The notes under the pieces: model-generated
Database searches by the model: none
What the model was told of the DNA's origin: nothing
The model's input: only the letters and a program-made list of their open reading frames with translations
Part shown: positions 1-64,000 of the stretch, piece after piece
Position numbering within the stretch: the stretch's first letter is position 1
How the letters are laid out: each line of letters starts with the position of its first letter
Program-made: the position numbers and the translations under genes
Source of the DNA: an uncultured Nitrospiraceae bacterium
GTDB lineage: Bacteria; Nitrospirota; Nitrospiria; Nitrospirales; Nitrospiraceae
Length of the DNA: 64,000 nt
Assembly: GCA_963706325.1 (NCBI GenBank)
Contig: CAVPLT010000004.1
Location: forward strand, 704,001 to 768,000
Reading direction: 5' to 3'

Positions 1-1567
1 TGTCGATGTAAAAAATGGTGAGTTCCAAATGACCGGAGAGCTGCGCTACCGGAGCCGTCACGAATCAGAACCGCTGTTGCGCTATACCGGGCAGATCGGG
101 GTGCAGAATCTGAGTCTCATCGATCGCGCGACACAGCAAGAGTTTCTCGCCTGGTCGACACTCGGGTTGAACAAGGTCGACTTGGAGCTTGCGCCGACCA
201 AGGTCAGGATTGGGGAAATTGCGCTACGCGAGCCGTCAGCCAAATTCATGATCGCTAAAGACGGCTCCACGAACATTGCTCACGCCCTGCGCGCGCCGGA
301 TCAAGGCGCCCAGCAGCCGAGCGTGTCGCCTCCCGTCAGTGCGGCGGCCAAGAATGAAGCTTCCCCCGCTCCCGCTGCCATTCCCATCACCATCGATCTT
401 GTGACACTGTCGAAGTTGTCTGCGACGTTTGTGGATGAGTCGATTCAACCGGCAGTGAGCACGGGGATTCAGGACTTCGGCGGGACCATAAAAGGCTTGT
501 CATCCAGGCAGCTGTCGAAGGCCAAGGTATCGCTAGCCGGGAAAGTCGACAAAGTGGCGCCCATCACAATCCAGGGGCAGATTAACCCGCTCACTGAGGA
601 TGCCTTTACGAATCTCACGTTCCTATTCCAAGGCCTGGATCTGACTGCTGTTTCTCCCTATGCGGGAAAGTATGCCGGATACCCTATTACCAAGGGCAAG
701 CTCTCGCTCGATCTTAAATATCAGGTATCAGAGAAGCAATTAGTCGGAGAGAACAAGGTGTTGGTCGATCAATTTACGTTCGGAGAGAAGACTGAGAGCC
801 CCGACGCTACGAATTTGCCGGTGCGTCTCGCGGTGGCGTTGCTGAAAGACCGGCGCGGCGTGATCGATATCGATATGCCGGTGCGTGGGGATTTGAATGA
901 GCCGGATTTCAGATACGGAGGGGTCCTGCTCAATGCGCTGCTCAACGTGATCACCAAGGTGGCGACGTCTCCGTTCGCGGCGCTGGGAGGACTTGTGAGC
1001 GGCGGGGGAGAAGATCTGCAGTTTATCGAGTTCCAGGTCGGCGTAGACACGCTGGAGCGCGCCGAACAACAGAAAATCGAGTCCCTCGCCAAAGCGCTGC
1101 AAGAACGACCTGCTTTGCGTGTCGAAGTCATCGGCGCAGCCGACCTCACGCGTGACCGAGATGCGCTGGCCCTGCAAAAAATGAGTGCGGAAGTTCAGCG
1201 ACGCTTTACAAAAGGCGGAACGAAGAATTTGCAAGCGGTCGTCTCTCAGGAGCGCGAGTTCGAATTCTTAAGCGATCTCTATGCGGAGAAATTGGGGAAG
1301 CAACCGACCAAGCGGGAAGAGGTCACCGGAGGAAAAGCTGTTGAACGGGTGCTGTCGGTGGATGAACTGCTCCAGCAGCTGATTCCCTCCATCAGCGTGG
1401 AGGAATCGGAATTGCGATCGTTGGCACAAGGTCGTGCGAAAACGATTCGTGAACAGCTGATCGCGCCGGGCCGACTACCGGAGGAGCGCGTGTTTCTCGT
1501 CGAGCCTGAATTGATCCACTCAGAAGGAACGCAGGTTCGAAACCGGTTGAACTTGGCTGGGAGCTAA
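1..1567 (+). CDS. DUF748 domain envelope protein with OmpA-like C-terminal region (probably 5'-truncated by the window edge)
   Basis: ORF 29..1567; motifs SPYAGKYAGYPITKGKL, LPVRLAVALLKDR.G.IDID.PV.G, L.ERP.L. Confidence 0.8.
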   Translation, partial: VDVKNGEFQMTGELRYRSRHESEPLLRYTGQIGVQNLSLIDRATQQEFLAWSTLGLNKVDLELAPTKVRIGEIALREPSAKFMIAKDGSTNIAHALRAPDQGAQQPSVSPPVSAAAKNEASPAPAAIPITIDLVTLSKLSATFVDESIQPAVSTGIQDFGGTIKGLSSRQLSKAKVSLAGKVDKVAPITIQGQINPLTEDAFTNLTFLFQGLDLTAVSPYAGKYAGYPITKGKLSLDLKYQVSEKQLVGENKVLVDQFTFGEKTESPDATNLPVRLAVALLKDRRGVIDIDMPVRGDLNEPDFRYGGVLLNALLNVITKVATSPFAALGGLVSGGGEDLQFIEFQVGVDTLERAEQQKIESLAKALQERPALRVEVIGAADLTRDRDALALQKMSAEVQRRFTKGGTKNLQAVVSQEREFEFLSDLYAEKLGKQPTKREEVTGGKAVERVLSVDELLQQLIPSISVEESELRSLAQGRAKTIREQLIAPGRLPEERVFLVEPELIHSEGTQVRNRLNLAGS

Positions 1568-1584
1568 GCGAGTCGATGCGGTTA

Positions 1585-1953
1585 CTAAGGTTTTGGCTGG
1601 TAGCGCATCCGAGTGCCGTGCAGCAATGAGAGTTCGATCTCGCTCGCACTCAACTCGCTAGGGAAGTAGACGCCGGAGATTTTGGCCGCGTTGATGCTCG
1701 CGCCTTCGAGCCGGGCATGGCGGAAATCGATTCCGCGTAGATCAGCTTGTCGAAAGTATGACTCGCTAAAATCCAATCCATCCGTCTCGAGGCCGCGTAG
1801 ATCGAGGCTTCGTAGATCACATCGGGTGAGGTCGACCTGTTCACCCGCAGCCCGTTTGACATTAAACTCTTTAATGCAGCCTTCGCGGAGCAAGCGATAC
1901 ATGGGATCGCTGGAGATTCGTAGCGCCGTTGGGCCAGGCTTTGGTTTTTCCAT
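1585..1953 (-). CDS. Pentapeptide repeat protein
   Basis: A/D-L-x-x repeats (CDLRS LDLRG, ADLRG IDFRH ARLEG ASINA AKISG). Confidence 0.85.
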   Translation of the reverse strand: MEKPKPGPTALRISSDPMYRLLREGCIKEFNVKRAAGEQVDLTRCDLRSLDLRGLETDGLDFSESYFRQADLRGIDFRHARLEGASINAAKISGVYFPSELSASEIELSLLHGTRMRYQPKP

Positions 1954-2161
1954 AGGAACTGCTCGGCTGTCTGAGTTCTCTATCGGAGACCTAAGAGAAA
2001 ACTTGAATGTGATCAGCTCAGGCAGCTGCGCCTATCTGGCGGCGGCATTTGACACACATCTTCCGCTTGCGCCGCACTCATGAGAAACGGTACTCTTGAT
2101 CGCTGACTTGGCCTTATCCCGCTGCATAGTACACATCCGGTCGAACGAGAAGGAGGATATC

Positions 2162-2797
2162 ATGGGACTACGATTGGGCGACGAAGCCCCGAACTTTACC
2201 GCCGAGACGACGGAAGGGACCGTTAATTTTCACGAATGGTTGGGGAATGGGTGGGGCATTTTATTTTCTCACCCCAAGGACTTTACACCGGTTTGCACGA
2301 CCGAGCTGGGCTACATGGCCAAAATCAAAGGGGAATTCGACAAACGTGGCGTCAAGATTCTGGCCATCAGCGTGGATCCGCTGGATTCGCATCGCGGCTG
2401 GACGAAAGATATCAATGAGACGCAGAACTGCACGGTGACCTATCCCATCATAGCCGACCCGGAGAAGAAGGTGGCGAACCTCTACGACATGATCCACCCG
2501 AACTCGTTGGATAGCATGACGGTTCGATCGGTATTTGTGATTGGGCCGGACAAGAAAATCAAGTTGATGCTGACCTATCCTGCCTCCTGCGGGAGGAATT
2601 TCGACGAGTTGTTGCGGGTCGTCGATTCCCTGCAGTTGACCTCGAAATATAAAGTTGCGACTCCAGTCAATTGGAAGGATGGACAGGATTGCATCATCAC
2701 CCCGGCGGTCAATGACGCCGAAGCCAAGACCCTGTTTCCCAAAGGGTTCAAAGCCATCAAGCCGTATCTTCGAGTTACGCCGCAGCCGAACAAGTAA
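2162..2797 (+). CDS. 1-Cys peroxiredoxin (Prx6 family)
   Basis: FSHPKDFTPVCTTE motif, GRNFDE; AGGAGG RBS before ATG 2162. Confidence 0.95.
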   Translation: MGLRLGDEAPNFTAETTEGTVNFHEWLGNGWGILFSHPKDFTPVCTTELGYMAKIKGEFDKRGVKILAISVDPLDSHRGWTKDINETQNCTVTYPIIADPEKKVANLYDMIHPNSLDSMTVRSVFVIGPDKKIKLMLTYPASCGRNFDELLRVVDSLQLTSKYKVATPVNWKDGQDCIITPAVNDAEAKTLFPKGFKAIKPYLRVTPQPNK

Positions 2798-2822
2798 CGC
2801 ATTTCCAGACGGGCACGTACAT

Positions 2823-2853
2823 AAGGGGAGCCGGCCTCAGGCCGGCTCCCCTT
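2823..2853. terminator. Intrinsic terminator hairpin, probably bidirectional
   Basis: AAGGGGAGCCGGCC-tca-GGCCGGCTCCCCTT perfect 14-bp stem between convergent genes. Confidence 0.8.
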
Positions 2854-3082
2854 GTTGCATTGGCCCCAGTCGTGCGAATTTTTCCCACCATCGAAGTGAC
2901 CAGGGCGACTTCTTGTTAGCGACCTCCACATCAATTCGGCATCCATACCAGAGCGCGGGGTCTGATGCCCAGTGATCCCTCGACGTGATACTGCTTTCCA
3001 CTGATGAGAAGCTGGGACGGTTTCACGGGTACTCGAAGCCAAGTTTAACAATGGCTGAGGGCAGGATGCTCACGAAATCGGG

Positions 3083-5272
3083 TCAAACCAAGAGAAGCCC
3101 TGCTTGGCGGATCGTGTGCCAGGCGCGGGTATGGCTAAATCGATCAAAGCCTTGCGCGCCGGTGGTGGGAAACTGTTGGCGCGCCTCCGCAAGACGTGGG
3201 TATTCGGTGGTTGTCCGTTGAGGCGACGGAGCCGACTCCTGAAGCAGGGCAACCAGCCAGGCTGCGTGACGTGGTGACAGGGTGAGGGAGAAATCTTCGG
3301 CACGAGTCGGCAGGATGACGCGGGTCCGCGTCGCTCCGAGTGGCGTCATTACCGGCCCCCCGCCGATCCACACGCAGCGGCGTTCGGCGGTCAGAGGCAC
3401 GGAAGGAGGAAGGGCCAGTGCTGTGCTCAGCCAGCGTCGCGCGACTCGGGGAGGTTTCACGGCTTGCGAAAACCACCGTTGTACGGGGACGTCGAGCCCA
3501 GCCTGTTCGAGGTAGTTGAGCAGCGCGGCACGCAATCCCTCGCCCAGCCAGGACGGGCAGGTGGCTGTGAGATCGGCATGGCGAAGATCATTTTCGGCGA
3601 AGCCTTCGAACGTCGGTCCGAGAATGGTGAGACCTTCCGCGGCCGGATTCAATCCAATGGGGCTATGGGCCGTGGCCGTGAACTTGTGCCAGAAGGCAGA
3701 TTGCAGGAGATCACCGGCAAAGAGTTGCCGGACGCGCTCAAGTGAATCCACGGTATCCGCAATAGTCTCACCGGGACAGCCATACATGAGATAGGCGTGA
3801 ACCAGAATGCCGGCTTCACGAAACGCGGCTGCAACCCTCGCCGTCTGGTCGACGGTAATTCCCTTTTTCATTCGCTCGAGCAGGCGATCGGATGCCGCTT
3901 CGAGGCCGGCTGTGAGAGCGATGCAACCCGACGCCGCCAACAGTCGAGCCAGATCCGGCGAAAAGGCTTCTTCGAAACGAATGTTGCCCCACCAAGTTAT
4001 GGTCAATCGTTTCTCCAGCAGTCGGAGCGCCAAAGCTTTCAGGGCGGCAGGGGGCGCGGCCTCGTCGACGAAATGAAAGCCCCGTTGCCCGGTCTCGCGC
4101 ACGAGGCCCTCGATCCGTTCAATGAGCAGGTCCGTGGGAGTCTGTTCATAGCGCGCAATATAGCTCAGGCCTATGTCGCAGAACGTGCATTGCTTCCAGT
4201 AGCAGCCATGGGCGACGGTGAGCTTATTCCAATGGCCTTCCGACCAGAGCCGGTGCATCGGGTTCAGACTGTCGAGAATGGAGAGATAGCGGCGCAGCGG
4301 CAGGCCTGTGTATGTCGGCGTGCCCAACTCATGTATGGGCACGTCCGGTTCGGGACTCCCGTCACAGAACTTGACGGTGCCATTGATGCAAAGAAACGTG
4401 CGGCGAAGCAAGCCGTTCGAGCGGCCGCCTGCCAAATGGTCCAGCAGACATAAGAACGGACGCTCGCCGTCGTCGAGGGTGACATAGTCGACAAGCGTGA
4501 ACAGCCGAGGGTCTTCCAGGCGCCGAAGTTCCGTATTGACGTAGCCGCCGCCCAGGACAATACGAATACCAGGTCGCTGTACTTTGAGCGCTTGAGCAAT
4601 TCGCAACGCGCCGAAGAGATTGCCCGGAAAGGGGACGGTCAGGCCGACGACGTCGGGGACGGTACGATCGATTTGCGGCCAGAGCGCGTCGAGTAACAGG
4701 TCGTCGGTGAGACTTAGTGGCTGGGCCAATGCCTGCTCGATGTGGTCGAATGAGGAGGCGGCTTGCGCGATCTGCTCGGCATAGCGGTTCAGAAATAAAT
4801 GGGGAGCCACGGTTTCATGCAGCAGGTCCGTGAGATCTTCGATATAGAGGGTGGCCCGATGACGGGCCCTGTCAGACGGTGACGTGGATCGGCTATTTCC
4901 ATGAGGGCTCTGACCGGCAAAGCGAGGACCTTCCGGAAGAAATCCCGTTCGGGCGAGGTGCGGAGCGAGCATGGGATCCTGTCCCTGGAGGAAGGCGATC
5001 ACTGGTTCGATCGTGGCGAGGTAGGCATCTTCGAGCGCAAGAAACTGTTGAACCTCTCCACGCCATGACCCGCCGGCTTGCCTGATTCTTTGAAACGCCT
5101 GACGGAGCCCTGCCTGCGAGAAGAGGCGGAGCATCATCTCAAGACCGAGGTCTGCCTGAGCGGCCTCATAACCGCGGGAGCGCAAAAATCCCGTCAACTG
5201 GGCCGTAGAGGGATAGGGCGTATTGAGTTGAGTCAGGGGAGGAATGAGCAGCAGCACTCGCGGCAAGGCCAT
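3083..5272 (-). CDS. B12-binding domain radical SAM protein
   Basis: GCYWKQCTFC (CxxxCxxC), LGGGY, FHFVDE; start uncertain (5272 or 5290). Confidence 0.85.
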   Translation of the reverse strand: MALPRVLLLIPPLTQLNTPYPSTAQLTGFLRSRGYEAAQADLGLEMMLRLFSQAGLRQAFQRIRQAGGSWRGEVQQFLALEDAYLATIEPVIAFLQGQDPMLAPHLARTGFLPEGPRFAGQSPHGNSRSTSPSDRARHRATLYIEDLTDLLHETVAPHLFLNRYAEQIAQAASSFDHIEQALAQPLSLTDDLLLDALWPQIDRTVPDVVGLTVPFPGNLFGALRIAQALKVQRPGIRIVLGGGYVNTELRRLEDPRLFTLVDYVTLDDGERPFLCLLDHLAGGRSNGLLRRTFLCINGTVKFCDGSPEPDVPIHELGTPTYTGLPLRRYLSILDSLNPMHRLWSEGHWNKLTVAHGCYWKQCTFCDIGLSYIARYEQTPTDLLIERIEGLVRETGQRGFHFVDEAAPPAALKALALRLLEKRLTITWWGNIRFEEAFSPDLARLLAASGCIALTAGLEAASDRLLERMKKGITVDQTARVAAAFREAGILVHAYLMYGCPGETIADTVDSLERVRQLFAGDLLQSAFWHKFTATAHSPIGLNPAAEGLTILGPTFEGFAENDLRHADLTATCPSWLGEGLRAALLNYLEQAGLDVPVQRWFSQAVKPPRVARRWLSTALALPPSVPLTAERRCVWIGGGPVMTPLGATRTRVILPTRAEDFSLTLSPRHAAWLVALLQESAPSPQRTTTEYPRLAEARQQFPTTGAQGFDRFSHTRAWHTIRQAGLLLV

Positions 5273-5323
5273 CCGAGGGAAATACCACACTGCAGGGTGT
5301 GCCTGCCAGCGACCCGACGGAGT

Positions 5324-6667
5324 TTACTTGGTCGTTTCTTCCCGAACTGCGCGCATCGAAGACTGGATGAAATAGCCCGTCCAGCGTTTGATGTGAAAGT
5401 AATCGGTAACCTGGTTGGACAACTCGGCGCGTGGTACGGCGCGGACAATGGTCAGCTGGGATCCTCCCGAAAGGTCGATGGTAGTCGGGTTCTCTCTCGT
5501 GGCAGCCGGATCGTTCAGCAAGACGAGGGGCTTGAGGCGGGTTTCAAAATTGATATTCAGCACGAGTCCGAGGGTCCCGTCAGAAAGCGTGACCACGGTT
5601 CCGGGAGGGTACACTCCGAACGTTTGAATCATTGCCACGACAACCTCGGGCGCAAACAGGTGTTGCTGATGCTTGTACATCTTAGCCAAGGCCTCAGCCG
5701 GGCAGATGGCTTGCGCGGGGTCCGGGTGATTGATCAGCGAGTCGTAGTGGTCGACGGCGCTGACGATTCTGACTGAGAGCGGAATCTGTTCGCCCTTCAG
5801 CTTCTCCGGATAACCGGACCCATCAAGCCGCTCGTGATGGCTGCGAATAATGTCCAGGACTTCCTCAGGAAAGCCGGTGTAACGCCTGAGCATGTCGATG
5901 GCGTGGAAGGGATGCAGTTGGTACTCTCTCGTCTCCCGATGCGAAAGATTGCCTCGGTTTCGTAGGATGCGGCCCGAGATGCGCTGCTCGCCGATATCGA
6001 GCAGCAGTCCCGCCATGCCGATCAGGTGGAGGGACTCCTCCTGGATATCAAAATGTTGGGCGACCATCATCGAAAGAGTCGAGACATTCAGGGAATGAAG
6101 GACGTTAAAATTCTCGAGCTCTTCCGGATCGAAGGCGCTCGCCACCATACCGGCAGCCTCAGTGTTGGTCAGCAGAGTGCTGAGCCCATTGATCATTACT
6201 TTTGCATTACGCAAACCTTCTGGAGATCCGCTCGAAAGGTCGCGCATCATCTGCGAACTGCGTTGGATGACTTGTCGGTAGGCTTCGGATGCCAATTCGA
6301 CCGCCTGATGGTAGTCAGTGGCAGTCGGCATTTCTTCCTCGCTCAACGTGATCGTGCCATCGGCTAAGGCGGCATCCGCTGCCGTTTCTGAAGCCGGTTC
6401 CGAGATTGAAGCGGAAAGGCTCGCGACAGAATTGGTCGTGGTGGAAGGATCTGATTCACGGGGATGCACCAGGACCGTGGAGAGCCCAAGTCCGCGTATG
6501 GTTTTGAGCTGGTGTTCTGACGCGATTCTGAACGATCGCCGAGGAAACGGGTGCTTGAACCATGAGCAATTCAGGTCGACATACATGCCTACCTTGAGAG
6601 ACTCCGGACGAACGGTGATCGTTTCTGGGGCGGTGTCCTTCGACTGGCGATCTGACCTGAGCGACAA
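5324..6667 (-). CDS. HD-GYP domain protein with N-terminal DUF3391-like region
   Basis: HHERLDGSGYP; LKVGMYV..WFKHPF N-terminus; the HD dyad reads LLDIG. Confidence 0.85.
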   Translation of the reverse strand: MSLRSDRQSKDTAPETITVRPESLKVGMYVDLNCSWFKHPFPRRSFRIASEHQLKTIRGLGLSTVLVHPRESDPSTTTNSVASLSASISEPASETAADAALADGTITLSEEEMPTATDYHQAVELASEAYRQVIQRSSQMMRDLSSGSPEGLRNAKVMINGLSTLLTNTEAAGMVASAFDPEELENFNVLHSLNVSTLSMMVAQHFDIQEESLHLIGMAGLLLDIGEQRISGRILRNRGNLSHRETREYQLHPFHAIDMLRRYTGFPEEVLDIIRSHHERLDGSGYPEKLKGEQIPLSVRIVSAVDHYDSLINHPDPAQAICPAEALAKMYKHQQHLFAPEVVVAMIQTFGVYPPGTVVTLSDGTLGLVLNINFETRLKPLVLLNDPAATRENPTTIDLSGGSQLTIVRAVPRAELSNQVTDYFHIKRWTGYFIQSSMRAVREETTK

Positions 6668-6763
6668 AACCTTCCCCTCTCGCTATGCACTAACCTAATG
6701 GCTGGTTGGTTATGGTTACTCCTGGTCTCTATCGGCCGAGGGGGACAAAATCTGTAGGAAAGG

Positions 6764-7918
6764 CTACTTTTTCCCGACCAGGCGTACAAACTCCAGACTG
6801 GCATTTCGTATCTTGGACGGCTCTCGGCGCACGTCACTGCCGAGAATGTACACAACATCATGGCCATAGAGTTCTGCCATCTCATGGATGCGAGAGGCGG
6901 CCATTCTCCCTGCCGCGGTCGGAAATATAGGAGGACAGGCGCCGAACGGCCGGCGACAGGATGCCGCAATGTCCCGGCAGTCGCCTTCTGAGATCGGGTA
7001 CGCGAGTCCGAATGTCGGATAGATGGAAATGTCGGCGCCGGCCAGGCGGGGGAAGAGCCCGAAGAGGACTGAAGGAGAGATGCCGCTGTCCGGCGAGACG
7101 TAGTGGCTCCCGAGAAAGTCCGGATGCGAGATGAGAGGGAGCGAGAGGGAGGGAGTCGATGCCAGGGAAGTCATGACGTCAAATCCGACGAGGCCCGGAC
7201 AAACCAGCAGGGCGCCGGCCCCCGCTTTCCGGGCCATGCTCGCTTGCTTCATGAGAATCGGCCAGGGACCAGAAACATGCGGGGCGTAGAGGCAGGGTTT
7301 TCCAGTGCGGCGTGAGGCTTCGCTGACGGCCTCAGTGCATTGTGCAATCCGATCCGCGAACCGGCAGAAGGGTTGATCTCCGAGGCTTTGATCATCCTTG
7401 ATCATGTCGACTTCCCCGAGCGCGAATTCTTGGGCCAGGTCGGCCAGTTGCCTCGGAGAGCATCCCAATGGCTTCAGGACGGCACAGACGAGCGGCCGTG
7501 TCGGGACGTGAAGCAACTTGCGAAGGCCCGGCGTTCCGAAGCGAGGGCCGGCCATCCGCGCCACGCTATTGTCCGGCAGCGACAGGTCTGTGAGGCGGAC
7601 TCGCCCTTGTAAGCCGGCCATGCCGAATGTCATATGCAACAGAGTACTGACGGATCCGTCGAGAAGCTCAGTGGGAAAACTGAGGGAGGCGCGAAAAAGC
7701 TCGGGGCTCAAGGATGCCAGTTCCTCCACATGGCCCAGCAGTTGTTCTCGAATCGCCCCCGGTGGAATGACGTGATTTGCCGCCTCGACGGTTTGGTCGA
7801 TACAGAGAAGATCCGCGCGCTCGCGTGCCTCTATAGCCGATCCTCGGATGTGGTACTCCACTGAAAAGCGTTGTCCCGACAACCGCAGGTCGCTTTCCGG
7901 CGTAGGATGATGAGGCAT
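6764..7918 (-). CDS. RuBisCO-like protein (form IV)
   Basis: GPRFG..GLR, LKPLG, IKDDQ, RLAGAD motifs; no small subunit gene adjacent. Confidence 0.85.
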   Translation of the reverse strand: MPHHPTPESDLRLSGQRFSVEYHIRGSAIEARERADLLCIDQTVEAANHVIPPGAIREQLLGHVEELASLSPELFRASLSFPTELLDGSVSTLLHMTFGMAGLQGRVRLTDLSLPDNSVARMAGPRFGTPGLRKLLHVPTRPLVCAVLKPLGCSPRQLADLAQEFALGEVDMIKDDQSLGDQPFCRFADRIAQCTEAVSEASRRTGKPCLYAPHVSGPWPILMKQASMARKAGAGALLVCPGLVGFDVMTSLASTPSLSLPLISHPDFLGSHYVSPDSGISPSVLFGLFPRLAGADISIYPTFGLAYPISEGDCRDIAASCRRPFGACPPIFPTAAGRMAASRIHEMAELYGHDVVYILGSDVRREPSKIRNASLEFVRLVGKK

Positions 7919-8073
7919 ACCTGGCTCCTTCTAAGTTGCAGTCCTGCAGGCGAAGAGGGTACCGTATTTCCGCTCAGCTCGGTAGTCCCTCGACGCGCTG
8001 CAAAACTGTTTGTTCGGCCGATGAGTGGCATAGGGAGCACCATGGGAAAGCAGGAACGAAAGGACATTAATTC

Positions 8074-8853
8074 ATGATGTATTGTCCCGCCGGCCCTGCA
8101 ATCATCCTTCTGGCTGCGATGGTCATGTGGTGCGATCGCGCCGTCGCAGAACGTCTGCTTGATCTCACCTACGCGTTCGATGAGACAACGCAGGTCTGGC
8201 CGAGCAATTCTCCTTTCCATCGGGACTCGATGGTGCGGGGAGGCACGACGACTGAAGCCTGGTATGCGACGGGACAGGTGGCGCTATCCGAACATGCCGG
8301 AACCCATATGGACGCTCCCGTTCATTTCGCGCAAGGGGAAGTGGGAATTGATGGGATTCCGCTTGAGCGCCTGGTAGGACCGGCTGTGGTGATTGACGTA
8401 CGAACTTCGGTAGCCGCCGACCGTGATTACCGCATGTCGCTGGAAGACATTCAGCGCTGGGAGGTCCGACATGGACCAATACCAGCCGGCGCGGTCGTCA
8501 TGATGCTGACAGGGTGGGGCGTCTATTGGACGGATCGCGAACGCTATTTCGGCACGACTACCCCGGAGCTTCCTGCGACGCTTCACTTTCCAGGGTTCTC
8601 AAGGGAAGTAGCCGAATTCTTGGTGGCCGAACGACACATCCACGGAATCGGGATCGACACGCCCAGCATCGACTATGGTCCTTCTCAGGATTTTGTGGTC
8701 CATCGAATCATAAACAGCGCGGGTCTGTATGGTCTCGAAAATGTGGCGCAGCTCGAGGAGCTCCCTCCGTCCGGCGGAAGTCTGATGGCCCTTCCCATGA
8801 AAATTGCCGGTGGTACCGGGGCGCCGGTGCGTATCATCGCCATTCTTCCGTAG
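8074..8853 (+). CDS. Cyclase family (kynurenine formamidase-like) metal-dependent hydrolase, possibly exported
   Basis: EHAGTHMDAPVHF, GIDTPSID, LENV, GGTGAPVR. Confidence 0.85.
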   Translation: MMYCPAGPAIILLAAMVMWCDRAVAERLLDLTYAFDETTQVWPSNSPFHRDSMVRGGTTTEAWYATGQVALSEHAGTHMDAPVHFAQGEVGIDGIPLERLVGPAVVIDVRTSVAADRDYRMSLEDIQRWEVRHGPIPAGAVVMMLTGWGVYWTDRERYFGTTTPELPATLHFPGFSREVAEFLVAERHIHGIGIDTPSIDYGPSQDFVVHRIINSAGLYGLENVAQLEELPPSGGSLMALPMKIAGGTGAPVRIIAILP

Positions 8854-8907
8854 CAATTGGTCGAAAAGTCTGCCGGACATGTTTTTGCGCAGGCTGCTGA
8901 TCATGCC

Positions 8908-9486
8908 ATGAACCTCTGCCGACTATTCAGCGATTTCAACTGTCCTTTCTGTTATGGGATGCACGAGCATCTTCATGGCCTTGGCCTCATGCGGCAAGTG
9001 TCTTGGCACGGCGTGCAGCATGCACGCCATCTTCGCGTGCCGATGGCGGTATGGTCGGGACACCTGGCGGTGGAGTTGAAGCAGGAAGTGGAGGTGGTGC
9101 GACGGCTGGCGCCGGAGGTACCGATTACGACGCCAAGAGGGAAGCCCAACAGCGGTCCCGCGCTTGCGGCGGCGGCGCGTGCGTTGACCCTTGATCCCAC
9201 AAGAGCCCAGGCCTACATACGATCCCTGTATCGATTATTGTGGGTCGAGGGGCAAGACATCTCCGACGAGCATGTGCTGCAGCGTGAAGCCGACCGTCAT
9301 GGTTTCGTTTCCGCCCAGATAGTCGGAGCAACGGCCATCGAGATCGCCTCAGTGTTGAGCGCCTGGGAAACGCTGTGGGTCGAGACGGAACATCAGGGTG
9401 TGCCGCTTCTCGAACGATCGGATCATGCCCTGCTCGCTGGTCTCATGCCCGCCGATACCATCCGACAATTTCTCGCCGAAGCATAG
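8908..9486 (+). CDS. DsbA/FrnE-like thioredoxin-fold protein
   Basis: FSDFNCPFCY, GVP cis-Pro loop. Confidence 0.75.
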   Translation: MNLCRLFSDFNCPFCYGMHEHLHGLGLMRQVSWHGVQHARHLRVPMAVWSGHLAVELKQEVEVVRRLAPEVPITTPRGKPNSGPALAAAARALTLDPTRAQAYIRSLYRLLWVEGQDISDEHVLQREADRHGFVSAQIVGATAIEIASVLSAWETLWVETEHQGVPLLERSDHALLAGLMPADTIRQFLAEA

Positions 9487-9643
9487 CTAGGATTCGACCG
9501 GCGTTCATCACGGTCGCCAGCCTCACGTCACTCTTGCGCACGAATGTCCTAATCAGTTTGTCCCCCAGATTCCTCATGGTATGAGTGGGAGGACGAGAGC
9601 TCGGTCGGTATTGCCAAGCCCGTTTTCTACACTGGGGTGATCC

Positions 9644-10393
9644 ATGAAATCAGCAGATCTATTGTTGGCTGCATGCATAGGTAGTTGTGTTCTGTTCGGT
9701 GCCGGTGTTTCTGCTGCCCTGGCGGCCAATCCTGCTGCCAGCGCGAGTAAGGCTCCCGCACCGGGGGCCGATGTAACCCCTGCACAGGATAAGACCGAAT
9801 TCTATGTGAGTCTCTACATGCAGGGCAGTTATCCACTCAATCGTCCGGTTAGTTTGCAGGATGACCCCTTTACGAATACCGACGTACAGGGTGGATTGGG
9901 CGGGGGACTAAAATTCGGTATCTTCCCGGCCATCACTGGGCGGATTGTCGGGTTAGAGGCTGAACTCTCCGGCCTTGATGGAAGGGTGGATGCGCCCACG
10001 GCCACGGCAGGCGGCGTGACCCGTAGCGCGAATTTTCGTCTCCAATCCATCAATGCCATGGCCAATCTGTTGCTGCGTTATCCCGGCGAGGTCATTCAGC
10101 CGTACCTCGGTGTCGGGGCGGGGGTGTCCGGAGGATTTGCCCGGGATTTAAATCTCCAAAGCAGCACCATCGGGGTGATCCGTGAGAATGCGGCCGATGG
10201 TGCCTTTGCCTACCAGTTTATCGGGGGTATTCGCGCGAATGTCAGCGACCGGCTGTTTCTGTTTACGGAATACAAGTACTTCGTGGCGAATTACCAATGG
10301 GAAAGCGAATTCCCCAATGGCGCGCATGGGCCATCCTTCACATTAAATTATCGTACCCATCTCATCTCTGGCGGACTCGGGTTCCGGTTCTAA
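9644..10393 (+). CDS. Outer membrane beta-barrel (porin/OmpA-like) protein
   Basis: Signal peptide, PYLGVGAG, FAYQFIGG, C-terminal GLGFRF. Confidence 0.8.
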   Translation: MKSADLLLAACIGSCVLFGAGVSAALAANPAASASKAPAPGADVTPAQDKTEFYVSLYMQGSYPLNRPVSLQDDPFTNTDVQGGLGGGLKFGIFPAITGRIVGLEAELSGLDGRVDAPTATAGGVTRSANFRLQSINAMANLLLRYPGEVIQPYLGVGAGVSGGFARDLNLQSSTIGVIRENAADGAFAYQFIGGIRANVSDRLFLFTEYKYFVANYQWESEFPNGAHGPSFTLNYRTHLISGGLGFRF

Positions 10394-10626
10394 TCTACCT
10401 CTCTCGCGTCCTCCCCTCCCTGTGCGGTTTGCTGATCATGCCTCCAAGTCTTCCTTCAGTCGAGCCAGGCATCTTGGCGTCCTGATACAGTTCCTTCAGC
10501 TCTGTTCGTTTCGATGAGAACTGAAGCAGAGCCTCTCATCGGAGACCTGTGCTGATCGCCACGCGCTTGCAGTGCAGCACGGGTGAGGCATATGATAATC
10601 CATCTCTCGTCCGCTCATCCGGCTCC

Positions 10627-11925
10627 ATGGAGGAACGAGCTGTGTTCTGGGACACGCGGCACCCTTCGCAGAAACCAGAGCGTCTCTGTTCGTTCTGCGG
10701 TAATCGCCAGGAGGCTGGTCAGCATCTCATTACCGGTCCGAAGCCATACACCTGCCATTCATGCGAGACGACCTCGGGGCTCTTCATCTGTGAAGAATGC
10801 GTCCAGCACTGCGTCCTTTCTCTGAGCAACGACAAGCATAACGAAACAGAGGATTCATCCTCATTCCTGCCGCTCGTGATCCCCAAGCCGACCGATATTA
10901 AAGCGATGCTGGATGATTTCGTCATCGGGCAGGATCACGCCAAGAAAGTCCTGTCCGTTGCGGTCCACAATCACTACAAGCGCATCGCGAACCGTGAGCG
11001 GCTCAAGCACGTTGACCTTCAAAAGGGCAACATCCTGATGATTGGATCGACCGGAACCGGGAAGACGCTCCTCTCGCAAACGCTGGCCCGCATCCTTCAT
11101 GTGCCGTTTACCATCGCGGATGCCACGGCGCTGACGGAGGCAGGGTATGTGGGGGAGGATGTGGAAAACATCGTCCTCAAGCTACTACAAACCTGCGAAT
11201 ACGATGTCAACCGCGCCCAGTCCGGCATCATCTACATCGATGAGATCGATAAGATCAGTCGGAAGTCTGAGAATCCATCTCTGACCCGCGACGTGTCCGG
11301 CGAGGGTGTTCAGCAGGCGCTGCTGAAGCTGGTCGAAGGGACGATCTGCAATGTACCGCCCAAAGGCGGACGGAAGCACCCCGAGCAGGATTATATTCGT
11401 GTGGACACGACAAACATCCTGTTTATCGCCGGCGGGGCGTTCGTGGGATTGGATCAGATCATAGCCCAACGCACGATGCCGAAGCGGCTGGGGTTCGAAG
11501 CCATAGGTGCCGCAGGCGAGATCGACGGGCACACCGACATATTGCGTAGCGTGCAAACCGAGGATCTATTGAAGTTTGGACTCATTCCCGAGTTCGTGGG
11601 CCGATTTCCTGTTCTGACCACCCTTGCAGACCTCGATGTGCCGGCGCTCATTCGAGTACTGACTGAACCTCGCAACGCGCTGGTGAGGCAGTATCAGGCC
11701 CTCTTCGAAATCGAGGGAGTCGAACTTGAGTTCACTGATCCTGCGGTGAAGGCCATCGCCCGCCGGGCGGCCGTCATGAAAACGGGGGCTCGGGCGCTAC
11801 GTACGATTCTGGAAGAGGTGATGCTAGACCTGATGTATGAGATCCCGGCGTTGGGCGGAGTGAAATCCGTCGTGATCACGGAAGAGGTCATTGCCGGGAT
11901 TGGGCAACCGCAGATTCTTACCTGA
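10627..11925 (+). CDS. clpX: ATP-dependent Clp protease ATP-binding subunit ClpX (paralog; no adjacent clpP)
   Basis: CSFC zinc domain, [44 protein letters not shown] loop; start uncertain. Confidence 0.93.
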
Positions 11926-12073
11926 GATTCCCCACTACGAACGGTCGCCCGCGATTGGTCGTCTCGACCCGATCGTGGGCTGCACAGGAGACAAAGCCTG
12001 CTCATCCCTCAAGGCCTCTCCTCCCCGAGGGAAAGAAACGGCTTGGGGTCCTCCATAAAAAGGGAATCCGCAA

Positions 12074-12241
12074 TCAGGCTGCGTGTCTGGCTCGCGTTCC
12101 ATGCGCGACGGTTTCGACGTGGCGACCACCGGTCGCAGACGAGCCTAGCCGTCTCTTCTCAGATTCACTCTCACTTGCCATGGACCAGGCAAGCAGCCAG
12201 ACCAGCGCAACCATGGTTCCGAATCCAATAATCTCTACCAT
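12074..12241 (-). CDS. Small single-TM protein (55 aa)
   Basis: GGAGGT RBS 5 nt before ATG; hydrophobic N-terminus IIGFGTMVALVWLLAW. Confidence 0.5.
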   Translation of the reverse strand: MVEIIGFGTMVALVWLLAWSMASESESEKRRLGSSATGGRHVETVAHGTRARHAA

Positions 12242-13243
12242 AGGGCACCTCCGTTTCCTGAACGACGGGACGGATCTGGAAGACGCAGACGGCATCAGGC
12301 ATTTTATCAGGGCATGAGAGCCAACTCATGTCTCTGTGGTTTCGTTGAACGATCTTTCTACGCGACCGACTTGCTTCTATCGTGCTCCAAACCTTACGGA
12401 TAATAGAATCGAAGACATCTAAGATTGCAGCAAAGGCACAGGGCCAGCCGCTACATCTAGGCCGCCTGCCGCGATCTGGCTGAAGGTTGCGCAACCGCCT
12501 GACCCGACTCATCAGCCTTATCGGTCGTCAACTTGGGCGACCCCTTTGACTTAGAGTACAAGATGTCCACACAAATGAAGAGGGTGATCACCATTGCCAA
12601 GAGACCGAGCACGATTCCCCAATAGACTTCAGACATTGGTCACTCACTCGCGCGAAGCCGCACGAGTCCTTTGTGTACGCGTCTTGTCGCCAGGGTGCCT
12701 GTCGTTCTCGTCTGCGGGGTGCCGGACCTTGACGCGTGTGGGGGTGGGTGATTCGCTACAAGCGATTCAACAAAAGACCATACAACATGAGGTGATCGAG
12801 ACGGGGCTAACTGTAGGCGGTGACACAGACGCATCACCGGGCCTGTCCCTGGAACTATTGATAACGTCGCCTCGAATGGATAGGGGGCACTTTTGCAGTT
12901 GTGCAGCCCCTGTCTATGCCGGTTGTCGGCGATGACGCGAGCGTAGAGGCTGTGGTGGATTATTCCTGTGAGCGCACGCCTGCCCACTGGTGACAAGTCG
13001 GTGCCATGCCTAAGAAGAGTGCGGGTGAGAAGAAGGTTACACCTAGCATGTCCGTCCCGTTGAAATTGCGCTTTACGGAAGAACATGCTTCCCACCTCCA
13101 GAACGAGGCGGAACGTAACGAGTCTCTATCTTATTCCCTCATGAAATACCGGTCAAGGGGTGGGCTGGATCATGTGTAGTGAGCCGGGGTACATCACAGG
13201 GTGCGTATCTTATCTAGAGAGGAAAGAGCGATTCGAGCTTACT

Positions 13244-13642
13244 TCAAAGGATTTCACCGGAAGGGGGAACGGACTGCTGTGATGGCTTGGACGACTTAAA
13301 ACGAAGCGTAAATTCCTGCTGATCGGCGTCGGGCGAAAGACTGAATGATCCTTCGGCGGTGAGATGCTCCTGCGAATGGGACTTGCCCTGCGGAAAAAGT
13401 TTTAGACGGAATTCGCCTGATCGCCGAGACTCCAGCGCGGGCAGGTTTCCTTCCACTTCCACATATTCCCGTACCCTCGCCAAGGCTTGATCGAACAATT
13501 CGTGCAAAAGTTTTTCAGGCGTCGTCTTATCGAGCAGGTCACTCGCCACACGACTTAGATCTAGACCCAACAGGGGACGATCCTCTGCCGCAAATACCGG
13601 TGTGGCGGCGAGAAGCAAGGCAGTGAGGAGAAAGGCGACCAT
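13244..13642 (-). CDS. Exported hypothetical protein
   Basis: Signal peptide ending VFA; no family recognised. Confidence 0.65.
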   Translation of the reverse strand: MVAFLLTALLLAATPVFAAEDRPLLGLDLSRVASDLLDKTTPEKLLHELFDQALARVREYVEVEGNLPALESRRSGEFRLKLFPQGKSHSQEHLTAEGSFSLSPDADQQEFTLRFKSSKPSQQSVPPSGEIL

Positions 13643-13721
13643 GGATTCAGTCTATCCACCGGCAGAAATTCAGTCAAGCCCAAGATGGGAGAACTTTCAC
13701 TGAGAATGGTGATGAGGCACA

Positions 13722-14894
13722 TTAACAGCGAGCGAGCAGCTTTTCATTCCGGTTCCACTGGGATACCGTGCCGCTGCTGTCGGTCAACTCCATCTTGTCC
13801 TGCGCCAGAACCAGCATGAGGAGCGGGGGAGTTTTGCTCTGGGCTACGATCAGTTTGAAGCGGTCCTGGTCCGGTTCGATCCGGCCGGTGTGGGAAGTGG
13901 CCTTGTAGAACTCCGATACATTTGCTGAGGTAATCGTCCAGACGAATTCTTCTTGGCGATCGACGAATTTGGCCGAGCCTTCCCATGTGCCCACAAGCGC
14001 AGGTTCAACCGGCGTCATCCGCTTCACTGTCATTTTATGCGGGACGGTACCGAACGATTGCCAGAGAAGGGGATCGAACTTATTCGGTACTTGCTTCTTC
14101 GGAAGCTTGGTCCAGGTAACGTTCAGAATACCGGTTGTCGAGAACGTATTGCTTTCAGCTATCTGATAGGTTCCATGCAGAATCTCTTGGTACGATTCGG
14201 CGTGCCAGCGCCCTCGGTCCGCCACCACCGTCCCCGGCATTACCACGGCTGTTGTGAGGGTCCAATCGGCACGCTCGCTCAAGGCAAGATGGCCCTTGCC
14301 ATAGATCAATCCTACGGGGACACAGCCATACCAATCTCCCGACCATTGGGGGGATGCTTGGGCCAATCCCGAATCCGATGCGGCGGTTGCCACTGCACCC
14401 GAGGGACGTGGGCCTGCAAGTCTTGTTGCGGCGACCTTCGCGAGGTTGGTAACAGCCGCTTGAGGATTGCCTTGTTTGGGCGAGGAAAGCGAGAGTGTAA
14501 CCAGCGCGTTATCCTTTAAGAAAGTCAGCTGAATGCCACCGATGGGAGATCGAAGGGTGAACGCTCCATCGCCAATTCCAGGGATTGGTTGGTGGCCGGT
14601 TTTTGAGCGCTGGTCGTTGAAGACGCTCTGCTTGTTCCCGCCTTGTCCCGGATCAAATTCCACCGTCACCGTCTCCTCTGGATTGCGTTTGGCCTGATAG
14701 AGGCATTGCCGATCGTTTTGCTGCCGGCCGGTCGCAACCGGCGTTCCTATCGCCAGCTCGACATCCGCTTCTGTCACGATTAAACAGGCGTTCAGATTCG
14801 TAGAGATCACATCGGAGGACTGGGAGCACCCCAGGACCATAGCCCACGCAATCACAAGGCAGAAGGGGAAGCGTTTCGAGGAGATGATGGACAT
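13722..14894 (-). CDS. Hypothetical lipoprotein (DUF3558-like N-terminal domain)
   Basis: Lipobox VLGC; AC.L.T..DV...G and C.Y, GIGD.AF pattern. Confidence 0.65.
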   Translation of the reverse strand: MSIISSKRFPFCLVIAWAMVLGCSQSSDVISTNLNACLIVTEADVELAIGTPVATGRQQNDRQCLYQAKRNPEETVTVEFDPGQGGNKQSVFNDQRSKTGHQPIPGIGDGAFTLRSPIGGIQLTFLKDNALVTLSLSSPKQGNPQAAVTNLAKVAATRLAGPRPSGAVATAASDSGLAQASPQWSGDWYGCVPVGLIYGKGHLALSERADWTLTTAVVMPGTVVADRGRWHAESYQEILHGTYQIAESNTFSTTGILNVTWTKLPKKQVPNKFDPLLWQSFGTVPHKMTVKRMTPVEPALVGTWEGSAKFVDRQEEFVWTITSANVSEFYKATSHTGRIEPDQDRFKLIVAQSKTPPLLMLVLAQDKMELTDSSGTVSQWNRNEKLLARC

Positions 14895-15009
14895 GGAACG
14901 GTCAGTCTAGGAGGCGCTCCCGCAAATAGCAAGTTTCAGTGCCAGGCACAACCTGCGAGAGAGCAATTTCCGACCGGCGGTCGATGCGCCGTTGTATACG
15001 AACAGGCGA

Positions 15010-15435
15010 TTATGTCTGACCTGGGACAAATTTCAGTGAAACGCCGTTGATGCAGTATCGGAGTCCTGTGGGCTTTGGGCCGTCATTGAAGATATGCCCT
15101 TGATGCCCGTTGCAGCGGGAGCAGTGGACTTCGGTACGTGTCATAAAGAATTTGGAGTCGGTGCGGGTCTCGACCACGCGAGGATCCATCGGCTGCCAGA
15201 AGCTCGGCCACCCGGTGCCGCTATCGAATTTATGCTCCGACGAATAGGCGGGGAGACCGCAGCCGGCGCAGTGGTAGACACCGGCTTGATGGTTGTCATT
15301 AAGTGGACTTGTAAACGCCCGCTCGGTATCCTCATGCCGCAGCACTTGATAGGCCGCGAGGGACAGCAGTTTTTTCCACTCGTCGTCAGTCTTGGCTATT
15401 TTCACAATGGGGCCGATGTCGATTTTGTCGCCCAT
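15010..15435 (-). CDS. msrB: Peptide-methionine (R)-S-oxide reductase
   Basis: KFDSGTGWPSF, two CxxC, GHIFNDGP, RYCING. Confidence 0.95.
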   Translation of the reverse strand: MGDKIDIGPIVKIAKTDDEWKKLLSLAAYQVLRHEDTERAFTSPLNDNHQAGVYHCAGCGLPAYSSEHKFDSGTGWPSFWQPMDPRVVETRTDSKFFMTRTEVHCSRCNGHQGHIFNDGPKPTGLRYCINGVSLKFVPGQT

Positions 15436-15457
15436 ACTTCCCCCCCCTCAATCAGAA

Positions 15458-15515
15458 TGGCTGATGAGACACAGGATCATGGATTGACGTTACCATGCCT
15501 CTGTCTCATCAGCCA
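15458..15515. terminator. Long hairpin between lon and msrB (terminator, attenuator or stabiliser)
   Basis: TGGCTGATGAGACA...TGTCTCATCAGCCA 14-bp outer stem plus CATGG/CCATG inner stem. Confidence 0.55.
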
Positions 15516-15551
15516 ATGGGCTGTTACAGGCCCTGACTACTCGGACAGCCC

Positions 15552-17951
15552 TTATGACCCGACGATGGAGGTTCCGGCCGCCACTTCAGGCTGAGGTCCA
15601 GGGGTCGGATCCTCATGGAAGGCGGCCTGGAGCACTTCATCCAAGCGTTGGACCAAAAAGACCTGTAAGTCTTCACGAACTTCCGCAGGAATCTCTTTCA
15701 GATCCTTCTCATTCGCCTTCGGCAAAATGATGCGCCGGAGGCCAGCTCGATGAGCCGCCAAGACTTTTTCCTTGATACCGCCCACCGGCAACACCAGCCC
15801 GGTCAGACTGATTTCTCCGGTCATGGCCGTGTCACTGCGCACCGGCTTACCCACATAGGCGGAAGCCAGCGCAGTCGCCATCGTGATACCGGCCGAAGGG
15901 CCGTCCTTGGGAATAGCGCCGGACGGCACGTGGATATGCACGCCATTCCGTTTGAAGCGGGAAATGTCGAGGCCCATCGCCTCGGCATGGCTCCAGAGAT
16001 AGCTGCGCGCGGCGCGCGCCGATTCCTGCATCACGTCGCCCAGCTGACCGGTCAGCGTCATGTCGTGGCTTCCCGGCAATAAGCTGGTTTCGATATACAG
16101 CACATCACCGCCTGTCGGAGTCCATGCGAGACCGGTGGCGACACCGGCCGGCAAGTCCTTCCGCGCTTCTTCCGGTTGGAACCGTTCCTGACCCAGCCAT
16201 TCGTCCAGCAACGTCGCTGTAATATCGACCGTGGCCGACGCCGAATCAGCTGCCTGATCCGCCAAGGTCACGGCGACTTTTCTCGTCAGGCGTCCCAACA
16301 TTTGCTCCAGCTGCCGCACCCCTGATTCTCGGGTATAGCGGCCGATGATTTGATCGAGCACTGCTTCAGGAAGATTGATATCCTCCGTCCGCAGCCCAGC
16401 CTCCTTCAGCCGTCTTGGCCAAAGGTACCGAACGGCGATCTCGCGCTTTTCCCGCTCGCTATATCCGTTCAGCCGGATGATCTCCATGCGATCCAGCAAC
16501 GGTTGCGACAGAGTCTCCAGCGTATTCGCCGTCGTGATGAAAAATACCTTGGACAAATCGAACGGCAAATCGAGGTAGTGGTCGCGGAACGTATGGTTCT
16601 GCGCCGGATCCAAAACCTCCAGCAATGCCGCCGCCGGATCGCCGCGGAAATCGCGTCCGAGTTTATCCACTTCGTCCAGCATGATCACCGGATTGTTGAC
16701 TCCGGCGCGTCGCACCGCTTGAATGATACGGCCGGGAAGGGCTCCGACATACGTGCGCCGGTGGCCGCGCAGCTCCCCTTCGTCATGCAGTCCGCCGAGG
16801 CTGAAGCGTTCGAACGTGCGGCCCATCGATTTGGCGATGGACTGCCCTAAACTGGTCTTGCCCACACCTGGAGGCCCCACCAGACAGAGGATCGGCGCTT
16901 TGGCGGCAGGGTTTAACTTTAGCACCGCCAAATGCTCTACGATCCGTTCTTTCACTTCCTTGATGCCGTAGTGATCCTCATTCAAGACCTTGCGGACATG
17001 CGCGAGATCGAGATGTTCCTCCGATGACTTGTTCCAGGGCAGTTCGAGCACCAGTTCCAAGTAGCTCCGAATCACTTGATGCTCGGGAGAGGCGCTCGGT
17101 GTCTTGGCGAGACGCGCGAGTTCACGGTCCGTCTCTTTCCGCACGTGGTCGGGAAGATCGGCCTCTTGAATTTTTGATCTCAATGCGCCGACTTCATCTT
17201 CCTCGCCGCTACTCTCGCCCAACTCTTGCTGAATCGTCTTGAGTTGCTCGCGTAGGAGATACTCCCGCTGAGTCTTGCCCAGCTTCTCTCGGGCCTCGCC
17301 CGCGATCTTGTCCCTCAACTGAAGGATTTGCACCTCGCGCGACAGCGCGGCATAGAGCCCACGCAACAGGTCTGCCCTCGTGGCCGCCTCGAGCAATTGT
17401 TGCTCGCCGTCCAACGTGAGATTCAACAACGAAGCGATGCGGTACGCCAGGACGACCGGGTCCTGCTCGGTCCCGAGAGCCGCCACCGCTTCATGGACGC
17501 CCGGCGTCTGAATCAGCTTCGGCAGCTCGGTGATGATGTCAAGAATCGCCCGGTGCAACGCCTCGACTTCCGTGCTCTGTTCACTAGGCGGAGGCAACTG
17601 TTTCCCGCGCGCCTGCAGAAACGGATCGACTTGATCGAGCTTCAGAAGCACGAACCGCTCTAATCCCTGGATCAAAATATTGTAATGACCTTCCGCAGCG
17701 CGAGCCGTCTGTTTGATGACGGCCTTTGTGCCGATGGTATACAGATCCGCCAGCAAGGGTTGGTCGGTTTGCGCATCCCGCTGAGCCACGACAAGCAGGG
17801 TCTTATCTTCGGTTTTCAATGCCGCTTCTACGGCTGCGACAGAACGGTCACGTCCCACGGTCAAGGGCATCATCGTGCCTGGGAACAACACCGTTCGCTT
17901 CAGCGGCAGTACGGGTAGATTCGTGAGTATCGGGGCATTCGAATCGTTCAT
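15552..17951 (-). CDS. lon: Endopeptidase La (Lon)
   Basis: [43 protein letters not shown]. Confidence 0.96.
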
Positions 17952-18249
17952 ATCATCCTCCGGTATGCTCGGATGGTCATGTGCTGAGGGCTGCGCGAGT
18001 GGTACCCACGTCACACTTACGCTCGTTCTTGTCGGTTAAGATAGCCATAAGACCGGATGAGTCAAGCGCAGGCTTTGGAAGGGTAGTCCATCGATCGCAA
18101 TTGCCGGAGCGGTCGCGTGAAACCCATGCTTGGTAGCGAGGATGGCACCACCGCGAGAGTGATGACCCGCTTAGCAATAGTTGAAAAAAGTTGTGGGGCC
18201 TTCAAACACTCCGAGAGCGCCGAGTCGGAGAGAACTCGGCGCGAGCGTG

Positions 18250-18486
18250 CAGAATGGTCAAAAGGGCCGTCCAGCGAGGCCGCAGCGAGGTCCACGGCGC
18301 GAAGAATAAAAAGCGCCAGGATTGTGGACGCCGGCGAGTCGGTGAGCCGGCCATGTCTGGAGGCGATGCGTAGTCATTTTTACCCGCCCTCCCTGAGCCT
18401 GCCGAGACAGGCCCTTGGCCCATGGGTGATACGTTGAGACTCTGAACGATGCGAGAACAAAGCTGGCGGACATTTTCACCATTCTG
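18250..18486. repeat. Palindromic intergenic repeat, long form, copy 1 (MITE/REPIN-like)
   Basis: Arms CAGAATGGTcAAAA.../...TTTTcACCATTCTG; core aligns by eye with the reverse complement of 45411-45637. Confidence 0.8.
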
Positions 18487-20523
18487 CTATCGGTCGATGA
18501 AGAGGCTGCCCTGGTTCTCGATGTAGACTTTTCCATTGAGCCGCTCCGGATGAGCGCCGGCGGTCGGTGGCGGGACAGAAGAATAATCGTCCCGGCCATC
18601 AAGATCAAAGAATGCGCCGATGCTGGCATCCGCGCCATGTCCCAGCCCACGACCGACGGCATACTGGTCCGCGCCGCCTTCTTCGATAAATAGTCCCCAT
18701 CCTCCGAGGTCTCCCATACCGAGCCCCGTCGAGGCCGGCAGGTCGTAGAAGTCGCTCGCCGTACCTCCGTCAATGGCAAGGGCCACGCTTCCGTCCCAAG
18801 CCGCACCGCCGTTGTAGAACGGCCCCTTAGAGCCATAACGGTCCTTACCCTGATAGTCGATGAGCAGGCCGACGCCAAAGTGGGCGGCCGTGCCATGCCC
18901 ATACCGGGCGGCCTGATGATCGTCGTCACCGTTAAGATCCAGCTTTACGCCAAGGCCGAAAAAATATCCGTGGCCTTGAGAAAAATTGGCGCTCCGATAA
19001 CGATCCTGTCCGTCCAGATCAATCAACAGTCCCCAGCCCCCTGCGAGACTCAGCGCGCGTTGCGCCGGATCCTTCGTGAAGACGCGGAGCCCCGCCCCCG
19101 TGCCTAATCCAAAACAATCGTATTGATACCCGGCGTCATGAGGTTGCGCATCCGGGGCATCGGCCGCGTTGTAGGCGCTGGGATAATGCCCGCCGCATTC
19201 ATACGAATCATTTCCAGCCACATCGATGACGGCGCCCACGCCCAACGGCGCGCCGAAACCCAGCGCATAGCCGAAACTGGTATACCGATCGTCGCCGGCG
19301 CGATCCACCAACAAGCCGAACCCGCCGAACGCTGCGCCTTGCGTAAACCGGTTGCCTTCGTAGATATCCTGTCCTCCTCCATCATACAGGATGCCGAGGC
19401 CCGCGAGGCCTACCCCGCCGGAGCCGGGTGACAGGCGATAGGTATCGTTGCCGCTGTGATCGATGAGGATGCCGATTCCTGCCCGGCCCGTGGCAAGCCC
19501 AAGCGGGGATGGCTCATAGGTGTCATTCCCGCTCAAGTCGATGACGATGCTATTGCCGAGATCACTGGTAGAGCTGGCGCCGATGGACCCGCGGTAGGTG
19601 TCGTTGCCGCCGAGGTCGATGATCAGCGCGGCACCCTTCTCGAGATCATAGGTATTCGGGCCGCGGCCGCCGATGATGACCAGTCCGTAGGGGGTCTGCT
19701 GCGCCAGAAGCACCTCCCCGGTGATGCCGCGAATGGTATGGGTGACGTGGGTTCGATTGTGAAACACAATGTCCAACTGCTGCAAAAATTTCCGGTTGCC
19801 CAGTCTCGCCAGTCGTTGCGCGGCCGTGATCAACGATCCGTAGTCGACCTGTTGCATCAATAGGGTGGCATATCGGACGGCGGCTTCCGCGTCGGTAAGC
19901 TGGGCCGGTGGCGTGATTTGAGGAATGAATCGTTCTACGAGAGGAGGGCCTTGGGTAAATAGAAACTCTCGATCCTGAGGAGACAAATGGCGGAGCGCAT
20001 GTTCGCGGTCTTGATAGGCGTCCTCAAGGGCTTCCATGAGAAAGCCGAGGATATCTTCCCGCGCGAGGGTCACAGGAAAGGTGAGTGGCCTAAAGGGTGT
20101 CGCGGTGCGATCCATACCGCCTTCTAGGATATCGATGACAGCCGGAAGTCCTTCGACGCCCGATTCCGCGGCTCCGGCGGCCAACAGACCGGCTTGCTCC
20201 ACCGTCGAGAGCCCGTCCCACGGATCGGCGAGTGTGCGCAGCGCGAGACCGCGTTTGAATTTGGCAATCTTATTGGTCTGGTCCGCCAAGCCGGCGCGAA
20301 CCGCCGGGAGAGCAGTATTGAGATTGTCGCGCAGATCAGGTTCAACGATCGCCTGCATCCGCGCCGTCAGCGCCTGTTGCGCGCGATCCAGCGGTCGGTC
20401 GGGTGTCCGGGTGGCGGAAAAGAGGTGGGTAATCTGCCCACAGCCGCCCATGAGCAGCCAGAGGGCCATGAGTGGCACGAGGGAGGCTACTCGGCTAGTG
20501 AAGCGGCGCAAGTCTAGGCTCAC
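18487..20523 (-). CDS. Large lipoprotein with Gly/Asp-rich repeats
   Basis: About 10 repeats of G.G.L.D..G.D.Y; lipobox-like MGGC; start (GTG 20523) uncertain, the ORF extension to 20838 overlaps otsA. Confidence 0.7.
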   Translation of the reverse strand: MSLDLRRFTSRVASLVPLMALWLLMGGCGQITHLFSATRTPDRPLDRAQQALTARMQAIVEPDLRDNLNTALPAVRAGLADQTNKIAKFKRGLALRTLADPWDGLSTVEQAGLLAAGAAESGVEGLPAVIDILEGGMDRTATPFRPLTFPVTLAREDILGFLMEALEDAYQDREHALRHLSPQDREFLFTQGPPLVERFIPQITPPAQLTDAEAAVRYATLLMQQVDYGSLITAAQRLARLGNRKFLQQLDIVFHNRTHVTHTIRGITGEVLLAQQTPYGLVIIGGRGPNTYDLEKGAALIIDLGGNDTYRGSIGASSTSDLGNSIVIDLSGNDTYEPSPLGLATGRAGIGILIDHSGNDTYRLSPGSGGVGLAGLGILYDGGGQDIYEGNRFTQGAAFGGFGLLVDRAGDDRYTSFGYALGFGAPLGVGAVIDVAGNDSYECGGHYPSAYNAADAPDAQPHDAGYQYDCFGLGTGAGLRVFTKDPAQRALSLAGGWGLLIDLDGQDRYRSANFSQGHGYFFGLGVKLDLNGDDDHQAARYGHGTAAHFGVGLLIDYQGKDRYGSKGPFYNGGAAWDGSVALAIDGGTASDFYDLPASTGLGMGDLGGWGLFIEEGGADQYAVGRGLGHGADASIGAFFDLDGRDDYSSVPPPTAGAHPERLNGKVYIENQGSLFIDR

Positions 20524-20635
20524 ACGTCTCTTTTGAGAACCGTACGGGCCTTGGGGGGGCTGTTGAAAAGAAATGTCCGACAATGGGGTGACGGTCACAG
20601 GCTCTCTCAATAGACGCCCGTTGTCGTGGCGCCGA

Positions 20636-22162
20636 CTACACAATAGAGGGACTGTCATCCGGTGGCAAGAGGCCCGCGTCCCGGAGGCACTCGTCCGCCC
20701 AGGCGCGAATGTCGTGAGTGGCCAAATACCCGCGCATCCGGCGCATGCGGTCCCGGCGTTCCTCCACCGGCATCTCAAGCGCCTGACGGATCGAATCGGC
20801 CACGCCCTCCAGGTCGTAGGGATTGATGACCAGGGCATCCGTGAGTTCTTCCGCGGCGCCCGCCAAATGGCTCACGAGCAACACGCCCTTCTCTTCGGCC
20901 TGGCAAGAAACATATTCCTTCGCGACCAGGTTCATGCCGTCGTAGACGGAACTCACCAAAGCCAAGTCGGCTATCCGGTAATAGGCGGCGAGAGTGTCCA
21001 CGCCGATGCGCCCTTCCCGAAACTCGATCGGTCGCCAGCGCGACGCATCCCGGCTGCCGGGACGAGAAATGCTGCCGTAGCGGACATTGATATCGTTGGC
21101 GGTCTCACGGATGATTTCCCGGTAGCGCCGATAGGTTTCGACATCGTCCCGGGACGGGACCGCAATCTGGATGAAGGTGAATTTGCCGCGATAATGGGGG
21201 TACTGCTGAAAAAACGCATCGATCGCCCAGAATCGTTTCAGGAGTCCTTTGGTGTAGTCGAGGCGATCGACACCGAGCCCGATGCGGGTGTCGGGCTGAC
21301 AGACATGGAGGTTGCGCAGAACCTCCATCGCTCGTCCGACTTGCGGGGATTGCGCCCGCTCAGACCACGCTTGAAATCCGACACTAATGGGCCGGGCCAC
21401 GAGACGAGTCGTATGACCTTTATACTCGATGTGATGATCATCGGCTCGTACCTCGCCGCTCAAAAAATCTTTCGCGCATTCGACGAAGCAATGAAGAAAC
21501 GTCCGCGTTTGAAACATGACGAGGTCCCCGGCCAGCAGGGAATCGATCAGTTCGCGGCGTTCAGGGAGGATGCGAAAAGCATCAGGCCCGGGCCAGGGCG
21601 TGTGCCAGAAGGTCGCGATCGGCTGCCGGGGCAGCGAGGTTTTAATCAGGCCGGGGAGGAGCGCCAGGTGAAAGTCGTGAATCCAGACAAAGCCGGGTTT
21701 GGTTCGTAATTCGTCGATCACGGCTTCCGCAAAGCGCGCGTTCATAGCCTGGTAGGCGTGCCAGAATGTTTTTCGATAGGCGACCCGATCCAGGGTGAGG
21801 TGACACAGAGGCCACAGCACTTGATTGGCATACCCTTGATACCCGCCCTTCACTTCATAGGGTTCCAGCCATACGCGGCGCAGACGGTAAGTCGGGGAAT
21901 CGGGCGGCACCTCGATGGCCATGGTCTGGTCCACGACATCGCGATCTGCTTTGCCGCTGCCCCAGGCAATCCACGTGCCGCCCAAACGACGCATCACCGG
22001 ATCGAGCGCCGAGATCAGGCCGCCGGATGTTTTTTCCCAAATAAGGTGATTCTTGACGAGGCGATGTTCGTACGGTTCGCGGTTTGAGACAATAATCAAA
22101 CGAGAGAGGGACAGCTCGTCCTGCGACTGAAGTTCCTCCAGGGAAGCGTGAGACGTGTTCAT
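20636..22162 (-). CDS. otsA: Trehalose-6-phosphate synthase (GT20)
   Basis: VSNR, GGL, WIHDFHL, GVDRLDYTKG, DGMNLVAKEY. Confidence 0.9.
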   Translation of the reverse strand: MNTSHASLEELQSQDELSLSRLIIVSNREPYEHRLVKNHLIWEKTSGGLISALDPVMRRLGGTWIAWGSGKADRDVVDQTMAIEVPPDSPTYRLRRVWLEPYEVKGGYQGYANQVLWPLCHLTLDRVAYRKTFWHAYQAMNARFAEAVIDELRTKPGFVWIHDFHLALLPGLIKTSLPRQPIATFWHTPWPGPDAFRILPERRELIDSLLAGDLVMFQTRTFLHCFVECAKDFLSGEVRADDHHIEYKGHTTRLVARPISVGFQAWSERAQSPQVGRAMEVLRNLHVCQPDTRIGLGVDRLDYTKGLLKRFWAIDAFFQQYPHYRGKFTFIQIAVPSRDDVETYRRYREIIRETANDINVRYGSISRPGSRDASRWRPIEFREGRIGVDTLAAYYRIADLALVSSVYDGMNLVAKEYVSCQAEEKGVLLVSHLAGAAEELTDALVINPYDLEGVADSIRQALEMPVEERRDRMRRMRGYLATHDIRAWADECLRDAGLLPPDDSPSIV

Positions 22163-22363
22163 ACGTATCCAGATTCCTCTGTGGGCAGTCGTGAACCGGT
22201 GCGCAGGACCTTCCACTGAAAATAAGAGTCTTTCACGTAGGTGTCAAGCGACGGGTCGTCAGTCCTGTAGGCTGAAATGTATTGCGCCATGGTGCGCCTA
22301 GCGAATGTTCCTTCGCGAACGACGCGGAACTCACCATGCCTCATGAACCACAACGAAAAGTGT

Positions 22364-23548
22364 TCAGCGGTCGCGAAGGGGTTGGTCTTGGGCGCGGGGT
22401 TTACGATGGCTGCCTGCCACCATGCGGAACTCGAAGAGGCGGCATTCGATCGCTCCGTTGAACAGCGGGACACGCCGAGAAGGGGCCAAGCGCAAGAGCC
22501 CAGGAAGTTTGAGGTCGGCAGTAAAGATATGTACGGTCCAGCCGGAGTAGCATTTCTTCAATTGGTCGCCGAACTGCGGATAGAAGGCACGGAGCGCCTC
22601 GGTGTCTCCCATGCGATGACCGTAGGGAGGATTGGTGATGAGGATACCTGTTTCGGCCGGCGCCGGAAGTTGCAGCACGTCTCCCTGATAGAGAGTGACA
22701 GCCTCAACGATACCGGCGATGGTGAGATTCGCTCGTATGGAGGCGAGCGCCTGGGCGCTGTGGTCTGCAGCATGGATCAAGCCCGGCTTGGCCGATAGTT
22801 CCGCGGCCTTGAGTTCGTCGCGCAGCGCTTTCAAGGTACCGGCCTCAAACGACAGCAATTTTTCAAACGCAAAGTGCCGACCGAATCCCGGCGCCACCCG
22901 ACGGGCCATTAAGGCGGCTTCGATGACGAATGTTCCGCTGCCGCACATGGGATCAAACAGCACGGTCTCCGGCGTCCATTTCGCAAGACGCAGCATGCCG
23001 GCTGCGAGGTTTTCCCGAATCGGCGCTTCACCTGCCGACTTCCGCCAGCCTCGTTTGAAGAGCGGATCGCCGGATGTGTCCAAGTACAGGGTGCAGGTCG
23101 TCTGATCTAAAAATACGGCGATGAGAATGTCCGGCGCATGGGTGTCGACGACCGGGCGCTTGCCCCTGGCATATTGAAACCGATCGCACACAGCATCCTT
23201 CACCCGCAGGGTCACGAAGTCTAAACTCTTCAAGGCGCAGTGGTGGGCGCTCACCTTGACCTTGATGCTATGTTGCGGGGTAAACCAATCCTGCCAGCGG
23301 ACCGCCTTGGCCGCGTCATACACGTCATGCTCATCGCGATAGGGCGCTGCGGCAATGCGCAGCAGAATGCGGCTGGCCATGCGGCTCTGCAAATTCACGC
23401 GGTAGCAGAACGCGAGTGTGCCACAAAAGGCGACACCCCCGGCCGTTGCCGCGATATCGGATGCGCCTAAATCTTTCAGCTCATCGGCAAGAACGGCCTC
23501 GAGCCCGCGCGGGCAAGGTGCAAAGAAGGCGTGGTTTATGCTATCCAT
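22364..23548 (-). CDS. THUMP-domain class I SAM-dependent RNA methyltransferase (RlmL-like)
   Basis: CPRGLE, LFKRGWR, APIRENLAA, DPMCGSGT, NPPYG; start 23548 or 23578. Confidence 0.88.
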   Translation of the reverse strand: MDSINHAFFAPCPRGLEAVLADELKDLGASDIAATAGGVAFCGTLAFCYRVNLQSRMASRILLRIAAAPYRDEHDVYDAAKAVRWQDWFTPQHSIKVKVSAHHCALKSLDFVTLRVKDAVCDRFQYARGKRPVVDTHAPDILIAVFLDQTTCTLYLDTSGDPLFKRGWRKSAGEAPIRENLAAGMLRLAKWTPETVLFDPMCGSGTFVIEAALMARRVAPGFGRHFAFEKLLSFEAGTLKALRDELKAAELSAKPGLIHAADHSAQALASIRANLTIAGIVEAVTLYQGDVLQLPAPAETGILITNPPYGHRMGDTEALRAFYPQFGDQLKKCYSGWTVHIFTADLKLPGLLRLAPSRRVPLFNGAIECRLFEFRMVAGSHRKPRAQDQPLRDR

Positions 23549-23576
23549 TCTTTTCGCGGCGTGATCAGGAGTTGTC

Positions 23577-24119
23577 ATGAAGTTTTGCTCTGAATGTGGG
23601 GCCGGGTTGTCGTCAAAAATTCCCCCGGGGGATAACTTGCCGCGATTTGTGTGCGACACCTGTCAGGCCATCCATTACATCAATCCAAAAATCGTTGCCG
23701 GGTGCATTCCCGAGTGGAAAGACGAAATCCTGCTCTGCCGAAGGGCTATCGAACCGCGTCTCGGCCATTGGACCTTTCCCGCAGGGTTCATGGAAATCGG
23801 AGAGAGTACCGAGCAGGCCGCGATGCGCGAAACCATGGAAGAAGCCCATGCCGACGTGGAAATCACGTCGCTGTACGCCGTGTTGAGCCTGCCTCGCATC
23901 AGCCAAGTCCATATGGTCTTCCGGGGGACGATGCGCACGCCGGACTTTAAGCCCGGCATCGAGAGCCTCGACGTGCGGTTGTTTGCCTTGAAGGACATAC
24001 CATGGGAGGACCTGGCCTTCCCGGTGATCCACGAGGCTCTCGAACGCTATGTCGCGGATGTAGCCCGCGGCACCTTCACCATGCATTTCGGCAGCGTCTT
24101 TCCCCGAATGAAATCCTAA
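23577..24119 (+). CDS. NUDIX hydrolase with N-terminal zinc ribbon
   Basis: CSEC...CDTC; PAGFMEIGESTEQAAMRETMEE Nudix box. Confidence 0.9.
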   Translation: MKFCSECGAGLSSKIPPGDNLPRFVCDTCQAIHYINPKIVAGCIPEWKDEILLCRRAIEPRLGHWTFPAGFMEIGESTEQAAMRETMEEAHADVEITSLYAVLSLPRISQVHMVFRGTMRTPDFKPGIESLDVRLFALKDIPWEDLAFPVIHEALERYVADVARGTFTMHFGSVFPRMKS

Positions 24120-24167
24120 CTCGCATTCGATGCATATCTCGCTGTCGACACATCGGGAGCTATCCGA

Positions 24168-24291
24168 CAGGATGCTCAAAAAGGTCGTCCGGCGCGGCCG
24201 CAGCAATGCGAGGGGGCGAGGCGTACCCTCGCGGTACGTTGAGCATCCGAGCGATGCGAGAACAAAGCCGGCGGCCTTTTTCAGCATCCTG
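24168..24291. repeat. Palindromic intergenic repeat, short form, copy 2
   Basis: CAGGATGCTcAAAAAGG...CCTTTTTcAGCATCCTG; shares GGCCGCAGC, TACGTTGAG and CGATGCGAGAACAAAGC with other copies. Confidence 0.8.
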
Positions 24292-24293
24292 AG

Positions 24294-24602
24294 CTAATTG
24301 TTGCTGGGCATGATGAGCCCCAACTCACCCGGCGGGGGATGCACGAAGCTAAAGCCCTTCGCCTCCTGAAAATCCACCGTCATTCCGGTCGTGCGGTGCA
24401 CGCTGGCGCGATCCAGCGCAATCGTTAATCCCTCGATGTGTTGCACTTGGTCTTCTTCCTGAGCCGCGGGTTCCAATGTGATTGCCAAGGAGAGACGATT
24501 GTCATCCAGGTCGCGCAGCGTAATCCGGACGACCGGATCATCCGGATGTTCCTTGATGAGTTTCCGCAAGCGTTCGATGGCGGTCCAGGTCAGGTTCAGC
24601 AT
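24294..24602 (-). CDS. HesB/IscA-like fold protein lacking cysteines
   Basis: LT..AIERL, EDQV..IEGLTI.LD, G.TVDF...GF.F pattern; no Cys. Confidence 0.6.
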   Translation of the reverse strand: MLNLTWTAIERLRKLIKEHPDDPVVRITLRDLDDNRLSLAITLEPAAQEEDQVQHIEGLTIALDRASVHRTTGMTVDFQEAKGFSFVHPPPGELGLIMPSNN

Positions 24603-24605
24603 GAA

Positions 24606-24881
24606 TTACGTATGCAAAGGTCGGTGAGGCGGCGCCGCGTTCTGGATATGGTGAATGTCCACGAGCTGTTCCGTGCGATCGATCGAATAGAAAATCCGCC
24701 AGTCGCCCACGGCATATTTGTGGATGGCCGGCAAATCGGCAGCGACCGGTTCATGCCGCAGATTCTCTACATTGGAAGCCAACCATTTGGTTTTGTCGAA
24801 CAGCCGTTGCGCCATGGCGGGATCGGCAGCACGCAAGTCGGTAATGACATCAGGCCGGAACGCTAAACGAAACCACGGCAT
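24606..24881 (-). CDS. RelE/ParE family toxin
   Basis: 91 aa; K..VGDWRIFYSID motif. Confidence 0.75.
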   Translation of the reverse strand: MPWFRLAFRPDVITDLRAADPAMAQRLFDKTKWLASNVENLRHEPVAADLPAIHKYAVGDWRIFYSIDRTEQLVDIHHIQNAAPPHRPLHT

Positions 24882-24885
24882 CGCG

Positions 24886-25104
24886 TTACCACCGCAGGCC
24901 GAGTTTATCGGCCACTTCGTCGCCCGTCAGACGTTCGGTAGAGGCCAGGGATTGCTTGAGGCGGTCGCGTATAGACTCGCCCAGTGGCGCACCCAGATCG
25001 GGGTCGCCCAGCAAGACCCGCAGCCGATCGTCGACGATCCCTTCGACCAGTTGCTTCAATTCGGCCAGGCTCAGGTTGGAGATGGTGATGGTCGGCTCGG
25101 TCAT
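24886..25104 (-). CDS. Putative antitoxin (72 aa)
   Basis: AGGAGT RBS; acidic; DPDLG..L and EVADKLGL; directly upstream of the toxin. Confidence 0.7.
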   Translation of the reverse strand: MTEPTITISNLSLAELKQLVEGIVDDRLRVLLGDPDLGAPLGESIRDRLKQSLASTERLTGDEVADKLGLRW

Positions 25105-25373
25105 AATCACTCCTAAATAATATTTGGAGCATACGGGGCTAGTCCTGGGAATTGCAAGCAAGATAGGGGATGAGGGTGGAGCATCACGGTGGACCGATAA
25201 AAACTGGTGATGGTGCTTGTGTGGGAGGGATTGAAGCAGTATTCTTCCGGCGGGCAATAGGAAAAACCAATGCACAGTTCTTCTCTGATCTACGTCAGGT
25301 TAACAGATTTGGACCCTCTACATTCAGAAGTAGAAATTCTACCTTCGTGGGATAGCGTGAGGATGACCACGTT

Positions 25374-27610
25374 ATGATTCGCCGCATTGAGCAAATCAAA
25401 GCGTTCGGGGTTTTCGCGGACCTTCGGTGGCCTGCTACTCTCCCAGATTTCAAACAGTTCAACCTAATCTACGGTTGGAACTATTCAGGCAAGACGACAT
25501 TGTCTCGTGCCTTTCGATGCTTTGAGCAGAAGAGGCCGCATGCAGACTTCGCTGACGCACAGGTGGAGCTTAAGTCTGAGGACGGAACGGCTCACCACCT
25601 GTCCTCTCCGCAAGCCGCCCCATTGTTTCGGGTCTTCAACAGTGACTTTGTTCATGAGAACCTTGCCTTCGATGAAGGAATCGCAAATCCGATTCTGGTT
25701 CTGGGATCCGAAGACATAGCGAGACTTGAGAAGTTGGACGCTAAGAAAGCCGAACGGGAATCTACGGCCGTGCTGATCGAGGCAAATAAGCAAAAAAAGG
25801 ATGAGAAGGAAAAGAAAATTGAGAGAGCATTCACAAAGGATGCACGTGATTTGATTAAGAATCCGCTGAGTGTGCCTAATTATGACAAAACACATTTCGA
25901 ACGTGAGGTTACCGCGTGCAAAGAAACCCCCAATACCTATCTACTGAAGGATAAGGCGTTGCAGAAGTGGCTTTCCGTTTATTGCTCCACCGACAAGAAG
26001 CCTGAACTTTCCACCAAGGTGGTTTCACTCTGCTCTGTTGGGGATCTTGTGAAGAAGTCGACCGCACTTCTTAAGCGGGTCGTAACGACAAATGCCCCAA
26101 TCCCCAGGCTAAAAGAGAACCCGATCCTTGAGAATTGGGTCAATGACGGCCGGCCTCTACACGAAGGAGAAAGCACATGTCAGTTCTGTGGTCAACTACT
26201 GCCACCCGCCCTTCTGAGCCACCTGACTGGGCATTTCTCAGCAGACTACGAAAACTTGATGTCGGAACTAGACATCTTGTTGAATGCAATTCAGGTTGCT
26301 CAAGACCAGCAGTTAGTGCTCGACCATAGATCCGATTTCTATGCCGAACTCTCAGAACGATTCATCGATGCGAAAAACCGATTAGATGAACACTTGAAAG
26401 TTCGGAGCTCCGCGCTTGAGGCCCTCGAGAAAATTCTGATTGCAAAGCGAACCAAGGCATTTACGAGTCTTCTGTGCCCCGTGGTTGAAGATCCTGCGCA
26501 TCAAATTGCCACAGCAATTGAGGAAATCAACGCAATCATCGCTGAACACAATAAACAGACGACGCAATTCGACAAAAGACGTCGAGAGGCATTCAGTAAT
26601 CTCGAAAGGCACTATGCCGCGTCGTTCGTTCTGGATCAGCACTACAGCGATCATCTTCAGGAAATGGTTAGTCTCAACGCCATTATTACTGAACAGAATG
26701 AAAAGCTCTTCGCCCTAGACGGTGAAATCCGCGACCTCGAAAAGGCAGTATGTGAAGCCTCGAAGGGGGCAGAGAGAATCAATGAGCTACTCGGCCTGTA
26801 TTTCGGAAAGAATGACCTGCGCATAGTCGTGTCCGCTGACAATCGCTTTCAAATTACCCGAGCAAATGTGGTAGCGCGGAACTTGAGTGAAGGGGAGAAA
26901 ACCGCCATTGCGTTTGCCTATTTTGTGATCCACGTTCAGGATGAGAAGTATCCTTCGGATGGCCTGATTGTTGTCATCGATGATCCCATATCGAGCCTGG
27001 ATGCGAACCACTTGTTCAACACATACGCACTAATTAAGACTCAGTTAGCGGACTATCGCCAGCTCTTCGTATCGACTCACAGCTTTGAGTTCTACAACCT
27101 AATCCGGGAGTGGGTAGCAGAAGATGAGGGCAAGGATCACGCAAAGAAACCACAGGCTGGATGGAAAAATGGGGAATATTTCTTGTCAGACGGACCGTCG
27201 ATGGAACTTCGGCATTGGAGGAAATTCCCAGAGAACTCCTGCGCTTCAAGTCGGAGTATCACTATCTTTTTTCAATGCTTTGCCGGTTTCACAAAACGAG
27301 GTCGGGAGACTTCGACTGCATTTTCAACCTGCCAAACATCGTGCGGCGCTTCATGGAAGCTTTCGGCGGTATCATGATCCCATTGTCAACCGGACTAAAA
27401 GGAAAGATGACGCGCCTTTTTACTAACGAGGTTGAGCGGGAGCGCGTATGGAAATTCATCAATCATTATTCGCACAATGCTACCATCACGCGCTCACTAA
27501 ATATTCCCGATACTAGTGAATGCGTTGCTGTTGTTGATGCTTGCCTGAATGCGGTCAGGGCTTGGGATGATGAGTATTTCTCGGACCTTGAGAAAGAAGT
27601 CACAGGTTAA
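25374..27610 (+). pseudogene. RloC-like AAA_13 ATPase with C-terminal HEPN-like domain; -1 frameshift at about 27165-27169 (possibly a sequencing error)
   Basis: IYGWNYSGKTT, CQFC hook, LSEGEK, IDDPISSLD, STHS; frame 27161..27610 continues with PNIVRRFMEAF and FINHYSH; lower GC than flanks. Confidence 0.75.
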
Positions 27611-27658
27611 CCAACGCTTAATGCTAGCGGTCGCGCGTAGCTCGAGCACCTTTCCAGC

Positions 27659-28255
27659 TTAAGTGGGCTTACTCTCGCACCGCTCCCCATCCGACGCCTC
27701 GCACGAACAATTCAAACAGCCATGGACGGAACAGGTGCCGCAGGCCCGTTCGATTTGGCGACGAAGCGCCGCCCTGGCTCGATGCACGCGAACTGCGGCG
27801 TTTTCGGCGGTAATGCCTGACTGCTGAGCCAAGTCTTTCAGTTTGCCTTCCTCCAGGTCCACGATCCGCAGAGCCTCGCGGTATTCTGGCTTCAGCGTCT
27901 CCAGCAGGCTGGACACGCATTGGCAGATCTCCTGACGCAATTCCGCCTCTGGTTCCTGAACATCCGGAAATTCTCTCCCCCAGGCTTCCATCGTTCGCGC
28001 GGCGGCGGAACGCTGCCGGTAATGATCGATCACGGCGTTGCGGAGAACCCGATAGAACCAGGCCACGGCCTTTTCGTCCTGCACATCGCCGCCCCGCTCC
28101 AGTCCACGCGTAAAGGCCGTTTGTAAAATATCTTCAGCCACGGCTCTCGATTCCACACGCCGCTCCAGGAATGCCAGGAATTCCTTGTGTCCCTTCACCA
28201 GTAGCGCGATGGCCTCGGGCGAAAGGGTTGTCGATGGGGTCGATTCGAGGCTCAT
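27659..28255 (-). CDS. ECF sigma-70 factor, CorE/ECF44 (SigZ-like) type with Cys-rich C-terminus
   Basis: AEDILQ, WFYRVLRN..IDHYR, inter-domain CQC, RVHRAR, C-terminal CGTCSVHGCLNCSC...C. Confidence 0.88.
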   Translation of the reverse strand: MSLESTPSTTLSPEAIALLVKGHKEFLAFLERRVESRAVAEDILQTAFTRGLERGGDVQDEKAVAWFYRVLRNAVIDHYRQRSAAARTMEAWGREFPDVQEPEAELRQEICQCVSSLLETLKPEYREALRIVDLEEGKLKDLAQQSGITAENAAVRVHRARAALRRQIERACGTCSVHGCLNCSCEASDGERCESKPT

Positions 28256-28285
28256 GGGAGCAGCTTACCAAACTATTTGCGGAAC

Positions 28286-28311
28286 TGTAAGGTTTTTGGG
28301 AGGCCTCCGTC
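28286..28311 (+). promoter_or_regulatory. Candidate ECF-type promoter for the Cys-rich peptide
   Basis: TGTAAG-N16-CGTC about 50 nt upstream of ATG 28361. Confidence 0.35.
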
Positions 28312-28360
28312 AGCCTCTGTGACGACGCAATCACGCGCCGCATATCAAAGGAGACCGGCC

Positions 28361-28522
28361 ATGGCTGACATCAAAAAATCCACCTCGCAGAAGATCGCAA
28401 AGGCAAGCTGCTGCGGAACCTGCGATTGCGCTTCCTGTGCCTGCGGGTGCCAGGCAAACGCCTGCCGCTGCGAGCAAACGAACTGCCAATGTGGATGCCG
28501 CAAACAAACCTCTGGTCGGTAG
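28361..28522 (+). CDS. Metallothionein-like Cys-rich peptide (53 aa, 12 Cys)
   Basis: AAGGAG RBS; CCGTCDCASCACGCQANACRCEQTNCQCGC; no aromatic residues; followed by a hairpin. Confidence 0.75.
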   Translation: MADIKKSTSQKIAKASCCGTCDCASCACGCQANACRCEQTNCQCGCRKQTSGR

Positions 28523-28530
28523 GCTGGTGA

Positions 28531-28562
28531 TGCCCCGCCCGCCGGATTCTGAAGGGCGGGGT
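28531..28562 (+). terminator. GC-rich hairpin after the Cys-rich peptide
   Basis: GCCCCGCCC...GGGCGGGGT; U-tract is weak. Confidence 0.45.
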
Positions 28563-28768
28563 CAATAACCAACCCAAGCGGTCTGTCGTGCCTGAGAAGC
28601 ATTGTGAGGATGTCGCCGCTCACGTATCATGCGTTCTCACATGAGATTCGGCTGTATGAAAGTTGGTGAACAGTGCCGACGAGCAGACGGCCAGGGAGTG
28701 CAGAAACTTGCCGACGGGAGTCCCATGCGGTAGATACTTCCTATCTGTGATGCAGGAGAACTGATCCC

Positions 28769-29230
28769 ATGCAGGGTTTAGAATTAAAAGTCCCTCCACT
28801 GGCTCTCCTTCTGTTCGCAGGTGGATGCATGTGGGTGGTCGCCTGGGCGGCGCCGGCATTTGCGTTTGCCTTTCCCGCCCGTTTTGTTTCCGCAATGGGT
28901 GTGGTGGTCATCGGGATCGCTATAGCAGGCATGGGTGTGTTTTCATTCAACCGGGCTAAGACCACCGTCAATCCTATGAAGCCCGAGTCCTCGTCCGCTC
29001 TGGTCGTGAGCGGCATCTATCAACTGACACGCAATCCCATGTATCTGGGCATCTTGCTGTTGCTGCTCGGCTGGGGCATATTCCTCTCGAACGCGCTGGC
29101 GTTCCTGATTCTTCCTGGATTCGTCCTGTATATGAATCGTTTCCAAATCGAACCAGAGGAAAGGGCGCTCACCCATATATTTGGACAAGAGTTTGTGACC
29201 TATCGTAATCAGGCCCGAAGATGGATATAA
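28769..29230 (+). CDS. Isoprenylcysteine carboxylmethyltransferase (ICMT/PEMT) family membrane protein
   Basis: TTVNP, LVVSGIYQLTRNPMYLG, PEERAL, RRWI; GGAG RBS. Confidence 0.88.
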   Translation: MQGLELKVPPLALLLFAGGCMWVVAWAAPAFAFAFPARFVSAMGVVVIGIAIAGMGVFSFNRAKTTVNPMKPESSSALVVSGIYQLTRNPMYLGILLLLLGWGIFLSNALAFLILPGFVLYMNRFQIEPEERALTHIFGQEFVTYRNQARRWI

Positions 29231-29323
29231 CCCGGCGTATGATGATTTCGTGGTAAGTCGATGGTTAGCCATGGGCAACGTTGTTCGAAGCGCTTCAATG
29301 ACATTATCGAAACCTCGCTCCTA

Positions 29324-30583
29324 ATGCGGTTCATTCACGCGTCAGACCTCCATATCGACAGCCCCTTGCGCGGCCTTGACCGTTACGAGGGCGCGCCGGT
29401 CGAGCGGTTGCGGACTGCGACCCGCAGCGCGTTTGAACGGCTGATTGATACCGCCCTCGCTGAGCGCGTGGACTTTGTGCTCTTTGCCGGCGATATCTAT
29501 GACTGCGATTGGCAGGACTTTCATACCGGCTTGTTTTTTCGCGGACAGCTGGTTCGATTAGAGCGCGCCGGGATCCGCGTATTCATCGTCCAGGGCAATC
29601 ACGATGCCCAAGGTGTCATCTCTAAGCAGTTGGTTCTGCCGCCGAACGTCACGGTATTTTCCAGCCGCACTGCCCAGACAGTCAGGCTCGATGAGCTCTT
29701 GGTGGCGATCCATGGCCGCAGCTTTCCTGAGCGCGAGGTGAACGAGGATCTCGTCCCTGCTTACCCGGCTCCGGTCCCTGGTTTCTTCAACATCGGCATG
29801 CTGCACACGAGTCTGACCGGTCGCGCCGGCCATGATACCTATGCGCCGACGGATCTGCCGACGCTACTCAGAAAAGGCTACGACTATTGGGCGTTGGGCC
29901 ATGTCCATGCGCGCGAGGTACTGAGCGAACAGCCACGCATCGTCTTTCCCGGCAACCTTCAGGGCCGGCATGCCAAAGAAACGGGCGGCAAGGGATGCGA
30001 GTTGGTCACCGTGGAGGGCGGCCGTATCGAAGCCGAGTTCGTCGTCCTCGATGTCGTTCGGTGGAGTCAGGTAGACGTGCTGCTCACTGGCGTGGATCGG
30101 CTGGAGAGCCTGAGCGAGATGTTCCATCACGCGCTGGAGCCGGTGCTGACCGGAGCCACCGACCGATTGCATGCCGTCCGTGTGACCTTGACCGGCTCGA
30201 CTGCCCTACATCGGATGGAAGCCGATCAGCCAGGCACCTTGGCCGCGGCCATGCGTGCGGCGGCGCAGGATATCAGTGAGGCAGAAGTCTGGATCGAACA
30301 GGTGCGGCTTGACCTCTCCACGCCGGTGGACCGTGCTCAGTCTGCGGAACGGCAGGATGCCGTGGGTGAATTGGTTCGTCTAGTCGATTCGATCCTGGGC
30401 GATGAGGCGGAGCTGATGCGCCGAGCGCAGGTTGAACTGGGTGAGCTCCTCAGTTCGATTCCGCAGGAAGTTGCTTCAGGAGATGTGCCGAAACTTGATG
30501 ATGCAACGGAACTGAGGGGCCTGGTGCTGGATGCCGAGGCCACGGTGTTGGCGCGCCTGAGAGCGATAGGGGAAGGCGCATGA
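29324..30583 (+). CDS. Mre11/SbcD-like DNA repair exonuclease (YhaO family)
   Basis: DLH, GDIYD, GNHD, LHTS, DYWALGHVH, PGNLQGR. Confidence 0.9.
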   Translation: MRFIHASDLHIDSPLRGLDRYEGAPVERLRTATRSAFERLIDTALAERVDFVLFAGDIYDCDWQDFHTGLFFRGQLVRLERAGIRVFIVQGNHDAQGVISKQLVLPPNVTVFSSRTAQTVRLDELLVAIHGRSFPEREVNEDLVPAYPAPVPGFFNIGMLHTSLTGRAGHDTYAPTDLPTLLRKGYDYWALGHVHAREVLSEQPRIVFPGNLQGRHAKETGGKGCELVTVEGGRIEAEFVVLDVVRWSQVDVLLTGVDRLESLSEMFHHALEPVLTGATDRLHAVRVTLTGSTALHRMEADQPGTLAAAMRAAAQDISEAEVWIEQVRLDLSTPVDRAQSAERQDAVGELVRLVDSILGDEAELMRRAQVELGELLSSIPQEVASGDVPKLDDATELRGLVLDAEATVLARLRAIGEGA

Positions 30584-33500
30584 GATTTCTTCGGCTGTTG
30601 TTGCAGGCCTACGGACCCTTCACCAATAAAGTCGTAGACTTTTCGATCGGTCACCCCAATTTGCATCTCATTTACGGGCCCAATGAAGCTGGGAAATCGT
30701 CGGCGCTGCGGGCCATGATAGACCTCCGATTCGGTATTCCGCCACGCAGCTCGGATGGCTTCGTTCATGCCGCGGGTGATCTACGTATCGGCGGGATTTT
30801 TGTTGATCAGGCGGGAGAGCGAATTGGCTTGGTCCGCCGGAAGGGTAGGGGTGCGACCCTCGCTCGTCTTGATGTCGAGACGGAACAGCCGGATACGACT
30901 CTGACAGTAGAGAGCCGATGTGAACGGGAATTGACCGGCGGGCTGGAGCGCGCCGAGTTTGAAGCCATGTTCGGACTCAACCATGCTCGTCTGCGCGAAG
31001 GCGGTCAAGTGCTGCTGAGCGGTGAGGGAAATCTAGGGGCAACTCTCTTCGAAGCGAGCGCGGGAACCAGCGGCATCGGGGATCTGTTGGCGGCCTTGGA
31101 AGTCGACGCGAAGAAGCTCTATAGCCCGCACGGTCGCGCGCAGAACGCGGTGATCAATGAGGCGCGCCGTCATCTCGATGAGCAGCGGCAGGCCTGGCGT
31201 CAGGCGCAGACGAAACCCGCCGATTGGCAGGCCCTGAATCGCACACATGAAGTCGCCGCGGCTGCGCTCGACGAGGTGACGAACACCTTGGAGCAGTTAC
31301 GCCGGCGCGAAAATGAACTGACGGAGCTGCGCACGGTTGAGCCATTGCTGCGAGAGCACGATCGTGTGGCGGCCGAGCTGCAGACTCTCGCCGCGATTCC
31401 GGACCTCACAGAGAACTTCCGCGAAGAACGATTGGCGGCCGCACAGGCCTTATCCCATGCGCAGCGAGATGTGAGAGAGGCCGAACGTGAACTCGACCGG
31501 TGCGCTCGCGCGCTCGATGCGCTGGTCCTTGAGCCGTTACTCCTTGAGCATGCAGACGCAATCGAACGATTGGTCTCCGGGGTCGCCGCTGCGGCTCGCC
31601 ATCGCATCGAGGTGCAACAACAGGATGCCGTCATGGCGAAGATTGAGAGTGACCTGGCGACAGCGGTTGCTCGGCTTGCACCGGGACGAGCTCTTGGTGA
31701 ACTGCTATCCATCATTCCTTCTGCCGCCGACCGCGTGGCGTTGGATGACCATTTGATTCAGGTAAGTCGACTGGGGGAACGACTCGATGGGTACCGGCAG
31801 CGTGCCGAGATGCTGGACCAGGCTCTGAGGCCGGACATTGATCAGCCCACGGTGCTGCTGGACCAGGCGGTCATGCAACGGCTGGCGGCGGCTGTTCGAA
31901 CGGGGCAATCGCTGGGTGACGTCGTTCGACGAACCACTGATGCCGATCGGCAGCTTCGGGAGCTCGATCGCAAGCTTGAACAGGCGCTGTCGGATTTAGG
32001 CGTCGTATCGGACTCGGCTCTGCGGCGTACTCAGCCCGTTTTGGAGGCACAGATCACCCTCACGAAGCAAAACTTGGCGGAGCTGGACGAGCAATTCAAG
32101 AAAATGCGTGATGAACAGCAGTTGGTGGGCCGTGACTTGGACAGTCAACAATTGCGGCAGCGGCAGCTGGCGGCGGAAGGTGAGGTGGTCACCGCCGAGA
32201 CCCTGCGCCGCGCCCGTTCAAGGCGAGATGAAGGCTGGGCCCTGATCCGTAGCGCCTATATCGAGCAGACTCAAAATGCCGCTGATCTTGCCCACGCCTT
32301 CGATCCGGCCAAACCATTGCCGGAAGCCTTCGAAGCAACCATGAGCGAAGCTGATCGACAAGCCGATTTGCTACGCGCTGATGCCAAGCGGGCCGCCGGC
32401 TTGGAGGAATGTTCCGTTCGAATCGCGCAGATGGACGCGCGTTGGAGCGAGATCGACCGTGACATGGCGGCCCTTGCCACCCGACGCGGCGAACTTCTGG
32501 CTTCATGGGCTCAGCGGCTGCGGGAGGCCGGTCTTCCGCAGCTTGATCCGGACATATTACGCGAATGGCAAGGGAGGCGACATGATGCCCTGCAGGTGGC
32601 CGAACGGGTGGCAGCGTTACGCGCTGATCGTGATCGGCTTGTTCAAGAAACTCGTGAAGCCGCGTCGAGTATTGCCGAAGCGCTTCGGGCGAGTCGCTGT
32701 CCTCTAACGGAAGCGAAGGTCGGAGTGGTGAATACACTGCCGTCGTTGATCGAGCAGGCCCTGCGATGGGAGCGGAGCGCCGTGGAGGTTGAAGCTGATC
32801 GCAGCGCGAAGCGTAAGGCTGCGCATACCCAGCGAGCCGAACGCGAGAAGGTGGGATGCCTGCTGGCCGAGACCGAGGCCGAAGCGCAGCGCCATGTATC
32901 CGCTCTGCAGGGATGGCATGCCAGATTGTTCCTGCCGTCCGGCACGATTCCAGATGCCGTCAAAGCCCGCTTGAATGAACTGGACAGCCTGGTCTGCCAG
33001 GCGTCGTCACTCAGCGACGCGAAACAGCGACAGGCCCATGTCCAAGCCATATTGGATGACCTTGGCAATCAGTCCGTCCAACTGGCCCTGCTTCTCGGTG
33101 ACACGATCCCTCAAGCTGCAGAGGACTTTGCCGATCGGCTGCGAGCACGATTGGCTGCGGCACGAGCCGGCGACCATGAGCGGGACACGTTGCTACGAGA
33201 CCGGCAGAAGGCGATGGACAAACAGCGGCAGGCTGAACTAGACCAATCTACGCAACAGGCTTTATTGGCGCAACTCTGCCTCGTTGCGGCTGTCGAGAGC
33301 GTCGAGAAACTTCCCGATCTTGAAGAGGGGGCCGCTCGCAAGCGAGCGGCTCACAAGTCTCTTCGGCAGGTGCGCCAGCAGATTGCCGCCGCATCATCGC
33401 GCTCTGAGGAGCAGCTTCGTCAGAAGCTCTCCGGCCGTGATGCCCTCACGATCGACGCCGAGCGCGCACATTGCCGCGAGGAGACCACTCGTCGCGAGCA

Positions 33501-34110
33501 GGCGCTGTCTGCCGCACGACAAGCCGAGGAACAGGCTCGCCGCGCATTGGAGGGCATCGACTCTTCCGACCGTGCCGCCCTGGCACGGGAGGCTATGGAA
33601 GCGGCGGCCGCCCGCTACCGCTCAGCCATCCGGCCCTGGGCCAGACTGAAATTGGCCCGTGCGCTGTTGCGGGAGGCTCTGAACCGTTTTCGCGAACGGG
33701 CGCAGGGGCCCATGGTCACTCTGGCTTCCAGCTACTTTTCTCTCATTACCGGCGGCCTGTATGAACGATTGGTAACGGATGATACAGAAGAACAGCCGAT
33801 TCTCTGCGCGCTCCGAGCCGGTGGCAGTCGAATCAAGGTCGAGGAAATGAGCGAAGGAACGGCAGATCAGCTCTATCTCGCGTTGCGTTTGGCCGCGCTG
33901 GAACTGCGGCGAACGTCACATCCGCAGATGCCGCTCGTGCTGGACGATGCCCTCATTACGTCCGACGATGAGCGAGCGGGAAACATCCTGCGGGCGTTGG
34001 CACGGTTCGCCGAGGGCGGACAGGTGATGATCTTTACCCACCACCGGCATTTGCTTGAGGTGGCGCGAGCGGCTCTCCGGGACCAAGCCGTCATCGCGCA
34101 TCACTTGTGA
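30580..34110 (+). CDS. YhaN-family SMC/Rad50-like ATPase (AAA_27)
   Basis: IYGPNEAGKS, long coiled coil, MSEGTADQLYLALRLA, LVLDD, FTHH; ATGA overlap with upstream nuclease. Confidence 0.9.
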   Translation: MRFLRLLLQAYGPFTNKVVDFSIGHPNLHLIYGPNEAGKSSALRAMIDLRFGIPPRSSDGFVHAAGDLRIGGIFVDQAGERIGLVRRKGRGATLARLDVETEQPDTTLTVESRCERELTGGLERAEFEAMFGLNHARLREGGQVLLSGEGNLGATLFEASAGTSGIGDLLAALEVDAKKLYSPHGRAQNAVINEARRHLDEQRQAWRQAQTKPADWQALNRTHEVAAAALDEVTNTLEQLRRRENELTELRTVEPLLREHDRVAAELQTLAAIPDLTENFREERLAAAQALSHAQRDVREAERELDRCARALDALVLEPLLLEHADAIERLVSGVAAAARHRIEVQQQDAVMAKIESDLATAVARLAPGRALGELLSIIPSAADRVALDDHLIQVSRLGERLDGYRQRAEMLDQALRPDIDQPTVLLDQAVMQRLAAAVRTGQSLGDVVRRTTDADRQLRELDRKLEQALSDLGVVSDSALRRTQPVLEAQITLTKQNLAELDEQFKKMRDEQQLVGRDLDSQQLRQRQLAAEGEVVTAETLRRARSRRDEGWALIRSAYIEQTQNAADLAHAFDPAKPLPEAFEATMSEADRQADLLRADAKRAAGLEECSVRIAQMDARWSEIDRDMAALATRRGELLASWAQRLREAGLPQLDPDILREWQGRRHDALQVAERVAALRADRDRLVQETREAASSIAEALRASRCPLTEAKVGVVNTLPSLIEQALRWERSAVEVEADRSAKRKAAHTQRAEREKVGCLLAETEAEAQRHVSALQGWHARLFLPSGTIPDAVKARLNELDSLVCQASSLSDAKQRQAHVQAILDDLGNQSVQLALLLGDTIPQAAEDFADRLRARLAAARAGDHERDTLLRDRQKAMDKQRQAELDQSTQQALLAQLCLVAAVESVEKLPDLEEGAARKRAAHKSLRQVRQQIAAASSRSEEQLRQKLSGRDALTIDAERAHCREETTRREQALSAARQAEEQARRALEGIDSSDRAALAREAMEAAAARYRSAIRPWARLKLARALLREALNRFRERAQGPMVTLASSYFSLITGGLYERLVTDDTEEQPILCALRAGGSRIKVEEMSEGTADQLYLALRLAALELRRTSHPQMPLVLDDALITSDDERAGNILRALARFAEGGQVMIFTHHRHLLEVARAALRDQAVIAHHL

Positions 34111-34153
34111 ATCCTTCCGACCTGTCTCCTGCCCTCCACGAGGGAATCCTCAT

Positions 34154-34430
34154 TCAGCGTCCCTCAGGAACCGGCTCGGGTCGACTTCCTTGCGGAAACT
34201 CGCGTCCAATCACCGGATCAAGGTTGAAAGCCACGCTGATGCGCGGCACGACGCCTCGATAGGTCGTGACTGCGTGGAAGAGCCATCCGGGGAAGAGCAC
34301 GCATTGGCCGGTTAGGGGAGTGAACGCGATATTCCTGCCCGCGTCATGGAGTTCCGGCATGTTGTAGTTGAGGTAGGGCGCCAGCATGCGCGGTAGGCAT
34401 CCTCTCGGATCCTAGAGTTGTAGGTCTCGC
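34154..34430 (-). pseudogene. C-terminal remnant of a TIGR02466-like 2OG-Fe(II) oxygenase
   Basis: DLQL*DPRG (in-frame TAG at 34412-34414), FPGWLFHAV, RISVAFN; N-terminal half absent. Confidence 0.65.
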
Positions 34431-34652
34431 TGATGATGACCGCTCGCTCCGTCGACATGGAATAGCTCTCTCAGGGTTCCGCCACCGTCGACGGCGCGTA
34501 CCGTATCGTTGGGAACACAGCCAACGTCTAATTGCGTCGCGAAGGCACGAAACGAACGGTGGAAAACGCTGCGCCTAGGGGTGTTGCCTAGTATGGGATT
34601 TCAGAGATCGGCGCTACAGTCGTACGACCGCGCATGGGCTGGAGGGTGAAGA

Positions 34653-34904
34653 ATGTCGGAGGAGACAAAAGATCTGCAGATGGCCGGCTGCCAAGTGCAT
34701 CTGACCTTTCATGCACTCTCAGGTGGACAATGGACGGTAGTCGGTGTCGTTCGATGCGGAGTGGACGAAAATCAGGGCGAGCAGTCGGTGGCGACCGGAC
34801 CATTTCCGAGCCGCGAAGAGGCGGAACAGGACGTCCTGGGCAGAATAGGGAACATCCTGGGTAACAACATTGATCGGAGCAGTTCGGGGGTTAAGAACTA
34901 TTAG
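34653..34904 (+). CDS. Hypothetical protein (83 aa)
   Basis: GGAGG RBS, protein-like composition, fills the intergenic gap. Confidence 0.55.
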   Translation: MSEETKDLQMAGCQVHLTFHALSGGQWTVVGVVRCGVDENQGEQSVATGPFPSREEAEQDVLGRIGNILGNNIDRSSSGVKNY

Positions 34905-35051
34905 CCGAATCCAGAAACCGTCTCTGTCGTCCAGCACCCGTCTAAGTCTGTCTCTCCACCGATACCATTGCCCGCACATCTGTTTCATTGGCCGAGAGGT
35001 AGGGCCGTATCGATGGTCCGCTTTGTCTAACCTCCTGCTAAGACATTTTGA

Positions 35052-35811
<760 letters not shown>

Positions 35812-35830
35812 CGATCCCCGTCGACTGGCG

Positions 35831-36448
35831 CTAAACGACCTTGGCTATGGAGTGGAGAGGCTTCAAGGGATGGTGTAACAGAGGCGGGCCAAGTGGAAAC
35901 AGGGCCTTGCCGGTGAAAGCCTGGGTGAGACTGCCGACGGCATGATAAAAGGCCATCAGGCCCACGATGATGTGTCCGATGCCTGGAAGCAGATCGGTGA
36001 TAAAGTCCAGCCTGGCAAAGGTCGTCGCCAACAGGGTCATCGTAATGACGACATGCAGGGCGCTGAGGGTGAGAGTTCGATAGGCCGTGAGATAGACCAT
36101 GACGGCAGAAAAGACAGCGTATACGAGATCAATGGGAGCGTACAGAGCATTGTCGAACTGGAACGTTGTGCTTGCGCTGACCAGTTTGACTGTGCACAGA
36201 GTGAGCCAGAGAAATCCATACATGGTCAATGCGGTGCCGCCCAGTTGTTCGTTGTAGCGAATGTCTGTAATCCCCGCGAGAAGTTGCACGACCCCGCCGA
36301 AGATCAGGGCGATGACCAGTGCCCCGACGAGATTCTTGTGAGGGATCCAGCCTAACTGTCCTACCCCAAGGGTGAGCGCCCCAACCGCCAAACCGAACAG
36401 GCCGATCGCCAGCACATCGATTCTTCGACTCTGATTATCTTCGATCAT
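35831..36448 (-). CDS. Acetate uptake transporter (GPR1/FUN34/YaaH, SatP-like)
   Basis: About 6 TM helices; FGGVVQLLAG, GGTALTMYGFLW; GGAGG RBS. Confidence 0.75.
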   Translation of the reverse strand: MIEDNQSRRIDVLAIGLFGLAVGALTLGVGQLGWIPHKNLVGALVIALIFGGVVQLLAGITDIRYNEQLGGTALTMYGFLWLTLCTVKLVSASTTFQFDNALYAPIDLVYAVFSAVMVYLTAYRTLTLSALHVVITMTLLATTFARLDFITDLLPGIGHIIVGLMAFYHAVGSLTQAFTGKALFPLGPPLLHHPLKPLHSIAKVV

Positions 36449-36676
36449 CGCGGTTCGCCTCCGACGCGAGCAGAGTGGGCGAGGGTTAGTACCAATCTGT
36501 TTCAGAAATGAACGGAAGCAAGGATGCAAGAGCCACGCACAAAAGGCAAGCAGGAAAATGTCGACCGACGCTTGGCTTTCCCGCGCGTTTTTCTGGGGGG
36601 ATGATGAGGATTTTGTGACAGGCGAGCCTTGAGGACCCGCTGATCGCGTCTATTTGAGGCCGAGCTCCGAGAAAGT

Positions 36677-36997
36677 TCAGCGATCGGATGACCCGGGCGG
36701 CCGTTCAAAGTCCGCTGAGGCGAGAAATTTTTCGAGGCGATTTAGCTGCAGCGGCTGGATGGACAGAAATTGGATACCGCGCTCTTTTCCACGCGCCCAT
36801 CGCACTGCGCCCAGATCCACAAGGACCGGCGGTTCTTCGTAGGCAAGTGACAGTCTGAGTGAAAGGTAGGTATTGACCGGTAACTGGTCGCCACATTCGA
36901 TGCGACAACCTTCAATCGAGAGATCCAGCAACGTTCCTTCGCCGGCGGCCGCGGAAGTTGTTGAAAGGGATATCTGGTAATGAACTTTCTGGTGCAT
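36677..36997 (-). CDS. PilZ domain protein
   Basis: DLSIEGC, AVRW, GIQF; the N-terminal RxxxR motif is not seen. Confidence 0.75.
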   Translation of the reverse strand: MHQKVHYQISLSTTSAAAGEGTLLDLSIEGCRIECGDQLPVNTYLSLRLSLAYEEPPVLVDLGAVRWARGKERGIQFLSIQPLQLNRLEKFLASADFERPPGSSDR

Positions 36998-37343
36998 TGT
37001 GATCCGGCCTTCTAACCTGACAAAGGTCGGGTCTATGTTTAGTGGAACGGTATTGATAGGAGTGACCCATGAGGCGAATCTCTAAATAATACAGCTCAGT
37101 AACTTTGCGGGTTCCCCCGCGACATTCAGCATAGAGGGCCTTAGAAACATGACGGGCATTCGCTATTGAAGACACATATCACAAGACGCATATGTAGGCG
37201 ATCACGATAATGTCTCCGACCGTTTGGAGTTGGGAAAATCCCTAGGGTCATTCGTATCTGGTCACGGTCCCTCGGTGGCAGGGGTCCAGTTTGATTTTTC
37301 AATCCACCGCCTTTTAGAATGCCGCCACCCATCACGACTGGTT

Positions 37344-38066
37344 ATGCTTACGAACTCACGCGCTCAAAAGCCTCAGCGTCCTAAAAAACAGTCGTCCAAG
37401 CAGACCGTCAAGCTGGCCCGCGGCCATAAACAGCGTTTTCAACAACGCCTCCTGAAATGGTACAAGCAGCACGGGCGCGACCTGCCCTGGAGGAAAACGT
37501 CGGATCCCTACCATATTCTCGTTTCAGAGGTGATGTTACAGCAGACGCAGGTTGACCGCGTCATCCCGAAGTATCATGAGTTTTTGGAGCGCTATCCGTC
37601 ATTTGAAGAACTTGCCGGGGCGCCCGTCGCCGAGGTCAAGCAAACCTGGTACCCCTTGGGATACAACATTCGTCCAGAACGGCTGCACAGTATCGCCTGT
37701 GAAACCGTCGTTCGGTATGGCGGCAAGCTCCCCAATGACGCTGATGAGCTGTTGTCCTTCAAAGGAATCGGTCGCTATACGGCGGGAGCGATTCGTTCGT
37801 TCGCGTTTAATGAGGATGCGCCCATCCTAGACACGAATGTGATCCGCGTGCTACATCGCGTGTTCATTGCGACCGGCGATCCCAAGACACAGAAGGCAGC
37901 TTTGTGGGAACTGTCCGAGGTCTTAATCCCTCGCGGGAAAGGATATGATTTTAATCAAGCCCTCATGGATTTCGGCGCCACGGTCTGCGCGGCTCGAGAT
38001 CCTTACTGCCTCCTCTGTCCGATGAAAACATTTTGTAAGACCTTCCCGTTCGAGGGCAGGAAGTGA
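37344..38066 (+). CDS. mutY: A/G-specific adenine glycosylase (short form, catalytic domain only)
   Basis: RDLPWR, VSEVMLQQT, GIGRYTAGA, DTNVIRV, NQALMD, C-x6-C-x2-C-x5-C. Confidence 0.88.
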   Translation: MLTNSRAQKPQRPKKQSSKQTVKLARGHKQRFQQRLLKWYKQHGRDLPWRKTSDPYHILVSEVMLQQTQVDRVIPKYHEFLERYPSFEELAGAPVAEVKQTWYPLGYNIRPERLHSIACETVVRYGGKLPNDADELLSFKGIGRYTAGAIRSFAFNEDAPILDTNVIRVLHRVFIATGDPKTQKAALWELSEVLIPRGKGYDFNQALMDFGATVCAARDPYCLLCPMKTFCKTFPFEGRK

Positions 38067-38084
38067 CGAGGTTCACGATTCTTC

Positions 38085-38477
38085 ATGAAGGTCATCGAGG
38101 TGGCGGCAGGCTTGATCATTCACGAGGGGCGTTATCTCATTGCGCGTCGAAAACAGGGTGTACATCTCGGTGGTTTGTGGGAATTTCCTGGCGGCAAGCG
38201 GGAAGCAGGCGAAACATTGGAGGAGTGTCTGCATCGGGAATTGTGGGAAGAGTTGAACGTGCGCATCGATATCCCCGTTCCCTTCCAGATCGTACATCAT
38301 GAATATCCCGAGAAAATTGTGGAACTGCATTTCTTCCGCTGCCGGATCGAGTCAGGCGAGGCGATCGCGCAGGATTGTGCGGAACTTCGATGGGTCTATC
38401 CTCATGAGATGGCCGCGTTCCAGTTTCCTTCGGCCGATCAGACCATTATCGCGGCGCTTCAGCAGGAAAGGGTGTAA
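38085..38477 (+). CDS. mutT: 8-oxo-dGTP diphosphatase (Nudix)
   Basis: WEFPGGKREAGETLEECLHRELWEEL, FPSAD. Confidence 0.85.
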   Translation: MKVIEVAAGLIIHEGRYLIARRKQGVHLGGLWEFPGGKREAGETLEECLHRELWEELNVRIDIPVPFQIVHHEYPEKIVELHFFRCRIESGEAIAQDCAELRWVYPHEMAAFQFPSADQTIIAALQQERV

Positions 38478-38483
38478 GGGCGC

Positions 38484-39200
38484 GTGAAGGTCGTGCTCGA
38501 CATAGAAACGGTTCAGGCTCCAAGAGAGGAATGGGCCCGTCTGGCCGGGAGGCAGCTCACCTGCGGGGCCGCGGCGTTCGTCGAAACGGGAGGGGATTTG
38601 TTCGCGGTCGCGGAAGCCGAGGCGCTACAGCGCCTTGATGAGGAGCTGTACGAAAAATCTTCGTTCGACGGAACCTTCAGCAAAATAGTTTGTATCGGGC
38701 TCCTGGAATTTTCTGACAATCTTGATCCTCGCGGTGCGACCTCCTGGTACGGTGAGAATGAACAGGAGTTGTTGCGCAGGTTCTGGGCCCACCTGGCGCA
38801 GCTGCGCCCGTCATTGTTCATTACGCACAACGGCCTCAATTTCGACCTGCCCTTTATTAAGAAGCGCTCGATCATCCACCAGGTGAGGCCGACCATGGAG
38901 ATCAATCTGGCCAAGTTTCGGTCAGAACCGGTCTACGACACCATGTCCATCTGGAGTAATTGGGACAATCGCGGGTGGGTCAAACTCGACGTCCTGGCGC
39001 GGGCGCTCAACGTGGAAAGCAAGTCTGGGAGCGGGTCCCAGGTGGCGCAAATGTGGGCTGATGGACAGGGGAAAGAGATCGCGCTGTACTGTCTACAAGA
39101 TACCTATGTGACCTACGGATGCTATTGCCGCATGAACTTCAAGCAGCCGATTTCACGAGAGGTGGTGCTGCTGAGGCCAGAATTGATCGATGTAGGGTGA
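38484..39200 (+). CDS. PolB-like 3'-5' exonuclease (RNase H-like)
   Basis: LDIET, HNGLNFDLPF, YCLQD. Confidence 0.85.
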   Translation: MKVVLDIETVQAPREEWARLAGRQLTCGAAAFVETGGDLFAVAEAEALQRLDEELYEKSSFDGTFSKIVCIGLLEFSDNLDPRGATSWYGENEQELLRRFWAHLAQLRPSLFITHNGLNFDLPFIKKRSIIHQVRPTMEINLAKFRSEPVYDTMSIWSNWDNRGWVKLDVLARALNVESKSGSGSQVAQMWADGQGKEIALYCLQDTYVTYGCYCRMNFKQPISREVVLLRPELIDVG

Positions 39201-39217
39201 GCGAATAGAGCCGGGGG

Positions 39218-40273
39218 TCAGCGAATGGTGAGCTCCGCGCTGTGGCGCTTATCCGGTTTTGACTGAGTCTGCCTGGTGCTTTTCACGGCCCGAAGTTCCT
39301 TGTCCCTCGTTTCAAGCTGTGTGCGCATTGATTCCAAATCTCTCCGTAGCGCGCTGATTTTGGCATCTTTCCGAGCCATCGCTCGCCGTGCATCTTCCAA
39401 TTCCTGCAGCGTTTCGCTTAATCGTTCGTCCTGAAGCGGTGAGGCCTGCATCGCAGGTTTGTCCATTCCCGGTTGTGCCACCGTCGGCGAGTTTTTGGAA
39501 GGCTGTTCGTCTGTGGCGGCGGCAACCAAAACTCGAGGAGGCGTCAGTTGCTGAACCGGTTGAGACGTCGGTACGGCTGTTGCCGCCGTCACCTTCGGAC
39601 CCGGCTTCGGCTGCTTGGCAAACAGAAATTCCCTATAGTCGATGGCAAGAGACTTAAGATCTTGTCGGCCATGGGCGATTGAGGGCAAGGCCGGCTCGAT
39701 CTGCCCGGCTGATTCCGGGGCAATCGTCACGACGCGCGCGGGTCGTCCGCCGCTAAACCACGACGCTTCGATTTTCTCAAGCGGGCCCTGGTGCTCGCTC
39801 AGAGTGAGGTAGAGCCTATCGTTCCGAACGTAAAGGGTGCCCGCGGTGGGTTCAGAGCCTGACCCTGCCGATGAGGACAGATGGAAAGCGACCACATATT
39901 CAGGTCGCGCTTGAGACAACGCTTGGGCTAGCAGGGGAGCAAGAAATCGAACGTCCTCATCGCTGAATACTCTCATCGGCTTGCTGCCATCCACGGGCAA
40001 ATTGGATCCATCCTGATGTGCGTCAGAGATCATGACAGCGCGCAACAGACTATCGATGGTGACGGCCTCGAGGGCGCTGGGGTGAGCAGCTTCAAATTCC
40101 CAATCGGCAACTTCTTCGAGCCGGACAGAACCGGTCGGTTGTGTCGCGGATGTTGGGTGCTCGACCACCGAAGTCGACGAACAGCCTGCGGCCAGGGCTC
40201 CCATCAAGGTTAATCCCAGTAATCCGGAGGTCAAGGTCTGCGTGAGGGGATCGTGAGAGCCGCGGATTCGCAT
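39218..40273 (-). CDS. Hypothetical lipoprotein with C-terminal coiled coil
   Basis: Lipobox AAGC, low-complexity linker, heptad-rich C-terminus. Confidence 0.7.
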   Translation of the reverse strand: MRIRGSHDPLTQTLTSGLLGLTLMGALAAGCSSTSVVEHPTSATQPTGSVRLEEVADWEFEAAHPSALEAVTIDSLLRAVMISDAHQDGSNLPVDGSKPMRVFSDEDVRFLAPLLAQALSQARPEYVVAFHLSSSAGSGSEPTAGTLYVRNDRLYLTLSEHQGPLEKIEASWFSGGRPARVVTIAPESAGQIEPALPSIAHGRQDLKSLAIDYREFLFAKQPKPGPKVTAATAVPTSQPVQQLTPPRVLVAAATDEQPSKNSPTVAQPGMDKPAMQASPLQDERLSETLQELEDARRAMARKDAKISALRRDLESMRTQLETRDKELRAVKSTRQTQSKPDKRHSAELTIR

Positions 40274-40357
40274 GGCGTCTTCCTTCTCGGCTGGTTGAGC
40301 GAAGGGATCAATTGGCGCGGCTTCATGACGAAGGCGCGTGCTGACAGAAAATTTTGG

Positions 40358-40489
40358 CTACCAGATGCCGAGGCCCATCATCACCACCCCGAGGGCCATC
40401 CACCCGAAGACGCCGACAGCGATGATGGTTTCCAAGCTCATGCCTCGCGGGGCCTCTTCTGCGCAACTCTGAACGGTCTCTTTCTTCAT
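40358..40489 (-). CDS. Small single-TM protein (43 aa; absent from ORF track)
   Basis: MKKETVQSCAEEAPRGMSLETIIAVGVFGWMALGVVMMGLGIW; GAGGA RBS. Confidence 0.5.
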   Translation of the reverse strand: MKKETVQSCAEEAPRGMSLETIIAVGVFGWMALGVVMMGLGIW

Positions 40490-40558
40490 GATGGGCGGTC
40501 CTCTAGGAGCAGGGTCTGAGGTTGATCAACAAAGTGTTTCTAGTTGCGAGAATGGACC

Positions 40559-40575
40559 AAGCAAAGGCTATGCCC
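40559..40575 (-). promoter_or_regulatory. Candidate sigma54 -24/-12 promoter
   Basis: Minus strand GGGCATAGCCTTTGCTT (GG-N10-GC). Confidence 0.5.
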
Positions 40576-40963
40576 TGTTTCCATGAACTTACGGAGCAAT
40601 GTTCGGCATCCCCTGGAGCTGAGAAATGAGGGTGAGGCGAGGAACGATGCAGGAAAGCTCGTGGCGAAGGAGGCTGACTAAGCTATTGATGTTTCAAGAC
40701 AGAAAAGTCCCTTCGTTGGGAATGGTTGGCGCCAGTGAAGCCCTTTGTGAAACCGGGAACGGAGCGACCAGTGAACGTGAAGGCTCACGCATAGGCTGTC
40801 AGTCTGACGAAAGTGGCGTCTAAAAATTGGCAACGGTTGTTCAGGACTGAGCACCATGTCCTCAACGACAGGGCGTGATCGACCTGTTGCGGTCGGGCCC
40901 CGGTGGAGACGTGACGATCTTGATGCGAAGCCGGCGCCATGCTGTGCAGGTGACGGGAACGAT

Positions 40964-42328
40964 TCACGAGAGGGCTGGGGTGGAATCACGCCGTCCCATG
41001 AGTACGGCGGCACTCGCATCGAGGATCGTAATGGGGTGAATGTCACCGACCGAGGCAGGAGCATCGCTCTTATTCCAGATGACCGTGATGTTGGTATTGG
41101 TGCGCCCCATCCATTGATCGGAGGATCGTTTCGAATCGCTCTCGACCATGACCGGGAGCGTTCGTCCGATCAGGTCCCGATTGACGCGGGCCGTAATCGG
41201 GCGCTGCAAGTCCACCAGACGGCCGACTCGTTCACCCTTCACTTGTTCCGGGACGTCGTCCGGGAACTTGCGCGCCGCGATGGTATTTTTTCGCTCGGAA
41301 TATTTGAAGATATAAGCAGAGTGATAATTGATGTCCTGAACCACGTGATACGTGTCGAGGAAGTCTTCTTCGGTTTCCGAGCAAAACCCGCAGATAATAT
41401 CAGTCGTCAAGGCAATTTCAGGATGTCGGCGCCGAATGTGCGTGGCCAGGTTGAGATAATCCTTCCGGCTGTAGGTGCGATTCATCAGCTCGAGGATGCG
41501 GTCATTGCCGGACTGCAGAGGCAGGTGGATGTGCTTGCAGATGTTCGGATGTCCGGCCACGGCGTCCAGCAATGCGCTGGGAAAGTCTTTCGGGTGTGGG
41601 GAGGTAAAACGAACCCGTTGGACTCCCGGCACCTCCGCCACGGCAAGAATCAAACGGGCAAAATCCCAGTCGCCATGTCGGTAGGAATTGACGTTTTGTC
41701 CCAGCAACGTGATTTGTGTATGACCATTTTGAACGGAGGCCTCCACTTCGCGAAGCACACCTTCGGCATCGCGTGAACGCTCGCGTCCACGCGTGTAGGG
41801 CACCACACAGAAGCTGCAGAAGTTGTCGCACCCGCGCATGATGGCGATCCAGGCATTGATGCCGCTGTCGCGCTCCGGAAGTATATCGTCGTAGGTTTCA
41901 TATTCCGAGAGATCAACGGCCAGTCCGCGCCGCGTCAGTCCCTCTTCACCGGCGTTCAGGGCGTTCAACAACAATCCGGGCAACTGCCGGTATCCATCTG
42001 GACCCACGAGCACATCCACGAGCGGTTGTTTGTCGGTCAACTCTTCCTTGAGGTTTTGCGCCATGCATCCAAGCACACCGACCACAAGCGGGCGTTGCTC
42101 CTTCACGGCTTTCAGTTCGGCGAGGTGTCCATAGACTTTGTTATGGGCATTTTCTCGAATTGCGCAGGTATTCATGAGCATGACGTCGGCGCGTTCCCGA
42201 TCCTCGGTAAACTGAAACCCTGCTTTGCGGAGCAAGGACCGGACGAGCTCCGAGTCGTACTCGTTCATCTGGCAACCGAAGGTTTCTATATGGACCTGAT
42301 GGGGTTTGTCTGGCTGTTTCATGGTCAT
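40964..42328 (-). CDS. miaB: tRNA-2-methylthio-N6-dimethylallyladenosine synthase
   Basis: TFGCQMNEYDS, NTCAIRE, GCDNFCSFC, LLGQNVNSY, FTSPHP, TRAM domain. Confidence 0.95.
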   Translation of the reverse strand: MTMKQPDKPHQVHIETFGCQMNEYDSELVRSLLRKAGFQFTEDRERADVMLMNTCAIRENAHNKVYGHLAELKAVKEQRPLVVGVLGCMAQNLKEELTDKQPLVDVLVGPDGYRQLPGLLLNALNAGEEGLTRRGLAVDLSEYETYDDILPERDSGINAWIAIMRGCDNFCSFCVVPYTRGRERSRDAEGVLREVEASVQNGHTQITLLGQNVNSYRHGDWDFARLILAVAEVPGVQRVRFTSPHPKDFPSALLDAVAGHPNICKHIHLPLQSGNDRILELMNRTYSRKDYLNLATHIRRRHPEIALTTDIICGFCSETEEDFLDTYHVVQDINYHSAYIFKYSERKNTIAARKFPDDVPEQVKGERVGRLVDLQRPITARVNRDLIGRTLPVMVESDSKRSSDQWMGRTNTNITVIWNKSDAPASVGDIHPITILDASAAVLMGRRDSTPALS

Positions 42329-43668
42329 AATATGGGACGGCGCGTAGGTTCCAAGACGGGAGCGGTTGGATGGCCATATGCCAACCCGTCCATGATTCCC
42401 GTGATAGTGACATGATGAATCGACCCGGCGACGACGGCATCGGCGGGAACAGCAACACGGGTAAAGTTGGCCGTGGTGCCGCTGCGAAAGCCGTCCCGTT
42501 CACCCTGTTCGAATAGAACTGAGACGGTGTGGCCGATCTGAGCCTGATAAAAGCCGATTGTCTTGGTTCGGGACAGTCCTGCTAAGATCTTGCTGCGTTG
42601 GCGGATGACTGGAAGCGGAATCTGGTCCTCCAGGCGAGCCGCGGCAGTGCCTGGTCGGGATGAATAGCTGAAAACATGGAGATAAGAGAAGGGCAGCCGT
42701 TCTGCCATCCTGACCGTATTGGCAAAGGCCTGTTCGTCTTCACTTGGAAAGCCGACCATCACGTCAGTCCCCAATCCCAGATCCGGCATTAACTTCAGGG
42801 CTTGTTCGACCAGTTCCTCATATTCCCGGACACTATAGCGACGGTTCATCGCCTGTAGGATTGCGTCGTCGCCGCTCTGCAGCGGAAGGTGCAGGTATCG
42901 GCACAGTTTGGGAGACGCGGCCATTAGCTCAAGTAATGCTGCAGGTACTGTGGTGGGCTCGATCGAAGAAATCCTCAGGCGAGTGACATCGGGGATCGTT
43001 TCGAGTTCCCGCAAGAGATCGACGAGGGTTGCTCCTCTATAGGAGTACTGGCCGATGTTCACGCCCGTGAGCACAAGTTCTCGATACCCGTGGGCGGCGA
43101 GGTCGCGGGCTTCTCGCAGCACGTCCTCGAGCGTGCGGCTGCGCTCGCGCCCACGAGCAAAGGGAATGAGGCAAAAGCTGCACATAAAGTCGCAGCCGTC
43201 CTGAATTTTCAGCAGGGCGCGCGTGGAGTCCGAATAGGCCGTGCCGGGCAGGGTGAAATCTTCGCGATCGATCGTCCGGCTATGGCGAAGTTCTGGCTTC
43301 GGCTGTTTGTGAAGCTTGCTCGGCGTCGGCAAATAGTCCGGCAAATTCATTTTGAACTGCGTGCCTACGATCAGGTCAATCCCAGGCACTGTCTGTAGCT
43401 CGGCCGCCCCGGTTTGTGCATAACACCCTGTAACGGCCACAAAAGCATGAGGCGAATGTCGCAACGTTTTGCGGACTGCATACCGGCAGTCTTTTTCGGC
43501 ATTCTCCGTGACTGTGCAGGTATTCAACACCAAGAGGTCGGTTTCTTCGCCGAACTCCACCAAACGATAGCCTTGGCGTTGAAGGTTATCGGCCAACATC
43601 GAAGTCTCTGATTGGCTGAGGCGGCATCCTAAGGTATGGAGTGACGCGCGTGGTGTGGTGATCGACAT
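42325..43668 (-). CDS. mtaB: tRNA t6A37 methylthiotransferase
   Basis: TLGCRL, NTCTVT, VTGCYAQ, KIQDGCDFMCSFC, LTGVNIG, HVFSYSSRPGT. Confidence 0.92.
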   Translation of the reverse strand: MSITTPRASLHTLGCRLSQSETSMLADNLQRQGYRLVEFGEETDLLVLNTCTVTENAEKDCRYAVRKTLRHSPHAFVAVTGCYAQTGAAELQTVPGIDLIVGTQFKMNLPDYLPTPSKLHKQPKPELRHSRTIDREDFTLPGTAYSDSTRALLKIQDGCDFMCSFCLIPFARGRERSRTLEDVLREARDLAAHGYRELVLTGVNIGQYSYRGATLVDLLRELETIPDVTRLRISSIEPTTVPAALLELMAASPKLCRYLHLPLQSGDDAILQAMNRRYSVREYEELVEQALKLMPDLGLGTDVMVGFPSEDEQAFANTVRMAERLPFSYLHVFSYSSRPGTAAARLEDQIPLPVIRQRSKILAGLSRTKTIGFYQAQIGHTVSVLFEQGERDGFRSGTTANFTRVAVPADAVVAGSIHHVTITGIMDGLAYGHPTAPVLEPTRRPIL

Positions 43669-43808
43669 CGTGCGCGATTATAAGAGCGGGGCCGTGCGCT
43701 CGGCAAGGTGATTAGGAGAGAAAAGAGCTGACACTGTCTTGATCGAGCGTGGAGTGAGTGGTAGCATAAAAAAATTCTCCTCTGATCACCGGAGTCTTTC
43801 GGACCGCC

Positions 43809-44216
43809 ATGACGAACCCCCGGTTGCTTGCCAGTCTGCTCTTCAGCGTCCTACTTGCTCTTCCGAACGCTGCCGGTTGGTCGAAGGAAGTTCTCCCGAT
43901 TGAGCCTGACCTAACCAGTCGGCTCGACGAGCTGTACGACCATGAGGCTCGGTTGTTCATCATGCTCTTTTCACTGAAGGGCGACGGCAATGTGGACTAC
44001 ATCACCGGTCGGTTGGTGCAGGACTATACGCGGAGCAACTACGGCAATCCGGTGTACTACACCGAGCAATTTCCGCTGTTCTATTGGTGGGATCACACCA
44101 TGTTCAATGATCCTGAGCAGGACGGCGTAAACGGAAACGAACTCGTATACCAGGAGAACATCGAGTTCGACATTGCTCGGTACAAGCCTTGTGTCTTCAA
44201 CGGCCAGCCCTGCTAA
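43809..44216 (+). CDS. Exported hypothetical protein
   Basis: Signal peptide; D-x-x-x-D-G-x-N-G-N-E acidic loop; terminal Cys pair. Confidence 0.65.
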   Translation: MTNPRLLASLLFSVLLALPNAAGWSKEVLPIEPDLTSRLDELYDHEARLFIMLFSLKGDGNVDYITGRLVQDYTRSNYGNPVYYTEQFPLFYWWDHTMFNDPEQDGVNGNELVYQENIEFDIARYKPCVFNGQPC

Positions 44217-44323
44217 AATCCACCTTCCTTTGATAACTGTTCCACTAGCTCCAGCTCTGTGGCAGCTTCTCATTCCTGTTGCATGCCTGGTCGGTTGATC
44301 GCGCGCCTCTGCTTTCTTACCAT

Positions 44324-45187
44324 TTACTCGAACACGAGCACCGGGCATTGTGCTTGATGCAGCACCGCGTGGGAGACGCTGCCTAGGAAAAATCGGGTGA
44401 CGCCTTGCCGGCCTCGCGAGCCCATCATGATCAAGTCTGATCCACCCTTCTCCGCCTGCTGGACGATCATCGCCGCGGGTGTACCCAGGACACTTGCACT
44501 GCGAGTTGAATGTCCGAGCGCATGAATTTTGGCCGCGACGTCTTCGACGAATTCATGGGCATGCTGGAGGGCTTGCTCCTCCAGCTTGACGGTGGCGAGG
44601 TTCTCCACCGGCCAGGGAGAACGGGTCGGCGGCAGGACGGTCACTAAGCTGACGTTTGCGGGCTCCCGAAAAGGTTGTTTTTGAAAGAAGCGCAGCGCCG
44701 CTTCGGCGTCGGACTGTCCTTGGAGCGGCAATAGAACTTGCCTCAGGCCCCTAAGCGGGCCGTTAAGGATCAGTTTGGCGCAGGGGGCATAGCTGAGGAC
44801 GCGATGGGAGACGCTGCCGAACAGCCGTTCCTTTAGTGGTCCGAGGCCCCTGGCTCCAATGACGATGAGATCCACATGGAGGTTTTCCGCCGTGGTGGCG
44901 ATTACGTCGGCCGGCGAGCCGATCTCCAGCCGCTTGGTGACCGGCCCGCTGTTGGGGGGAAGCAGCGACTGCACATGGGTCAGCAAGCGGTCGCCGTCAT
45001 CCTTCATGGTACGTTCCATCTGATCATAGAGTTCCACTGCCACTTCAGGATTCATGACGGGATAGGCCGGTCGAGGGGCGTCTACGACGTGGAGAAGCGT
45101 CAGCTCGTCCGCGCGTCGCAGGTATTTCAACGCCCGCACGGCTTCATAAGAATGGTCGGACCCATCCACCGCCACTAATGTGTTCAT
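44324..45187 (-). CDS. Universal stress protein (tandem domains)
   Basis: VAVDGS, GARG...FGSVS, MGSRG...LGSVS. Confidence 0.92.
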   Translation of the reverse strand: MNTLVAVDGSDHSYEAVRALKYLRRADELTLLHVVDAPRPAYPVMNPEVAVELYDQMERTMKDDGDRLLTHVQSLLPPNSGPVTKRLEIGSPADVIATTAENLHVDLIVIGARGLGPLKERLFGSVSHRVLSYAPCAKLILNGPLRGLRQVLLPLQGQSDAEAALRFFQKQPFREPANVSLVTVLPPTRSPWPVENLATVKLEEQALQHAHEFVEDVAAKIHALGHSTRSASVLGTPAAMIVQQAEKGGSDLIMMGSRGRQGVTRFFLGSVSHAVLHQAQCPVLVFE

Positions 45188-45410
45188 CCCAGACTCCTTT
45201 CCTTTTAATCTCTCGCCGCTCTCATACCTTTGGCGACAAAGTGAGGTTTTATTGAGTCAATGAGTCATTGGCGCCCTGATCCACAGAGTACGCGTAGACT
45301 AAGTTTTAACTTTTGCGATTCGTATCTGCAACCGGAGGAGAGGCCTCGGTCTTATAGGCTTTAGAAAAACTCAGTGTTTGCAAAGTATGCATGGGTGTCA
45401 GAATAGCCTG

Positions 45411-45637
45411 CAGGATACTCAAAAAAGGCCGTCCAGCTTTGTTCTCGCATCGCGCAGAGACTCAACGTACCGGCCAGGGCATAGAGCCTGTCTCGACAGG
45501 CGGGTAAGAATGACTACGCTTCGCCTTTAGGACACGGCCGGCTCACCGACTCGCCGGCGTCCACAAACGTGGCGCTCATTATTCATCGCGCCGTGTACCT
45601 CGCTGCGGCCGCGCTGGCGGACTTTTTCAGTATCCTG
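45411..45637. repeat. Palindromic intergenic repeat, long form, copy 3 (core inverted relative to copy 1)
   Basis: CAGGATACTcAAAAAAGG...ACTTTTTcAGTATCCTG. Confidence 0.8.
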
Positions 45638-46276
45638 CTAGAGATAGCGCTGAAACCAGCGGAGCGCCAGTTCGGCAACCTGTTCCAGGGTTCCCGGTTC
45701 TTCGAACAAATGAGTGGCTCCCGGAACGATTCCGAGCTCTTTGGGACATGTGAGCCGCGCGAACGCTTCCTGGTTCATCGCGAGGACCGGCTGGTCGTGC
45801 CCTCCTACCAGTAATAACGTGGGCGCCATGACTTGGTTGAGATAGGGTCCGGCCAGATCGGGTCGTCCGCCGCGCGACACGACCGCCTTCACTCTCCGCG
45901 GCTCGCGTGCCGCCGCTTGCAATGCCGCGGCGGCACCCGTGCTAGCCCCGAAATAACCGACCGGTAATCCGATGGTCCTAGGATGCTGGGTCAACCAGTT
46001 TTCAGCAAGGAGAAGACGGTCGGCGAGGAGGTCGATATCGAACACCTTACGGCGATCGTCCGCTTCATCGGGCGCCAGCAGATCCAGCAGCAAGGTCGCA
46101 AACCCTCCTGCCTCCAGATGACGCGCGACAAATGAGTTCCGTGGGCTGAAGCGCCCGCTGCCGCTGCCGTGAGCAAAGACAATGACGCCCTGAGGTTGTT
46201 CGGGGAGACCCAGAATCCCGTCGAGTGAGACTCCGGTTTCGCAGATTCTGGCTTGAAGAACAGTTGTTGATCCCAT
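45638..46276 (-). CDS. Dienelactone hydrolase-like alpha/beta hydrolase
   Basis: FAHGSGSGRFSPRN, GYFGASTG, SRGGRPDLA, GATHLFEE. Confidence 0.85.
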   Translation of the reverse strand: MGSTTVLQARICETGVSLDGILGLPEQPQGVIVFAHGSGSGRFSPRNSFVARHLEAGGFATLLLDLLAPDEADDRRKVFDIDLLADRLLLAENWLTQHPRTIGLPVGYFGASTGAAAALQAAAREPRRVKAVVSRGGRPDLAGPYLNQVMAPTLLLVGGHDQPVLAMNQEAFARLTCPKELGIVPGATHLFEEPGTLEQVAELALRWFQRYL

Positions 46277-46678
46277 GGTGTGGATTCGGAGATTGTGACG
46301 CCGGATTTCTCGCGCGGTTCATGTCGCTCAGAGGTCTGCGCTTTCACGAAGGCGCCTCCTTCGTGAACAGTCGGTCAGACAGAAGAACATCAAGTACAGT
46401 GCCACCGCAACCCCAAACAGCATTGCTCCGAGCAATAGACCTTGCGTGTGCTGCATAGAATGCTCGCCATTTCCCACGCTCTAGCTTCAGCAGGACGAAC
46501 GTCTGACGCTTCACGCGCGCATTTCCTGTGGCGTTCTGCTACAGAATGTTCAGGACGGCTGTAGCATGACTCCCCCTGCACTCCAATCGAACGCAATAGA
46601 CTCTATGGCCAACGACTGGAATGTCGATGGAATCTGCACTCCAGCCGCCTCAGTTTGTGCAGCATGAGCTGAGCTGCG

Positions 46679-46694
46679 TGGCATCAGCCTTGCT
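46679..46694 (+). promoter_or_regulatory. Candidate sigma54 -24/-12 promoter of the USP-cupredoxin operon
   Basis: TGGCATCAGCCTTGCT (GG-N10-GC), 36 nt before ATG 46731. Confidence 0.6.
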
Positions 46695-46730
46695 GCTCAA
46701 AGGCATGAATCTTTTTCGAATGAGGTTGTC

Positions 46731-47231
46731 ATGGCGGATCGTCTGTTTACCAAAATTCTCGTACCGGTGGATTTCTCCCTCTGCTCTGAGGAGGCTTTCC
46801 GGATTGCTCTCTCGTTCGGAAAATTGTTTCAGGCCGAGGTGCTGCTCCTCCACGTCGTCGATACGAAAAGCTTGGATGCGTTGAATCGGCTTGGACTCGC
46901 CGTTCCGTCCGAAGCGACCAAACAGAAGAAGCGATTGCATCATCATGCCAGACTGAAGGCGCGGCAACTACTTGCCTGGGATGAGGCGAAAGAGGTAAAG
47001 GTTCGGAGACTCATGGCGGCCGGCCGCCCATTTGAGGAAATCGCGCGCGCGGCGAGAGTGGAAGGAGTCGATTTGGTGGTGATGGGCAGTTACGGGGGTG
47101 TGGTTGGCGGGGTCGACAAGATTTTCTTCGGCAGCACGGCGGAAAAGGTAGTGCGGACGGCAGGGTGTCCGGTTCTAACGGTTCCGCTGCCGCTGAAACG
47201 GTCCAAAGGACGAATCAATAAGACGACCTAA
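46731..47231 (+). CDS. Universal stress protein
   Basis: ILVPVDFS, FGSTAEKVVRTAGCPVL. Confidence 0.92.
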   Translation: MADRLFTKILVPVDFSLCSEEAFRIALSFGKLFQAEVLLLHVVDTKSLDALNRLGLAVPSEATKQKKRLHHHARLKARQLLAWDEAKEVKVRRLMAAGRPFEEIARAARVEGVDLVVMGSYGGVVGGVDKIFFGSTAEKVVRTAGCPVLTVPLPLKRSKGRINKTT

Positions 47232-47243
47232 AAGGAGGGCTAC

Positions 47244-47672
47244 ATGGTTGTGAAGCATGGACGAAAGGTGCTGAGCGGGAGACGATTGTGGCTTGCGGCT
47301 TGTTTTGTCCTGGCGCTCTGTTCGCAGGGCGGGGCCCAAGCAGAGCAGCGCATTGAGGTGATGATCAAAGACTTTACGTTTCTCACCAAGCAGATTCCGC
47401 TGCGGCTGGGTGTTGCCACGGTGATCGCCATTACCAACCAGGATCAGGAACGCCATGATTTCGGCTCGACCATGTTCGACGGTGTGCAGACCCGCGTGGA
47501 ATCCGATGGAATCGTCTCCTATGGCAAGGGCATCCGCGGGTTGTTTTTAGATGCCAAGAAATCGGCGGTGATTCGGTTCACGATGGGACGTCCGGGCCGG
47601 CATGAATTCAATTGCTCTATCCATCCCAACATGAAGGGCGAATTACTGCTCTTGAACGTAGAGGCGGTTTGA
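47244..47672 (+). CDS. Periplasmic cupredoxin domain protein
   Basis: Signal peptide; H...CSIHPNM type-1 Cu ligand set; AGGAGG RBS. Confidence 0.8.
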   Translation: MVVKHGRKVLSGRRLWLAACFVLALCSQGGAQAEQRIEVMIKDFTFLTKQIPLRLGVATVIAITNQDQERHDFGSTMFDGVQTRVESDGIVSYGKGIRGLFLDAKKSAVIRFTMGRPGRHEFNCSIHPNMKGELLLLNVEAV

Positions 47673-47675
47673 GGC

Positions 47676-48614
47676 GTGGCGCTGCTCATCACACGAATCC
47701 TGTTCGCGACGGATTTCTCAGCCTGTGCAGATCGCGCGATGGGGTACGCCGTGACGCTGGCAGCCGCTTGGAAGGCAGAATTGTGTGTCATGACTGTCTT
47801 AGAACTCTATCCAGGGATGGATCCCGACTATACCGTCAACAAGATGTTCCTGGATCATGCACGGACGGAGGCGACTCGTCAGTTGGACGCGGTTCAAGCG
47901 CGCCTGAAGGGGGACGGACAAGCAATCGCGACGCGCATTGAGATCGGCATTCCCAGCCAAGCAGTTCAGACCGTAGCCCAAAGCACGGCCGCGGACCTGG
48001 TGGTGGTCGGAACGCATGGACGGACCGGACTCGATCATGTATTGATCGGGAGCACCGCCGAACGGGTCGTCCGCATGGCGCCTTGCCCAGTCTTGGCCGT
48101 GAAGGTCGACAAGGGCGAGAGGGGCGCCACCGCCACTGTGGGCATTAAACGGATCGTGGTTCCCATCGATCTCTCCAGTTGTTCGCTCGATGCGCTGGAA
48201 TATGCCACGCAGTTTGCCAAACACATCGGGGCCTCGATCACCATCCTCCATGCCATGGAGCCGGTGGCTTATGGATTGGATTTTAGTTTGAGCCATGCGA
48301 AGGAATGGAAACGCCAGCGAGAATATCTGGAAGAACGGCTGACCGTACTGACCGCCTGTCTGACGTCCTCCGGTGTCAAAACCGACCACGTGCTCAAGCC
48401 AGGGGTGCCGGCTGATTCAATCACCTCGTACGTCACGCAGCAGCGCTATGACTTGATGATCATGGGCACCCATGGCAGGCGTGGAATCTCACATATTCTC
48501 GTCGGCAGCATCGCAGGCGCCATGCTACGTCACGCCCCCTGTCCCGTCCTCACGGTACGGCAGTTCGATTTCGGTGTGGACTATCAACGTGTGGTGCCCC
48601 TGAGGGGGCCGTAA
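47676..48614 (+). CDS. Universal stress protein (tandem domains)
   Basis: ATDFS, GTHGRTG..IGSTAE, GTHGRRG..VGSIA. Confidence 0.92.
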   Translation: MALLITRILFATDFSACADRAMGYAVTLAAAWKAELCVMTVLELYPGMDPDYTVNKMFLDHARTEATRQLDAVQARLKGDGQAIATRIEIGIPSQAVQTVAQSTAADLVVVGTHGRTGLDHVLIGSTAERVVRMAPCPVLAVKVDKGERGATATVGIKRIVVPIDLSSCSLDALEYATQFAKHIGASITILHAMEPVAYGLDFSLSHAKEWKRQREYLEERLTVLTACLTSSGVKTDHVLKPGVPADSITSYVTQQRYDLMIMGTHGRRGISHILVGSIAGAMLRHAPCPVLTVRQFDFGVDYQRVVPLRGP

Positions 48615-48643
48615 CCAATCGGCCTCACATCAAGGAGTTTCCC

Positions 48644-48868
48644 ATGAAAAGGTCAGGTAAAAAGCATCAGGTCGCGAAGTTGATGCCTCAAGCTGCCGGC
48701 CGGTCCGGGACCAGCACGATCGAGCTGCCGGACGGGATCTGGGAACGGATCTCGCACCGGGCCTATGAGTTGTGGCGGGAGCGGGGATGTCGCGATGGTT
48801 ATGCGCTCCAGGATTGGCTGGACGCGGAAGTGGTGGTCATGGAGGAAATGCATGAAGCTCGCGAATGA
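48644..48868 (+). CDS. DUF2934 domain protein
   Basis: I..RAYELW..RG...G....DWL.AE; AAGGAG RBS. Confidence 0.85.
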   Translation: MKRSGKKHQVAKLMPQAAGRSGTSTIELPDGIWERISHRAYELWRERGCRDGYALQDWLDAEVVVMEEMHEARE

Positions 48869-50219
48869 ACGAGTAGCCGGACGATCCGTGCCGATCGTCA
48901 AGGAACTCGATGTCCTGCTGACGAGACTCGACCGTCTGTCGATGGCCGCAGGCTTCGCTGCTCAGCGGCGGATCGCCTTCGGGCGGGCATTGCAGGTCTA
49001 TGTCGAACTCGGGACTCAAGCGCCATTGTCCCCTCTGCCTGAAGAAGTCGAACTTGCCGATCTTTTGCTGTACGCCGATTTCTATCCGGAGGACGGCCAG
49101 TTGACTCTGATCGAGCAACTCCGCGACGTGATTACCGAGCACATCCCCGAAGAAGAACGGATCTGGCTGGATCCGTTGAAACACTCCTATATCGATCTGG
49201 TCGAACTCTTGCCCCAGGAGCCTGGAGCGCCGCGTCGAGGCCTGCGTTCGATCGGAAATGGTCGGCTCTATGAAGTGACGGCGGGCAGTATAGATTCGGA
49301 CGAGCAGGTGGGTGAGGTGTTGTTCACGCGTCTCGTTCGAGAACCCGGTGATCCTGAAAGCACTCTGGCCGTGATCGCAGGGCCGGTCTTGGTCCTGTCG
49401 GCGGAAGATGCACGGGCACTGTATGAGACCACGGCTCAAGAGCGCCGTCAGATGGAAGTGGCCGGCGGATCATTCGAACTCGGAGACTGGCCGGAATTTG
49501 CCAAACGGTTCGGCCATTTGTTGTTGAAGAACTTTGCGCGCATGCGTCTGGCCGCGCTGCTGGAGGCCGTGAATGAAATCCGGTATCGAACAACAACCGG
49601 AGAACCCTACTTCTACGTGATGGCGCTCTACGACCATCAGGAATTTTCGCATATCATCGGGAGCATGAGCGAGTTGGAAGGCTGGAAAGAGGCTCCGGCA
49701 CAGCCGGAAGAAGTCGTGCGCTCGAAGAAACTCCGCCGCTTTGTCCAGCAGCACAAGGAGGGTGGTTCGATTGGAGTTCCGACGGCGAGAGTGACCGTGA
49801 CCGCGACACAATTGTTCCTCGAATGTGACTCGCGTGAACGGCTCGATGCGATCAAACATAGCCTGGCGGCTACCTTCGGATTCTCATTACACTTCCGGGG
49901 CGAATCAACCCAGCCCCCGACTCGTCAGGTGACTCAGGAGGAACTGTCCACCGATGAGCCGCTCACCTTGCTGGTGGCAAACGAAGAGGACCGAATATTG
50001 GTCGGCACGTTTCTCCAAACCGTCTATCTCGAATGGGCCGACCGTGAGACGCCGACGTTGGGCGGCGAAACTCCTCACCACGTGATGACGACCCCGGCGG
50101 GACGCACGCAAGTTGCGGCGCTCATCGATGAAATGGAACGAACCGATCTGGGCCTCCTTCGGACGGGAGTGGCTGCCTTCGACTACAACCAGCTGCGTGC
50201 GCATGTGGGCCTCTGCTGA
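48852..50219 (+). CDS. Conserved hypothetical protein
   Basis: 455-aa ORF; C-terminal W.D...P.LGG.TP motif. Confidence 0.7.
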   Translation: MKLANERVAGRSVPIVKELDVLLTRLDRLSMAAGFAAQRRIAFGRALQVYVELGTQAPLSPLPEEVELADLLLYADFYPEDGQLTLIEQLRDVITEHIPEEERIWLDPLKHSYIDLVELLPQEPGAPRRGLRSIGNGRLYEVTAGSIDSDEQVGEVLFTRLVREPGDPESTLAVIAGPVLVLSAEDARALYETTAQERRQMEVAGGSFELGDWPEFAKRFGHLLLKNFARMRLAALLEAVNEIRYRTTTGEPYFYVMALYDHQEFSHIIGSMSELEGWKEAPAQPEEVVRSKKLRRFVQQHKEGGSIGVPTARVTVTATQLFLECDSRERLDAIKHSLAATFGFSLHFRGESTQPPTRQVTQEELSTDEPLTLLVANEEDRILVGTFLQTVYLEWADRETPTLGGETPHHVMTTPAGRTQVAALIDEMERTDLGLLRTGVAAFDYNQLRAHVGLC

Positions 50220-50244
50220 CCTTGATAGGTGCGGGATTGTGACG

Positions 50245-50742
50245 ATGCGAGATACAAACGGCGAGATACGAAAGCGAGGAACGAGCGCCCCGATGCATGA
50301 GCAGGTGCAGGGGATTCTCGAGCACGATCGGAAGGAGCCGCCCAACATTCTCAAGGCGCTGCTGATCCTGCAGGAGGAACTCGGCCATGTGCCGTTGGAA
50401 GCGGTTCCTGAAATCGCCCGCACCCTGGACGTGACGACCGCACAGGTCGCCGGGGTCCTGTCGTATTATCCGGATCTGCGGGTGACTGCTCCGGGTCGGC
50501 ATCTGATCCGTGTCTGCATCGGCGAGTCCTGCTTTGCCAACGGGTGCGGTCGTCTGTTGCGAGCGCTGCAAGATACCCTGCGCATTGATGTGGGGGAGAC
50601 CGCGGCAGGCGGACGGTTTACGTTGGACACCATGTCATGCGCGGGGAACTGCGCCCTGTCTCCTACCATGATCGTCGACCGCGACCTGTATGGCCGTTTG
50701 TTGCCGTCACAGCTCGATGCCTTGTTAGGGCGTTATCGGTGA
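50245..50742 (+). CDS. fdsG: NAD-dependent formate dehydrogenase gamma subunit (NuoE-like, 2Fe-2S)
   Basis: CIGESC...CAGNC; start uncertain. Confidence 0.8.
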   Translation: MRDTNGEIRKRGTSAPMHEQVQGILEHDRKEPPNILKALLILQEELGHVPLEAVPEIARTLDVTTAQVAGVLSYYPDLRVTAPGRHLIRVCIGESCFANGCGRLLRALQDTLRIDVGETAAGGRFTLDTMSCAGNCALSPTMIVDRDLYGRLLPSQLDALLGRYR

Positions 50743-50743
50743 C

Positions 50744-52241
50744 ATGAGCATGGCCCTACGACTCTACCTTTCCAACGACACATCGGCCAGAGCCGCCGGG
50801 GCTGGTCTCTTGGCAGACAGCTGGTCGGAGCGTCCAGAGGTGCAACTCATCCGCACCTCATCCCGCGGCGCTTTTTTTCTCGAACCGATGGTGGAGCGTG
50901 ACAGCCCTGATGGCCGGCTGGCCTGGTTCAACGTCACGCCGGACGATCTGAGGTCCATCGTTGCCGGAATCGGCGGTACCTCCGTGCGATCGATTCCCTT
51001 TCTGACTCAGCAAGTCCGGTTTACCTTTGCCAACTTCGGTGAGACGGAGCCGTTGGCGTTGGACGAATACCAGGCGCGTGGCGGCTTGCAGGGGCTGGAG
51101 ATGGCCTTGCGCGCCACACCCGATGCGATCGTCGAGGAACTCAGGGTGTCGCAGCTACGAGGACGGGGCGGGGCGGCCTTTCCGGTGTGGAACAAGTGGA
51201 AGGTGGCGCAACAGGCGAAGGCCGACGAGAAGTATGTGGTGGCGAATGCCGACGAGGGTGATGCCGGCACCTATTGTGATCGCATGATCCTCGAAGGTGA
51301 TCCGTTCAGATTGCTGGAAGGCATGTTGATCTGCGCCCGAGCCATCGGCGCCAATCGCGGGTATGTCTATTGCCGGCAGGAGTACCCGGCAGCGGCTGCG
51401 ACGTTGCGGGCCGCCATCCACAAGGCGGATGAAGCGGAGTTGCTGGAATTGGACGGGGAGTTCTTCCCCATCGAGGTCGTGGAGGGAGCCGGCTCCTATG
51501 TCTGTGGAGAAGAGACCGCCCTGCTGGAATCCATCGAAGGCAGACGCGGAGTCGTACGAGCCAAGCCACCCTATCCGGCCGAGTCCGGCTTGTATGGAAG
51601 ACCGACGATCGTCAGTAATGTGCTGACCTTCGCGATCGATCCCCGGCATTCTCTCCCGCGGCGGAGCCTGGCACGCATCGCTGGGGACCGAACAGTCACG
51701 CGGCACGATGGCCTTGCAACTCGGGGGACGGGTAAAGCAACCGGGGTTGGTGGAGGTCCCGTTCGGGCTGACTTTGCGTGGGGTGTTGGATCAATTCGGC
51801 GGGGGCATGGCGCCGGGAGCGAGGTTCAAGGCCGTGCAGGTCGGCGGGCCGCTTGGGAGTCTGTTCCCCGCCTCACAACTGGACATTCCCATTTCGTATG
51901 AGGCCTTCGCGCAGGCCGGCGCAGTTCTGGGGCATGGCGGTATCGTCGTGTACGACCACCAGACTGATATGGTGGATCTGGCGCGCCACTTCATGGCCTT
52001 TACCGCCCATGAGTCTTGTGGAAAATGCACGCCTTGCCGCATTGGGTCCGTGAGGGGCGTCGAGATTCTGGAGCGGATTCAGGCCGGTAGCGGTACCGTC
52101 GATGACCTGCTTTTACTGGAGGATTTGGGGGAGACGATGAAGGTGGCCAGCCTGTGTGCACTCGGGGGCCGGGCGCCTTACCCGGTGTTGACGGCGATCG
52201 AACATTTCCCGGCTGAGTTTCGGAGCAAGCTCAGAACCTGA
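50744..52241 (+). pseudogene. fdsB: NAD-dependent formate dehydrogenase beta subunit (NuoF-like); +1 frameshift at about 51635
   Basis: LRGRGGAAFP, NADEGD, GAGSYVCGEETAL; then ESCGKCTPCR and SLCALG in frame 51708. Confidence 0.85.
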
Positions 52242-52281
52242 ACGGTCGGCTCACTGACGAAATCATTGAGGTGCGCATTCG

Positions 52282-55002
52282 GTGAAATTCTCGCTCAATA
52301 ATCAGGTTCTGTCGGCCACGGCGGGCGATACGATTTATGAGGCGGCAAAGAGGGCCGGTATTACGATTCCCGGGCTCTGTGCCTCGGACCACTTACATCC
52401 CTTCGGGTCCTGCCGGCTTTGCCTCTGCGAGGTTGAGGGCCAGGGCGGGCATGCCTGCTTCCTGCACCACGCCCGTCCGTGAGGGAATGGTGGTCCATAC
52501 GGAAAGCGAACGACTGCATCGGCTCAGGCGGAATATCGTCGAACTGTATTTGTCGGAACAACCTCATGGGGACCGAGCGCCGGAAGTGTTGCAGCGGTTG
52601 GCCAAGGCGTTGGGGCTCAGAGCAGGTGCGGTATCCGCAGCCCTCCCAGAGACTGGATGTCGTCGATCGCTCCAACCCGTTTTTTACCTTCGACAATGCG
52701 GTCTGTATTTCCTGCGCGCGTTGCGTCCGGGCCTGTGATGAAATCCAAGGCACCCATGCACTGACGATGCTCAATCGGGGATTTTCGGCGCGACCGGTGG
52801 CGGGCGCTGCGGCGTTGTCCGGCGATGCGGCCGGGTTTGCCTCTTCCAACTGCGTGTCCTGCGGAGCCTGCGTGAAGGAATGTCCGACCGGCGCGCTGAT
52901 GGAAAAGACCGTGATCGAGCAGGGGCCCCCTGAGCAGACCGTTCGCACGACCTGCGCCTATTGCGGCGTCGGGTGCACCTTCGAGGCCGGGGTGCGCGAC
53001 GGCAAGGTCGTGAAGATGGTCCCTGCGGATGATGGGCCATCGAATCAAGGCCATGCCTGCATGAAGGGACGGTTCGGCTGGACCTATAACGATGCGCCGG
53101 ACCGGTTACGTGCGCCTTTGCTCCGCCAGGGGAACGATTGGGTCGAAATTTCCTGGACTGCCGCGCTGGACCGGATCGCGCAGGAATGGTCGCGGATCAA
53201 GCAGACTCATGGGCCGGACGCGTTGGCGACGATTTCGTCGAGCCGCGGCACGAACGAAGAAAACTACCTGTTCGGAAAATTCATGCGCTGCGTCATCGGC
53301 AGCAACCATATCGACAACTGCGCGCGTGTCTGTCACAGCGCGACGGTGACAGGGATGATGGAAACAATTGGGGCGTCGGCTGCGACCAATTCCATTCATG
53401 ACCTGGACCTGGCGAAGCTGATCCTGGTGGTCGGGGCGAATCCCACCGAATCGCATCCCGTGGTCGGCGCGCGTATCAAGCAGGCGGTGCGGCGTGGCGT
53501 CCCGCTCATCGTGATCGACCCCCGGCGCACCGAGCTGGCCCGTTTGGCGGATCTGCACCTCCAATTGCATCCCGGCACCAATGTGGCGCTGTTAAACGGA
53601 CTTGGCCATGTGATCGCGAAGGAAGGGCTGGTCGATCAGGATTTTGTGCGCGCACGGACCGAGGGGTTCGAGGATTGGTTTAAGACGGTGGAGGACTGCA
53701 CGCCGGACCAGACGTCGCGACTCACAGGAGTGCCGGCCCATCTGATCTCCGAGGCGGCGCGTCTGTATGCCAAGAGCGGCGCGTCGATGGCTCTGCATGG
53801 CCTGGGGGTGACCGAACACCGGTGGGGAAGCCATGGGGTCATGGCGCTGGTAAATCTTGCGCTGGCCACGGGCAATATCGGAAAGCCGGGCACCGGGATC
53901 AATCCGTTGCGCGGCCAGAATAATGTCCAGGGCGCGTCCGATGTCGGATGCCTCCCGACATTTTTTGCCGGCTATCAATCCTTCGATGATCCTGAGCTCG
54001 CTGCCGCGCACCTGGCCATGACAGGTCGTCCGCTGCCTACGGCGCGCGGGATGAAGACTCCGGACATGTGGGATGCCGCGTTGGCCGGGACGATTGAAGA
54101 GCCTCTGGATCATCGGGTACGACGTGGCGCAGACGGACCCCAATTTGAACAAGGTCCATGAGGCGCTGAAGAATCTGGAGTTTCTCATCGTGCAGGATTT
54201 GTTTCTCAGCGAGACAGCCAAGATGGCGCATCTGGTCATTCCGGGCGCCTCGTTTCTGGAAAAGGACGGGACCTTCACCAATTTGGAGCGGCGCATCCAG
54301 CGCATCCGGAAAGCAGTCGAACCGCCGAACGGGGTTCTGCCGGATTGGCAAGTGGTCTGTGAAGTGTCCGCGCGGATGGGTTATCCCATGTGGTACGGGC
54401 ATCCCTCGGCCATTATGGATGAGATTGCGCAGCTGGCGCCGATGTTTGCCGGAGTGTCCTTCGATCGGCTGGAGGCGCCGGAGGGGTTGCAATGGCCGGT
54501 TCCCTCGAAGGACCATCCGGGCACCTCGTTGATGCATGAGCATTCGTTTCCGAAAGGCAAGGCGCATTTTGTGCCGGTGGACTATCTGCCGCCTGGCGAG
54601 TCGCCGAGCGAGGCCTATCCGTTCGTGCTCATCACCGGCCGTATTCTGCAGCACTACAACTGCGGCGCGCAGACGAGGCGGACGGACATCATGCAGGTGG
54701 TTGATACCGATGTGCTCGAGATGCATATCGTCGATGCGGCACGGTTGGGAATCACCGACGGCGAGATGGTCCGGCTCGTCAGCGCGCGCGGTGAAGCCAG
54801 ATTGCCCGTCATAGTCAGCGAGCGGGTGCAGCCCGGTGAACTGTTCACGAGTTTTCATTTTCCCGACACGGACCTTAACCGGTTGCTGTCCTCCAGTGCA
54901 GATGAGAGTTCCAAGTGCCCGGAATACAAAGTCTCGACCGTACGGGTGGAAAAACTTGCGGCGGCGCCTCCCGTCCCCATACATGTGATGCTGATCACAT
55001 GA
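52282..55002 (+). pseudogene. fdsA: Formate dehydrogenase alpha subunit (Mo/W-bisPGD, Cys ligand); +1 frameshifts at about 52448, 52619 and 54088
   Basis: GSCRLC, two CxxCxxC clusters, CAYCGVGC, DNCARVCH, LRGQNNVQG, EKDGTFTN, PEYK across four consecutive frames. Confidence 0.88.
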
Positions 55003-55841
55003 CAGCAGAGCCCTCCACCCCTGCAACCACTGCTGTGTCCGATGCGTACCCGCCGCCTGAGATCGCGGCGCGTGTCTGCAAAGTAGGGCTGGCGAAGGTA
55101 ACCACGCCTGTGTCGACGATGATCGCCTTGGCCGTCCTGGCAGGCGCGTTCATTTCGCTGGGCGCGCTCTTTTACATCGTCACGATGACGACCGGGAAGA
55201 ACGGCCCGCCGTTCCCGTTCGGATTGCTACGCGTGGCCGGCGGTATAACGTTCAGCCTGGGGCTGGTGTTGGTGGTCGTCGGGGGTGCTGAACTCTTTAC
55301 CGGGAATAACCTCATAGCGATGGCCTGGGCCGTCGGCTGTGTTCAGACCCGACAAGTGGTCAGGAATTGGATCTGGGTCTATCTCGGTAACCTGCTGGGG
55401 GCAGTCGGGACGGCCGTCCTCGTATTATTGGCAGGTGTGCACACGCTTGGAGACGGGGCCGTCGGGGAGACGATGGTCCAGATCGCGCGCAGCAAGATCG
55501 CGCTTGACCCGGTTTCGGCGTTTGCCCGCGGCATCTTGTGCAATGTGCTGGTCTGTCTCGCGGTGTGGTTGTGTATGGGGGCGCGGAGCGTGGCGGACAA
55601 AATTCTCGCCATTGTCTTCCCGATCACGGCGTTCGTCGCCTGTGGCTTCGAGCATTCCGTGGCCAACATGTTCTTTCTTCCCGTGGGGATTGTATTGGCG
55701 GGCGGTGGGCCAGATCCGCTTTCGGTCGTGGGAGCGGTGAGCAACCTCCTGTTGGTGACCATTGGCAACATCATCGGCGGGACGCTGCTGGTGGCGTGGG
55801 TGTATTGGTTCGTATATCTCCGGACGGATCCTGCCTCCTAA
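54999..55841 (+). CDS. focA: Formate/nitrite transporter
   Basis: LAGAFI, GAELFTGN, GILCNVLVC, FEHSVANM, GNIIGG; ATGA overlap with fdsA. Confidence 0.88.
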   Translation: MTAEPSTPATTAVSDAYPPPEIAARVCKVGLAKVTTPVSTMIALAVLAGAFISLGALFYIVTMTTGKNGPPFPFGLLRVAGGITFSLGLVLVVVGGAELFTGNNLIAMAWAVGCVQTRQVVRNWIWVYLGNLLGAVGTAVLVLLAGVHTLGDGAVGETMVQIARSKIALDPVSAFARGILCNVLVCLAVWLCMGARSVADKILAIVFPITAFVACGFEHSVANMFFLPVGIVLAGGGPDPLSVVGAVSNLLLVTIGNIIGGTLLVAWVYWFVYLRTDPAS

Positions 55842-55933
55842 TTTTCTACCCACCTGATTCACGATTCTGATGCGCAGGAGAGGCGTGGCAGTGGTATGCT
55901 GCACATCGTGATCCCCCAGCCTCTGTCAGTCTG

Positions 55934-57199
55934 ATGAATAAAGCTACCTTGCGCGCCGTCCTGACTCCGCGGCTCGGCATCATGCTGCCCTTGGGGTTTG
56001 CCTCCGGGTTGCCGCTGGCTCTCACGGGTGGAACTCTGCAGGCGTGGCTGACGGAAGCGGGGCTGGATCTCACGACCATCGGGCTTTTCGCCTATGTCGG
56101 GCTTCCCTATACCTTGAAATTTCTCTGGGCCCCGGTGATGGACCGGATCGTCCCGCCCTGGCTCGGTCACCGCCGTGGGTGGATGATCGTCACGCAAACC
56201 GGTCTCGCGCTGGCCCTCACCTTGATGGCGTTCATCGGTCCTAGCGCCGGCGCACAGATCTTTGCGGCGCTGGCGCTGGGTGTGGCCTTTCTCTCCGCCT
56301 CGCAGGATATCGTCTTCGACGCCTATCGGACTGATTTGCTGAAACCGGATGAGCGAGGATTGGGGGCTGCCACTTGGGTGATGGGTTATCGCATCGCAAT
56401 GATTACCTCCGGCTCGCTGGCGTTGATCGTGGCGGCTCGCCTGGGGTGGTCCTCGGCCTATCTCTGCATGGCCGGGTTGATGCTGTTAGGCATTGTGACC
56501 ATCCTCATGATTCCCGAACCCGAAGCAGCGCGGGCCGCCCCGCAATCGATGAAGGAAGCGGTGTGGGGACCTCTCTCTGAATTTTCGTCGCGTCCGATGG
56601 CCGGGGCACTGCTGGGATTGATCGTCCTCTACAAATTGGGTGATGCCTTTGCGGGCACGCTCACGACCTCCTTCTTGCTGCGCGGGATACAGTTTTCTTC
56701 TGAGGACATCGGGGTGGTGCGGGCATTCGGCATCGGGGCGACCATTCTCGGTGCATTTATTGGCGGCGGCCTGATGCCGCAATTGGGACTCTTCCGTTCG
56801 CTAATGGTATTCGGAGTGTTTCAGGCGTTGTCGAACCTGTCATTTTTGTGGCTGGCTTGGGCGGGGAAGAGCTATGCCATTATGGCGTTTACCGTGGGAG
56901 TCGAGAATCTGACAGGTGGCATGGGCACGGCGGCGTTTGTGGCGCTCGTCATGTCGCTCTGCAACCACCGTTATACGGCGACTCAGTTTGCTCTGCTCTC
57001 TTCAGTCGAAGCCCTCGGCCGCGTATTCCTCGGCTGGCCGGCTGCCAAGCTTGTGGGGCTGGCAGGGTGGGGGGCCTTTTTCTTTGTCACGTTTCTCGCC
57101 GCGCTACCAGGGCTGTGGCTATTGTGGGTGCTCCGGAAGCCGGTGACGCAGCATGCGGAACTGAGCGAGGGCCGGAGCGAGGCGAGCCTGTCTTGCTGA
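55934..57199 (+). CDS. ampG: AmpG family muropeptide MFS transporter
   Basis: LGFASGLP, KFLWAP, RRGW, SASQDIVFDAY, YKLGD, ATQFALL. Confidence 0.9.
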   Translation: MNKATLRAVLTPRLGIMLPLGFASGLPLALTGGTLQAWLTEAGLDLTTIGLFAYVGLPYTLKFLWAPVMDRIVPPWLGHRRGWMIVTQTGLALALTLMAFIGPSAGAQIFAALALGVAFLSASQDIVFDAYRTDLLKPDERGLGAATWVMGYRIAMITSGSLALIVAARLGWSSAYLCMAGLMLLGIVTILMIPEPEAARAAPQSMKEAVWGPLSEFSSRPMAGALLGLIVLYKLGDAFAGTLTTSFLLRGIQFSSEDIGVVRAFGIGATILGAFIGGGLMPQLGLFRSLMVFGVFQALSNLSFLWLAWAGKSYAIMAFTVGVENLTGGMGTAAFVALVMSLCNHRYTATQFALLSSVEALGRVFLGWPAAKLVGLAGWGAFFFVTFLAALPGLWLLWVLRKPVTQHAELSEGRSEASLSC

Positions 57200-57307
57200 A
57201 AGCGTTGGAATCGGGCAATCAGAAATCAGACTCAATAGTCTACTGGACGGCGTCACCGTCATCCGTTGAGTGGGGTAGCTCGATGTGTGATCAGGCCAGC
57301 ACAATCT

Positions 57308-57430
57308 CAGGATGCTCAAACAGGCTGTGCAGCAAGGCCGCAGGGAATGAAGGGCCGAGCCGTACCCTTGGTGTACGTTGAGGGGCGGAATGAGGTGAGA
57401 ACGCCGTTGGCAGGCTGTTTCAGCATCCTG
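57308..57430. repeat. Palindromic intergenic repeat, short form, copy 4
   Basis: CAGGATGCTcAAACAGGCTG...CAGGCTGTTTcAGCATCCTG; GGCCGCAG, CGTACCC, TACGTTGAG, GAGAAC. Confidence 0.75.
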
Positions 57431-57724
57431 CTATGACTTCACCTTCTTCTGCAGAAATAGAATGAACAGCATGAGAGTGGGTAGTGGAGCCAGTGCAAAG
57501 GGTGCCAGCCAGACCAGCACGTTTTTCCCCCGCACGCGGGCCTGATCGAACATCCAGATAAAGATCCATATGAGGAGGCCGATGTAATTCACGGCCATCC
57601 AGCGGGTGGTATGGATCTTCAGGCTGCTGATGGTTTCCGGTTCGCCCTGGATGAAAAAGATTCCGATGAGGAGCACGAAGGCTCCCAGGAGTCCGGCAAC
57701 CAGGCGTTTACTCCACACGAACAT
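57431..57724 (-). CDS. Small membrane protein (3 TM)
   Basis: Three hydrophobic segments; AAGGAG RBS. Confidence 0.65.
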   Translation of the reverse strand: MFVWSKRLVAGLLGAFVLLIGIFFIQGEPETISSLKIHTTRWMAVNYIGLLIWIFIWMFDQARVRGKNVLVWLAPFALAPLPTLMLFILFLQKKVKS

Positions 57725-57886
57725 AGGATCTCCTTCCGCTGAGCGGAGAACCGCTCAGACTCAACAACCGGGGTTTAATTTCGACGAAATCGGGCGTAAG
57801 CTAAACAGGCTGAGGGCATTTGTCAAACCTCTGGAGGTGCGTCTTCGCATCGATCCTGAGCGGAGTCCTCCTGGTCCAGGTGAGAA

Positions 57887-58258
57887 ATGAGCACGTTGAA
57901 GTTGGCTGGGTTGGTGGCTGGGTTGGTGATGGCCGTGGGATTGGCCGCAACCAATCCCACGATGGACGGCTATGTTCGCTTCGTCGAGGCGCGACTGACG
58001 GCTGAGATCGATAAAATGGACAGAACTGCTTCCCGAGCCGACCAGGAACTCATTCTGAAAATGTTTCGCGCCCAGGGCAGCAAGTTGGTCGAGGGGTTAG
58101 TGCGCCCCAAGACCACGAGGAGCAATTGGGGCTTACTGAGTCTGTTTGAAACGAATGTGCTGGAGGAATCCGTCCTGGTCCTTGGGGTGGCCGGGCAATT
58201 CATTCCCTTGCGGGGGGTGGAGGCGGCGACGTTAAAGGTCGGCCGACTGGCTTTTTAG
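57887..58258 (+). CDS. DUF4359-like protein
   Basis: N-terminal TM then TNP...Y; R.N..L.SLF; G..GQF. Confidence 0.7.
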   Translation: MSTLKLAGLVAGLVMAVGLAATNPTMDGYVRFVEARLTAEIDKMDRTASRADQELILKMFRAQGSKLVEGLVRPKTTRSNWGLLSLFETNVLEESVLVLGVAGQFIPLRGVEAATLKVGRLAF

Positions 58259-58319
58259 CCTCTGGTGAAAACTTTCTCGCGCCCTGTAAAAAATACCCCT
58301 GTTTGGAAGCCCATGGTAC

Positions 58320-58403
58320 TGTGGATAACCGGCTCAAAACCAGCCTCAAACCAGCCCCAAATCTGGGTCCGCAGCTATCACCAGCTTATCCCCATTACTC
58401 ACA
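58320..58403. promoter_or_regulatory. DnaA box cluster upstream of nrdJ
   Basis: TGTGGATAA (perfect, 58320-58328), TTATCCCCA (58386-58394), TTACTCACA (58395-58403). Confidence 0.5.
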
Positions 58404-58409
58404 GGTGTG

Positions 58410-58456
58410 CCACAACATTTTGTTTGACAAAAAAAGGCGATCACTATATCTAGTGG
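58410..58456 (+). promoter_or_regulatory. Tandem NrdR boxes overlapping a sigma70-type promoter
   Basis: CCACAACATTTTGTTT (58410) and TCACTATATCTAGTGG (58441), starts 31 bp apart; TTGACA at 58424. Confidence 0.75.
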
Positions 58457-58592
58457 GTATGTGCGGGTTGCATGAGAATTCGGCAAGGATTTAGATCGCA
58501 AGACAGTGCTCCTTTTTCCGCTTAGTTCCAGCTTATCACTGCCGCCTGTCGTTGATGTCATTTGTTAGCTATCAGTTTGAAGGAGGAAACCA

Positions 58593-61500
58593 GTGAGGAT
58601 TGAACGAAGATTCACCAAACGTGGGCAGAGCCCTTATGAGGGTCTTACGTTCGTACAACGTTCCTCGGAGATCCGGAATCCAGATGGATCGACGGTTTTC
58701 AAATTAGACCATATCGCTGTGCCGGAGCATTGGACCCAACTGGCGATCGACATTTTGGCCCAAAAATACTTCCGGAAGGCCGGAGTGCCACAGGTGCACG
58801 AGGACGGAACACCGGTCGTGGATGCCGCCGGCAAGCCGGTGCTGGGATCTGAGCGCGACGCCCGGCAGGTGTTCGATCGATTAGCCGGCTGTTGGACCTT
58901 TTGGGGGAAAAATCACGGCTACTTTAAGACGGCGGAAGATGCGACCGCCTTCCACGACGAGATGTGCTACATGCTGGCCTATCAAATGGCCGCCCCCAAT
59001 AGTCCTCAGTGGTTCAATACGGGATTGCACTATGCCTATGGACTGTCGGGGCCGGCACAGGGCCACTTTTATGTCGATCCCAAGCTGGGAGAGGTCGTCA
59101 GGGCGTCCAACGCCTTCGAACATCCGCAGCCCCACGCCTGTTTCATCCAATCGATTGAAGACGACCTCGTTAATGAGAACGGCATCATGGATCTCTGGGT
59201 GCGTGAGGCGCGGCTCTTCAAATACGGATCCGGGACTGGCACTAATTTCTCGCGATTGCGCGGTGATGGAGAATCTTTGTCAGGCGGCGGCCGGTCATCC
59301 GGTCTCATGTCGTTCCTGAAGATCGGCGATCGGGCTGCCGGCGCGATCAAGTCCGGAGGTACGACCAGGCGAGCGGCGAAGATGGTCTGCCTGGACCTTG
59401 ACCATCCGGATATCGAAGAATTTATCGACTGGAAAGTCGTGGAGGAGCAGAAGGTGGCGGCGATGGTCACCGGCTCCAAGGTCTGCGCCCAGCGCCTCAA
59501 TGCCGTGCTCAAGGCCTGCATGCTGGTTGATGCCCAAGGACTTGGCCATGTCGAATTGGATCTGAAGAAGAACCAGGTGCTGAAGGATGCCGTGACGGCG
59601 GCCCGTCGCGACATGGTGCCGGAAGCCTATATCCACCGCATGTTCGAGTACGCCGGTCAGGGCTATACGCATTTCGTGTTCCACGAGTACGACACGAATT
59701 GGGACGGCAAGGCCTATCAGACGGTCTCTGGACAAAACTCCAACAACAGCGTGCGTATTCCGAACGGGTTCTTTGACGTATTGGAACGAGACGGTGATTG
59801 GGAATTGCGGCGCCGGATCGACGGTAAGGTCAGCAAAACGGTCAAGGCGCGCGATCTCTGGGACAAGATCGCCTGGGCGGCCTGGATCTGCGCCGATCCC
59901 GGCACGCAGTACGATACGACTATCAATGAATGGCATACGTGCCCGGAAGACGGTCGGATCAACGCCTCCAATCCCTGCTCGGAATACATGTTCCTGGACG
60001 ATACGGCCTGCAATCTCGCCTCGCTCAACCTCTCCAAGTTTTTCAATATGGAGGGGGAGTTCGACCTGGATTCTTTCCGCCATGCGGTGCGCTTGTGGAC
60101 CGTCGCGCTGGAAATCAGCGTGTTGATGGCCTCATTCCCAAGCCGTCAAATTGCGCAGAAAAGTTACGAGTTCCGAACCCTCGGCCTGGGCTATGCCAAC
60201 CTCGGCACCATTCTCATGAAGCAAAGCATTCCCTACGATTCGCCGAAAGCCGTGGCGATTTGCGGCGCGATCACGGCGATCATGACGGGCGAGTCGTACG
60301 CGACCTCAGCGGAGATGTCGGCGGAGATCGGCCCATTCCCCGGTTACAACAAGAATCGGGAGTCGATGCTGCGGGTCATTCGAAACCACCGGCGAGCGGC
60401 CTACAGTGCCGCACATGAGGAGTATGAAGGTCTCACGATCTTGCCGACGTCGATCCAGCCGGAGCAGTGCCCGCCGGCCATGCTGCTCGCGGCCAGACGC
60501 GCCTGGGATCGGGCGCTGGAATTGGGCGCGGCCTATGGATTCCGCAACGCGCAGGTGACGGTGATCGCGCCGACCGGCACGATCGGTCTGGTGATGGATT
60601 GTGATACGACCGGCATTGAGCCGGATTTCGCCCTGGTCAAGTTCAAGAAACTGGCGGGCGGCGGCTACTTCAAGATCATCAATCAGAGCCTGCCGCCGGC
60701 GCTGGCGGCATTGGGGTACACCGATGCGCAGATACAGGACATCGGCGCCTATTGCGCGGGCCATCAGACCTTGAAAGGCGCGCCCTTCATCAATCACGAA
60801 GTGCTGCGTCAAAAGGGATTTGATGATGCGGAGCTGGAACGGCTGGAGAGTTCGTTGGCGCAGGCGTTCGAGATTCAGTTTGTCTTCAATAAGTTTACGC
60901 TCGGTGATGAGTTCTGCCGCGAGAAACTGGGGATCAGCGATGCCCAACTGGCCGACCCGACCTTCAACATGCTGAAGACCTTGGGCTTCACGCAGGAGGA
61001 AGTCGCGGCAGCGAACGACTATTGCTGCGGCACTATGACCGTCGAGGGCGCGCCCCATCTCAAGGCGGAACACTTGCCGATTTTCGATTGCGCCAATCGC
61101 TGCGGTCGGATCGGGCAACGGTATATTGCCGTCGATGCGCATATCCGCATGATGGCGGCCGCCCAGCCCTTTATCAGCGGCGCCATCAGCAAGACCATCA
61201 ATATGCCGGCGGATGCCTCGTTGGATGATGTCAAAGCGGCCTATCTCTTCGCCTGGAAGAGCATGGTTAAGGCGGTCGCGCTCTATCGCGATGGATCGAA
61301 ATTGAGCCAACCGTTGAACGCGTCCTCGGACAGCGGAAAAGGCGAAGAGGCGGCGCCCAACGTCATGTCCGTGGCCGAAAAGGTGGCCGAGCGCGTGCTG
61401 GTGCGGTATCTCCATAAGCGGCGGTCGTTGCCGTCGCGCCGTAGCGGGTACACGCAGAAGGCCATCATCGGGGGACACAAGCTGTACCTCCGCACCGGTG

Positions 61501-62135
61501 AATACGAGGACGGCACGCTTGGAGAAATTTTCCTGGACATGCATAAGGAAGGAGCGGCCTTCCGCAGTTTGATGAACAATTTCGCGATCGCCATTTCACT
61601 CGGTTTGCAGCATGGCGTGCCGCTGGAGGAATTCGTCGAGGCCTTTGTGTTTACGCGGTTCGAGCCCAACGGACCGGTGAAACTGAACGATCGTATCAAG
61701 ATGGCCACGTCGATCATCGACTATATCTTCCGTGAACTCGCGATCACCTATCTGGAGCGGGCCGATTTGGCGCAGGTGCGGGAAGAAGATCTGCGTATGG
61801 ATTCCATGAAGAAGGACGAACAGGATCCCGAATGTGTGGAAGAAGAGGCGGACATGACCGCTTTGTCGAAATCGTCGATCCTGACCGAGCATCTGCCTGT
61901 GCGGCGGAACGGAATGAACGGCGGGAACGGGCATGGCCACAGGGCGGGAAACGGCAGCGTGGCCCATAAAGTGGAACTGAAGCGCGAAACGTTGACCGTG
62001 ACCGCAGTGCTTAAGGAAGCCAAGGAAAAGGGCTACGAAGGCGATCCCTGCCAGAATTGCAAACAGTTCACGTTGGTCCGAAACGGAACCTGCTTGAAAT
62101 GCATGAGCTGCGGAGAGACAAGCGGCTGCTCGTAA
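58593..62135 (+). CDS. nrdJ: Vitamin B12-dependent (class II) ribonucleotide reductase
   Basis: [37 protein letters not shown]-terminal TSCPD-like region and CxxC pairs; AGGAGG RBS before GTG. Confidence 0.95.
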
Positions 62136-62183
62136 TAGGTGAACCTGATTTTAAGTCTCCGTTCTTGATAGGCAAGTGCTTTG

Positions 62184-62221
62184 AAAGAGAGGGGTGTTGC
62201 TATGCGCGGCACCCTCTCTTT
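62184..62221 (+). terminator. Intrinsic terminator after nrdJ
   Basis: AAAGAGAGGGGTGTTGC...GCGGCACCCTCTCTTT followed by T-rich sequence. Confidence 0.7.
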
Positions 62222-62713
62222 GTATTTTCGCATTACAAACGCCAGAATAGTGACGCAACCTTACATGTGCGGGATATTCTAGGGCGTTTTGGAAGTCTGA
62301 AAGTATTCTCTCATTTCTCTCCCATGTTGAGTTAAAGCCGAGCCGGTATCCGCTTAATGGCTGCTTTCTGATTCGCTCTGTTGTAAATTCGCTACGAGTA
62401 TGACCGCGGCGGCTTGGTGGGGGGCACGTACAACTTCAAAAGTTCACCTCTCACCTAAGCAATAGATAGCACCAGCCTTGGAAAGATGCTTTGTCGGGAG
62501 ACTGTTCTTCTTCTGCCTTCCGGCATTTGGACAGAAAGGTTTGGGTGAGTGAAAGGTCTCGGGATGTAGATGTAATTGTCTAACGACCCTTTTCGTGAAT
62601 TTAGACGGTGGTCCTCACCAGGGTTTCATCCAGGTCCCATCCGATCTCTCACAGAGTACCCTACCGGTAGTATCGCGAGCGGACTTCTATCTTTTTTATC
62701 CATGGAATGAACT

Positions 62714-64000
62714 ATGACCTCATCACAGGCGCGTGTACTTATTGTCGATGACAATGCGGAGACGGTCTCCGTTCTGCGGGATATTTTGTCGAGGGAGGGG
62801 TATCAGATTTCGTCCGCCGGCGATCCGAAGGCTGCGCACAGTTATCTGGAAAAATTCTCCGCTGATATGATTCTGACCGATCTCCATTTGCCGCAAGTAG
62901 ATGGATTAACATTTTTGAGCCAAGTGCGCGAGCACTCGAAGGACATCCCCGTGGTGCTCATGACCGCCTACGGTTCTCTCCGCACCGCCGTCGAGGGGCT
63001 CAAGGCTGGCGCATTCGACTATCTGAGCAAACCGTTCATGGATGATGAGGTGCGGCTGGTGGTGCGCCGGGCGCTCGAGCAAAAGTACAATGCCTCGCCG
63101 GGCCCAATGCCTTCCGATCCTCTGCCGCAGCCCCCCGTATTCGAGAATTTGATCGGCAGCAGTCCTGCAATGGTGAATGTGTACAAGGCGGTCGCTCGCG
63201 TCGCGCAAGCGGACACCACAGTCCTCCTACAAGGTGAGAGTGGCACTGGCAAAGAACTGATCGCCCGCGCAATCCATGATAATGGGCCTCGTAGCGCCGG
63301 TCCGTTTGTGACGGTCGATGGGAGTGCGTTGGCTGAAACACTTCTGGAGTCGGAATTGTTCGGCCATGAACGCGGATCTTTCACCGGGGCGGTCGCCACG
63401 CGCAAAGGTTTGCTCGAACGGGCGCATTCGGGGACATGTTTCCTGGACGAGGTCGCGGATCTATCGCCTGCGTTGCAAGGAAAGCTACTTCGTGCCCTTC
63501 AAGAAAAAGAGATTCGTCGAGTCGGCAGTAATGCCCCGACGATGCTGGATGTCAGGATTATTGCGGCTTCGAAGACGCCTCTTGAGCCGTTAGTGAAAGC
63601 CGGCACGTTTCGAGAGGATTTATATTATCGAATGAACGTGGTGACTATTGAGATCCCGCCCCTCCGCGAGAGGGCTGAGGATATCCCTCTTTTGGCCCAG
63701 CGCTTTGTTCAAACCTATGGTTCCACGGCAGCCACTCCGGTAACCGGCATTTCTCCTGAAGCCATGCGCCTCATCAGCGACTACTGGTGGCCGGGAAACG
63801 TGCGTGAACTGGAACATGCGATCGAGCGGGCAGTCGCGCTGAGCTCCCATTCGATTATTTGCCCGGAGGATCTTCCGCCCGCAGTGAAAAACGTTCAACC
63901 GCAAGCAGCGGCTCGCGCCCAGGGATGGGTCACGTTGGAGGATTTGGAACGTGACCACATCCTGCGCGTGCTGGAGTCTCATGAGCGCGACCTGAGCCGT
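62714..64000 (+). CDS. Sigma54-dependent response regulator (NtrC/AtoC family), 3'-truncated by the window edge; absent from ORF track
   Basis: Own translation: MTSSQARVLIVDD, LTDL, MTAYG, GESGTGKE, ESELFGHERGSFTGA, FLDEV, FREDLYYR, WPGNVREL. Confidence 0.92.
   Translation, partial: MTSSQARVLIVDDNAETVSVLRDILSREGYQISSAGDPKAAHSYLEKFSADMILTDLHLPQVDGLTFLSQVREHSKDIPVVLMTAYGSLRTAVEGLKAGAFDYLSKPFMDDEVRLVVRRALEQKYNASPGPMPSDPLPQPPVFENLIGSSPAMVNVYKAVARVAQADTTVLLQGESGTGKELIARAIHDNGPRSAGPFVTVDGSALAETLLESELFGHERGSFTGAVATRKGLLERAHSGTCFLDEVADLSPALQGKLLRALQEKEIRRVGSNAPTMLDVRIIAASKTPLEPLVKAGTFREDLYYRMNVVTIEIPPLRERAEDIPLLAQRFVQTYGSTAATPVTGISPEAMRLISDYWWPGNVRELEHAIERAVALSSHSIICPEDLPPAVKNVQPQAAARAQGWVTLEDLERDHILRVLESHERDLSR

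Follow-up and report, generated by a model that had tools for sequence, protein, structure and literature searches.

In the genome of an uncultured Nitrospiraceae bacterium, a gene for a CorE-like (ECF44/ECF238) ECF sigma factor of 198 residues (27659..28255, minus strand; positions are those of the window, the whole stretch of 64,000 nucleotides that was analysed) diverges from a small gene for a metallothionein-like peptide of 53 residues with 12 cysteines (28361..28522, plus strand), the two start codons being 105 bp apart. As judged from the sequences, this sigma factor, presumably made at a low level and activated by copper through its CxC linker and Cys-rich tail, probably transcribes a short, hairpin-capped mRNA for a metallothionein that would buffer Cu(I). 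The sigma factor is of a known kind; the family of its putative target is unannotated and, in the literature searched, undescribed, and the promoter is predicted.

The small ORF is a real, conserved coding gene. Its ATG is preceded, at a distance of 7 nt, by the Shine-Dalgarno sequence AAAGGAG (28347..28353, plus strand), the AAGGAG part of which is invariant in 16/16 orthologous loci. The genome has 834 ORFs of 30-80 residues that are led by a Shine-Dalgarno sequence, and none of the others has more than eight cysteines. The 16 loci with an orthologous sigma factor contain the whole peptide gene in 15 cases and a copy cut by the contig end in one, with a gap of 105-106 bp throughout. All 12 cysteines are invariant in the 15 complete alleles, the variable alignment columns are distributed over the first, second and third codon positions as 20/18/41, and the dN/dS ratio, calculated jointly for the 14 alleles that have 53 codons, is 0.19 overall, 0.08 in the Cys core and 0.38 in the N-terminal leader. 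Across 39 genomes of the genus, which is Nitrospira as judged from named relatives of the window, the peptide is found in 26 and a close sigma factor in 27, and each of the 26 peptides has an orthologous sigma factor, of at least 82% identity, at a distance of about 105 bp, although related genomes carrying the pair are non-independent samples. The exception (G1332) has a sigma factor that is 72% identical and located near the same SbcC-like gene, without the peptide and without the promoter motif described below. The original prediction of a 53-residue ORF with 12 Cys, no His or aromatic residues and a Shine-Dalgarno sequence, situated 105 bp from a divergent ECF sigma factor with a CxC linker and a Cys tail, was confirmed, and the Cys pattern and the synteny on which it could be checked in relatives are both retained.

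The expectation that gene callers would miss such an ORF was likewise borne out. A Cys-rich gene adjoins the sigma gene at the loci of NIDE1902 (L045) and G. mallensis AciX8_3385 (L078), and in this respect our reading differs from the description of the CorE group, the published neighbour rows of both members omitting it (PMC4937300); the lack of a metal-handling gene in these rows can be ascribed to a target too small for gene calling. In exact look-ups against a collection of 15 billion proteins, 9/9 peptide sequences (representing eight genes) were absent and the N. defluvii sigma factor was present. Protein searches with the peptide returned 33 and 35 relatives, all of them nameless or "hypothetical", one being from Paludibaculum. 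A profile search of a 401-genome draw of the phylum gave 12 matches, namely, 11 from the genus and one weak, and a broader profile run against 401 Acidobacteriota genomes matched only the centre genome, so that the family is patchy. One contig labelled Bryobacterales (L052, JADZCI010000367.1) carries an 85% identical sigma factor and an 80% identical SbcD-like gene in Nitrospira-type synteny, and is probably mis-binned; because of this synteny the locus (L052/L137) was excluded from the cross-phylum counts.

The product of the gene is likely to be an all-cysteine metallothionein, and a predicted copper binder. Its cysteines, which make up 23% of the residues, are spaced as CC, CxxC and CxC, and there is no His and no Phe, Trp or Tyr, the aromatics being absent from 15/15 alleles. 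The peptide had no match in Pfam (E up to 1), NCBIfam or PDB (E up to 10), and an Atlas search produced only a sub-threshold match (0.76) to Metallothio_5. The SmtA/BmtA family (PF02069), searched for by profile, was not found in this genome, and the peptide, also, has no His. The earlier description of the peptide as "eukaryote-like" thus holds for composition but not for homology, no profile or sequence relationship to the eukaryotic metallothionein families having been found in Pfam or PDB. The layout of the peptide, in which a variable basic stretch of 16 N-terminal residues precedes the conserved Cys core, recalls the leader and core of a RiPP precursor, and the ORF might alternatively encode such a precursor or a disulfide-rich peptide. 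This alternative is hardly to be credited: conservation is lowest in the leader, which is missing in the short members, the neighbours vary between loci, and the 49 neighbour ORFs that were selected out of 108, at 20 loci, include no radical-SAM, YcaO or lanthipeptide enzyme.

The sequence assigns the sigma factor to the ECF44/CorE-like factors. The protein consists of the sigma2 and sigma4 domains only, PF04542 (Sigma70_r2) and PF08281 (Sigma70_r4_2) both scoring above the Pfam cut-offs; the best NCBIfam models are SigZ/ECF, with scores under the equivalog cut-offs. The linker contains a CxC motif, C111-Q-C113 (27917..27925, minus strand), that is invariant in 24/24 aligned sigma factors, and the C-terminal Cys-rich domain reads C172-x2-C175-x4-C180-x2-C183-x-C185-x7-C193 (27677..27742, minus strand), the spacing of its first five cysteines being that of CorE C181/184/189/192/194. 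Specifically, the four conserved tail cysteines of CorE (181, 184, 192 and 194) are matched by C172, C175, C183 and C185, and C180 corresponds to CorE 189. The protein is 90% identical to CBK41628.1 of N. defluvii, the locus of which (L045) has the neighbours, namely, an AbiEi pair, a metallophosphoesterase and a type I restriction R gene, that are given in the Table S4 row of NIDE1902 (PMC4937300); by this sequence and neighbourhood match the N. defluvii orthologue is NIDE1902, which stands on both published lists of ECF44 members. No anti-sigma family was detected by Pfam or NCBIfam among the neighbours, either in the window or in the related loci, so that domains, CxC, tail spacing and neighbours all agree with the claim of a CorE/ECF44-like factor that has no adjacent anti-sigma, although one encoded elsewhere in the genome may exist.

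The metal to which the sigma factor responds can be approached through a single tail position. CorE has Ala185, the C174A replacement in CorE2 switched the response from Cd to Cu, and a non-Cys residue at the position of CorE Ala185 and CorE2 Cys174 marks the copper type (PMC4937300). Since this position is occupied by Ser176 in the sigma factor described here, the latter was assigned to the copper type, and it likely senses copper itself.

The intergenic region contains two conserved blocks on the strand of the peptide gene, TGTAAG and CGTC, separated by 16 nt (28286..28311, plus strand) and retained in 16/16 orthologues. Such a -35/-10 arrangement is the usual layout of an ECF promoter; TGTAAG-N16-CGTC is, accordingly, predicted to be a sigma-specific promoter that is aimed at the peptide gene, with a predicted transcription start near 28321 (plus strand). 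On the opposite strand, a predicted housekeeping extended -10 element, TG-n-TAAGCT (28262..28270, minus strand), ends 6 nt ahead of the sigma ATG, which lacks a Shine-Dalgarno sequence, and the arrangement TG-n-TAAG(C/T)T, about 6 nt before the ATG and again without a Shine-Dalgarno sequence, recurs in 16/16 orthologous loci. This suggests that the sigma mRNA is leaderless and made from a housekeeping promoter, the -35 region of which would overlap the ECF -35 element of the other strand; such a predicted transcript agrees with the incomplete autoregulation that has been reported for CorE-like genes (PMC6851896).

The peptide mRNA is framed by two potential RNA structures. At its predicted 5' end there is a small stem-loop (28321..28341, plus strand) that is weak in the window (-5.1 kcal/mol) and more stable at the remaining 15 orthologous loci, where its energy ranges from -8.4 to -12.6 kcal/mol; it may have a protective role. 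Downstream of the gene, a GC-rich hairpin (about 28531..28564, plus strand; -26.6 kcal/mol, z = -2.86) shows 95% of cells paired across 17 loci in the RNAalifold structure, with covariation that does not exceed that of shuffled alignments (172/500 shuffles reach the score). The hairpin noticed earlier is thus present and conserved, but, having no U-tract and being unlisted in the terminator scan, it is no canonical intrinsic terminator; it is likely to be an mRNA end or a stability element. Among public RNA runs, 14 (from six studies) contain at least 72% of the words of a congener locus (L002:1100-2150). In the contigs of four runs, the depth is higher on the peptide side in three and equal in one, although depth cannot rank genes and such contigs cannot reveal expression level or induction; the contigs cover the flanks as well, so that a DNA origin is possible. 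One contig terminates in an adapter some 10 nt downstream of the predicted start, although contigs cannot show starts, and these RNA observations were given no weight as evidence.

A regulatory connection between sigma factor and peptide is supported by the distribution of the motif TGTAA(G/T)-N16-CGTC. In the 64-kb window its only match, against 0.14 expected, is at the peptide gene. It precedes 14/14 peptide genes examined by 40-67 nt (with a spacer of 17 in one case), and does so in divergent, downstream and upstream arrangements; being present before the peptide on either side of the sigma gene, it is tied to the peptide and not to the sigma factor. In 30 other CorE-like loci, 25 sites with the 16-nt spacer were found (in 21 loci) versus 0-4 for other spacers, and 7 other ECF loci contained no spacer-16 sites. 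Taken by itself, the short motif shows no enrichment over the whole genome (12 sites vs 2-15 for other spacers). The extended motif, in the 39 genus genomes, gave 65 matches in 33 genomes versus 6 for a reversed control, and when 30 of the extended-motif loci were fetched, a gene followed in 29, namely, the peptide in 16, an HMA/CopZ gene in 5 and a DUF4396-type gene or its remnant in 8.

The original prediction had proposed scanning the flanks of such sigma genes for small Cys-rich ORFs. In 104 further loci, which were found by sigma queries, de-duplicated and non-orthologous, the motif, with spacers of 15-17 nt allowed, occurs within 1.5 kb in 66 versus 4 for the reversed control, a tolerance that was widened to this range after the new loci had been viewed. 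A Cys-rich mini-ORF led by a Shine-Dalgarno sequence is present in 27 of these loci, in 25 of them behind the motif, and 77 have none within 1.5 kb; for the 74 loci that had not been used in deriving the motif, the counts are 44 with the motif, 16 with a mini-ORF and 14 with a mini-ORF behind the motif. The published description of the CorE site, AAC at -35 followed by a G 16-18 nt later (PMC3107203), fits the TGTAAC variant that we see before CopZ and CopA genes in Myxococcota loci, and the ECF238 reclassification, in its available text, reports neither a conserved promoter motif nor such a Cys-rich neighbour (PMC7826278).

The own genome contains exactly two matches to the extended motif, each with its -10 element 49 nt from the gene: one belongs to the peptide gene and the other (at C4:663185) to a gene for a membrane protein of the DUF4396 type, His-rich at its N-terminus (G000:C4:663110-663673, L193), the second predicted target. 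Several congeners, too, have the predicted ECF44 promoter in front of their DUF4396 gene, the product of which is a candidate copper-handling protein. Hence, the notion of a "minimal module" does not hold in the strict sense of two genes. No ECF44 motif was found upstream of the CopA-like ATPase gene of this genome (C1:1031973-1034669). Beside CorE-like sigma factors that have no such peptide, the motif precedes genes for HMA/CopZ proteins, P1B-ATPases (CopA), cupredoxins, YHS proteins and DUF4396 proteins. Many Nitrospira genomes, in addition, encode a second CorE-like sigma factor (41-45% identical; L017, L018, L028-L030), which is followed by the motif and a CopZ/HMA gene, and cross-talk between the two paralogues is possible.

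These targets bear on the question of whether the inducer is copper at all or, instead, Zn, Cd, Ag, Hg, arsenite or thiol oxidation, with the peptide serving as a general buffer for soft metals or redox changes. CorE2 is activated by Cd and Zn, and CorE, too, answers divalent metals (PMC4937300, PMC3107203); metal identity is not readable from the sequence of the peptide, and an ArsP-type permease is found among the motif targets (L096). The sigma factor, on the other hand, has no Cd-specifying Cys, and the motif targets with Pfam matches are mostly CopZ/HMA proteins, P1B-ATPases and cupredoxins, so that we regard a non-copper inducer as quite improbable. On alphaproteobacterial plasmids, the motif was seen before stress and metabolic genes (L099, L101-L103), and three of these loci (L101-L103) have it in front of the sigma gene as well; some CorE-like sigma factors may thus be autoregulated and not metal-specific. 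One of these loci also contains an unannotated 69-residue ORF with two Cys pairs (L103:5655-5861).

The position behind the motif is occupied by different Cys-rich peptides in different lineages. The family described here is found in Nitrospira and Bryobacteraceae, the partner peptides of Acidobacteriota (Granulicella and others) have 23-29 residues, and those of Myxococcota have 49-59 residues with 12-16 Cys. The Acidobacteriota peptides, which have 7-10 Cys and adjoin CorE-like sigma genes (L077:2825-2908, L078:2854-2934, L066, L145, L159 and L160), are candidates for unusually small metallothioneins. A Myxococcota sigma clade that has no equivalent of CorE Cys184 (L131, L135, L136, L218, L221-L223) uses a 17-nt spacer and is paired with a separate family of 14-16-Cys peptides with a CCC motif. 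In Bryobacteraceae, sigma paralogues (L150-L152, L161-L163) are accompanied by a site with a 15-nt spacer and then a gene with a signal-peptide-like start.

That one regulatory slot is filled by Cys-dense peptides of dissimilar sequence would suggest a common chemistry, namely, metal-thiolate binding, and not a protein interface. The strict adjacency of peptide and sigma factor (26/26) could be read otherwise, namely, as a sign that the peptide binds the sigma factor directly, either as a soluble anti-sigma or as a metal-delivering chaperone, and a Cu(II) chaperone has indeed been postulated for CorE (PMC3107203). We deem this very unlikely, as the same slot is filled by dissimilar Cys-rich peptides of 23-76 residues and elsewhere by CopZ or CopA, and 77/104 other CorE-like loci have no such peptide nearby. 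The occupation of the regulon slot by CopZ or CopA in other genomes argues that the peptide is an effector rather than a substitute for an anti-sigma. A role of the peptide as a replacement for CopZ was considered and rejected: the own genome has no HMA gene, but many genus genomes carry both.

The preferred scenario, in which a copper-activated sigma factor drives a metallothionein gene, can be envisaged as follows. Expression of the sigma factor from its leaderless housekeeping promoter would be low and constant, and the protein, by analogy with CorE and CorE2, would stay inactive until the CxC motif and the Cys tail bind metal. The metal-bound form would steer RNA polymerase to TGTAAG-N16-CGTC, yielding a short, hairpin-capped metallothionein mRNA and, from the site elsewhere in the genome, the mRNA of the DUF4396 membrane protein. 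The peptide could fold around a number of Cu(I) ions, or of Zn/Cd, and act as a buffer, and the drop in free copper would then stop the response, which is the least certain step; the overlap of the divergent promoters might further damp transcription of the sigma gene. Negative feedback by the peptide on the sigma factor, as put forward in the original prediction, is plausible but not a given, since Cu(I) chelators increase the activity of CorE (PMC3107203), which argues against a simple loop of this kind.

Thiolate-only peptides favour Cu(I), and here the feedback could take the opposite sign. Under the same regulation, the peptide would scavenge the Cu(I) that inactivates the sigma factor, thereby sustaining the response or storing copper. 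In M. xanthus, Cu(II) activates CorE and Cu(I) inactivates it, and the Cu(I) chelators BCS and BCA raised cuoB expression about threefold (PMC3107203), so that a Cu(I)-binding metallothionein could prolong the response; the sigma factor, moreover, has C175 at the position of CorE Cys184, which is required for the inactivation. Against this, TTM, a chelator of both copper redox states, abolished CorE activity (PMC3107203), and a strong thiol sink would presumably also reduce Cu(II), cutting the total free copper. On balance, feedback of the opposite sign appears unlikely.

The surroundings of the pair are variable. On the side of the sigma gene, an AAA_13-family gene (25374-27610, plus strand) has a frame break near 27160, the resulting ORFs of 667 and 149 residues both matching PF13166; its GC content is 48.5% vs 56.7% for the genome, and relatives have HerA or type I restriction genes in this place. 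The break is due to a sequencing indel, or else the gene is a pseudogene occupying a variable slot. Farther out, a ParE/RelE-like toxin ORF (24606-25275, minus strand; PF05016, E 1e-5) and the small nameless ORF that precedes it are likely a type II toxin-antitoxin pair. On the other side there are an SbcD/SbcC-like pair and a gene for a PEMT/ICMT-family membrane methyltransferase (28769..29230, plus strand; assigned by Pfam) that has a sigma-70-like site of its own at 28602-28630. The methyltransferase gene, whole or as a remnant, is found in 8/18 orthologue loci, and a "phospholipid methyltransferase" directly adjoins the sigma gene in at least three rows of Table S4 (PMC4937300), so it is a possible fringe member of the module. 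No HMA-domain, CsoR or SmtA-type genes were found in this genome (96% complete).

The relationship to known systems helps to define what is new. CorE (MXAN_3426) and CorE2 (MXAN_5263) of Myxococcus xanthus, classified as ECF44 and later as ECF238, have the same sigma2 and sigma4 domains, the CxC linker and the CorE-spaced Cys tail (PMC3107203, PMC4937300, PMC7826278); as in the present case, the group works without an anti-sigma, and its predicted targets adjoin the sigma gene. MymT of Mycobacterium tuberculosis, a metallothionein for Cu(I) with a mass of about 5 kDa, is likewise small, Cys-rich and unannotated (PMC7558416), but is controlled by the CsoR-family repressor RicR, whereas no CsoR member was found in the genome studied here and no family match for the peptide. 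The regulator of SmtA, of the SmtA/BmtA and Pseudomonas metallothioneins, is also divergent, and the operator lies in the intergenic region (PMC7387436); SmtB, however, is a repressor, and these proteins form Cys/His zinc clusters and belong to PF02069, which was not found here. Yeast Ace1/Cup2, a copper-binding activator, turns on the 12-Cys metallothionein CUP1 (PMC10167020), which is an analogy only, as there is no PDB sequence match (E up to 10) and the activator here is a sigma factor. Zrd of Pseudomonas aeruginosa is a small unannotated Cys protein that is activated by metal-bound CadR and has been proposed to be a sequestering sink (PMC12301328); the activator in that case belongs to the MerR family, and mononuclear zinc-ribbon sites are involved instead of a Cys-dense cluster peptide.

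A link between CorE-like sigma factors and a metallothionein was not found in the open literature searched, subscription papers lying outside its scope, and the word "metallothionein" is absent from the main text of PMC3107203, PMC4937300 and PMC6851896, as well as from four of the five supplement files of PMC4937300. The peptide family as a sigma target and the motif appear, accordingly, to be new to the sources covered, with the reservation that the image of the CorE site (PMC3107203, Figure S3) could already show the motif.

Beyond the single locus, we tentatively entertain, as a possibility of somewhat lower standing than the local scenario, that CorE-type sigma factors of Nitrospirota, Acidobacteriota and Myxococcota repeatedly recruited dissimilar all-Cys mini-proteins behind TGTAA-N16/17-CGTC; these would be overlooked copper metallothioneins under sigma activation, a counterpart of Ace1-CUP1, with a feedback loop in place of the anti-sigma. 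Few bacterial metallothioneins have been functionally studied, among them SmtA and MymT (PMC7387436) and PmtA (PMC12301328). If the proposed scheme is true, a His-free metallothionein family would be under activation by a metal-binding sigma factor, in distinction to SmtA and MymT, which are repressor-controlled, and the motif, as a candidate ECF44 promoter consensus, would make CorE-like regulons predictable. The organisms concerned include the Nitrospira, key nitrite oxidisers of copper-exposed wastewater plants.
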